A DNA stretch of 63,195 nt, filler included, from Squatina squatina (lineage: Eukaryota): the NCBI GenBank assembly GCA_031763465.1. It is 4 parts of 4 records of this genome, joined end to end, with 100 filler letters (N's around TTAATTAATTAA, not from the genome) between each part and the next. Parts side by side here need not be neighbours in the genome. Positions count along the whole stretch, not along the records: positions 1 to 20,539 come from JARFOE010000219.1; 3 more parts are not named here. One strand, given 5' to 3'. The notes under the pieces were generated by a model. It was not told the origin of the DNA, did no database searches, and worked only from the letters and a program-made list of their open reading frames with translations. Positions 1-63,195 of this stretch are shown here, piece by piece. Every line of letters starts with the position of its first letter. Within the stretch, counting starts at the first letter, position 1. Made by a program: the position numbers and the translations under genes.

Positions 1-639
1 GGCTGGTGCTATTGCTGACTAGATTATTGCCAACACTTTAGATATGCTGTTGCACTCAGTAGAAATTGAGACTTGATCGGACCACTTTAGCCCAAATGAG
101 GACAATGTGTTTGATAAGAAAGATGACATTCTCATGCAAGCATAATCCATTTGTTTCAGGGACCTCAGGGCACAGTAGGCATTGATTTTATATATTTTGT
201 CATGAAGGAGCTGGAAATGTGTAAAGATGCTAAAATTTTGTATTTGAAGAGAAATTCACATGCGTTATGGAACAGTATTGCCTGAGATAATGGAGGTGAG
301 AACAGGCAAAATATTGCAGTTGATAAGGTGTGAAGTTCGTGACATGGGTATTGTATTTTGAGAAAGACTGAATTTCACTCGAACAATGGTGGGCAGGGTT
401 ACTGAAAGTACAGCTCAGAACGCACGATGTGAAATTCCTACTGTTTTGCTAAAGTTATCGACATGAGGACTCACCATGTACAACAATCCATAATAACTGT
501 AATAAAATAGATTTGAGCACTTTGATAAGTCAGTAAATTGTTTTGTGTTCAGCTGCTTTGACTAAACAATTTTCCAAATTTCTTGTGAATGGAATAATTG
601 TGGGAATCACTGAGGATATTAACAATTCTCAGTTCACCC

Positions 640-985
640 ATGAGCTCAGCTGGTAAGTGCATCGTTCAGTATGGAACTGAATCATTCCCACCAGGGAGCC
701 CAATGTCTGGTCTGTGCTGACTAAGTCAACCACATACAGAGAAAAGGTAGCGGTGCAATTAACCTCCTGTGCCCATGGGCTCGGGTGAAAAATCAACTAA
801 AATTCCTACTCGTAGCTAATATCCAGTGACTTCTAGAAAGTGCACATGCGTGTGCAGATTATGTGTGTTCAGGCTCAGGTGTGAAGTCTCCCAGTGTTTG
901 AGGTCACATGAGGAATGACTGAGGTACCGGAGAGTGGTTAAGGTACTAGACAGCAGCTGTAACCCATGAACCAGTACCTTTGGGA
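640..985 (+). mobile_element. Degenerate tRNA-type SINE (family not assigned)
   Basis: GCTCAGCTGGTAAG head and a TCTGTGCTGA...AAAATCAAC...ATCCAGTGAC core; related decayed copies near 57705-57990 (+), 6760-6850 (-) and 19870-19990 (-). Boundaries approximate. Confidence 0.5.
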
Positions 986-1497
986 GAGGAGTGGAAATAT
1001 ATTGAAGGGCATANNNNNNNNNNNNNNNNNNNNNNNNNNNNNNNNNNNNNNNNNNNNNNNNNNNNNNNNNNNNNNNNNNNNNNNNNNNNNNNNNNNNNNN
1101 NNNNNNNNNNNNNTATTCAGAAGGAATCAAAAGAAGTGAAACGGACAGGTTTAAAACTATGCTGAAAGAGACGAATATCAAAGGAGGACAATTACTTTCT
1201 TATTGTCAATACCAGGTCAGGCTTTCCAGTCATTTCTCTAACTTGACACCACAGCAATGGCAATTGGAGAGTTGGCAGGTTGTAACACAATTCTGGCAGC
1301 AGGGGAGCTGTGTTACATAATTATTATAACTGCTGGCCTGTTTATGCCTAGTTACTTAGATTAATCAGTCAGCGGGTGTAGACTGGTTGGTTTAGTGGCT
1401 TTTACCTCAGCGCGGGGCAGTTACAGCAACAATAAAACCTGTCGCTGCACCGGGGCTGTTGAAGGGGAGACTGTCTGCACCTCCGGCCACCATCATT

Positions 1498-1537
1498 ATT
1501 TTTCAGCCGACTACGACTTCGTAGTCGGCTGAAAAAT
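1498..1537. repeat. Perfect 19-bp inverted repeat with 2-nt loop
   Basis: ATTTTTCAGCCGACTACGA-CT-TCGTAGTCGGCTGAAAAAT; flanking GGCCACCA / TGGTGGCC extends the stem imperfectly. Confidence 0.9.
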
Positions 1538-2279
1538 GGTGGCCCTCGGCTGGTGGTCCAGTTGCCAATGTTGGGCCGTGGGGCGCTGTCACGTAGCTGG
1601 CGACCCTTCCCTTTAAGGGAGGCCTGGCTATGCTGCTGACATCACCAAGACAATGCTGACTTGACGCTGAAGCCACGCCAGTGGCATCCAAGGTCAGCTG
1701 CCCCAGTTGCGACCAGAAGCGCGCTGTGCCTCGCTGTCACCCGGATCGCTGGATTCCACGAGGGGTGGGGCGGGCGCCGGCGAGAGAAATGCCCGCTCTC
1801 GCCCCGTGCATGTCCGCAATGTGGCGACAATCAATTTCTAGTCCACTGTGTCATGGGAGAGGTAGGAGTGATTGGCTGAAAAGGTGGGTTTTTGAAAAGA
1901 TTTTTAAAAGTTCAGAGAGAAGTACAAAGGAGGAGGGGTGCAGGGTTGAAGTTTAAGAGAGTAGGATTGAGACATCAAAAAGCTTTGCAAAAAATGGGTG
2001 GAATAAAGAATCAGATAACCAAAGGGTGTGGTAGGGGATGCAAGACTGGAGGTGGGCACAGAGATAAGATAGAGGTCCTGGCTGGATTTGAACTTGAGGA
2101 TGAGAATTTTAAATTCAATACATCAAGGGTCAAAATGCCACGGTAATGTCATGAGAACGGAGGTGATGGATAAGCAAGATTTAGTGTGGGTCAGAAGAGG
2201 CCCAGATAAGTATTAATTTGTTTTAATTTTTGAAAATGTCCTTGAGGCCTGCTCTCCACCCCCTCCAGCCATGGTTTTA

Positions 2280-2440
2280 TTTGTTCCTGGGATGTGGGCG
2301 TTGCTGTCAAAGCTAGCATTTTTTGCCCACCCCTAACTACCCTTGAGAAGGTGGTGGTGAGCTGCCTTCTTGAACCGCTGCAGTCCGTGTGTTGAAGGTA
2401 CTCCCGTAATGCTGTTACGGAGGGAGTTCCAGAATCTTGA
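2280..2440 (-). mobile_element. LINE 3' tail, same family as 37500-37965
   Basis: GGGATGTGGGCGTTGCTG...GCCCACCCCTAACTACCCTTGAGAAGGTGGTGGTGAGCTGCCTTCTTGAACCGCTG is the reverse complement of the tail at about 37860-37960. Confidence 0.7.
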
Positions 2441-4334
2441 GACAGCCATGCCAATTGGCCCGGGCCTCCCGCTCCTGCGTGATTTACTTGGCCAGGGTCC
2501 ATTTCCATGGGTCCCCATTGTAGTCTGGCTCCTGCCTCAATTCCCACCCACCGTCATTCCTGCCAGCTTCAGGAGGGGAGACAGTTCAGCGTTATATTTA
2601 AATTATATAAATGAACCACCCCCTCCCCCCCACCGTGGAGAGTTCAGTGCGAGCCCGGGCCATTTTAACTCGCAGGCCTCGCTCTGATCTCTCGGGGTGG
2701 TGGGGGGAGGGGGTTCCCGCACGCCCCAAATTAAAATTGGAGCTTACATTGTTACCACAGCAGATGCGACACGTGCTGCAGCCAGTATGACGCTGTGATA
2801 GCTGAGCTTTGGCAGCAAACCTTTCCAGCGATTTGAGCCTGCCTGCAAATCCCCTGAAAGGTTGGCAGTGTCGCTTTAACTCAAGACATGCACTGATAAT
2901 TGAAATGCACTTAAGCAGGTTATAGCCATCACTATTAAATTGAACCGTAAATCAAGTGACCTTTTTTTTAAAATAAACAAAACTTCCTGGATGGTTAACA
3001 GAAAAAAGATGCATTCAGAATGGACCCATTCTCTATGAACAAGACGAGATCAACAAAAGCCACTAAAGAAAGTGATTTAAATTGTTTTTTAAGATGCACT
3101 CAGTAAAAGCAATCTGAATCACCCTGAACTAGAAGTTCATGTTTAATTTGTATAAGCACTCATTTGAATTGGTTTACAATGATGCCATCCATTTAAGTGC
3201 CTCAGAACCACTAAGAGTGACTTAACTGAGCGAGTGTTGCAGTAAGTTTTTCATTTTCAAGAGTAGGGAATTTTGAAGGATTTAATTTGTTGCCATTTTA
3301 TGTTGTTTATTCTGCAAATATAAATCATTATTCATGCGTGGTTTGAAGTATGAAAGGAATAATTTCAAAGTCATTTTTCCCCCACTTACTAAACTTAATT
3401 CAGATCGATATTCAATCAGCACCAATCTTGTTTCATCTTAATTACTTGTGTAAAGAAAATCCTTAAATGCCTATTATGCTCAATAGGACTATGCCTGGCA
3501 ATTAGGTAATGGTGCCTAAAATGGCAGCATTCCCTGGATTGCCAGCAAGGTAATGTTCAACGTCTTCTTAATCATGTGTCCAGATCCCAGCTGAAAAGAA
3601 TGGACACATCTGCAGTTAAGAAGTGTGGAGTGTGATCCTGTAGGTGTATGTGTGTATATTCAACTCAGATTGACTGTAATGAGCATTTTAAGAACCTCAT
3701 TCACCCTACAGCGCTACTGCCAAAATTGGGGCTGACTTCTGTNNNNNNNNNNNNNNNNNNNNNNNNNNNNNNNNNNNNNNNNNNNNNNNNNNNNNNNNNN
3801 NNNNNNNNNNNNNNNNNNNNNNNNNNNNNNNNNNNNNNNNNNTGGAAAACATTCATTACAGAAGCTGTTATAAAACTAAGAGTTTTATATATTTTATCTT
3901 AATCAGAAAAACCTTGTACTCTTTCAATGATATTTGTAGAAGAATAAATGAATGAAAAATTGCTGTGGTTTTCTACCTTTGTAGCCATGCTCCCATCTAT
4001 CATTTCACTGCTCTCTGCAGAGTAAACAATGCTTTTCTACAACACTGTATCAGTGTGATTTATTTGTTCAATGCTGTCTCTTCTGCTTCATACTAATAAT
4101 TATATTTTAATTTTACTGATGGTTATAATTCACCTTGCATGCTCATCCACTCCTTTCACCCTTTGTTGTAACCTAAAATATGGCCCTCAGCACAGTTTTT
4201 TTTTAAACAAATATACGAGTTCAGTTAACCCTTTGAGAAAAATTCTGAAAAATAAATGAAAGTTGAACGATGCTATCAGCAACAGAATTGAATTATTTAG
4301 TGAAAATGGAGGAAAGGATAAGTTACCTCAGGCT

Positions 4335-4555
4335 TTCTCGGGATGTGAGCATCACTGGCAAGGTTAGCATTTATTGCCCCATCCCTGGGAAGGTGGTGCT
4401 CGAGCTTCTTAAACTGCTGCAGTAGCAGTTTGATACAACCGAGTGGCTTGCTAGGCCAATTCAAAGAGGAGTTAAGAGACAACCGTGTTGACGTGGGACT
4501 AGAGTCACATATAGACCAGATCAGGTAAGGACAGCAGGTTTCCTTCCCTAAAAGA
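4335..4555 (-). mobile_element. SINE with LINE-derived tail
   Basis: GGGATGTGAGCATCACTGGC...GCATTTATTGCCC...GAGTGGCTTGCTAGGCCA...TCCTTCCCTAAA; near-identical blocks at 23940-24180 and 39050-39290. Confidence 0.7.
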
Positions 4556-7059
4556 TATAACTTATTTTTGTGATACTTATGAATTCCCTAAACTACACTG
4601 AGATAGATTTTCAGCTTGCCACCTGGGCATAAAACTGGCATTGTGGTTCAAGCACTCGCTATAGAAACTGCCCGGTCTTCCTCTCCTTTGAAATGTTTCT
4701 GGAAACATCCGATGAACTTCACTGGCTTCAGTGAATCTGCTTCAAATAGGAAAGAAACACAGGGACAGAAGAAGTGCTGGCTCAGGGCAACTGATCACCT
4801 CCTTATACTGGTGGAAGCAATGTAGTATAGATTGGGAAGACAAAAAGAAAGACATGTGGAATGAACAAGTAATGGAGAAAATTAGCAACAGGAAATAAAT
4901 TGGAAGAAAGAACTTGCATTTATATAGTGCCTTTCNNNNNNNNNNNNNNNNNNNNNNNNNNNNNNNNNNNNNNNNNNNNNNNNNNNNNNNNNNNNNNNNN
5001 NNNNNNNNNNNNNNNNNNNNNNNNNNNNNNNNNNNGCTCCTCTCGGCCCCACGATAAAACCTTGGGCCTCCCCTGCCCTGGGCTTTCCTTCCCCTCCTGA
5101 TGCCCTGCTTCCTCACCACTTAGTCCACCACCGATCCTTGGAGATGGCCTCCTGCCAGCCGAAATCCTGCTCCTGCCTGCCGGCCAGCTAACTCTTGTTG
5201 CCAGATTCAGACAGGAGATTTACGTGGGCTGTGCTGATGTGGCCAAAGAGTTCAAATCTCCCGACCCTCACATTGCGGAAGGCCAGATGGTTTCCCATTG
5301 CCTCGGCCCCTGCCCACAGGACTCCTGCTGGAAGTTAAGATCCGGGTCTAAATTAGACTAAATCAAAATTAATTTTGTCCTAACTATTTCTGCAGTGCAT
5401 TCATCCGCTCAGCACAACAGTTGGATTCAGCCCAACTTAACTTTGCACCATGAAAAGGACTGTTTGCTTGATTTCCTCATCACACTGCAGTTGTATTTTG
5501 CATTCTTCTCCTGGAGCTTATTTAGCATATCCACAAGAGAACTCCATACTCTTCTCTTTCCTTTTAGAGCTCAAATTAAGCAAACGGAAATTTGTTTATT
5601 CTTTAGCCATTNNNNNNNNNNNNNNNNNNNNNNNNNNNNNNNNNNNNNNNNNNNNNNNNNNNNNNNNNNNNNNNNNNNNNNNNNNNNNNNNNNNNNNNNN
5701 NNNNNNNNNNNTTACAGCAGCTGGTGGGAATAATATTGTGCACGAAACAGCAACAGTACAATGCAGGCAAAAGATATGGTCAGTAAATGAACGCACCTGT
5801 GTTGGTGGTTAGAGACCTAACACACTCAGCCATCTTACATTTAATCCCCCCAACAATGCATCATATCCAAGTATTCGACAATTCAACAGATGGTTTGGTG
5901 GGGCGGGGTGGTTTAAAACGGTAATACAATCAGATGGGTTCTGGCAATGACAAATCACAAGCAGTTTGTCAAACATCTCCCTCCATGGACTTGTAACACA
6001 TCGAGACATCTGTTACTCTAATTAGATCACCAAACCCAACTCTACTTAAGGGCCTGAATCACTGCTGTAAATATTACGGTGGCCAGGAATAGGGTTGGGT
6101 TGCTCGATCCCGATATTTTTAACTCCCCACTCCCCCTGCCCACCCCACCTACTGAGACCAGTGTCTCTGTTCAAGGTTTCTAGTGGTTTGCATCCAATCA
6201 GCGGTCTTGCTTATCTCTATCTATATTTTCAATCTTCACTGAAAATACAGAGCAAAGAAAGTAATTGTTGAAGAGGGAATACTGAAGCAAATTTTGCTTC
6301 ATTGGAAAATAATATTGGCATGGAGTTAGCTGTGATTTTTCACAAGGCACTAAGTAGCATATCCAATCTAATTAAAGTTGACTAGTTAAAATTAGCAACA
6401 TTTTTTTAAATGCTTTTCCAGACTTTACAGAATTAGTTTGCAAATAATGAATGGTAATGGATAATTTCACTGTGGTAATTTAATTGTCAAATCTCAGAGC
6501 AGCAAGGTGGAAGTGTGAAATCAAGTAAACAACTATAGATGACCATTAATTTTATTTGGTAACAAAGTTTGGAAGTAACTTGCTTTGAAAATTTACATTG
6601 CGATGTTGAAAGCAATATTGCTTGGAGGCATCATCCAATTGACCTTTGGTCCAGCTACTCAAATTAAAAAGCCTGCAATTGCTCAGGGAATTCTATTTAT
6701 TTTCTTGCCCAGTTTCCTCTCCTCTCTCCTCCTCTACTGAATGCATTGACATCACTTGTCCTTCACTACCTTGTCCAAATGCCAGTTATTCATTTCATGC
6801 ATTGCTGGATTGTGATCCAGAATAGGAATCCTGGCTAATTATTCCCTCCCCATGCCTTGAATACTGAGGATAATTGGAGCGTTGCTGCTGCTGCCTTGGC
6901 ACAGATCATATAACCAAGCACCTCCATAGCGTTGGATTTGGCCTTTTTTAAAAAAAAAAATGTCTTCTGCCGCGGCCCGTGCTGTTCACCCTCTTGGTGA
7001 GTGCAATAGCGTGAGTGGTACATGTGAGCGCCGGCAGTGTGCAGAGTAGGCAGATCATG

Positions 7060-7350
7060 ATGTCAGTCAGCATGAAACACTGATTTGACACAAGACCTGC
7101 CATTTTCGATGTTGCCGCTCCATTCAACACCCTCTCCTAAACACGGACAGCTGAATGGCTGTACAGCTGCACGAAGGACCCCCACCAACCTACCGCCATC
7201 TTGAATTATTTCAGCCTTGCTGCTCACCGCGGGCTCAGCGACCACCCCTCCAATGATGTTGTGCACTGTCTCCTCCACCTAGGTAAGGCATGCAGGTTTG
7301 CCCGTCCCCGCCTGTTAGCTGCTGCTACCTGCGATTATGCCCTGCAAGAG
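7060..7350 (-). mobile_element. Possible PIF/Harbinger Myb/SANT-ORF relic
   Basis: Minus-strand frames give a decayed ..ANLHAL..EETVHNIIG.. segment resembling Harbinger accessory ORFs; frame disrupted. Confidence 0.3.
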
Positions 7351-7534
7351 AAAGGGAGATTGTTGGTAGNNNNNNNNNNNNNNNNNNNNNNNNNNNNNNN
7401 NNNNNNNNNNNNNNNNNNNNNNNNNNNNNNNNNNNNNNNNNNNNNNNNNNNNNNNNNNNNNNNNNNNNNGAACAGGAAATAATAATCAGGCATTTGTGTA
7501 ATTAGCACTGACTTCATCTGTATTCTTTCTACAG

Positions 7535-7674
7535 CTCCACCAACTGTAAGCATCATGCATTCTGGCCAAGCTTGTAACATAGAGGAAGAACGATATACGG
7601 AGCGAGTGTACACAATTCGGGAAGGAGAAACCTTGGAGCTAACCTGCCTTGTTAGAGGTCACCCTCGGCCACAG
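7535..7674 (+). CDS. MDGA2: MDGA2 coding exon, N-terminal half of Ig1
   Basis: tttctacag acceptor and gtgaat donor; 140 nt encoding (A)PPTVSIMHSGQACNIEEERYTERVYTIREGETLELTCLVRGHPRPQ. The CNIEEERY and ETLELTC motifs match MDGA2 rather than MDGA1. Confidence 0.96.
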
Positions 7675-7814
7675 GTGAATCCAAAATCCCACATTTCCTA
7701 GCAAAGTTACCAATGTGCTTGCTTAGTTTTGTTACGTGGTTATTTGATTAAATAATCTTATTTCTGGCAATGAATAGTTAAAAGATGAAAATATTCTTTG
7801 CATATAACATTCAA

Positions 7815-8012
7815 GGGGCACTTGGTGCAATGCGATAAACATTGGCCTTTCAGTTCTGCGACCTGGGTTATAGTCCAGACTAATGCAATGAAACTCATCT
7901 CTGTCTGCTGGATGTAAGGGACTTATATAACATGGTTTTGGCAGTCTCAGTGCAGTTCTCAATGGGTATGGCACATAGCACAAAAGCATTCCTAATTTGG
8001 TACTAATTGGCT
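7815..8012 (+). mobile_element. LF-SINE-like element (degenerate)
   Basis: GGCCTTTCAG..ACCTGGGTT head, then GGCAGTCTCAGTGCAGTTC..CACAAAAGC..AATTTGGTACTAATTGGC, resembling the LF-SINE core as recalled. Confidence 0.45.
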
Positions 8013-9544
8013 CTATAGATTGGCAAATTATTTCAGGCCATAAAATGGTTGTTGTGAGAAATGGAAAAATGTCTTACTGATACAGGAGGATGTGCTCTTC
8101 TGAGGTTGGTGCTGAGACAGATTGATGGGGGAGCAGAGGGAGGGACATTTGTGTTACACCTAACTGCTATAACTGACTTGAGAGTGCTGGTGCTGGGCAC
8201 ATTAAATGGAAAATGCACCATTCCTCAGTACTAACATCCCTCACCTTGATTAGGTACAAGAAAATAAAAATTAAGATGAATGTATCGCNNNNNNNNNNNN
8301 NNNNNNNNNNNNNNNNNNNNNNNNNNNNNNNNNNNNNNNNNNNNNNNNNNNNNNNNNNNNNNNNNNNNNNNNNNNNNNNNNNNNNNNNCCAAAATAAAAA
8401 AAGGTAGTTAAAATAAAAACCTGACACAGACATATCACTTGCCCTTCTTCGAAACTTCCTTGTTTGTTTTTTGTGGTGATCAATAAGAATGGAAGGGTCT
8501 TAAATGAAATGAGCTTGGCTAGTTTGAACCCAGTTCTGAGTGGCTGACTGGATCTGAGTCCGTGGTACTAATGCAGCAGCCTGATATAAAGAGAGGTGAT
8601 ATGGAAAATAAAAATACAAGTATTTAAAGATTAGTACCAATAAATTACCCCCTCTAATGATTCTACATTTACAAGTATTTTAAGTAGATTTCACCCACGC
8701 AAATACACAACAGGACTTAATGTAATGATGTCATCTAAAGCTGGAATAAAACCCTGCTGATATTTCAATACACTTTCTTGCTTAGAAAATGTTTAAAGTA
8801 AACATATTATTCTAACTTCAGAGCCCGCATCCCAGGCAGTTTTTTCTGGGTCACACACTACATGGTAGATGCTGTTCAAAGGGTTTGTCACCATTAGATC
8901 ATATTGTATTTAGTTTTGTTGAATTTGCAATAATCTTCTTGATGGGAGTTTATGGCTGCACTTAACAAGATGTTCATTCAAGATACTGAATGATATTAAA
9001 TGTAATGATTGTTCAAATGTTTAGCATTCCATTAACATTTGCAAAATGCTCATCTTTGCAGTGGCTTTTTGTGAGCCTAACGACAAAACTAGTGTATTAG
9101 CAATGTGCAGCTTGTTGATGGTATCATGTGAGTAGTATGACAGTGCCCCAGACATAAGGTCACAGAAAGAGGTTGACCATTACCCAGAGTTTACATGTAT
9201 GGATGAATTCATAACACAATATCCTAGGAGTAACTTTAAGGAATATTGATTAATTTGGAGCAATATTAGGTTTGAATATTGTTCAAACTAAAAGCTACTG
9301 GGCAGATTCCAGAACGTTGGATCTGTTCTCGTCTTTGTCAGTATATTCTCAAGTAGTATTTTATATCTTTTGAAGAATCAAAATGGTTGATAATATATTT
9401 AAAGTTCCTATTAATACAAGTTATCTCACATATAGCAGATTGTAAATAATTCTGAAACCTGTCGAACTAATTGGTCGGCTCTTTTTCTGTGGCTTCTGCC
9501 TTTAGTACAGTGTGTAATAACAATCTCTAATGCTGCTTGCTTAG

Positions 9545-9719
9545 ATCAGATGGACCAAAACAGCAGGAAGTGCCTCTGACAGATTCCACGATAATAGTGT
9601 CTTCAATGAGACTTTGAGGATCACAAGAATCCAACGCCACCAGGGAGGCCGCTACTACTGCAAGGCTGACAATGGCTTGAGCACCCCTGCAATCAAGTCC
9701 ATCAGAGTTGACGTTTACT
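9545..9719 (+). CDS. MDGA2: MDGA2 coding exon, C-terminal half of Ig1
   Basis: ttag acceptor and gtaagt donor; 175 nt encoding IRWTKTAGSASDRFHDNSVFNETLRITRIQRHQGGRYYCKADNGLSTPAIKSIRVDVY; in frame with the previous exon (phase 0). Confidence 0.96.
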
Positions 9720-11904
9720 GTAAGTAACCAGTGGCGCACTGACACTTTTCAGCCACCAATTCAAACACAGATTCAAATCTGGCNNNNNNNNNNGTGGCAA
9801 CTTCTGTAGAATGTAGTTTCAGTTGTGAAAGGACAGAGGCTGTATGACTAAAAGAAGAACACAAAAGAAAGCCATAATTAGGCTGATAATGTTATTCACA
9901 AATCTGCCCTTCTATCTCCTGTTTGTAGATGTGCTGCTGCACTGAGAGCCTCCTGGGACGTAAAGAGAGATGTTACATATGAGATAGTACCTAGTGTTGC
10001 AAGAAAGTATACAACAGGGGTTTAAAAAGAGGCCATCATCTGTGTGAGGAGTTTTAGAGTTCGGGGCATGGTTGCACTTGGATTACTAGTTTGGATTTCC
10101 ACTTTCATTTTGTCGGAAAGATTGAAAATACATAAAATCAAAAAGAAAAAAATCCTGTAATTGCTGAAAATAAAAATGNNNNNNNNNNNNNNNNNNNNNN
10201 NNNNNNNNNNNNNNNNNNNNNNNNNNNNNNNNNNNNNNNNNNNNNNNNNNNNNNNNNNNNNNNNNNNNNNNNNNNNNNTGACGTCCTTCACTGATGTTTC
10301 CTGAATGAATCCTCCTTGTTCTGTATCTTTAGAGTTTGAAATGTAGAACTCTCAGTAATACTGTCTTTGGCAGTCACGCAAGAAAGTGTGCTATAGTCAG
10401 GGGCACATTACAGGGATGATGTTCCGTACAAGTTCTCTATTAGTTAAGAGCCATGACTAATTTGGAGTTTACAGCAGTGGAGTATCATACTAAACAGGCC
10501 ACTGTATTTATAATACTGCTGCAACCATCCTTAATTCACTCATTTGGTGATCTAGAATTTTAAAGTTGAACTTGTTGTACCATAATATAGATTAGTTTGA
10601 ATCCTCTTCATATCTTAAAAGGAGCTGATGTTATTTTGGTTTTAATATTGAAGTATATTCATAGCCCAGCTTGCAGATATGTTGTTGAATTTCATTTTTT
10701 TCTAATCTCGAGATCAAAAAGAAATTCTGGTATATCTGTGGCACACGCTCTACCGAATCTATAAATTTTTGAATTTCAAAATGCCTCCCGTTAAAATGTA
10801 GCTCTCACCAACGTATCGTTTGATTTTGTGTGGTTAAATGATGGTGTTAAAATTTTGATGATCGTTGCTGAGAGGCAGATGAATGGATGAGCTGATTGTT
10901 TTTGGCAGCCGAGTGACATTGTGGAAAGGTAATCAAAGGATTGACATTTTACCAGGCTATTGGAGCGTAGCCTCATTATTTCTTTATTAGGCCTACAATG
11001 CACCGCTTTTAGCGTTAATTGCGACTGTTCAGCTAACCTGTATAAATCACACACTGCTTCAGAAGAAACTTCCAAAGACTGCTATGTGAACCGTCAGGAT
11101 GATTGACGGTTTTGTTCCAGCCCTGAAGATATGGGAATAAATGCCTAGTATAATGGTGAATTAAAAATCTTCACGAAATTGTCTCACATTTTTACATTTA
11201 ATACAAAATGACTCCTAAAATTTAAATTAGTGTTTTTTTTTGTCTTTCAAATGTTGGCTGTTGATCATTTGCAAAGATTATATTTAATGATTGAAAGACT
11301 AGCTTGAGCTAACGTAGATGGACAATGGAATTGTACTGTTTAAAAACTCGGTTCACAACTATAACTAGCAGAGGAATGCAAACCTCAACAAGATGAAATC
11401 CTGATAATAAAAGGGCCAAGAGCTTCATGTCCTCATCAGTCCTCGTGCAGAGATTCAGGCATCAAGAATACACATCGGGAATTCGGGTTCATGGTGAGAG
11501 TTTGTGTTGGGTGCACTAAGGAAGAACATTTTCTATGCTAACAGTGCATGGCAATAGTCCTGTTAGGTCAATCTTTATACCAATAAACTGGAACACTGTT
11601 CTTACACCTCTCTCAATATGCCTGGAAAAGGATGCAAGATAAAGTTTGATGGACATTGCTTTCTTCATCTCTAACCTCCAACCTCTTCCTCTATCACAGT
11701 TTTGATCTTTATTGATATTCCGCTGGGCATTTCTCTGCTGAACTTTTCTCTTGTTTTTTTTGAGCTCTAAGAATGCCCTCCCCCCTACCCCCCAGGTTTC
11801 CTCCGGCGNNNNNNNNNNTTATCTCTTTCTCTTGCTTATTCTTTGCCAAGACCTCAAACTGTTTTAACTGCTTATCTCTTTCCAACTTTCCTTCCTGCTA
11901 CAAC

Positions 11905-12479
11905 CAACAACAACAACTTGCATATATATAGCGCCTTTAATGTAATAAAATGTCCCAAGACGCTTCACAGGAGTATTATCAAACAAAATTTGACACCAAG
12001 TCACCTAAGGAGATATTAGGGCAGATGACCAGAAGCTTGGTCAAAGGTTTTAAAGAGCATCTTAAAGGAGGAAAGTGAAATGGAGAGGAGGAGAGGTTTA
12101 GGGAGAGAATTCCAGAGATTAGGGCCTTGGCAGCTGAAGGTACGGCCGCCAGTGGTGTCATGAATAATATCGAGGATGCCAGAATTGCAGGAATGTAGAT
12201 ATCTTGGAGGGTTGTTGGGCTGGAGGAGGTTACAGAGATAGTAAGGGCTGAGGCCATGAAGGGATTTGAAAACAAGAATGATAATTTTAAAACTGAGGCG
12301 TTGCTCAACCAGGAACCAATGTAGGTCAGCAAGCGCAGGGATAATAGGTGAACAGGATTTGGTACGAGTTAGGATTTGGGCAGCAGAGTTTTGAATGAGC
12401 TTAAGTTTATGGAACGCGGAAGATGGAGTTTGGGCAGGAGTGTGTTGGAATAGTCAATTCTAGAGGTAACACAGGCATG
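11905..12479 (-). mobile_element. L2-clade LINE 3' fragment
   Basis: Minus strand reads HACVTSRIDYSNTLL (L2 ORF2 motif HAFVTSRLDYCNSLL) and ends at the (CAA)n-CTTGCATATATATAGCGCCTTT tail. Confidence 0.75.
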
Positions 12480-15400
12480 NNNNNNNNNNNNNNNNNNNNN
12501 NNNNNNNNNNNNNNNNNNNNNNNNNNNNNNNNNNNNNNNNNNNNNNNNNNNNNNNNNNNNNNNNNNNNNNNNNNNNNNNCAGTCAGTCTCATTGTAAATC
12601 AGCTGCAATATAGGTCTTGGTATTTTGCACATGGGCAACCTGCCATACAATGCTGCCTCCTAATATATACTAATTAAATTCATACAAATTATATTATGAA
12701 TGAAAATAGTGTACAATGGAAGTCCTGGGGCACCGCTTTCAATGGCAGGTGAAAATTAAGTATTTCAAGGTTCTAATTCTTTGTCATTTTGTTTTCTTTT
12801 TATATTATAAAATTCAAATGTCAAAGCTCTTTGCATTTTCTACTAAAATTCTGCTTCACTTTGGAATTGGTTTCATTACAGCAAGACGATAGACAACAAA
12901 TTTACCTGAAAGATGCATTTCATTCATAAGCAGATCTTTACCCCACCCCCGCCATTTATTTCTGTGGCACTAACTTCATGACCAAGCTGTGTCACTAATA
13001 GAGGACATTTGTTTTCCAACCGCAGTATGCTCAAGTGATCCAAGATTAATGCATCCATTTTGACCCATGGCCTGTCCACTTAATTATACATTGACAAATG
13101 CCTCAGATTGTGTTAACGGCCTGTAGCAGGTGAACATGGGACAGGTCAGCTCTCTTCAGAATCTGTAGAGTTACAGCTATAGGATTTTTCTAATCTGTGT
13201 TCAACTGCCACTAGCTATTGAAGTCACTTCACTAAAAAAAATGGGCAGTCAGTTATGCCAACTTGACCATCTGAAAAGATGTGACTGAAGAGTGGCTTAT
13301 TGTCGTGTTAACAAATTACGTGTTGTAATATGCTATTGATTTTGGGGGATGTACTATGAACCTTTNNNNNNNNNNNNNNNNNNNNNNNNNNNNNNNNNNN
13401 NNNNNNNNNNNNNNNNNNNCATTGCTCATCTGGATTTTAGTTATTATTGATTCAAAGAAAGGTCCCGTCACTTTAATTTAGTGAAAACTTCTGCACCCAG
13501 AATTGCAACAGCCAAATTCCTCAAACATGCTCCAACTGTTGGCCTTGTGCTTCTACTCCCAATTTAAAAAAACATCTGCACCCAGAAGTCACTTTGTCTA
13601 CTAAATTTAATTTGCAGTTCAGACTGTGCAGTTCTGCTTACTGCAGAATAAATAATATGGCAAATTGGATTAACGTACAATCACGTTTGTTTTGTTTTGA
13701 TAGTCGAATGAACATTTTTTTAAAAATGCAAAATTGTTGCGATTAAGAATTCAGTGCTTTCCGTTGAAAAATTACCTGGAGCTACATTAGCCAAAGTGGA
13801 GAGAAAATTCCTAGCCTGACAACTTAATTAAATATGAGATTGCAAACCCTTGCAGGCCTCATTTTCTCTTTGAATGAAATATTCAATTGTTCATTCTAAA
13901 AATTGATTTCTTACTCGATGTTGCTAAGAATGAAATATTTTAAAATTGGAATTAACTGTTATGTTGGAGCAACATTCCTACATTTTCAAAATGTCTTCCA
14001 AGCCTAACACTGTTGGTCTTAACACTGTTCTCNNNNNNNNNNNNNNNNNNNNNNNNNNNNNNNNNNNNNNNNNNNNNNNNNNNNNNNNNNNNNNNNNNNN
14101 NNNNNNNNNNNNNNNNNNNNNNNNNNNNNNNNATAATTAGGCTCAACTTATTGGGAAGTAGAACCTTGGATTTGCATATAATATACAGTCAGATTTGAAT
14201 TCTCTTTGAAATTTGGACTTCATCTTGTGCATGTCCTACTCTACACAGAATTCTCAGTGGAGAAAATCTATTTGTAAATTAAGTAGTTCAAGCGGGGAAA
14301 TAATAGATGTGTTGTTATACAAACAATCCAACTTAATGCACTGTGACGAGTCCAGCTCCTGTCCTGCTCAATCATGAGGGAATCCGTTGTGTGTCATGTC
14401 TCTGCAGATGTCCTGTGCTCAGTTAACTGGGGCCCTCAGATAGATGAGCATTGGCTCAATATTTTCACTGCAGAGACATTGAATACAAATTGCGCAGTAA
14501 TCCAGTTACATTGAAGTCTACAAACTGGAAGACAAGTACATTGAAAGATACATGAAGTCAGTGCTCCAGGTAATTGGCAGTTACAGAATCTAATGGCATG
14601 TAAGAAGAGTGGAAATGCAGCATCTTAACTGACAGTAGCCAGTTTGGTGGTACTGATTAGATAGCTGGCACAGCATCTGAGATTAGTGTCCCTCTGTAAG
14701 AATAACATACTGGATAAAGACACATTGAGAGCTTTCATTTTAAGATTAAATGCTTAAGTTCAAGAAAATATTTATTTTGACTTTTGACGGGGACTGCCTT
14801 CTATTCGCTGTTCACACGGTGTTTCCAGCATTCCCATAAAATTATTTTTAATTAATGCAAACTGAAGTGAAGGGAAAAAGTAAAGCAACATCGGAAAATA
14901 AAGCAGAAAGGTTGTAAATGGCATGAAGCAAGTGAGGGAGGAACAGAAATACACACGTTTCGCTCTAGATTAGTCAGTACATTTCTGACGAGTTAAAAGC
15001 TCTTCCTGGGACCTGCTGTTCCTACAGTTAGGTCATAATGAAAACAATGCTGGTATGCAATTGTTTAAAAGCTCAGCCATGTTTTTGACACCAGGTAAGC
15101 TGGCTTTGGAGTCTTATTAGGATTGGATCCGACACTGAAACCAAGGCTTGTTTTTCTTTCATTTAAATTCTTTGTGCAGTCTGCTTTAATCAAGATCAGC
15201 GTTTCAGATTACAATGATAATCGTTCTTACAGTAGCCGGAATCTGTACACTGGGCATAGAGAGGACACAATTAAAATCAGTGCTCGTCGTAAATCAGGGC
15301 TTTTACAGAACTATGATTGTGAGTTGTAACATCAGTAGATTTGACAAAAATCTCCACAACCTTTTTAGAACTTTTGTTGCTGCAAAATTGCTTGTACCCA

Positions 15401-15766
15401 AGCAACAGATAAAATGAAATGAGAATTGCTTTTGCTTCTGACACCTGCTATTTGCGTAACCATGGTAATCATCTTGAGATGGTCATGTATTAATTCGAAT
15501 GAAAGCGATCAATTGATGTACAGCACAGTTGGGGTGACACCTGCTACATTGAGGTATTAGAATCGTTGCAGTCTTTGGTACCTTAAGAAATGCTGTTAAC
15601 TGTAAAATGCTAAAAATGTAACTACTGTATTATGTTACCTGTCTGCTGAAAAAGTGCAAATATCCCAACGAGTAAATCCTGAAACTGAAGGATTGTGAAC
15701 TGCATTCGTTATATGTTCAGCAGCGGTATGCAGTGGTGTCATGAGACATAAAAATTAAACACTCAC

Positions 15767-15950
15767 CATTTCCAGACCGTTTTCCTGAGCGGTTCAGACA
15801 GACCGAGTATAAGGCATTTGCCAGATCGCCTCCACAATAGCGTTCTGTGCCCCGCTTCTGTACCGGCTGCTCTACTGTGTTTTGACCTGAGGTCATGTTT
15901 ACAGACAGTGTGAGGAGCAGGACAACCACGATGGCGCGGGCCTGTACCAT
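15767..15950 (-). CDS. Insulin/IGF/relaxin-superfamily prepropeptide, exon for signal peptide + propeptide + B-chain (A-chain exon not found)
   Basis: Acceptor tatttgttccctgtctacag directly before ATG; donor G|gtgagt (phase 1); 184 nt open. MVQARAIVVVLLLTLSVNMTSG-QNTVEQPVQ-KR-GTERYCGGDLANALYSVCLNRS-GKR-SGN: hydrophobic signal, B-chain signature CG-x2-L-x2-AL-x2-VC with C-x11-C spacing, dibasic sites on both sides. Confidence 0.88.
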
Positions 15951-17859
15951 CTGTAGACAGGGAACAAATAACATTTTACAATCCAATTCTGATTCCCCAT
16001 TGACAAGTTTGATATCAAAATCAACAAACCGTATATAATATACATGCGTAACTAAGGCCCACTTCTACTGAAAGTAGAGCAAATATCAATAAACATAAAT
16101 NNNNNNNNNNNNNNNNNNNNNNNNNNNNNNNNNNNNNNNNNNNNNNNNNNNNNNNNNNNNNNNNNNNNNNNNNNNNNNNNNNNNNNNNNNNNNNNNNNNN
16201 TGGCTAATTGGAGGGTTGAAGGAAAATTTTCAAAGAGTCCCATTTCCAGCGCGAAATTCAGCGCTTAGCGCTAGAAATGTCCAAACACGAATTGGCCGCC
16301 CTTGGCGTTTGTTTCCGTGCAGCAGGTGCCTTGGGTGCGCACTGGTGAGGTGGTTTTATCTGAAGCTGAAGTCAGCTCAATTGCTTGCTGGCTGGGCAAT
16401 GCTAGGCTGGCTTCAGGCTACACTTAGCTCCACTTGTTCCCTCTTCATTCGCAGATTGATCCACTATGGCTCCGGCAATCCCATTTTCTTTTTACTCCTG
16501 ACCTCGCTAATAAACATTTGGCTTTTAAATCTCCTTGAATAAACTTTATTAATCAAATATTATGAAAATCCAGCTAATAAGCCAGCACTGAACAGCTGCA
16601 GTTTCTCAGAGTCCATGGGTCAACAAGTGTGGACCCCTATGCAAGTGCAAAGTTCTTAACGCTGGTTCTGTTAGTTAAGTGATGTAACAATATTATAAAT
16701 GATGGATGAAATTAGGACAACTTAATTGCACTAATTGCTTTATTTAACACGAGCCTAGTGCCTTCATCTTTACTAGGTAGATGAATCCATGTAGGTATAT
16801 TGAATGGAGTTGACCTGTTTTGCTGGATGCTCTCAGAGGGCTACTACACAGCTGTAATTTGTTTTCTGTTTGCACAAGTGGATGGATGTGATTCTGTTTC
16901 GGAGCATACAACAGATGTTGTGATTATGCAAGCACAAACAAAGCGCATCTGCTATTTATTACATACAGTGGTCAGAATGGGCGCGTTCAGTGGAGGGACC
17001 ATTGCAAAGCAGGAGTGACCCTGGGAACTATTTACCTCCGAATTGGTCCTGAGCAATAAAGTTTACCTCAAAGATCGCATATTATTTTATTGCAACTGAT
17101 TCAGAGCACTTAGTTTGGTGAGTTTAAATCTGTATTTGGAATTCTGATTTAGAAAGGTGATGGGTTTGCAGTCAAGTTGGCAGTCCTAATTTTAGTGATC
17201 GTGTTAGACTATGTGTGAGTNNNNNNNNNNNNNNNNNNNNNNNNNNNNNNNNNNNNNNNNNNNNNNNNNNNNNNNNNNNNNNNNNNNNNNNNNNNNNNNN
17301 NNNNNNNNNNNNNNNNNNNNGTTACTGCAGTTCATCTTTAACAAAATCCTACCATACGACACCATGGGCAATTGTTTGAAAGTCTTTCTTTTTATTGGTC
17401 CCTGCTCCTCCCAAGAAGAACTCTTATCACAACTATGACTGTAAGACTTAATTTTTCTTACTTCTTCTCTTGCCTTAAAAATTAAATTGATAGATTTCAG
17501 TGTTGGATCATTATGTTGCATATGTGCAAAATGTGCTACCAATTCATTAATGAATGACTCTTATTGGTAGTGTCTCAGAAGAAATTAAGGGTGAGTGAAA
17601 GCTCTTCAGCAAACCAAAGTTCATCCCACTAATAAACAAACTCCTCCAGTCAACATCCAACTGAGCCTTGCATACTCTTAAAGTGATATGTCTCTGCTAC
17701 CTACCCGAGATGTTTATCATCCTCTGATAGATTTATGTTTTGCTGGTTTATACTTATGACCTCAGGTCTGACAAGTGTGTCTTACTCTGAAGCAATAATC
17801 TGCTTTTATCTGAGCCATTTAACATTTTATATGCCTCAATAAGTTCCCATTTAATTAAT

Positions 17860-18295
17860 TGCCTTCTTTCTAAGCTGTAAAGATTGAGCTGATTGAATCT
17901 TCAGAGTTCATCCTCTTTACATTAGGAATTATTTGTGTTGCTCTTTTCTGCTTCCTCCCCAAAACATGCACAATCTTCCCTCAGTGACCAGAATGGAACA
18001 CAGTGCCATCAGCATAATTTGACAAGTGCATTTTACAACCTCAACAGACTCACATTCATTATGTTGGCTATATATTCCAGCATTTTATTAGCTTTAATTG
18101 ACTTGCCACATTGCCTAGCGTTTGACAGTGAATCCACGATTACTTTCAAGTCCTATTCTGAGTCTTCCAGTGTTAATTCCATTCCTTTCATTTTGCACTT
18201 ATTTTGTTCAATGTGCAATATTTTGCCTTTACCAGTATTAAATGTAATTTGTCATTTTTCTGCTGAATTGCACAAATAATGCAAATTCTTGTGAA
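17860..18295 (-). mobile_element. Old, decayed CR1-like LINE fragment
   Basis: TGACCAGAATGGAACACAGTGC and AATGTAATTTGTCATTTTTCTGC resemble the RT 3' region of the CR1 copy at 36430-37410. Confidence 0.5.
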
Positions 18296-20242
18296 AGTGA
18301 CAAGTTGAATTTTAATCCTACTGGGCAAAATGTTGGGGTGGGTCCCATGGATCAGAGTTAGGACCTTTGTTGCTCATTCACATTTTTGTATCATCTATAC
18401 AGTTGACAATCTTGCATTTGATTTCAGTATCCAGAGGAAGAACAGAGGTCCAATATGACCTTGTGGGTAATAAATCCGACCTATCCAACTACAGGATTAT
18501 TAGCCTCACTTCAATAGCAGGCAACATATTGAGAACAGAGACACCACTCAACACTTCCCCCAGTTCAATGTTACATTACCACTAATACTCTATTAGCTGT
18601 TCTTTGACCAGTGTCAAATCCATTCCCATATCCTCCCTTGACTTCCTATAGCTTTCCAGTTTAATTAGATGTTTTTCACATGGAACTTTTGGCAAAGGTC
18701 TTCTGAAAGTCCAAATAATGTATCGTATGCAATCCCAATATTGTTTTAAACAAAGAAAAACCCCCTGTAAATCTGAAACAAGCCTCCTGGGAACGGGTTG
18801 GCTGCCTGCCCCCCATCCCGCCTCCGTTAAAGCCGGAATTGGGCAACTTGCAGGCAGGTTGGGATTGGGATTCAGTTTCTTAACACTTCAGCCTCCCTCA
18901 CGACCCTAATCCANNNNNNNNNNNNNNNNNNNNNNNNNNNNNNNNNNNNNNNNNNNNNNNNNNNNNNNNNNNNNNNNNNNNNNNNNNNNNNNNNNNNNNN
19001 NNNNNNNNNNNNNGAAAGGAATAGAGGGTTATGCTGATAGAGTTAGATGAGGAAGAATGGAAGGAGGCTCGATTGGAGCATAAACATTGATATGGACTGG
19101 TTGGGCCATATGGCCTGTTTCTATGTCCTTTATTCTATGTAGTTCTACGAAGTGCAGAATGGAAAACTTTCCCCTTGGTTCAACTTATGATTTTTTTCAG
19201 GAAACAGAGAGTCAATAATGAGTGTAGGTTTTTCTGAAACTTTATTTAACTTCTTGATGCTAACATGCCCAAAGTTTAAGGCTGTTCAAATATATTTATT
19301 ATATTCTAGCAATATTATTATATTATTGTAGCAAATTTTTACCAGTCCCCAATCAGACCAAAGGATGGAAGTGCACCATAAAGATTTAATTCAGTGGAGG
19401 GAACATTGGCACAGTTTGTCTCAGCTCAGTTAACCCCTCTTTCCATCAGCTAACAGTGGCACACTGTTGATATAGGTCAGGAAGAAATTGCCAGCCCAGC
19501 CCAGCCCTGTCCAGATCATCATACTTCCACCAGACAGAGGAGGGTGATTGGTGCCTAGTTGATTGCAAGGACAGCTGCTTAGGACCTGTTTTTTTTTGGT
19601 GCATGCCAACACCACCCTGCTGGAACTCCACCCCGAAGGGAATCCACCAAACTATGTCATCAGGTTGNNNNNNNNNNNNNNNNNNNNNNNNNNNNNNNNN
19701 NNNNNNNNNNNNNNNNNNNNNNNNNNNNNNNNNNNNNNNNNNNNNNNNNNNNNNNNNNNNNNNNNNNTGTTTTGTGCTCACATTGAAGTACTGTTTCAGA
19801 AGTAGTAACAGCTCTTGTTCCAGTGGTTATTCTTCCTGCGTGAGGCTAAACAATTAGTATCAGTACCTGGTGTGACGATGAGAAACATCATCCTCGATTT
19901 ACAATCTTGTTGCACTTGTTGAAATCAGCTAGCTCAGCACAAACCAACGAATGAACCTGGATGTTCCTGATCTTCACAGCTCAGTACCATATGGTGTTGT
20001 TACATTTAATAAATTAAATATTGATCAGCCCTGCAATTTAAATCCATGTACTGATGAGGAATGCATACCTGTCTAATATGCGTAGGTGACCCAGTGGCTT
20101 ACTCTGGACATTACCACTTATGTCATTCACACACATTAGACAAGAATATTCCCTTCATCAGACTGCGTGGGATATCTGTTTCATTCTTACTGTGATTTAG
20201 GCAATAAAATCTATTGAACATCAGCTCTTCTCTTTATCCTAG

Positions 20243-20539
20243 CGCTGAAAAAGGGACGTTTTTGGATTACACCAGATCCATACCATGATGATGACAATAT
20301 TCAGATTGGCCGTGAGGTCAAGATTTCCTGTCAGGTAGAGGCCATTCCGCCAGATGAGTTGGCATTCTCTTGGTTCAAGAATGGACGCCCACTTCGGAGC
20401 TCGGAAAGAATGGTTATCTCCACAACAGATCCTGATGTCTCACCGGGCACAACCAGTCTGGACATCATTGACCTGAGGTTCACAGATTTTGGGACGTACA
20501 CTTGTGTAGCATCTCTAAATAGTCAGGTTGTCCCTGACA
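20243..20539 (+). CDS. MDGA2: MDGA2 coding exon, Ig4 (3' end cut by scaffold end)
   Basis: tttatcctag acceptor; (A)LKKGRFWITPDPYHDDDNIQIGREVKISCQVEAIPPDELAFSWFKNGRPLRSSERMVISTTDPDVSPGTTSLDIIDLRFTDFGTYTCVASL. Exons for Ig2-Ig3 are not visible and presumably lie in gaps. Confidence 0.96.
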
Positions 20540-20639
20540 NNNNNNNNNNNNNNNNNNNNNNNNNNNNNNNNNNNNNNNNNNNNTTAATTAATTAANNNNN
20601 NNNNNNNNNNNNNNNNNNNNNNNNNNNNNNNNNNNNNNN
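20540..20639. other. Artificial scaffold-joining spacer
   Basis: N44-TTAATTAATTAA-N44 (stop codons in all six frames), 100 nt in total; cuts an MDGA2 exon. Confidence 0.95.
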
Positions 20640-22434
20640 GCCCATTGTTTCTCCTCATTGTTTCTCTTTTGATGGCTGAGTTTCTTCTTTTGCAGTTTAG
20701 TTATTTCATTTTCTCCCTCTCTGCTCCACTCCAATCTGTTGTCTCTGCAATCCTAGACCTCAGCATAATTGCACTAGATGGGAGGTTATTCCATATATCA
20801 ATCTCCCTCATTTACTCCATGCATCTGATGATCAATGCGTCTCAGGCATAGATGCCACCTTGCCTGATAAACCTGCTTTTAAGTCCCACCTTAGTGAATC
20901 TTTTCTCGCCAAATGTGTGTACGAGGTATTAGAATCTTGCATTAACAGTTTAAAAATATTAGTGGAAAGTGGGACTATCCTAGCTTTCCCTGCAATATGC
21001 AACTGATCGATAGTCACTGTAGAAAGCAGACCAGTTTCATATCACAAGGCAGCCTAGAATAGCTCCAAATCTCATAGCATTCTGATTTTTGCTTTACAAG
21101 TAGTAATGACGTACAGAGGTGGAGAGGGATTAATGGCAGGCAGACAAAAGTGAGCAGAAAGGCTGAGCGTAACTGCATGAGAAAGGAGCAAATGAGGGAG
21201 ACAAATTGGAAAAATATATTGGGCAGGAAAAACATAACAAAAGGGATTTCAATTAGAAATCTTGAACAAAATGTCACTGATTTATTTTCTAACTGCCTTG
21301 CAGAACAGTCATTCAATGTATTGTCAAGCTCAATGCACGATATTTAGTAGCTATGATAATCAGGACCAGAAACTGAACCAGACATCAAACCCCTGGTAAA
21401 AATGAAAAGCTTCANNNNNNNNNNACTCCAATACTTGACCTGGGGAGTACAATCCCTAGTCCAACCCAATCTTCTTTTCTCAGCCAAAAAGGAATATATA
21501 TATTTTATGCATACATACTGCGATTGACTTTTTAGTATATTCTCCACTATAATGGAAGCACAAATGGCAATTTATATCCAACAGATTGAACTAATTGCAG
21601 GAATTCGTCACAAAAATTTCTGCAGCGTCGAAAGCTCAAAACCAGATTACAGGCAAATTAGTTCCAGACTTTCAACAGCTGTGCCTGGCAGAATGTGTCA
21701 CCACAAATGCTTACCTCAACATAGATCAAGTTTCTGAGTCCACAAGGCTCAATACACCCTCCAAAGCTCACCATGAGAAAAAAACATTCTTCCCATTCTG
21801 ATACGACTGGGATAACAGGTGGCTTATGTCCAAAAACATACTGCAAATCCAATTGAAGCTACTCATTATAGCAGCTGGGGTATAACTATATAAAAAGGGA
21901 AAAAGGCTGCTGCACTGGTTTACTCTCAGCAAGCCATTTCAAGTTACTTCATGAAATTTGTTTAAATCTAAAGTCAGGTTTGAACAAATTAGAATCATAA
22001 AATGCAAGGAAACAGTTAACTGCATAATCATTGACAGAAATTGTTAAATAGAACAAAGATAACTCGTTAACATAAAATAAATCCAACAGTTATTTTTGGT
22101 GCTGCAATGGAACTTTCTATTTAGAACTTTAGTATTCCCCAGGCAGGGCAAGCTGANNNNNNNNNNNNNNNNNNNNNNNNNNNNNNNNNNNNNNNNNNNN
22201 NNNNNNNNNNNNNNNNNNNNNNNNNNNNNNNNNNNNNNNNNNNNNNNNNNNNNNNNAGCTGCACCGTGTACTGTAGCATATTCTGAACATGCTTCTACAC
22301 TGTAGCGTTTCCATAAACATTACTTGCATCACAAAACTTGCAAATGAAAAACTGACATTGTCAGCAGTAACTACGATTGATGCACTGATAGCAGAGAAGT
22401 CCCGGACACATTCAAACATCTTACATTCTGGCAC

Positions 22435-22605
22435 AAAAGCAAAATACTGCAGATGCTGGAAATCTAAAATAGAACAGAAAATGCTGGAAATACTCAGCAG
22501 GTCAGGCAGCACCTGTGGACAGAGACACAGAGTTAACATTTCAGGTTGATGATCGTTCATCAGAACTGTTCAGAATTTCCAGCATTTTCTGTCTTTGTCT
22601 TGCAT
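22435..22605. mobile_element. Short hairpin-type interspersed repeat
   Basis: AAAAGCAAAATACTGCAGATGCTGGAAATC start; perfect 18-bp inverted repeat ACAGAAAATGCTGGAAAT (22474-22491) / ATTTCCAGCATTTTCTGT (22575-22592). Confidence 0.7.
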
Positions 22606-23934
22606 TCTGGACAGATTACATAAATGATTAAAGCAAGTGACAAATGTAGTTTAGGAGAATATGTGGAAAGCAGTGGTTATAATGCATTGCTCAACGATGC
22701 ATCTTTCTGTATAAAATAAAGAAAAATAACCATCCACCTCCATCTGAAAAAGTGTTAAGAATGCGATGTGATTCTGTTGTTCTATGCAGACATCAACAAG
22801 AGATTGGTACACATTATCTACCACCCTCAAAACACTTCTTCAAAATAGCAACAGTAGCTACTTGATATTAAAATTAAGTTTTACATCTCTTTTTTTTTAA
22901 ATGTGGTTCCACCAGCAAGGAAACTGATTATGGAATGGCAACACTATGAAGATGCTGAACGAGTAGCAACAAAGTACAAGGGGAGGTTCAGTGACTGGAT
23001 CAGTTCAACAGTGAATGTTAATTCAGGATCACTAACACAAATAGCCAACTTTCCCAATGATATCAGCACTTAGACAAAAGTTTTAAAATAAAACAGAACA
23101 GAAGCTTATAAAGATTCCAAGAGAAATAAGTTAACCGTTCAATATGGCAGGTGTCATGTGTGCGTACATTCTGCGCTGAAAGTGCACTGCCTGCCCTAGT
23201 GATAAAGGCTTCTCCTGCATAGGTGTTCAGGACCCAAGCCTGAAATAGGCATCAGGCCTCCCACAGTCGTCATTGGCAACCAGCCTAATGCCAGTTGCAG
23301 GCAATCGTCCTGGACAATTACAGGATGCCCTAACCAATATGGCGTGCTGCGATACCCAACATGGATTGCACGCCATTTTGGGCCTTTCAGCACCTGCTCT
23401 TCACCGGAAAAACAGGCGTTGCGTGGACCAATTTCTATCCCACAGTGTTCTATTATCCTATAGCGGAATACATCAGAGCATCATCATCACCACCACCATG
23501 GGCCATCAGACTGCTCAGCACCTTCCTTAACTGATTGTTTCTTCACTGATAATCTGCCAAATGCGGCATTAAACAGAGTCTCTGTAAGTGGCGGGTTGGA
23601 GGAGTTTTGGAGAATCATATCAACGCTGTCACTTAATCTCATTCCGGCCCTGCGGTCCTTCAGCTGAGCGCTTGAATATTAACCTGTTCAGGGGGCAATC
23701 CCGCTATTAGATCGCTGAAGGTACAATGATGAAGATATAACAGACTGTATTTCAGTCTCTACCTTTACTGATTCAAGTGGCTGCATTAACTCCTGATTCA
23801 ATTCATGAACTGCCCCACTGCATATTGAATAGACTCGTGCTTCAGCTGCCCTGGCAGCTCATTGTTGCGTGTCGCTAGCTTTTATGAATTACATAGAATG
23901 TACAGCGCAGAAACAGGCCTTTTTTTTTTAATCG

Positions 23935-24180
23935 TTTGTGGGATGCAGGGCATCGTTGGCAAGATTAGCGTTTATTGTCCATCCCTAACTGCCCTCGAGG
24001 GGGCGGTGAGACAACTGTGTGGCTTGCTTGGCCATTTCAGAGAGCAGTTAAGAGTCAATCACACGCTGTGGATCTGGAGTCATATATAGGGCCAGACCAG
24101 GAATGGACCTTAATGTACCAGATGGTTTTGTATAACAATCTAGTTATTTCATGGTCACCATCACTGATACTAAGATTTTT
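23935..24180 (-). mobile_element. SINE copy
   Basis: Shares TGGCTTGCT.GGCCATTTCAGAG..CAG.TAAGAGTCAA.CAC and CCAGATGG with 39050-39290 and 4335-4555. Confidence 0.7.
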
Positions 24181-27100
24181 TTTAAANNNNNNNNNNNNNN
24201 NNNNNNNNNNNNNNNNNNNNNNNNNNNNNNNNNNNNNNNNNNNNNNNNNNNNNNNNNNNNNNNNNNNNNNNNNNNNNNNNNNNNNNTCTGATAGTTGAAA
24301 ATTACTGTAAAGACCAACTAAACTAGCTTCAGCTTTTTAATTGGCAGAATTTTCACCAATTACCCATGTTTTCACAAATCACTAATGGGCACAGATAAAT
24401 CGCCCTGTGGCCTCAGCTGCCACTTGCAATCTGTATCAATTGAATGAATATTTCACCAAACTGAACAACGCTGTAATTAAGAAAAGCTGTCATAATACAA
24501 GGACGTAATATATTGGCTGGTGTTCAAACAATGTATATCATTGGATGTTACCAGGGCTCAAAATCATCAAACAATAACAGTAGCTGACAAAAAATATTGC
24601 TGTGCCAACATATAAAAAAATAAACAAGTAACTGTTGGACATATATAAACACACATCTATATTATATAACATATATATATATATATATATCTCAGATGTT
24701 TATTAGAGGCAGTTTATATAAAAGGTGCACTCTCCAGCAAATTCATACTGATGTTGGAATGTCTTTTATCGGTCCATTGGAGCAGTCACACCGACAGGCT
24801 GACTGGCTTGCTATTACATGTACTTATTTTGGTCTAACAGAGCAGTGCTAATTTAACTCCGAAGCCAATCTACAAATTTTATATACTTTGAAGATGTTTC
24901 ACAGGTAGCCAAATTCAATGACAATAAATTATGCTCTGTTAATGAGGATAANNNNNNNNNNNNNNNNNNNNNNNNNNNNNNNNNNNNNNNNNNNNNNNNN
25001 NNNNNNNNNNNNNNNNNNNNNNNNNNNNNNNNNNNNNNNNNNNNNNNNNNNGGTCCGTTTCAGCAGCAGGCATCTTACACACAGTGCTGACATCTACTTT
25101 TCTTCTCATGATTCTTGCCTACAAAGACTTGGGGACAAAAAGCTGAAGTCAACGCTGCAAGACCACAAACCCATGTGTTCCTAGAATTAACCTCCATTGT
25201 GAAAAGTTGAAATACTTCATTAGAGACAAAATAAGTTGCACATCTTTCTTAAAAGCAGAACAGACTGGAATTTTGGAAGTGTCTCATTGCAGAGCAACTA
25301 GATACTGTCAAATAAATAGTGCCCATTTCAACAGAACATACTCTACAGTAAATCTACCACCCTTCCTTCCGACCAGGAGAGTATCCCATGGAGGCAGTAA
25401 GATTTGAAATTGAAGAGATAAAGGGCAAAATTCTGGAAAATACAGTCTAAGATGTTCAAAAGAAAGAGACATGAGGTTTAATGTTTAATCATGAGTAATT
25501 ATTGTACGCATTTTATTATCTTTATTTCTACTGCAAGTTGGAATAAGCTATGTGATTATCATCCAGTACTAATTATGCCTTACAGCCAAAATTAAGATGG
25601 CATTTTTAAGGATCCAGAGCACTCCCACACCTCAGTGTGTAACAGATCAAGTGCAGTAAAATACCACACCAGATATCTGCTGCGCAGAGACATAAAATTT
25701 TAATATACTTTGTAAGTAAATGACTGCGTTTCCTGCTTATTTTTATCATCAAGAGACTTACACTTGTAATTATGTACATCAAGCTGCAGCAGATGAATGA
25801 ATTACTGTTTTAAGCAGAAAATTAAATAATTTGATTGAGGCCTCAACTGGGATTTAAAGGGGAATTTCCAACCAACTGAATTGGGCCAGAAATTATGATA
25901 AAAACTTGTAATATCCTAATCTGTTAGTAATAGCAATGTTATCATTCAACACTGTGGTGGCTGTTTGCTGGATCACTGCTTTAAGACAGTACCTGTCCCT
26001 CTTGGAGCCTGGGTTTAACTCGGGCTGATGGAATTAAGATATCATCCCTCCACTGACAGAGTCCAAATGCGCTCAGTCAGTCTTGACCCAGATTCCCAGT
26101 GGACACCAGATCACTGGCTTATAGGTCAGCACTAACTGAATGCAAGGATAGAGGGAAGTTCTTGTGAGGTTCAGGTTCAAGTTCAATGTTGCCGTATCCA
26201 CCGAGCTCTGCACTGGATGTAAACGTGCTACACTCAACTTGGAATTGTTTGACATGAGCACTGGCTACAAAAATATTCAATTTTCCAGGATTCACTTTAT
26301 AAAATTAAAAAAGGCTTGGTTTTTATTTATTTGTCCTAAGTTATCCCCCATTTTGGGTTTACCTCACCTTCACATTGTTCCTTCTGAGCGGTGTGCTCAG
26401 AAGACTGGCAGTGCCACCCATGAGGAGACAACAGGAACTGGCCAGATGTAAATCTACTTTCTGATATCTTTCCTTGCCCTGCAGAGAGACATCACAATCT
26501 TTGCTCAGCAGCTCCACTGTCAGTGTGGCTAAGATCAGGAACTGAGTAGAGTGGGAATCACGCCTGCGTTCACTCCACTCTGTGGCACAAAATATTCATG
26601 GACTGACACTCGGTGCCACCGTGCTGTCTGGATATTCGCCTCTTCAATAATTTAATCTGAAAATGGATAAGAATTTAATAAGAAATTATCTGAATAAAAG
26701 GTATTTGTTAGAGAAATGATTTGTGTGGNNNNNNNNNNNNNNNNNNNNNNNNNNNNNNNNNNNNNNNNNNNNNNNNNNNNNNNNNNNNNNNNNNNNNNNN
26801 NNNNNNNNNNNNNNNNNNNNNNNNNNNNATATTTACATTTTAATATTTATAAAGGAAAATCATTACATTCAAAAGATTATAAAAAAAATTACAGGGCCAT
26901 GGGATTTATTTGCTGGTATTTACATCTCTTGTGAACAAAGTTAACTGGCCTACTTCTACAAAAAAAAAATGCTTCTTGCGCTACACAGCAGTCTAAGCTT
27001 TTTCCATTGCCCTCTTCTTCCATGTGCTGCAGAGTTCTGCAGTCTCGCCTAGGATGTCCCACTGCTCTGCAAATCAACGCACTATTAGTATTTTCCATAT

Positions 27101-29419
27101 AGCGCTGCTGTGACCTGATTGTGTCTAGTTTTCACCAGAGTTTTCTCTTTGTTTCAAACTTAAGGTCTGTTCATGAATATTAATGATTGTCACCCACATG
27201 CACTCAAGATCTGTTAGTAAGTATACATGTGGTTACTTTTTTCTTTCAGAATACTCATTAATTGGAGGTATGACAGTGCTAAAGTAGAGAGCATTTTTCT
27301 GTGTTCGCTTTTAGTGACAGTATAAATAAGCAAAGATTACTTCAGTCGTGTTTGTAAAACACCACTTATCCACAATTAATTTTCAGCAAAGTCAATTCTG
27401 GAGTTAAAATATGTGTACACAGGATGGGGAATAAAGGGAACACACTGATTTGCCTTGGAAATTGAGGCCAGCTGGGAAGGAGGTGCAGGTCAGGATAAAG
27501 TAATGGATGAAAGTAAGATAACAAGGTATTGCAGGCTGGAACTTGGCAGAGCATAGACATCAGAGCTGGGTACAGAATGGAGGTCAAGCTTGCGTAAGAA
27601 ACAATAGCCAAGGTAGCCCATTAAAGGGGCCGTGTACCCAAAAAAATAATTACGGAGAACATTGTCTAGGCTGTGCTGAAGATGAATACCAGCTCAGTTT
27701 AGAGGGTGGATATTAGGGTTGGCTGTTGCATGGAGGGTAGTGCTGGAGACAGGAGGTTGATGTTTAATAANNNNNNNNNNTAAGACTTGGAAACAAATAA
27801 TGTTGTGTTAAGAACTGCAGGAGTATTGAGATCCATCATGTGGTGTTTGGGAAACCCGGGACTAATACTGAATGTATGGTGCTATTGTCTAGCTTGTGAC
27901 AAATGAGATCTTAGGTTTCAAAAGTATATTGTTTTCCTGCTGAAGAGACTAAAAGAATGAGAAATTACAGCAACGGTTCACAATAGCCTGATTTGCATAT
28001 TAATAATAAAAGACGGCATAGTGGCAGAATGTTGGTCTGTCACAATATTTTCAGTGATGTATTTGTAGTTTTGAAATGTGATCCACATGTACAAAAGCTT
28101 CAAAAAAGGTTTTGTGTAAAGATGGCATGAGATGTACACCCTGCTGTTGCACTGTCAATTTACAATACTAAAACAAAAATAAATATAGTTTTTTAAAAAC
28201 ATAACAAAATAGTTACAAATTATTAACACACAGTTTGTTTGTATTTGTAATGCTCAGAAATAAATCATTTTGTAAAGCATATAGATGAGAAATTATTGTT
28301 GGTGTTATCAGTGGATGAATGATGAATGTGCTTGTTAACTGTTCACCAATCCATTTGAAATGAANNNNNNNNNNNNNNNNNNNNNNNNNNNNNNNNNNNN
28401 NNNNNNNNNNNNNNNNNNNNNNNNNNNNNNNNNNNNNNNNNNNNNNNNNNNNNNNNNNNNNNNNNNNNNNNNNNNNNNNNNNNNNNNNNNNNNNNNNNNN
28501 NNNNNNNNNNNNNNNNNNNNNNNNNNNNNNNNNNNNNNNNNNNNNNNNNNNNNNNNNNNNNNNNNNNNNNNNNNNNNNNNNNNNNNNNNNNNNNNNNNNN
28601 NNNNNNNNNNNNNNNNNNNNNNNNNNNNNNNNNNNNNNNNNNNAAACAAGCAAATAAAACTTCCAGTCAACTGTGAAGTCTAAACTCTTTCACGTGTGCG
28701 TTCCAGCTATTGATTGGTGAATTGATGTTGTCCTATAAATACCATCCTTGATATCAAGGGCTATCAAAGAGCGTCAATCAACAGATCACCATTTTTTATG
28801 CACTGCTTTCAATTTTCAGCTACCCTATTAAAAGCTGAAATGATTAGCGTTTAATGAAGTGTAAAAATTATGACTTTTTTTTCTTGGTAATGAATATGTT
28901 CATGTGCAGTTCTGACATTCAACTGATTTAGCTCAATTGAGCAGTTAATGGACATGTCTGTGCCATAACTGTTATGGCCGATGACTTAAGTAATATCGAA
29001 CCATTTTACTCCTGAGCCTTTAAGAATGTTCTAATATTTTCAGCTGGAGCTGGTTATCTATTTGTAATCTGATTTGTAGTCAGAGGCCAATGATGAGTGA
29101 ATTTCTATATGTAGATCATTTACAAGGGCATGAGTAGCCTGTACCTAATTTGTTTTTCATGGAAAGCCATTTGTGCCAGTGTGATTCATGCTCCGCCGTA
29201 ACTCAAAAAAAAACCTTGCTGTCTTCACTTTTTTTTTCGCATTAGGAACAAGTAACAACAGCCAGGGATTGGAAGAAGTTTCCTCCTTCCAACAATCTAG
29301 CAATTAATTTTGGTCCTTCACTGATGGCAGAAACAATTGTGCTGATCATTGCAAAAATAGCTAGCATTATCACTCAAATTATCTTCCAGAATGTTCCGGA
29401 AAGGTATTTTGTTATAGGC

Positions 29420-29891
29420 TCCATCGTGTTGTGTGGCACTGCTACCGTGCTAAATGGAGTAGATTCAGAACAGATCTAGCAGCTCAAAACTGGGCATCCA
29501 CGAGGTGCTGTGGGCCATCAGCAGCAGCAGAATTGTATACCACCACAATCGGTCATCTCATGGCCCGGCATCTCCCTCACTCTTACATAACCATCAACCC
29601 TGGTTCAACAAGGAGTGTAGAAGAGCATGATAGGAACAGCACCAGGTGTACCTAAAAATGATGTGCCAACCTGGGGAAGCTACATGCATGCTAAAAAGCG
29701 GAAGCAGCATGCAATAGACAGGGCAAAACAATCCCACAATCAACGGATCAGATCAAAGCTCTGCACTCCTGCCACATCCAGTCGTGAATGGTGGTGGACA
29801 ATTAAACAACTAACAGGAGGAGGCTCCATGAATATCTCCATCCTCAATGATGGCGGAGCCCAGCACGTGAGTGCAAAAGACAAGGCTGAAG
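29420..29891 (+). mobile_element. CR1-group LINE ORF2 fragment (frameshifted)
   Basis: VWHCYRAKWSRFRTDLAAQNW and SSREWWWTIKQLTGGG...SAKDKAE motifs of the linker upstream of RT. Confidence 0.7.
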
Positions 29892-30666
29892 NNNNNNNNN
29901 NNNNNNNNNNNNNNNNNNNNNNNNNNNNNNNNNNNNNNNNNNNNNNNNNNNNNNNNNNNNNNNNNNNNNNNNNNNNNNNNNNNNNNNNNNNTGCCGGGCT
30001 ATGGGCAAAGAGCAAGGGACTGGGACTAATCGGATCGCTCGTTCAAAGAGCCGGCACATGCACAATGGGCTGAATGGCCTCCTTCTGTGCTGTATCATTG
30101 TACGAGTCTATGATTCTATTCTAATTGAATTAGGACTTGAAAATGAAGAGGTGTTATTGAACAGTGATTGGGTTTGAAGAGGAGAATCCCCTCCAGCCCT
30201 TCTTAGCAGTATCCCATGGTTTTTCAAATGAACACTACAGTTCCTAACATGACATGGATTATCTGTAAAGCTCGATTTCTTGTTTCAATCTCATAGCACA
30301 GCAATTATTACATAATTGAATAATAGCATATCCAAGGAAATTCATCACAGCTATTCAATGGATGGTTGTTTGGACTGATGATGATTTATTATACAATAAC
30401 AGAAAACGAGAATGGTTGGTTTCCTTTTACTAGTTAAAGTATTGCATTGAAGGTTAAATACAAAGAGGAGAAGATTGTGTTACGGCAGTGCTTCCACACA
30501 GTGAAGCTATGGTTCAAATACAATGGAAGCCTGAATGCCAGCTTCAGAAATGATGAATTGTTCTGAGCTGGTTATGTATCAGGATCGATGTTTTGAGTTT
30601 GCCTTGTACCAACTACGGTAGCTCAAATGTATGCTCAGTTCTAATTAATACTGCGCTAACGACAGA

Positions 30667-31056
30667 ATGGCTAATTGTAGTTTAGGCAGTGTACCTCATT
30701 TTGATACCGGATATAGCTTTGAAGAATGGATTGAGATTCTCAAAGCCTGGTTCGACTCAAATTAAATCTCTGACAGTAACAAAAGGAGAGCAATATTCTT
30801 AGCCAATGCAGGTAGCAAAAGCTATCACACGTTAAGAGCGTTAGTGCAGCCCCAAAAGCCGACTGAGAAATCATAAAGGGAGTCCGTTGATGCATTCCAG
30901 GAACATTTCTCACCTAAACCAACCAAAATTGTACAGAGGTATAGGTTCTATACCTGTAGCCAAGCATCCCATGAAACCATTCCATAGTTCGTTGCAAATT
31001 TAAAGCAGCTCAGAGAAGGATGTACTTTTCCCGAGCTAAATAACATGTTAAGGGAC
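30667..31056 (+). mobile_element. Ty3/Gypsy LTR retrotransposon gag relic
   Basis: MANCSLGSVPHFDTGYSFEEWIEILKAWF...KRRAIFLANAGSKSYHTLRALVQPQKPTEKS*...HFSPKPTKIVQRYRFYTCSQ...FVANLKQL...LNNMLRD; three in-frame stops; runs into a gap. Confidence 0.85.
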
Positions 31057-31159
31057 NNNNNNNNNNNNNNNNNNNNNNNNNNNNNNNNNNNNNNNNNNNN
31101 NNNNNNNNNNNNNNNNNNNNNNNNNNNNNNNNNNNNNNNNNNNNNNNNNNNNNNNNTAT

Positions 31160-31340
31160 GCTATTTGTCACTGTCAGCAAGGGCACAGGCCCAAAGCTTT
31201 GGGAAAAAGACCTGGAAGAAAATTGCTGAAAGGATCAATTCAACCTCCCAGGTCAGGACAACAGGGGATGAGTGCAGGGCACATTCTAATGATATCTGCA
31301 GGAAATGTTTGCTGCAAAAAGAGGGCCATACGAGGAAATA
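31160..31340 (+). mobile_element. Myb/SANT-like domain fragment, probably from a Harbinger accessory ORF
   Basis: KKTWKKIAERINSTSQVRTTGDECRAHSNDI fits the W-x2-IA-x2-[IV]N...R...C...ND trihelix pattern. Confidence 0.55.
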
Positions 31341-33789
31341 GGCAAAGACTCCTCCCCAGCAACCAGCCTCATTTCTTACCGTATTAATCTCCGCAGTGTT
31401 CAGGTACAAGGTGACCTTTGGAGTTATCAAGTTGTAAAGCGAATGTGTAACTTGGAAATCAGTCAGGAGGTAAGTGAATGCTTAATCGATTATGCCAAGT
31501 TTGCAAACCACAAAACTCTTTGAAAGCCTCTTTCCTTTGATCTAGAAATAGAAATGAATTTGTTCCTGACAATAGTTATTTCTCAGAGAGGTTGCTTTGA
31601 CTGTTGGTAGAATTGGACAAAGATAACAGGAATGCGAAAAGGCACAATAGCTTAAAAATATTCGTAATAAACAGAAATTCAAGAAATGGCTAGGACCACA
31701 AACCAATCTTACCAACTTCAGAAATGTCATCTAAAAATTACTGTGCTGATATTAGTGAATGAATCTTTAAAGCGTTGGCATAGTATTCCTTTTACTTCAA
31801 TTTTAATGCAGCATTCGCCCATTTATTTGAAATGGGTTAATGTCTCTGCTAAAGTAGCAGACCAAGAAATGCCACATGAACGTGTTAAGCATTCATCTAC
31901 TAATACTGTAAATAGTCATTTCGAAGCTTTTGTCTTTTTCTTACTACCATATCTTCGGTCCCAGAGACCTCTGGGGCACACAGCATTGGGGCCATCTTCT
32001 CTCGTCAGGTCTTAGAAGTGGTGATTCCTAAGGGAGTGGCCCACATTGTTCAGGCAATGAGATGAAAACAGAATGGACAACAGCAGATTGTCTTGCTCAT
32101 GTGATTTTCTCCTTTATATTTGAGGAATTTAAGCTACCCTTTTTAAATGAACAGGAACACATGCTTGTATGCACACATCTGATTGTTATTCAGAGGTAAC
32201 AAATTGCACCTGGAGCTAACCTGACAAAGAGAATTCTGTTGAGAATAGACCCTCGCACAACACAATTTGGAGCAATGAACCAACAGGAAAACTATATTGT
32301 TGGCAAAATATAAATCTACTTCAATACTTCTGAACAAATACAAAATTATAGTGTTAGAACTTTTCTGGTGCAATATTGTGCTTTTAATATGGCCCAAACA
32401 CATTTTCATCCTATACTTGATGCTTCTAAGCTGATCTACCTGCTTTGTATAAATGAATTTCTATCTTATAAGTCAGAATTTCCTTATGGTAATATTCCTT
32501 CAGGGCAATTACTGTCAACAAAACGATGGGCTCAAAGTTTTGATTCCAACAAAAATTGCGGATTCAGCTGATTTAAACATTGAGAGGCAACTGGACTGCC
32601 GACACCCAGCTTGCAATGTCTCAGATTAGCCAGGAGGGGCAGAAAACTGGACAAGAGGTGAGAGTTAGTTCCCAAATAGCTAATGGGGTTGGGGTAGCCG
32701 GTGGGGGGTTCAAAGAGGCACTCTAAAGGGTCCTCCTAGAAAGCCCAAGACACCGGCCAACTTTGCTCTTAAAGGCTTATGATACCACAGCACAGCTGAG
32801 CATCACTGGCCATCAGACTTCAGTCAGCTGCATTTCTGGTGGAAATGGCAGAATATCTGGGATGCAGCTTTTCCCCCATTATCATGTCATTTACAGACTT
32901 GGAACAGTTTGGGGTGGATGCATCTTCTGCCAGCAGCCGATTCAACCAGAATTCAGTGTGTATTTCAGACCAGCCGTAATTCTGGTGTATCTGGCTTACA
33001 GCCCAAATTCCAGTCCACTACTCCAGAACTACACCACTTTATCACCCTAAAAAAAAAATGGAATTTTGAGCCTATATAACAGTTACAACTACTAAAGGCA
33101 GAGTAATGTGCTCCAAAACAGCAGTGAAATAAAATGACAGATACTCAGTCTCCATTCAAATTGAACAATTTATTCTCACTGCAAAATTGTTAGCACCAGA
33201 TTTATATAAAAATCATACCCTCTCTCAAATCAGGACAAAACGAAATAGATATGAATCTCCCATCATATAGATTTGCCTTACCACAATTCAATTTGTGCAC
33301 CAGTCAATATTGAAATTATTAGGCTAACATGTACGCTGAGCACTTGCTTGCTGTAAAACCACAGGCGGAGATTTGCATGAGACATTTATACTGACCACGT
33401 GCTTTTTAGCTTTGCCAAAAACCACAAGTGGAGGTAGGGAGCACTTTCTTCAAGCNNNNNNNNNNNNNNNNNNNNNNNNNNNNNNNNNNNNNNNNNNNNN
33501 NNNNNNNNNNNNNNNNNNNNNNNNNNNNNNNNNNNNNNNNNNNNNNNNNNNNNNNTGTACTGTCTCTAAGTTTGTGCAACTGTTTGGAGCTTTCTACAGT
33601 TATTTACAGTTGGTGATGTGACCGGAATTGTAAGTGGAGAATGCTTCTGATTTGAAGGGTTCTGCTCCCACCCACTCACTTGCAGTCATGGGGGCTCTAT
33701 GTGCAGTTCCCCTCATGCTCGAGTGTGACAGGGAGATGGAGCAGAGGCAGCAAAGAGGATAAGCTGCTCGCAAAGGGAGAGGGAGGCTC

Positions 33790-34097
33790 TCAGCAGGAGG
33801 CCTTACCCACCTAGGGTCTTCAGGGAGCCCTTCTACCTGCACTTAAGCCAGGAGCAAGTGTATTAGGAGGCTCTGCTTCACCAAGGAGGTGGTCACAGAA
33901 CTCAGCCACCTTCTGGAACCAGCCACAGAGCAGGGCACTGCCAGTGGCCCTCAAGGTCACCATGGTCCTCAATTTTTTCACCAGCAGATCCTTCCAGTCT
34001 GGAGGAGGCAACATAGCTAACATCTCCCGGTTTGCCATCCATTGCTGCATCGGGGAGATCACAAAGGCTCTGTACTCCAGGAGAAGGGACTTCATTG
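33790..34097 (+). mobile_element. PIF/Harbinger transposase N-terminal relic
   Basis: RRLCFTKEVVTELSHLL then, after a frameshift, ALPVALKVTMVLNFFTSRSFQSGGGNIANISRFAIHCCIGEITKALYSRRRDFI (HARBI1-like helix-turn-helix region). Confidence 0.8.
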
Positions 34098-34153
34098 TTG
34101 TTCTGTATTAGGAATAAGCTTTTGCTTTATACAACTACGGCAACTCCAGTGTG

Positions 34154-34253
34154 NNNNNNNNNNNNNNNNNNNNNNNNNNNNNNNNNNNNNNNNNNNNTTA
34201 ATTAATTAANNNNNNNNNNNNNNNNNNNNNNNNNNNNNNNNNNNNNNNNNNNN
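34154..34253. other. Artificial scaffold-joining spacer
   Basis: N44-TTAATTAATTAA-N44. Confidence 0.95.
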
Positions 34254-35647
34254 GGAGCAATTTTTAAGTAACTCACTTCCAAGCATATTTTTATCCATTC
34301 GTTCTAAATAACTTGCTATGGTTTCTTTCCACTACTGTACCACGGAACACTCTGGAAATGTTTAGAGAATGCCTGGAAGAGATGTTAAGCCCCCTTAAAA
34401 GAAAAACCTTTATTGTGCATCCTAACTCTCAGTTGTGGAAACAGATCTAATTGCCCTTTGCTTGATGGCTGAAAGCACCCTAAGAGCTCAGACAGCAGGC
34501 TGGTTTTGTACAACGGGTGCTATGAGAAAGTACAGCAGAAGAGCAGTCAAGATAAGAGCTTGGCCTCGATGTGTTTGCTTTAGAGTTCAGAGGAATTGTT
34601 CTAAAGCAAAGTACTTGAAGTTTGAATCAAACGTCAGACACAGCCGACAGTTTAATCCCATGTATGTTTGGCTGGGAGGCGCTCGACTGTTTAACTCTTA
34701 AACATAGGGAGCCCTGGTTGTTTGGGAGATTAAGGATTTGGTGCCTGACTGTAATGATGGGGAGTTAGATAAGATTACCATGCCTTCAGCAACCTATCAT
34801 TTGCCTCTCCCTATAAATCCTGCCGATGGGAAGAAACAAAACTACATCTATGTTTCAGAGTGTTGATCCTAATATATATGGGATATGCTTCTGGTGCCAG
34901 AAAAAGTGCTGGGTTGGGCCCACTGATTATCATGTTATTTGCTTTAAATGATGTTCTGGAGTGTTGGTCTCTATTTTCAGTTACTATGATAAAGATGCAG
35001 TTCTTTAAATAAAACAAATGTAAACAAATTCTCCCCATATTTAGTCTTTCTGTAGGGAGTGCACCACTGCCGCCTCTAAGCAAGAGGGAAGGGATGCAAA
35101 CTGCTCTTCAGTTGGTGACAATGACCCTCCACAATTGGCTGGCAATTATGGAGAAATTCAAAAAAGCCAACTGCCAACAATCTTTTTTGTTGCTTCCTCT
35201 AAATTTGGCTAAAACCAATTAAATGAAACTCAGTTGATTGATGCAAGTTTAAATGACAGAAATGGTGGAAATGTAAAACAGTAATGCTGTTCAGTCAGCA
35301 TTTGTGGAAAAAGCAGACAGTTTTATGTTTCAGGTGCGAACTCTTTTGCAGAATGGTGTAAAATGCCTCAGACTTCAATTCTAGATATCTATCTCCTGTA
35401 TTCGTGGCTTGTCTTTGTCCACATTACAAGATCAGTACTTACTTTTAACAGCATCCCTTCCTCAGAGCTTCAATATGGTGACCCAATGCTTAATTTCAAA
35501 CTGTGGCTACTGGCTTCCATTTGGAATTATTGGTTGTTGATCAAAGTAGCCAAATCGTATTTTTAGCGACCAACAACAAGCCATTCTTTTTCATTTAGGG
35601 CTGTTCACTGTGTAACATAAATTGCAGCAATAGTTAAAACGATATAT

Positions 35648-35769
35648 ATCACTGCAGGCGTTCCTCAGGGCAGTATCCTAGGCCCAACTACCTTCAGCTG
35701 CTTCATCAATGACCTGCCCTCCATCATAAGGTCAGAAGTGGGGATGTTCACTGATGATTGCAGTGTTCA
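35648..35769 (+). mobile_element. LINE reverse-transcriptase fragment
   Basis: AGVPQGSILGPTTFSCFINDLP...MFTDDC (GVPQGS and degenerate FADD motifs). Confidence 0.85.
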
Positions 35770-35869
35770 NNNNNNNNNNNNNNNNNNNNNNNNNNNNNNN
35801 NNNNNNNNNNNNNNNNNNNNNNNNNNNNNNNNNNNNNNNNNNNNNNNNNNNNNNNNNNNNNNNNNNNNN

Positions 35870-36420
35870 AGTCACTGCCTGCCATTCTGAAAAGGACCCG
35901 TTTATTCCTACTCTTTGCTTCCTGTCTACCAACCAATTCTCTATCCTCACTATCTCCTCCTTGAATGCCTCCCACTGCTCTGACACTGGTTTACCTTCAA
36001 GGAGCTGTTTCCAGTCCACTTTGGCTAAGTCACATCTCAGCTTAGTAAAATTGGCTTTTCCCCAATTGAGAACTTTTATTTCTGGTCTATCTTTGTCCTT
36101 TTCCATAATTATCCTAAATCTAACTTAATTATGATCACTACCACCAAAATGCTCTCCCACTGATACCCCTTCCATCTGTCCATCTTCATTCCCTAAAACT
36201 AAGTCCAGAACCACCCCCTCCCTTGTTGGGCTTGCTTCGTACTGGCTAAAGAAAAGTTGTCCTGAATGCATTTTAAGAATTCTGCTCCTGCTATACCTTT
36301 CACATTAATTCTATTCCAGTTAATAATAGGGTAGTTGAAATCCCCTACTATTATTGCCCTATTGTTTTTGCACGTCTCATAAATTTGTCTACATATTTTC
36401 TCTTCTTTCTCCCTCGGACT
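35870..36420 (-). mobile_element. CR1 LINE ORF2 fragment, internally deleted
   Basis: LNWGKANFTKLRCDLAKVDW...IENWLVDRKQRVGINGSFSEW; endonuclease-region sequence fused to an RT segment. Confidence 0.85.
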
Positions 36421-36429
36421 GTTTGCCCT

Positions 36430-37410
36430 CTGGTTATCGACCCTTCAGCCTTTGGAAATAGTTCCTCTTTATTTATTCTACTTAAACCTTTCATGATTTC
36501 AGACACCTCTATCAAATCTTAATTATGATCACTACCTTCTCTGCTCTTAGAACAACCCCAGCTTCTCCAGTCTATCCACGTAACTGTAATCCCTCACTCT
36601 GGGAACCATTCTAGTAAGTCTCTTCTGTACTCTCTCTCCAAAGCCTTTACGTCCTTCCTAAATTGTGGTGCCCAGAATTGGACACCGTACTCCAGCTGGG
36701 GCCAAACTAGTGTTTTATATAGGTTTAGCATAGCTTCCTGGTTTGTGTACTCTATGCCTCTATTTATAAAGCCCAGGATCCCATATGATTTATTAACTGC
36801 TTTGTTAACCTGTCCTGCCACCTTCAAAGATCTGTGCACAAACACCCCCAGGTCTCTTTGTTCATGCCCCCCTTTTAAAATTGTACCATTTAGCATGTTT
36901 TGTCTCTCCTCATTCTTCCTACCAAAATGTATCACCTCACACTTTCTGCATTACATTTCATCTGCAATGTGTCCCCACCTTCTACCAACCTGTCTATGTC
37001 CTCTTGAAGTCTATTACTATATTTCTCACTGTTTACTACACGTCCAAGTTTCGTGTCATCAAAATCGTGCCCTGCACCCTCAAGTCCAAGTCATTCACAA
37101 ATTCAGAAACAGCAATGGTTCCAGCACTGAAGCCTGGGGAATGCCACTGTATACCTCATTCCAGTCTGAAAAACAGCCATTCACCACAACTCTTTGTTTT
37201 CTATCCATTAGCCAATTTTGTATCCATGCTGCTACTGCCCCTGTTATCCCACAGGCTCAATCTTGCTAACAAGCTTAATATGTGATACTTTATCAACACC
37301 TTTTGAAAGTCCATCTGCAAAATATCAACTGCACTGCCCTCATCCGCTCTCTCAGTTACCTCGTCTCAAAACTCAGTCAAGTTAGTCAAACACGATTTGC
37401 CCTCAACAAG
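36430..37410 (-). mobile_element. CR1 LINE RT and C-terminal region
   Basis: HFGRKN...EQRDLGVFVH...LYKTLVWPQLEYGVQFWAP typical of CR1 ORF2. Confidence 0.9.
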
Positions 37411-37499
37411 TCCATTCTATCATTACAAATGTTAGGATAATCCATTTATATAAGGCTCAATTGATTTGACAATTTCTTTCATATTCTCAAACTTCATCA

Positions 37500-37965
37500 G
37501 ATCACCTTAAACAACGCTGAATAAGTTAAACGCCATCCAGGACAAAGCAGCCCACTTGATTGGCACCCCATCCACCACCGGCGAAGGATGGGCAATCTTG
37601 TTGTGCAGTGTGTACCATCTGCAAGATGCATTACAGCAACTCGCCAGAGTTTCTTTGACAGCACCTCCCAAACCTGTGACCTCTCCCACTTTGAAGGACA
37701 AGGGCAGCAGGCGCATGGGAACACCATCATCTGCAAGTTCCCCTCCAAGTTACACATCATCCTGACTTGGAAGTTTATCACCCTTCCTTCATCATCGCTG
37801 GGTCAAAATCCTGGAACTCCCTCCCTAGCAGCACTGTGGGAGTACCTTCACCACATGGACTCAGCGGTTGAAGAAGGCAGCTCACCATCACCTTCTCGAG
37901 GGCAATTTGGGATGCGCCAAAAAATGCTGACTTTTCAAACATGGCTCACGTCCCGTGAATGAATA
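37500..37965 (+). mobile_element. LINE 3' end (CR1 group)
   Basis: KLNAIQDKAAHLIGTP and ICKFPSKLHIILTW segments; terminal GCTCACCATCACCTTCTC..GGGCAAT...CCCGTGAATGAAT tail shared with the SINEs. Confidence 0.75.
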
Positions 37966-49492: not shown

Positions 49493-50893
49493 TCAACCTG
49501 GAACCCAGCTCTGTGCTGAGGTTTGTTTAGCACCAGTGAAGGTTCCCACATTCAGGTTCACAACATTCTGAGCAGATATGAGTGAATCAAAGTTAAAGTC
49601 TAACCCATCTGCATCCATGAGTTCATTGCGAATGATGGATTCCACATCACAGTCTAAACTTCCATTAAACATATCCAAGTCCAGATCGCTGGGGAACTTG
49701 TCTTGGCCCATAACAGGAAGAGTCATGCTACCAGGATATAAGGAAGGGCCGGAGAGTGTATCAGACAATCCTATTTGCATAGATTGATTGGCAGATGACT
49801 GAAGCTGGTGCTTAGTGGAGATTGTGTTAGACTCTGTTGGTAAAGCTACATGATTCATGGAGTTTGACAAGGCACTATCGCCACTAAGTGCAGAACTCTG
49901 AGGTGGAGACTGGCGATGTAGCGGATTATGATTGGCCAGATTAGATTGGGCAGTGAAGGATGACATCATTGGATCATTATGAAGCATCAGATTTCTGTGT
50001 GAATTTTGTAAAGACACTGCTGAACTTGCCTGAGACATCAGAGGATCTGTTTGGGTCATCATGACATCACTGTGACTTAGAGAATCAGATGCAAGGAGAT
50101 CTTGCAAAGTTTGATTGCCAAAGCGAGAAATGGAAGAAAAAGTAGCTTGCTTATTTTCTTGAATGGTTTGCATGGGAGTCTGACGCAAAGCATTCAAAGC
50201 AGGTGGTCCAAATATGGAATTACTGAAACTGTTTGGGGAACCTAAACCAGAACTCTTTGAGCCATAAGTAAAACTGGAGCTCCTTTGCATGAGGCCCCCG
50301 GGTGATGACTGCTGAGCAGGAGTTAAGCTAATATTGTCTAGTAAGTCACCCATCAGATGTTCTGTCAATCCATCATTCAGGTTCATGGTTCCAGCCATGT
50401 CAGTTAACCTAGGCAGCTCAACAGTGCATGGCTTACTTGCAGTTGGGGAAACGCTGGATGGACTAGAGTACAGCATGGGAGACAGGGGGGCAGCATCGTC
50501 ATCTTGAACATTGTCAAGTTCAGGATTGGCTATTATAGGAGAAAGCCGCCCACTCAAAGTACTGGCATTTGAATTAGTACGAGAACGAAAGTCTGTCCAC
50601 GCATCAAATTCATCGCTACTGCGGGATGTTGGGCTACCAGGCCATTTTGCGTGTTGCGACGGGCTTTCAGCATTAGCTTCTTGTGCAGCTTGCAGTGCTG
50701 CCTTTTTTTTTGCTGCTCTTCCCCTGCTTTTTGCATATTTGTTGCTATTGTCCATGGAAACAGCACGCCTTCGAGGAGACTTCCCACCTTTTCCACCATC
50801 CGGATTGATCATCCACCAAGAACTTTTGCCTGTAGCTTCATTCTGTACTCTGATAAATCTGCTGTGCAGTGAAAGGTTGTGTCGAATTGAATT
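49493..50893 (-). CDS. FOXO3: FOXO3 second coding exon (C-terminal forkhead half, NLS, transactivation domain)
   Basis: ttttcag acceptor; NSIRHNLSLHSRFIRVQNE...RRRAVS and RSRTNS AKT sites...DLDLDMF...FTGAKQTSAQSWVPG*; 466 codons plus stop. Confidence 0.97.
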   Translation of the reverse strand, partial: NSIRHNLSLHSRFIRVQNEATGKSSWWMINPDGGKGGKSPRRRAVSMDNSNKYAKSRGRAAKKKAALQAAQEANAESPSQHAKWPGSPTSRSSDEFDAWTDFRSRTNSNASTLSGRLSPIIANPELDNVQDDDAAPLSPMLYSSPSSVSPTASKPCTVELPRLTDMAGTMNLNDGLTEHLMGDLLDNISLTPAQQSSPGGLMQRSSSFTYGSKSSGLGSPNSFSNSIFGPPALNALRQTPMQTIQENKQATFSSISRFGNQTLQDLLASDSLSHSDVMMTQTDPLMSQASSAVSLQNSHRNLMLHNDPMMSSFTAQSNLANHNPLHRQSPPQSSALSGDSALSNSMNHVALPTESNTISTKHQLQSSANQSMQIGLSDTLSGPSLYPGSMTLPVMGQDKFPSDLDLDMFNGSLDCDVESIIRNELMDADGLDFNFDSLISAQNVVNLNVGTFTGAKQTSAQSWVPG

Positions 50894-52399
50894 CTGAAAA
50901 GGAAAAATGAAAAATATTACTCTCATACCACGGAGGCAGAAATAGAATTTCTTTTGAAGAAAACTTACAACTGTATATTCTCTATGAAAGCAGGGAAATT
51001 AAAACACTTCATGGGTTAAACTAAGGCGACTTAAATATTTTCCTTAACACAAAGTATTAAAATTAGGGTTTCATATGGGAGAAATTTTTATTTGNNNNNN
51101 NNNNNNNNNNNNNNNNNNNNNNNNNNNNNNNNNNNNNNNNNNNNNNNNNNNNNNNNNNNNNNNNNNNNNNNNNNNNNNNNNNNNNNNNNNNNNNTATACA
51201 CCAACAGTAATAGAATCCTGGTTAATTCTATCAGCATTCATACCCATAACTGGCTCAAGTACAGCAGGTTGTCAATTCAATAAATAAGATTAGTACTCAA
51301 AGTTCAGCCAGTACAATTCTGTTATGCACTACACAAATGTCACTTCAATTACTCTGCTCACTTCATTATACATAATTAATGACTGGTCCCAAATTATATT
51401 CCTGTGTTAAATTATTCATTAGAGAAATCACTAGCTAGTGCTTTTGAGCTTTTTGTCCTTTCAGAACCCTCTTATTCAGGGAGATCATATGACAATGCTT
51501 TCAAGTAAAACCATAGTGTATCGTGCAAGCTTCACTGGACTTGTTCCAAGTTCTACACAGTACAACCATTTCACCAACAAGGCAGTCCCATTGCGCCTGA
51601 CAGAATACATTCTAATTTCTGCAGTTGTGGAAGCAATGCACACGCAGACAAAGAAAACTATGAGCTTAAGAACATTTTGCATATCTCTAGCGACAACTGC
51701 ATGCAAAGATTACCAATATTAANNNNNNNNNNNNNNNNNNNNNNNNNNNNNNNNNNNNNNNNNNNNNNNNNNNNNNNNNNNNNNNNNNNNNNNNNNNNNN
51801 NNNNNNNNNNNNNNNNNNNNNNGAATAATGGTTTTTAACCCAATGCTTTAACTGTTTCACCCCCCCACACACGTGCCCAAAAATGCTTTGTCTTGCTCTG
51901 ATTAAACCAAAAGAGAGAAAATCTGGTTAAAGGTGTATGGAGTTTAACATTGATTGGTATTATTTGCCATTTTCTTTTTGGAGGGAGGGTACAGGGAGGA
52001 TGTGTTATTCTGATGGAAACCTTTGTGCTGGCTGGCTGCCAAGAAATGGGGGTGGGGGAGAGAGAATATACATGTGGATTTCAAAGACATGACTTGCATG
52101 TTTCAGCTTGGACACTTACCTGGTGTCATCTTAAACTACCCGGTTAATTAAGCTAATGAAGGAAATACGCCAGCATTACACACATTTCCACCTCCTGTAA
52201 CAAGTTTACGTCGAAATCGTGGGTGTCCCGGAACAAGTTATCCTAGGTTGTCCAGCGGTCACAAAAGTCAAATTGTAGACAGTTTACTCACTGGATCCGT
52301 AGCTTTATAATATATTTGGTTTCTCGACTGTGAGTGGAGCATTAAAGTGCTAAAAGTGTAAGCGGATGAGTGCAAGGCTCTAATAATAGGGCGGTTGCT

Positions 52400-54140
52400 G
52401 TACCTTCCAGCCAGCCGAGCTGTTGCTGTCTCCTTTATCCTTGAAGTAGGGCACAGAGCGGACCATCCAGTCGTAAATCTGCGACAGCGTCAGCCGCTTG
52501 TCCGGCGAGCTCTCGATGGCTTTCGTGATCAGATCCGCGTACGACATGTTGCCCCAGGCGTTCCTGCGGGACGAAGCTTTCCGCTGCTGGGGCCCTGCAC
52601 CGCCGGCTGCCGCCAAGCCGAAGCCCGGGGCGCCGGGGGAATGCGAGGAAGAGGACGGCGAGGACGGGGAGCGGGAGCCCCTAGGGACACCCGCCGCCGG
52701 CTGCTTCAACAACCCGTCTCCGCCACCTAATCCCCCGCCTGATGCTGCCTGCGGCTCTGGCTCTCCCCCGCCGGCCGAGCCCAGCAGCAGGCCGGACTCG
52801 GAGCCGCCGAGCTCGTCGTCCTCCGCTGCCTCCTCGGCTTCTTCTTCGGGAATCATGTCGGAAGCCTCACTCGAGTCGTTCTTGCCCGAGGAGCCGGAGG
52901 CGGGGAAGTCGGGCCGGGGTAAAGGCCAGGTGCAGGAGCGGGGCCGGCTCTGCGGCTCGAAATCCGGGTCGATGTCAACCAGAGGAGCCACGGCTTCTTC
53001 CATGTCCGCTCAGCCACCCTTCCCCCAAAAGAATAAAACAAATTTGGTGCAAGAATAATAATAATTTGCAAATAAAATACTGTCAGTGCGGGGAAGGGGG
53101 GAGGGATTTAAAATAATGGCAATATTTAAAAAAAGCTGGTGGCGGCGGGTTTAAAGGGGCTGAACGCTGCCCTCTGTCCGCCCCAGCTGGCGCCCCGTCC
53201 GCCTGCAATGAGCCGCCGCCGCTTCCATGTGGCTACACTGAGAAAAGGTTACAGCGCCGGGCCGCCGCCTGATTGGCCGCCCGCTGACAGCAGCGTTCCA
53301 TCGGGGGGCGGGGCCGGCCGGCTGGCGCCGCTGCCATTGGCCGCCGCCGGGGCGGAGCCTTGAATACATTAGCCGGCCGGGGAAATCCCCTTCCCGCGGG
53401 GACATCCACCCATCCGTCCGTCCATCCATCTCACCTGCCTGCCTGCCTGCCTACCCGCCCCGCAGGGNNNNNNNNNNNNNNNNNNNNNNNNNNNNNNNNN
53501 NNNNNNNNNNNNNNNNNNNNNNNNNNNNNNNNNNNNNNNNNNNNNNNNNNNNNNNNNNNNNNNNNNNNNNNNNNNNNNNNNNNNNNNNNNNNNNNNNNNN
53601 NNNNNNNNNNNNNNNNNNNNNNNNNNNNNNNNNNNNNNNNNNNNNNNNNNNNNNNNNNNNNNNNNNNNNNNNNNNNNNNNNNNNNNNNNNNNNNNNNNNN
53701 NNNNNNNNNNNNNNNNNNNNNNNNNNNNNNNNNNNNNNNNNNNNNNNNGAGAGACACACACTCATAGTCGCTCTCCCCACCTCCCAACCGCGAAACAAAG
53801 TTTCGAGACGCCAGAGCGCAACCCAGCTTTGCTGTCGGGCTCGCCCAACCTCCGCGTCGCGCTCATTGGATCAATCGGGCCTCGCGTCGGCACCTCTTGC
53901 ACTCGACGGGTGGGTGAGTGAGGCGGACAGTCGCCTGATGGGCCGAATGGGGGAGCCGTCGGTCGCCTGCGTCACGAAGGCCGCTCGACCACCAGGTTAG
54001 GTTGGCGAGTTGAAGCACATTGCGTCATTCTCTTTGCAAGAGCGCGTGACTTCGACTCCTATTGGTCCGGTGCGAATGTCACTCAAGCTAACAGCTGGCG
54101 CTGATCGGCGGGGTTGTTGCCCACTCTTCGCCGTTCTAAG
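52400..54140. promoter_or_regulatory. FOXO3 CpG island / promoter
   Basis: Dense CpG against an AT-rich background; ATTGG (CCAAT on the FOXO3 strand) near 53272, 53336, 53865 and 54061; CRE-like TGCGTCA near 53968 and 54021; GC box GGGGCGGGG near 53305. Confidence 0.8.
52404..53003 (-). CDS. FOXO3: FOXO3 first coding exon
   Basis: [28 protein letters not shown] (AKT site)...[34 protein letters not shown]...SSAGWK then gtacag donor; 200 codons, phase 0, giving 666 aa when spliced. Confidence 0.97.
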
Positions 54141-56128
54141 ATTGGGGGAGGGGGATGTACAATAACAACAAAAACACGGACAGTGTATTTAATCATTAAA
54201 TCCCAACAAAGGCAGTCTGTGCACGTGGAAAAGGAGGGGGGTTGCAGTTTATTGCATTTACCTGTGGTTTTCCTCATTTTTAATGTGTGTGCGTGGCGTT
54301 CATATAAGGACGGGTCTGAGTTGTCCTCTTAATGCCTGCTGTTGTCAGTCGAGGCATGCTGCAGCCATGCTGCATTATTTTCAGTGTGTCATCACAGCAC
54401 GTGTGCGGTGTTGTCAGCCGTGTTTTTTTTGGAGAAGGGTTGACGTTGTGTACTGAATAAAATCGGTCTTATTTGCAACAGAAATGTAAAGCGGGGAAAC
54501 CAGCGTAGCTTTGTGACAAATATGAGAGCAAAAATACAATTTTTAAATTTTGCAGCACCTTTATAAATCTGAAGGAAATGGACAGAATTTTGAAGGNNNN
54601 NNNNNNNNNNNNNNNNNNNNNNNNNNNNNNNNNNNNNNNNNNNNNNNNNNNNNNNNNNNNNNNNNNNNNNNNNNNNNNNNNNNNNNNNNNNNNNNNAGCA
54701 GTTGACAAGACAAACTCTCCTCACCCACCAACGATCTATGATTTGACTGACCTAAGCATTGCTTGTGTCTCCAAAACGAACCCCTTTAAGAGCTGAGGTG
54801 GCCTGACACTTGATAGCAGCTCCTTAGATCCGTCCCACAATTCGACTCCTGAAATAAACTAAGAGAATGAGCGCTAAGTAAGTCCCCTTTAGCCCTGAAA
54901 TTAGGACGGTTTTAAAGTTCTCTGAAACTTTTTTTTCAAAGTGTCAAATTGCAGGCCTCAAAGTGAAATTTCAGAGACCCGAACTTTGCGCTCTCAATTT
55001 GTCCCTTAGCGCCAGAAACCCAGGTCAGTCTAATTGAGCGCCCTTAGTGTTTAGACAGCACTGAGATGGATGCTGCACAAGCTTTGCCTCCTCAGAGGCC
55101 AGAGTAGCTGCACTGTTTCTGAGGTTCAGTAAATCAGTGTTGACAAGCTTTGTGTTAAGTTGCATTTTTAACCAGGTGCAGAAAGCCTGAGCAGTGCTTT
55201 GCTCCTGCTGTGATTGAGGTGATACACAGGTGCTACTCAAATTAACAGAGTAGATGCAACACAGCAAGAGAGTCACCTATGTAATTTTAATTGCTGTCGG
55301 CAGATGTGCTTTCTCATCACTTTTCACGAGCAATGCAGGATTGAGGATGTTACTGTTTGTACACAGTAGGGAGTTGCTTACATCCTATTTGTCCCATTTG
55401 CTGAACATACTTTCTTTCCAACATAGTTGCTCTTGCAGTGAGGGTTTGCCAAGCAGCTTGTCTGGTATGGATTGCAAGACATCTGCCAAATGCCTCATGA
55501 CAAATGTGAGATTTCCTCACCCTGAGTCCACAGGGTCCTACACACACACACACACACACGTTAACTGAAAGATAAATACAACATTAATTTGATAAGGGAC
55601 TTTATATTCAACTTATAAGTGTTGTAAGTCTTATAACTTACAAGAAAATTGCACCAAACACTTAAATGCACAATTTCCAAATAAACCATTTATACACAAT
55701 GGTTTACATTAGAACCATTGAAATCTCTACATAATTTCAATTTAATAAATACAGAAAATTGTTGTTTGACTATATTAGCATATATGCATGATTAATTTGT
55801 ATCTTGTTACTTTTATTTTGTTCAGGAACATGATTCATCGGAAAATTATCAAATGACAAAAATAAAACGTCTCCCTACTTTTAAAATACAATCAGCAAAA
55901 TTAACCTTGATTCAACTTGATTTTAATTGAAACTGCACGAAGAGTTGATGCGAATATTCGCCCTGATTTTAACTTGAGGCTTGTTAAAGGCGTGTCGGAA
56001 ACCCCTGCCAGGTTTTGGATAAAATACTNNNNNNNNNNNNNNNNNNNNNNNNNNNNNNNNNNNNNNNNNNNNNNNNNNNNNNNNNNNNNNNNNNNNNNNN
56101 NNNNNNNNNNNNNNNNNNNNNNNNNNNN

Positions 56129-56240
56129 CACTTGCAGTCCTGCCTGCGGATCCTGCATCGGACTTTTCAGCCACCTCAGAACCCACAACTCCAGAATGGA
56201 AGCAAGTCATCCTCAACCCCGGGGGACTGCTTAAGAGATA
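56129..56240 (+). mobile_element. RTE-clade LINE 3' end
   Basis: CSPACGSCIGLFSHLRTH C-terminal motif followed by a GGAAGCAAGTCATCCTC tail. Confidence 0.65.
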
Positions 56241-57404
56241 AAGATCCAAGGTGTGCTGAACCAAACTGATCTACATATGTCTTCTTTGAATTTAATGTCT
56301 AATTTGCATGTGAAAAACAAGACAAATAGCCATTTGCTGAAAAAAGCAACATTTGGTTCCAACAAACATTTTGTGACACACAATATATTTTAAATGATGC
56401 TACTTCGGGATCGGAGAGGAGGGGCTTTACAATGAGCAGGAACTGGCAGCATCAGAGGCTGGAACAAACGCAGGGATAAATCTGATAAAACAACATCATA
56501 GTCAACGCAGAGGGAGAAGTAGTGGAGCCGGAGAAAATTAAACTAAGTGTTTAATTTATTATACACATTCTAATTATAACGATCAAACCTAAATAAATAG
56601 TAAATATATAAATAAATAATCAGTGTAATTAATTAGATCCAAGTGGATAAAATAAACTAAGTAGAGGATACAAATATTAAAGGGGTCCAAAATGCATTAA
56701 ATTAATATCTCGTATACGTAAATAAATAATAAATAATCAGAGTAATTAATTTGATATCAAACTAATCCATCAACTAATTAGTATTAGACCGCAAGTGATT
56801 TTATTAGTTCTAGAGATGAATTACTGCGAATGATAAATAAAGATTAGAGATGGTAGTGTGTCGGGACTGCAGTAGGNNNNNNNNNNNNNNNNNNNNNNNN
56901 NNNNNNNNNNNNNNNNNNNNNNNNNNNNNNNNNNNNNNNNNNNNNNNNNNNNNNNNNNNNNNNNNNNNNNNNNNNNGCCTCCCATGTGACCTCTCCAGCC
57001 TCTGCAGTTTGACTTGCCTGGGAACGAAGACAGCCCCGCTCCGAATCTCCAACTCGGAGGGGCAGAAGATCGCAAACTCTCGTGGATCCAGGACCCTTAG
57101 GTAAGTACGTAATTTATTTTGAGATTGGAGGCAGGAAGCCTCCAATCGCAATTTCAGGCCCAATATTCAAAATCTATTGTGTGATGTGACTGCCACGATT
57201 CTCTATTTACTGAGTAATTCAGTTATGATTAGTAAGTGGACTTTACTACTCGATAAAACTCTGGAGCAGGAACACGGTGCCCGGCTGAATGACAGGGTGT
57301 GATTTCGATCTCCCAGTGTTGTGCGAAGAGGACCAATGTGCCTGTTCACCTTAGCAGTGGTGCAGCAATCCGAGAGAGGGAAAATTAAAAACCACAGTAC
57401 TCAC

Positions 57405-57518
57405 ATGATTCAATCCTAGGTCATCTATGAAGAGTCTGGCATCGTCCTCCTGGCTGTCATGATCCTTCTGAACAAAAATATTCTCCAACGATGTCGCAGC
57501 TAAGCAAATAACCCTGAC
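57405..57518 (-). CDS. AFG1L: AFG1-like ATPase (LACE1) penultimate coding exon
   Basis: cctaaag acceptor and gtgagt donor; 114 nt, VRVICLAATSLENIFVQKDHDSQEDDARLFIDDLGLNH; AFG1L lies upstream of FOXO3 on the same strand in human. Confidence 0.88.
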
Positions 57519-58424
57519 CTTTAGGAATATTAATAAAAGCGTGTTTTATAACTCAATAAAACTGGAAAGTTGTCATTAGATTTTAAAACAGGTGGTCCAT
57601 TTAATTGTAATGAAAGATTTTGCAACATTTACATTGTATTATATTGTTATTAACTTCAACTTACTGTAATTTAGTGCATTAAAATAGCACAATCACAGTC
57701 AAAAAGGCTCAGTGAGCAAATACACAGGCCAGGAAGATACCACATTAAATCCTATTAATCTTGCTCAGTGCTGAGCTAGAGGCTCTCAACCAAGGTAACA
57801 GCGGGGCATATAATTTATACATGGAAGAGGGGAAAAACTGCTTTCCAATGAACCCTGCTCGATACGACACAAATATGGATGATATGTGAAGTCAAGATCG
57901 GGCTACACAGTAATTCCCCCCATTGTTAAATAGCCCATCAACACTCGTGATCTTGATTCTTACATGAAAAATAGACAGTTTGATGAAGTACAACTCCTAC
58001 TAGAGTCTTGCATCCTTTGCTGTTCCTTAACTCTACCCATACTGTTTCCACTACCCGATCACCCTCACTGAAATACCTTCTTTCTATTGAGGTAATTGTG
58101 TCTTTTATCAATATTGCTACTCCTTTCCTTTCCCAATTTCCCTGTTCTTCCGAAAGATTCTATAGACAGGAAAAACTAGCTCCCAATCATGCTCAAGTTG
58201 CAGCACGGTCACTGGCTATCAGATCAGACCCTGTAAGCTGAATTTGTGCTTCAATACACTTGTTTTATTTCTTATGCTACAAGCATTTGTGTACAGAACA
58301 CTTACCTGAGTAACTTGTCCATATTTCCTGCTGATCAATTAAAAATGATATTAAGAGAAAATTTGGAGGAAGTTCAGGAATAATGTATAGAATTAGGGGA
58401 AACATAAAAGAGAAGATAAACTAA

Positions 58425-59085
58425 AACAAGAACAGAGAGACCTGGGGGTGTTTGTGCACAAATCTTTGAAAGGTGGCAGGACAGGTTAACAAAGCAGTTA
58501 ATAAGGTATGTGGGATCCTGGGCTTTATAAATAGAGGCATTAAGTACAAAAGCAAGGAAGTTATACTAATGCTATATAAAACATTAGTTCAGCCCCAGCT
58601 TTGTGTCCAATTCTGGGTGCCACACTTTAGAAAGGACCTGAAGGCTTTGGAGGGGACACAGGAGAGATTTACTGTAATGGTTCCAGGAATGAGGGATTAC
58701 AGTCACATGGACAGATTGGAAAAGGTAGGGTTGTTTTCCTTAGAGCGTAGAAGGCTAAGAGCAGATTTGAAAGAGGTGTTTAAAACCATGAAGGATCTAG
58801 ATGAAGAAAATAAAGAGAAACTGTTTCCAACGGCTGAAGGGTCAATAACGAGAGGGCACAGATTTAAGGTGAAAAAGATCCAGAGGCAACAAGAGGAAAA
58901 GCTTTTTTATGCAATGGGTGGTTAGGATTTGAAATGCACTGCCTGATAGGGTGGTGGAAACAGATTCAGTAGTGGCTTTCAAAAGGGAATTGGATAAATA
59001 CTTGAAGGAGAAAAAGTTGCAGGGATTTGGGGAAGAGCTGGCCGAATGGTCTCCTTCTGTGCTGTCCTATTCTAAGATTCTATAA
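58425..59085 (+). mobile_element. 5'-truncated CR1 LINE
   Basis: RDLGVFVH...LYKTLVQPQL...FSLERRRLRADL...TRGHRFK, ending in a TTCTGTGCTG..ATTCTAAGATTCTAT tail. Confidence 0.9.
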
Positions 59086-59215
59086 AATGTTAAAATAATA
59101 ACTTTAAGAAACATAACTTCAAAACTAAATCTTGAATAAGGCTTTAGAAGCAAAGATCTAGTTAATTATGATGTTTCACTGAAGGAGTTCCCAGTGTGAT
59201 CTAATTAAATCTAAC

Positions 59216-59307
59216 CTTGTGATCATAAAAGGCATCGATAAGAGTGATGAAGCGTCGTGCTTGTGTCTTCTTTGCCAAAGTCAGCATTGGTATGTTCCGG
59301 ATAAATA
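59216..59307 (-). CDS. AFG1L: AFG1L coding exon (5' part lies in gap)
   Basis: FIRNIPMLTLAKKTQARRFITLIDAFYDHK then gttaga donor; the RRFITLIDxxYD motif is characteristic of AFG1/ZapE ATPases; in frame with 57405-57518. Confidence 0.92.
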
Positions 59308-61039
59308 NNNNNNNNNNNNNNNNNNNNNNNNNNNNNNNNNNNNNNNNNNNNNNNNNNNNNNNNNNNNNNNNNNNNNNNNNNNNNNNNNNNNNNNNNNNNN
59401 NNNNNNNGGTTCCTCTTGCATGCAAAACAAGAGCAAAAGAACAGATCAGTCATTCTTCTGAAGAAACAGCTTTTGAAAATATACTGAGATGGTACATCAT
59501 TCAGACTAAATATGGCTAAGTAGCTTGTTATAAAAGTCAAATTAAAGCAGTGTGTTGAGAGAGCATGTTACTGCTAAGCTTATAAAATATTATGAGTGGA
59601 TGCATACAGATTTCAAATAAGAAATCAAGTAACTACTAGAGTTTTTTTGGAGCTGCATTATTATTTACAAAACAGTGCAGAACAAAATGACTTTCAAGGG
59701 TTCGGTACTAACCAAAGGAAATGATAAATGGAATCAATCTGGGTCTTGGTTTATGAAAGTCTTATTAGAACATATAAAATGAACAAAACACAAAAGGAGG
59801 AATTGGTAATTGAAAAGTGGTTTCAGACTGATTTGTTTTATAAAAATATCAAACCATTTGAAAAAAGATGACTCGGAGTACTTGGTAATATGCCTCTGAA
59901 GTGCCTTGCGTGTTTTGTACATTAAAGGTGCTAGATAATGGAAGTTGTTGTTACACTCTGACTTCAGTTAAGTTAGACAAGGCAATGCTATTAAAGGATA
60001 GAAATGGGTAGCCAGGTGAAATATTCAAACAATTTCAGGATAATTTTGTTCCAACTTAGGGTATATCCTGCTTTAACTGGGACAAAACAATACTCAGATG
60101 GGTTACAAAATAGCAACAAAGAAGAGGGTGCCAAATTAGTTCTTTACTGCTCAAACTTTGTTGCAGTAATCTATGTATGTTATATAAAGTCCTTTGTGCA
60201 TTACAGTCTTGAAGCACATACCATTCTACGTCACACAAGAGACATATTGGAACTTTTTAACAAAAGAATATATATATGTTATGTATCTATAAGTAACAAA
60301 TAGAATCTGGCAAAGTGGGCCAATGAGTAGNNNNNNNNNNNNNNNNNNNNNNNNNNNNNNNNNNNNNNNNNNNNNNNNNNNNNNNNNNNNNNNNNNNNNN
60401 NNNNNNNNNNNNNNNNNNNNNNNNNNNNNNNNNNNNNNNNNNNNNNNNNNNNNNNNNNNNNNNNNNNNNNNNNNNNNNNNNNNNNNNNNNNNNNNNNNNN
60501 NNNNNNNNNNNNNNNNNNNNNNNNNNNNNNNNNNNNNNNNNNNNNNNNNNNNNNNNNNNNNNNNNNNNNNNNNNNNNNNNNNNNNNNNNNNNNNNNNNNN
60601 NNNNNNNNNNNNNNNNNNNNNNNNNNNNNNNNNNNNNNNNNNNNNNNNNNNNNNNNNNNNNNNNNNNNNNNNNNNNNNNNNNNNNNNNNNNNNNNNNNNN
60701 NNNNNNNNNNNNNNNNNNNNNNNNNNNNNNNNNNNNNNNNNNNNNNNNNNNNNNNNNNNNNNNNNNNNNNNNNNNNNNNNNNNNNNNNNNNNNNNNNNNN
60801 NNNNNNNNNNNNNNNNNNNNNNNNNNNNNNNNNNNNNNNNNNNNNNNNNNNNNNNNNNNNNNNNNNNNNNNNNNNNNNNNNNNNNNNNNNNNNNNNNNNN
60901 NNNNNNNNNNNNNNNNNNNNNNNNNNNNNNNNNNNNNNNNNNNNNNNNNNNNNNNNNNNNNNNNNNNNNNNNNNNNNNNNNNNNNNNNNNNNNNNNNNNN
61001 NNNNNNNNNNNNNNNNNNNNNNNNNNNNNNNNNNNNNNN

Positions 61040-61175
61040 TTCAATGATAGAGGTTGGGGTGGTCTTGGTTCTGGACTGGAGGTGGCGGGGGTTGAACAGT
61101 TTCGCACTCGTCCTGCAGATTAGCTCCACTCCAGCAGGGAGCTTCATGGAGATGTGATGGGGAACCTTATGGGGA
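61040..61175 (-). mobile_element. RTE-clade LINE RT fragment
   Basis: GVELICRTSAKLFNPRHLQSRTKTTPTSIIE resembles the RTE motif GKLFNLRRLQAKTK. Confidence 0.7.
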
Positions 61176-63195
61176 AACACTGCACATGTTTCACCCAACG
61201 GGAATGCAGAGGTAGGATGTCATAGATACAAGCCTGTGTCTTACCACTTTGATTCATGAGCTTTGAGTATCAACCTTTAACTGCACTTTCGCATATTTGT
61301 ACAAATAATTGTACTCTTCTATGACACTGACATTTCCTTGAAGTATCAAAATATATTTTTTATAAGATTATTAAAATTGGCTGAATTACAATTGGCTCAG
61401 TTCAACATAACTGAGAATACACTGTTAAAATAACTGTGACTAGTAATGGATAGAATTTACATCCAAAAAATGAAGCTGATGTATTCTTCTGTTTTGACGA
61501 GGCTTTATTCATTTAATTCATGTCTGCTGACAATGTAAAATTAACCCCAATGTCACTTAATAGTCTCAGACAAAAAAAAACACACACAAATGTTAGACTA
61601 TACTGCTTTTTATAGCACCATTATTACCAAGCCTTGCCAGAAAAATTATATTGCAAGCCTGAGTTTGAANNNNNNNNNNNNNNNNNNNNNNNNNNNNNNN
61701 NNNNNNNNNNNNNNNNNNNNNNNNNNNNNNNNNNNNNNNNNNNNNNNNNNNNNNNNNNNNNNNNNNNNNATTTAGTCCCAATGAAGATAATGAGATATTT
61801 ATACATTCAGCAAACTGTTTCCTTCATGGTGCTTGCATTTAAGTGGAGTAGCTTATATACCATTTTTCTTTGAAACAGATGTCAAAATTACAGACTTTTT
61901 TTGTAAACGGTCATGAATTTTAAATTGCTTTATTTCCTTTGTAATTAAAGAAGCAGACGGTGACTCTTGATCCCATGTTTGAAGTGGCTCATTTCAACAA
62001 CTGAGTGACTGATAGGGAATTGTTCAGGGTGTTTGAATATTCACAGATACAACGTGTTATTTTTGTGCCGATTGGATTGTGAGAATTGTGTTGAGCTTCA
62101 CATTTGAATAATAGAAAATATTCATATTTTATTATGCAACACTTGTTCATTGCATATTCGAAATGCAACTTCATTAAGTTACTCTTTAAATCAGTTTTGA
62201 AAAAGAAATTAAAGGATTAAAGTAGGAGTTTGCCTCACTTCTAATGTTCTCTGTTGCTTTAGCAAATAGGAAGCACAGTCTCAAATCGCTGACCATGTAT
62301 TCATTTTACAAGCAACTAAAAAACTATTTTTCAAAATGACAAAGACTATTATATTCCTACAGAAACAGTGCTTAAAAAGGGTAACTGACCCATTGTGAAC
62401 ATTTCCTGATACACATACTTTTATATTTCGATCTAGCCGTATTTAGCAAANNNNNNNNNNNNNNNNNNNNNNNNNNNNNNNNNNNNNNNNNNNNNNNNNN
62501 NNNNNNNNNNNNNNNNNNNNNNNNNNNNNNNNNNNNNNNNNNNNNNNNNNCCCATCTCAGTCTTCACTTAACTTCTTGTGGACCGCCAGGATTTCTGCGT
62601 CATGTCCAGGTTTCCAACAGAGAGTTCCTTTCCGGCGTAGGGAAGAGACCAAACTCGGGCAAATCATGCATCAGTGTCCAGCACCCAAAATGACTGTAAA
62701 GAAGCCCCAGTTATTCTATGGTTAGGGTGCTGAAACTATGCAGGAAAGAAACTCTGCATTCTCACAGGAAAACATTTTCCAGTTTGTTTTTCAGGGTTGC
62801 AGGAAGGGGGACCCATTTAAAACAGGCAGTGTCAGTTTCAACCAACCATTCTCAAGCTAGCTACATTAGCAGTCTGCCTAATGAGGAAAGGTTGGCCAAA
62901 CTGCCAATTCAGAAGTCTTGTATACCAGTCAGGTATTTGGAGCTTAGATGTGCCAAAATGCGATGACTGGCAGCTTAAGGGTTAACAATCGTAGCTGATG
63001 ATAGTCAGCAATACACAGGAACGTTTCTGATCAGCAATGATTAATAATGATACCAGAGGTAATGCAGCAACAAGTTTCACCCTACTATACTGTCAACCCT
63101 CATCCTAATCAGCCTTTAAAATTTAGGTTGTTAGAACTGATTCTTTGAATCATTCATAATTGCATGGTGAAGTGCTCAAAATGCTGCAGAATAAA

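Follow-up and report, generated by a model that had tools for sequence, protein, structure and literature searches.

A probable insulin-side hormone gene of Squatina squatina, represented by a B-chain exon with an N-terminal spacer and flanking dibasic sites

The window, i.e. the whole stretch of 63,195 nucleotides of Squatina squatina DNA that was analysed, consists of 54 pieces, most of them 0.5-3.4 kb long, which are separated by runs of N, mostly of 100 bases. An insulin-like coding exon of 184 nt (15767..15950, minus strand) lies alone on a piece of 1,968 bases between N gaps. It starts with an ATG, ends in phase 1, and encodes a predicted signal peptide, a spacer, a B chain, and the beginning of a C peptide.

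Exons of several other genes are found elsewhere in the window. An Ig-domain exon of the MDGA family is located at 20275-20526 (plus strand; best PDB match MDGA1, E 3e-31), and its divergence presumably points to the paralogue MDGA2. An Orange-domain exon at 44531-44755 (plus strand) is near-identical to HEY1 (PDB 2db7, E 1e-30). Two FOXO-family exons (49496-50998 and about 52383-53000, minus strand) are in the right order and about 1.4 kb apart across gaps, so close that intron sequence appears to be missing from the assembly. Their C-terminal match to a FOXO3 chain makes FOXO3 the probable identity; beyond this match, the paralogue assignment is our assumption. The MDGA-family, HEY1, and FOXO exons mark the host as a vertebrate. 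Three open reading frames (33815-34108, plus strand; 36597-36950, minus strand; 58470-58922, plus strand), which by their look we take to be remnants of transposases or LINE reverse transcriptases, had no Pfam match at an E-value of 0.1. Because pieces carrying genes from different loci stand side by side, neighbourhood within the window is unreliable as synteny.

The insulin-like exon is directly preceded by a splice acceptor (pyrimidine tract plus AG, 15951..15968, minus strand) that abuts the ATG, which implies an upstream exon, probably a non-coding one. At the other end, the splice donor GTGAGT (15761..15766, minus strand) follows; the junction ATG|GTGAGT agrees with the consensus at 8 of 9 positions and ranks first among the 112 GT sites on the minus strand of the contig. 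The predicted exon for the remaining C peptide and the A chain is absent from the window. The insulin gene has an intron within the C peptide, and relaxin/INSL genes have a phase-1 intron after the B chain, as does the exon described here. With an intron before the ATG and another near the start of the C peptide, the gene agrees with the three-exon plan of the insulin gene, for which a non-coding first exon is described in the available text of PMC8051583.

The exon product, P0003, comprises 61 residues. Residues 1-22 (15885..15950, minus strand) are predicted to form a signal peptide, based on hydropathy (the core is hydrophobic, with a best 7-residue mean of 4.07) and on a -3/-1 site after Gly22, a rule-of-thumb assignment, as three earlier sites also comply with this simple rule. 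The signal peptide is followed by an N-terminal spacer (propeptide) of nine residues (15858..15884, minus strand), a putative Lys-Arg convertase site (15852..15857, minus strand), and a predicted mature B chain of 22 residues (15786..15851, minus strand), which corresponds to B2-B23 in insulin numbering. Next come a Gly that is a possible amide donor (15783..15785, minus strand) and a second Lys-Arg site at the B/C junction (15777..15782, minus strand). The B chain contains Tyr B6, Cys B7, Gly B8, Asp B10, Leu B11, Ala B12, Leu B15, Tyr B16, Cys B19, and Leu B20, and G-K-R follows. An earlier note on this DNA had described the region 15884-15777 (minus strand), and its translation was reproduced exactly. 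Its description did not contain the N-glycosylation sequon N53-R-S (15786..15794, minus strand) at the end of the B chain, directly 5′ of G-K-R, which neither of the homologues treated below possesses.

Members of the insulin superfamily (PF00049) have a B chain with two cysteines in C-G-x10-C spacing behind a signal peptide, and P0003 has this arrangement. The match of P0003 to the Pfam Insulin model was weak: with the B part alone, it reached 18 bits (E 0.0058), short of the 23-bit cut-off. The bare core C-[GS]-x10-C is found 12 times in the window versus a mean of 12.6 in simulated sequences, and is thus not significant. The core flanked by dibasic sites, [KR]R-core-[KR]R, appeared in 4 of 200 dinucleotide-matched simulations, and [KR]R-core-G[KR]R in none of 200. 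These patterns were composed post hoc, when the site was already known, so that homologues are the stronger proof that the B-chain exon is real.

When 1.84 billion representatives were scanned in full with phmmer, four matches were retrieved. Two of them were spurious, i.e. a tick repeat/lipase protein (P0004) and a TPR protein (P0006). The other two, P0005 and P0007, are true homologues, both of them ENA singletons. P0005 is a genomic read-through with 52% identity to P0003 over 61 residues; its exon ends at the same S-G-N-G with the same donor, and the first intron codons are common to both. P0007, with 51% identity over 45 residues, is a near-complete precursor of 108 residues that lacks most of the signal peptide and has a Pfam Insulin match with an E-value of 1.6e-14. 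The family comparison thus comprises three sequences. In all three, a Gly (at -1 of the predicted signal cleavage site) is followed by a spacer of exactly nine residues that ends in E-Q-x-V-x and then by K-R; the B chain, which has Tyr at B6, begins five residues upstream of Cys B7 and is succeeded by K-R-S. The chief argument for a real propeptide is that the spacer length and the two K-R sites are conserved among sequences with about 50% identity. Other positions vary: B10, B16, and B20 are Met/Arg, Gly/Asp, and Trp/Gln in the homologues, and Asp B10, Tyr B16, and Leu B20 of P0003 are thus unconserved. In P0005, the B helix (residues 39-52) is rich in Met, and neither Leu B15 nor Tyr B16 remains in it; its signal peptide and spacer are well kept, and P0005 may be a fast-evolving paralogue.

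Word-indexed protein searches yielded homologues for 0 of 81, 1 of 171 (P0007), and 1 of 2 (P0007 itself) candidates. They missed P0005 and are therefore lossy, so that the lack of a named orthologue in the protein and DNA searches carries little weight. In DNA collections, 0 of 472, 0 of 27 (viral), and 1 of 589 candidates were retained; the last one (L001) was then rejected, as it lacks both cysteines and lies inside a long unrelated open reading frame. Exact look-ups of four window translations gave no match (0 of 4).

An A-chain exon was not found in the window by motif scans or by tblastn and phmmer with P0007 against 2,610 six-frame segments (best phmmer E 0.52). The motif C-C-x3-C-x7-C at 10016 (minus strand) was rejected as an A chain: its spacing is wrong, it has no dibasic site, its phmmer E-value is 6.9, and it has no Pfam match. 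A lone exon on a 1,968-base contig, with N gaps on both sides and no A exon, could be a pseudogene remnant, or could stem from contaminating DNA of an invertebrate parasite or prey in this fragmented assembly. The precursor layout is indeed like that of invertebrate insulin-like peptides, arthropod clusters are present among the Atlas look-alikes, and no repeats common to the contig of the exon and other pieces of the window were found. However, the reading frame and the splice sites are intact, the functional residues are conserved, and even the first intron codons are shared with P0005. In addition, the contig is similar in composition to the other pieces (GC 0.39, trinucleotide correlation 0.947). 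We regard a pseudogene or a contaminant as very unlikely. The exon 15950-15767 (minus strand) is instead probably part of a real insulin-superfamily gene, namely an overlooked hormone gene on the insulin side of the superfamily.

The proposed processing of the precursor would start with signal cleavage after Gly22. The spacer would then be removed at V-Q-K-R|G, a site that resembles the C/A junction L-Q-K-R|G of proinsulin in the alignment with the PDB match. Cleavage at G-K-R would be followed by trimming by carboxypeptidase E and possibly by amidation to Ser-amide, and a downstream exon outside the window would supply an A chain like that of P0007. The layout put forward in the earlier note, i.e. 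a nine-residue spacer and a short B chain flanked by dibasic sites, recurs in all three sequences, and its two-chain character agrees with P0007, in which K-R precedes a terminal A chain. The C peptide of P0007 is long and flanked by dibasic sites, and no D/E extension follows the A chain. The C/A site of P0007, R-T-K-R, fits the furin consensus, and processing in the regulated pathway would thus not be required.

The expectation that KR and GKR would both be conserved was borne out in part: both Lys-Arg sites are invariant in the three sequences, whereas the Gly, shared by P0003 and P0007, is missing from P0005. Gly followed by a dibasic site is the signal for the action of a convertase, carboxypeptidase E, and PAM, and the G-K-R at its end makes an amidated B chain possible in S. 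squatina. As only one of the two homologues keeps the Gly, amidation is no rule for the family, and we judge the chances of a Ser-amide in this species to be about even. P0007 has a second G-K-R four residues past the first (residues 44-51), which could free a tiny amidated peptide or lengthen the B chain and which makes the true position of the B/C cut uncertain. The matching position in P0003 is the end of the exon.

These observations are also compatible with a real gene that is processed in another way. The sequon lies three residues upstream of G-K-R, and a glycan at N53 could hinder processing there; such a glycan, or a weak sequence context, might block the first G-K-R, so that the B chain would be longer or lack the amide, or the product would in part be single-chain. 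The absence of the amidation Gly from P0005 and the second dibasic site of P0007 point in the same direction, and the teleost insab genes, according to the part of PMC8051583 at hand, are a precedent for unprocessed insulin paralogues. Alternatively, with Ala B12 and without Phe B24, the product could be a weak ligand or an antagonist of insulin-family receptors. However, all three sequences, whose overall identity is about 50%, have the first B/C Lys-Arg-Ser, an invariance that speaks for cleavage at this site being under selection. We consider such deviating processing or weak ligand function unlikely, and slightly favour cleavage of an insulin-superfamily precursor at Lys-Arg sites to a two-chain hormone, which would most likely be a ligand of a receptor tyrosine kinase of the insulin receptor family and not of a relaxin-type GPCR.

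With respect to the receptor, the earlier note correctly stated that P0003 lacks both the relaxin motif R-x-x-x-R-x-x-I/V and the insulin/IGF motif G-F-[FY], and that Leu occupies B20. Its conclusion that the receptor is unknown and that known motifs are missing was overstated, because Gly A1, Ile A2, Val A3, and Tyr A19 are all retained in the A chain of P0007. These are invariant site-1a residues of insulin and represent 4 of the 10 invariant residues listed in the accessible part of PMC12796670. By the same list, the B chain of P0003 retains 2 of 6 invariant B residues (B8 and B11) and has Tyr, Ala, Ser, and Gly in place of Leu B6, Val B12, Gly B23, and Phe B24. The A chain of P0007 has the spacing C-C-x3-C-x8-C, starts with G-I-V-E-E, and contains Pro A10. 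The best PDB matches of P0007 are proinsulin (E 3e-5), IGF-1 and IGF-2 (E about 1e-4), and the A chains of bombyxin and DILP5; relaxin is absent from the best 60 of its 83 matches. In a predicted structure of P0007, helices are placed at B and A, with low confidence (mean pLDDT 45.6). With this low-confidence model, Foldseek gave mini-proinsulin as the best match (E 2.6), and VIA-align gave unrelated chains (best Z 3.7), with IGFs at Z 3.5.

The B chain of P0003 is most similar, among PDB chains, to an insulin variant that carries Asp B10 and Ala B12. Ala B12 reduces the affinity of insulin. The second-best match is 7mqo_B (E 0.011), an insulin B chain of 22 residues with Glu B10 and Leu B20, which we take to be a venom-inspired hybrid insulin. 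With this truncated engineered chain and with the cone-snail venom insulins, P0003 shares a B chain that ends near B22-B23, an acidic B10, and Leu B20. In the available text of PMC6372279, cone-snail insulins without B24-B26, including Con-Ins K1 (Leu B15, Leu B20), activate the human insulin receptor, and in modelling of Con-Ins K1, the pocket of Phe B24 is occupied by Leu B15, Leu B20, and Leu A23. The same text gives less than 0.1% activity for human insulin without the B-chain C-terminus and a clearly weaker activity of Con-Ins K1 than of the aromatic forms. These agonists of receptor tyrosine kinases are, in contrast to P0003, venom mimics or engineered molecules, and the likeness is at most convergent. 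Moreover, B10, B16, and B20 differ in both homologues, so that the resemblance to a "mini-insulin" may be particular to this species or due to chance.

Contact with the receptor would be made by A1-A3, A19, and the B helix, and a bulky side chain at B20 might take the place of the absent Phe B24, in line with the modelling of cone-snail insulins. The affinity may be low, and agonism is a prediction. On these grounds, with the A-chain argument borrowed from P0007, we hold an insulin-family kinase receptor to be fairly probable.

A fast-evolving offshoot of the relaxin/INSL group could also have lost the relaxin motif and might bind a GPCR of the RXFP type, or have no receptor at all, like INSL4/INSL6 or a stingray peptide. 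Relaxins are likewise two-chain peptides with a short B chain that terminates at a dibasic site, and the very divergent B helix of P0005 suggests fast evolution. A stingray relaxin-like peptide without the motif is described in the available part of PMC551602 and is glycosylated according to a title cited there, and the B chain of P0003 has a sequon. However, the motif as defined in that source is absent from all three sequences, the A chain of P0007 (G-I-V-E-E, Pro A10, Tyr A19) is of the insulin/IGF and not of the relaxin type, and the B helix with its Ala/Leu character is closest to insulin chains. A relaxin origin thus appears unlikely, and an affiliation with the insulin side remains our preferred reading.

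A comparison with vertebrate insulin shows common features as well as differences. The order signal-B-C-A, the dibasic sites, and the intron before the ATG exon are shared, as is a B helix C-G-x10-C with Gly B8, Leu B11, Ala B14, Leu B15, and Tyr B16. The A chain of P0007 has Gly A1, Ile A2, Val A3, Leu A16, and Tyr A19 in common with insulin, and also Pro A10, which is present in 98% of ray-finned insulins according to the excerpt of PMC12796670. In contrast to insulin, P0003 has the additional nine-residue spacer and KR before the B chain (found in all three sequences, with the signal site placed by rule). It lacks B24-B30, and thus FFY and the dimer surface, as well as His B10; it has Tyr B6, Ala B12, and Leu B20, and possibly an amide. 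The A chain of P0007 differs by an extra Ser at its start and Trp at A21.

IGF-1 and IGF-2 share the acidic B10 with P0003, and their A domains align with G-I-V-E-E-C-C of P0007. They are single chains with a short C region, G-F-Y-F, and D/E domains, whereas P0003 has no G-F-[FY] and has KR at the B/C junction, and P0007 has no D/E extension. Unlike the IGFs and the amphioxus insulin-like peptide, which have D/E domains in the accessible text of PMC4361685, P0007 has a long C peptide flanked by dibasic sites and ends after the last Cys.

Protostome insulin-like peptides (locust LIRP, bombyxin, DILP5) consist of two chains, of which the B chain is short and lacks the aromatic triplet, as proposed here, but the gene of P0003 sits in a vertebrate assembly. 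Among the Atlas look-alikes of P0007, LIRP ranks third (score 0.90). Its precursor contains a cleaved co-peptide between the signal peptide and the B chain; a literature search for this locust co-peptide found nothing. By analogy, the gene may work most like the short-B-chain peptides of invertebrates. Judged by its sequence, it is a member of the insulin superfamily that departs from defining features of insulin, of IGF, and of relaxin.

No description of such a vertebrate gene was found in the literature, which was available in part and included PMC12796670, PMC4362833, PMC12702675, PMC8286064, PMC3310001, PMC4361685, PMC8051583, PMC551602, PMC9409083, PMC6372279, and PMC13311285; the sequence files of surveys or subscription papers could contain one. 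In the accessible sections of reviews, the vertebrate family consists of insulin, the IGFs, and the relaxin/INSL peptides (PMC8051583, PMC12702675, PMC12796670). A more far-reaching reading would be that of a third, overlooked insulin/IGF branch of vertebrates, which cartilaginous fishes would have retained and mammals lost. This branch would comprise a natural monomeric "mini-insulin" that is processed in the invertebrate style, activates a receptor of the insulin family without B24-B26, and is a candidate ligand of INSRR. We consider this combination speculative and rather unlikely. In the portion of PMC9409083 at hand, INSRR is an orphan receptor without a known peptide ligand, and only orthologues of IR and IGF1R have been detected in fish. 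If the reading were true, an additional lineage conserved on the insulin side would alter the account of how insulin and the IGFs arose from an ancestral peptide. It would also provide a vertebrate case of receptor binding without the B24-B26 triplet, of relevance for the design of monomeric fast-acting insulins, and a testable candidate ligand for INSRR. The best Atlas look-alike cluster of P0007 (score 0.91) is mostly chordate and is named only "insulin family protein", suggesting that relatives of this gene may already be present in the databases.

Follow-up and report, generated by a model that had tools for sequence, protein, structure and literature searches.

A candidate insulin-superfamily exon antisense within an MDGA-like gene of Squatina squatina

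A stretch of 184 nucleotides in the genome of Squatina squatina (GCA_031763465.1, record JARFOE010000219.1) reads as the beginning of an insulin-like precursor, and raises the question whether a vertebrate genome carries a member of the insulin superfamily that has escaped description. The question was addressed in a window of 63,195 nucleotides, filler included, i.e. the whole stretch of DNA that was analysed, which joins four parts of four records of this genome. A first-pass annotation of the window had placed an intact exon, coding for a signal peptide and a B chain, at 15767-15950; these coordinates are exact and the exon lies on the minus strand. The sequence comparisons indicate that it represents, in a vertebrate genome, a subfamily of the insulin superfamily that has not been described before. 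Our preferred reading, which we hold with moderate confidence, is that a real and unannotated gene of this superfamily has its first coding exon at 15950..15767, within an intron of an MDGA-like gene and antisense to it. That this copy is moreover a complete, expressed gene, rather than an orphan exon of a multi-locus family, seems to us reasonably probable.

The exon and the peptide it encodes

The start codon of the exon occupies 15950-15948 and the frame stays open down to 15767, where the exon ends in phase 1 (...TCT GGA AAT G/gtgagt). The encoded peptide, MVQARAIVVVLLLTLSVNMTSGQNTVEQPVQKRGTERYCGGDLANALYSVCLNRSGKRSGN, includes the B chain quoted in the first-pass annotation and is made successively of a signal peptide, a propeptide, the B chain, Gly-Lys-Arg and the start of a C-peptide (Table 1). 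The signal peptide consists of M-V-Q-A-R, with an arginine at position 5, then a 12-residue hydrophobic core and NMTSG; the Kyte-Doolittle 9-mer mean reaches 3.5 in this region (residues 4-12, with the peak over 7-15). The small residues at -3 and -1 suggest a cleavage after Gly22, NMTSG being then the likely cleavage region. The B chain starts RYCGGDLANALYSVC. It has the spacing Cys-x11-Cys with a glycine after the first cysteine, and its motif residues are C39-G40...V50-C51 together with L43, L47, Y48 and V50; between the cysteines stands GGDLANALYSV, devoid of arginine, and the chain ends LNRS, four residues past the second cysteine. The NRS of this tail is an N-glycosylation sequon. The glycine of the following GKR could serve to amidate the B chain at its C-terminus; after GKR come SGN and the first base of a glycine codon.

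Table 1. Positions of the exon features and of the MDGA-like exons in the window.
Feature	Position	Strand	Basis
MDGA-like exon, first half of Ig domain 1	7534..7680	plus	PDB: MDGA1 chain residues 5-53, E 2e-20
MDGA-like exon, second half of Ig domain 1	9545..9718	plus	PDB: MDGA1 chain residues 55-112, E 5.4e-30
Splice donor gtgagt (consensus GTRAGT), after the last G of the exon	15761..15766	minus	sequence; boundary conserved in P0002
Coding exon, 184 nt, 61 codons plus one base	15767..15950	minus	sequence, ORF, homologues P0002 and P0004, Pfam Insulin
Gly-Lys-Arg, dibasic processing site	15777..15785	minus	sequence; GKR also in P0004, KKR in P0002
B chain GTERYCGGDLANALYSVCLNRS, 22 aa	15786..15851	minus	Pfam match of residues 37-54; alignment to insulin B chains
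N-terminal propeptide QNTVEQPVQKR, dibasic KR at its end	15852..15884	minus	alignments with P0002 and P0004
Predicted signal peptide, residues 1-22, MVQARAIVVVLLLTLSVNMTSG	15885..15950	minus	hydropathy; 13/22 identical in P0002
Acceptor-like pyrimidine tract and AG directly before the ATG, tgttatttgttccctgtctacag, ending ctacag	15951..15973	minus	sequence
TATA-like tatattatata, 82-92 nt upstream of the ATG	16032..16042	minus	sequence
MDGA-like exon, Ig domain 4, to the end of the piece	20230..20538	plus	PDB: MDGA1 chain residues 306-408, E 3.1e-36

Two further signals frame the coding sequence upstream. An acceptor directly before the ATG had been proposed, and a pyrimidine tract followed by AG, a putative acceptor, is indeed present; the TATA-like element found farther upstream allows an alternative, in which the exon would be the first of its gene, with a short 5' UTR, instead of an internal exon entered through an acceptor at 15951. 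The exon also differs in composition from what surrounds it: its GC content is 0.54 and its CpG o/e 0.75 (10 CpG), against 0.38 and 0.41 (26 CpG) in the rest of its contig.

Two relatives and the search for the A chain

The first-pass annotation had suggested a scan with the Pfam Insulin profile (PF00049). Residues 37-54 of the exon peptide do match positions 2-19 of the 81 positions of the profile, at 18 bits (E 0.0058); the exon alone thus falls below the 23-bit cutoff, because it carries the B-chain half of the domain only. The PDB speaks the same language: the exon peptide matches 21 of its sequences at E<=10, every one of them the B chain of an insulin, a proinsulin or an insulin analogue, the best at E 0.084. 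No match came from a search of the NCBIfam profiles.

Searched with phmmer against 1.84 billion representative proteins, the exon peptide retrieves four matches at E<=0.001, two of which are true relatives. The first, P0002 (218 aa, E 2.2e-7), aligns its residues 1-60 with residues 1-61 of the exon, at 53% identity, and continues past the donor, ..KRSGNGEWIIFF.. standing against ..KRSGNGECLIFM.. in the window, with the junction ..KRSGNGE... Since P0002 reads through the same junction, the exon boundary is conserved; this read-through, added to a match over the whole exon, indicates that P0002 is this exon as it stands in another genome, called unspliced. The proposal that this is a B-chain exon of the insulin superfamily, with a predicted intron at the phase-1 position of that family, is supported: the donor is of consensus type and in phase 1, and its junction is kept in a relative.

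The second relative, P0004 (E 6.8e-4), is a precursor of 108 residues whose likeness to the exon extends from the last part of the signal region through the propeptide (EQtVdKRG) to the B chain (YCGarLAdvLdlVC..r.GKRS). It supplies what the exon does not hold: after its B chain come a connecting peptide, ..TKR and then SGIVEECCLNPCSLSTLAKYCW, a canonical A chain (GIVEECC..C........C), the protein ending Cys-Trp, one residue past the last cysteine. P0004 scores 55 bits (E 1.6e-14) against Pfam Insulin, and its best PDB matches are insulin (3.1e-5), IGF-I (9e-5), IGF-II (1e-4), the A chain of bombyxin-II (5.2e-4) and the A chain of DILP5 (1.8e-3); the A chain of Con-Ins G1a is a weak match (E 0.023). 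A single-sequence AlphaFold2 model of P0004 had a mean pLDDT of 51.8, too poor for a fold search.

The motif EQxVxKR is common to the exon, P0002 and P0004, with E27, Q28, V30, K32 and R33 invariant, and the residues invariant in all three are, in order, E, Q, V, K, R, Y, C, G, L, V, C, K, R and S. Projected back onto the window by tblastn, P0002 and P0004 hit this exon only (E 2.4e-16 and 7e-11; next best 0.68 and 1.4), and a back-translated pattern of the shared residues has one match in the window and none in 100 shuffles. The two other phmmer matches, P0001 (1189 aa, 12 stretches) and P0003 (842 aa, 4 stretches), were set aside: they are tandem-repeat proteins whose scores are summed over repeats and which have no insulin-type cysteine pattern, so that we consider them unrelated.

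Among about 15 billion proteins, P0002 and P0004 are the only relatives, both of them singletons, on ENA contigs of 17,389 and 853 nt. The homologue search brought no further candidate for the exon peptide; started from P0004 it recovered P0004 alone, from 2 candidates, and started from the family alignment A2 again P0004 alone, from 171. At the DNA level, none of the 472 pattern matches in metagenome contigs and none of the 27 in viral contigs was confirmed as a related locus, and the back-translated DNA pattern, which does recover the exon of the window, has no match in metagenome contigs. The ESM Atlas, whose clusters serve as leads only, offers for the exon peptide a best cluster of 64 aa labelled 'hypothetical protein' (57 members, Chordata, score 0.89, Pfam Insulin in 23%), and for P0004 an insulin-family cluster of 116 aa (score 0.91); as the 64-aa cluster could consist of ordinary insulin B-chain exons, it was not counted as evidence of copy number. 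On our preferred reading the family is small and has more than one locus. In all these proteins, about 15 billion, no named or annotated one matched, which supports the status of candidate undescribed gene that the first-pass annotation had put forward.

The A-chain exon, whose existence had been raised as a check of the proposal, was sought in the window. The strict pattern CC-x3-C-x8-C has no match in the six frames, and tblastn of residues 51-108 of P0004 (connecting peptide and A chain) gives nothing better than E 1.4 in the window. A relaxed scan of the minus strand yielded one looser candidate, at 10016-9975 (CC-x3-C-x7-C), which was rejected: its spacing is wrong, it lacks a dibasic site, and its tail of 20 residues contains an odd cysteine; such a pattern turns up in 27% of 300 shuffles. 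Downstream of the donor the window offers 14,792 assembled bases broken by 12 gaps, and an A-chain exon missing from the window may yet belong to the gene. The check has thus found no A-chain exon in the window on one side, and a canonical A chain in the relative P0004 on the other.

An intron of an MDGA-like gene, and copies in a public run

The surroundings of the exon belong to another gene. MDGA is a MAM-domain, GPI-anchored Ig protein, and three exons of an MDGA-like gene flank the insulin-like exon in correct order and strand (Table 1), so that the latter lies antisense within one of its introns. The exon contig, 14133-16100 (1968 bases), is joined to the contigs with MDGA-like exons across N gaps only; the window counts 16 runs of N, for a total of 1374 N. 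The exons of MDGA Ig2 and Ig3 should fall between 9724 and 20218, but the assembled sequence lacks them, which means either that gaps hide exons or that the scaffold is incomplete; in both cases the argument drawn from the absence of the A-chain exon is weakened. An ORF at 12019-12453, on the minus strand, resembles what we take to be an interspersed repeat common in sharks.

A single public run, X1, was found; it contains 0.19 of 47 sampled words and is not on record as RNA. It was aligned to 14133-16100 at 85% likeness, an alignment in which holes prove nothing and depth is no copy number. Its 39 contigs all fall in the bins 15651-16100, none on 14133-15650, and they span the exon together with some 80-115 nt of the intron that follows it and 150 nt or more on its upstream side. 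Their likeness to the window ranges from 85 to 100%: 8 are at >=99%, 14 at 95-99%, 14 at 90-95% and 3 below 90%. Over the interval 15688-15769 lie three different contigs, and over 15885/15909-15986 another three, with per-contig depths of 44-582; at least three versions are therefore present, which implies more than one locus, or else a pooled sample. No loose end stands at 15767 or 15951, i.e. at the donor or at the acceptor, so that X1 shows no splicing, and since the flanks are as deep as the exon, X1 behaves like DNA. The copies stop resembling one another at 15986, where loose ends point both ways. No tRNA or Rfam family was found that would explain the repeated stretch 15651-16100.

These copies give substance to the main competing explanation, which we judge possible but rather unlikely: the exon would be an orphan, a first exon spread with some promoter and the start of its intron by segmental duplication or transposon capture, and the copy in the MDGA-like intron, deprived of an A-chain exon, would make no hormone. 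The run fits such a scenario, as it contains 15651-16100 in at least three versions and nothing of 14133-15650, and the break of similarity at 15986 fits it as well. So do the A-chain exon not found in the window and the position of the exon, antisense in the intron of an unrelated gene and devoid of any known synteny with insulin-family loci. On the other hand, the ATG, both cysteines, both KR sites and the consensus donor are all intact, the CpG o/e of the exon is kept high in CpG-depleted surroundings, and scans of the window detect neither internal nor terminal repeats, nor a tandem array. Besides, the depths in X1 give no copy number. Even as an orphan, the exon would still be an example of the duplication of an exon with its promoter into the intron of another gene.

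The distribution of the changes along the peptide also weighs against an orphan copy. Between the window and P0002, 13 of 22 residues are identical in the signal peptide, 7 of 11 in the propeptide, 5 of 6 at the junction between GKR and the C-peptide, but only 7 of 21 in the B chain; P0004 shares 5 of 11 residues of the propeptide and 10 of 22 of the B chain. Within the family the signal peptide and the propeptide thus appear better conserved than the mature B chain, a pattern that neutral decay does not predict. The summed depth of X1 agrees with a divergent B chain, as it dips to 330 over the B-chain bin 15783-15848, compared with 1616-2223 in the neighbouring bins. Moreover the exon, P0002 and P0004 all keep an open frame, both cysteines, the glycine after the first cysteine and both dibasic sites; that frame, cysteines and dibasic sites persist despite about 50% divergence argues for selection. 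With a conserved processing scaffold, a variable mature peptide and the dip of depth in X1, a selected and fast-evolving secreted family fits the data better than neutral decay, on grounds that are thin. The B chain diverges faster than the rest, and X1 contains three versions or more; both observations point to a fast-evolving multi-locus family rather than to a conserved old hormone. Such a pace in the mature peptide counts somewhat against the 'ancient paralogue retained in cartilaginous fish' that the first-pass annotation had proposed as a possibility.

Place in the superfamily and meaning of the finding

The layout of the precursor is that of insulin: signal peptide, B chain, dibasic site, connecting peptide, dibasic site and A chain, the later parts being taken from P0004. 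According to the PDB alignment, the B chain shares with that of insulin the core C-G-x2-L-x2-A-L-Y-x-V-C-x2-R, and the A chain of P0004 (GIVEECC..CSL..L..YC) aligns along its length to human insulin at the E-value given above. Insulin genes have a phase-1 intron just after the B chain; the exon has its phase-1 donor shortly past the B chain too, and splicing is predicted there. The differences are nonetheless several. The exon carries, ahead of its B chain, an N-terminal propeptide of 11 residues ending in KR, and to our knowledge no precursor of INS, IGF1/2/3, RLN1-3 or INSL3-6 has an N-terminal propeptide with its own KR. The B chain goes no farther than the B23 position, lacks the GFFYTPK tail and runs into GKR (hence the possible amide); a tyrosine, not a leucine, precedes its first cysteine; the exon is located within an MDGA-like gene, and its mature region is fast-evolving.

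Other branches of the superfamily compare in part only. The A domain of P0004 aligns to IGF-I and IGF-II (E 9e-5 to 1e-4); unlike in IGF, dibasic sites flank the connecting peptide (GKR in the exon, KR before the A chain of P0004), and P0004 has neither D nor E domain. Relaxin and the INSL peptides are two-chain hormones of insulin fold whose connecting peptide is interrupted by a phase-1 intron and whose sequences evolve fast; in contrast with them, the B chain of the exon has no RxxxRxxI/V between its cysteines and no C-terminal tryptophan, and relaxin or INSL chains account for none of the 21 PDB matches of the exon and none of the 60 matches listed for P0004. As the PDB matches of P0004 include no relaxin or INSL among these 60 listed, the family would stand nearer to the insulin/IGF side than to the relaxin/INSL side. 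The venom insulins of cone snails have a truncated B chain and are monomeric, the aromatic C-terminal segment being needed for dimerisation; the resemblance is a functional analogy by chain length only, with unrelated signal peptide and propeptide and no evidence of a venom role.

Could the exon then be a divergent orthologue of a named vertebrate gene, i.e. INS, IGF1/2/3, RLN1-3 or INSL3-6? Peptides of the insulin family change quickly and are difficult to assign, and the best PDB matches of both the exon and P0004 are insulin and IGF. We nevertheless consider this improbable. The B chain had been described in the first-pass annotation as neither insulin, IGF nor relaxin/INSL, and this description holds: there is no RxxxRxxI, there is no FFY at B24-B26, the chain stopping four residues past its second cysteine, and a KR site follows it, unlike in IGF. 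The propeptide with its own KR, which none of the named precursors is known to have, and the absence of relaxin and INSL from the 60 matches listed for P0004 tell against it as well, and none of the 1.84 billion representatives that matched at E<=0.001 is a named protein. The locus adds to this: the INS locus adjoins TH/IGF2, and JAK2 and JAK3 mark other insulin-family loci, while the present exon sits in an MDGA-like gene.

The style of the B chain leads to a further question, that of the origin of the contig. Invertebrate insulin-like peptides (bombyxin, locust, Drosophila) have B chains of the type YCG..LA..L..VC with a short C-terminus. The exon shares this style, the A chain of P0004 matches those of bombyxin-II and DILP5, and invertebrate peptides likewise form multi-gene families. 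A contig of parasite, prey or other non-vertebrate origin, wrongly scaffolded, would explain the YCGxxLAxxL..VC of the B chain and the GIVEECCL.PCS of the P0004 A chain, which resemble invertebrate peptides (bombyxin-II, E 5e-4), and the links of the contig to its neighbours do run through N gaps only. Against this, the host DNA is of vertebrate type. Without the exon, the contig has the GC content of 0.38 and CpG o/e of 0.41 already mentioned, close to those of the window (0.406 and 0.37, with an excess of TG/CA), a depletion of vertebrate type; it stands between MDGA-like exons of correct order and strand, and P0004 scores insulin and IGF better than bombyxin. Because the contig shares this depletion and has such neighbours, contamination, which the first-pass annotation had named as a way to be wrong, is very improbable.

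Finally, a chance open reading frame resembling an insulin B chain, suggested by the seven occurrences of C[GS]-x10-C alone in the six-frame translation, is already refuted by homologues found in a library of 1.84 billion (E 2.2e-7 and 6.8e-4), which cover the signal peptide, the propeptide, the B chain and the donor, by tblastn onto the window and by the shuffle test (one match of the family pattern against 0/100).

If the exon is, as we prefer, the beginning of a real gene, established prohormone processing allows its product to be sketched. The precursor would enter the secretory pathway and signal peptidase would cut near Gly22; prohormone convertases would cut after KR33, after KR58 and, as in P0004, after the KR that precedes the A chain, these cuts removing the N-terminal propeptide and the connecting peptide. 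A carboxypeptidase and the amidating enzyme could turn ..LNRS-G, via Gly56, into an amidated B chain of 22 residues. This chain would pair with an A chain supplied by a second exon, outside the assembled window; two disulfides between the chains, together with one within the A chain, would give a small two-chain peptide, probably monomeric, since a chain lacking the aromatic segment B24-B26 should not dimerise like insulin.

A bolder version of the preferred reading, which we put forward as a doubtful one, is that a jawed vertebrate possesses a previously unseen multi-locus insulin-like family, which would have arisen from the insulin/IGF branch within one lineage and would have a new receptor relationship. 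Conservation would hold there for the signal peptide, the propeptide and the intron borders, while a short and possibly amidated B chain would diversify fast; such a mode of evolution, were this speculation correct, would be that of toxins, antimicrobial peptides or pheromones rather than that of a metabolic hormone.

The literature gave no published description of such a gene, its peptide motifs included, in a search of the articles themselves. In the parts consulted, the reviews PMC12702675 and PMC8051583 list as vertebrate insulin superfamily INS, the IGFs, the relaxins and INSL3-6, with none further; the same parts of these reviews, and those of the phylogenetic survey of 2025 (PMC12796670), contain no mention of such a gene. 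A further vertebrate member would differ from those listed by its N-terminal propeptide, by a B chain truncated at B23 and by the lack of the receptor-binding signature of insulin or relaxin. If real, it would add an insulin-like ligand and would bear on the diversification of the insulin/IGF branch after the vertebrate genome duplications; besides, a naturally truncated and probably monomeric insulin-like peptide would be of interest for insulin engineering.

The MDGA-like host gene and its surroundings

The insulin-like exon lies antisense in an intron of a plus-strand MDGA-like gene, whose recognised exons are listed below. As these were compared with MDGA1 structures only, the likeness does not separate MDGA1 from MDGA2. 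Between the exons for Ig domains 1 and 4, those for domains 2 and 3 are absent, so that either sequence is hidden in the N gaps or the scaffold is incomplete.

MDGA-like exons of the host gene
Feature	Position	Strand	Basis
MDGA1/MDGA2-like exon, one half of Ig domain 1	7534-7680	+	likeness to MDGA1 structures
MDGA1/MDGA2-like exon, other half of Ig domain 1	9545-9718	+	likeness to MDGA1 structures
MDGA1/MDGA2-like exon, Ig domain 4	20230-20538	+	likeness to MDGA1 structures

Upstream of these exons, the stretch 1400-2950 has the highest GC of the window (0.45-0.49 vs about 0.37 elsewhere) and carries several long, overlapping ORFs, with both strands represented. A repeat, or a promoter region resembling a CpG island, could account for it.

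Repeat-like sequence

On the minus strand, a long open frame at 12019-12453 reads ..LIQNSAAQILTRTKS..LWNSLPKPL..SSFKMLFKT.., with a second, related piece at 12580-12650 (minus strand). Such a frame is typical of interspersed repeats, and we regard it as a candidate repeat, of a kind presumably common in shark genomes.

In the copies of the exon region found in one public read run (X1), likeness to the window ends 36 nt upstream of the ATG, at 15986, where loose ends point both ways. Two independently repeated modules probably meet at this point, or else the copies differ by an indel.

Read-through in a relative of the exon

In P0002, a 218-aa relative of the insulin-like exon from an ENA contig, the reading frame continues past the related exon into the intron for about 155 codons without a stop; repeated SWIPSDP/SWIQADP-like units within this read-through, at residues about 95-170, suggest that the intron of that species carries a short tandem repeat of DNA.
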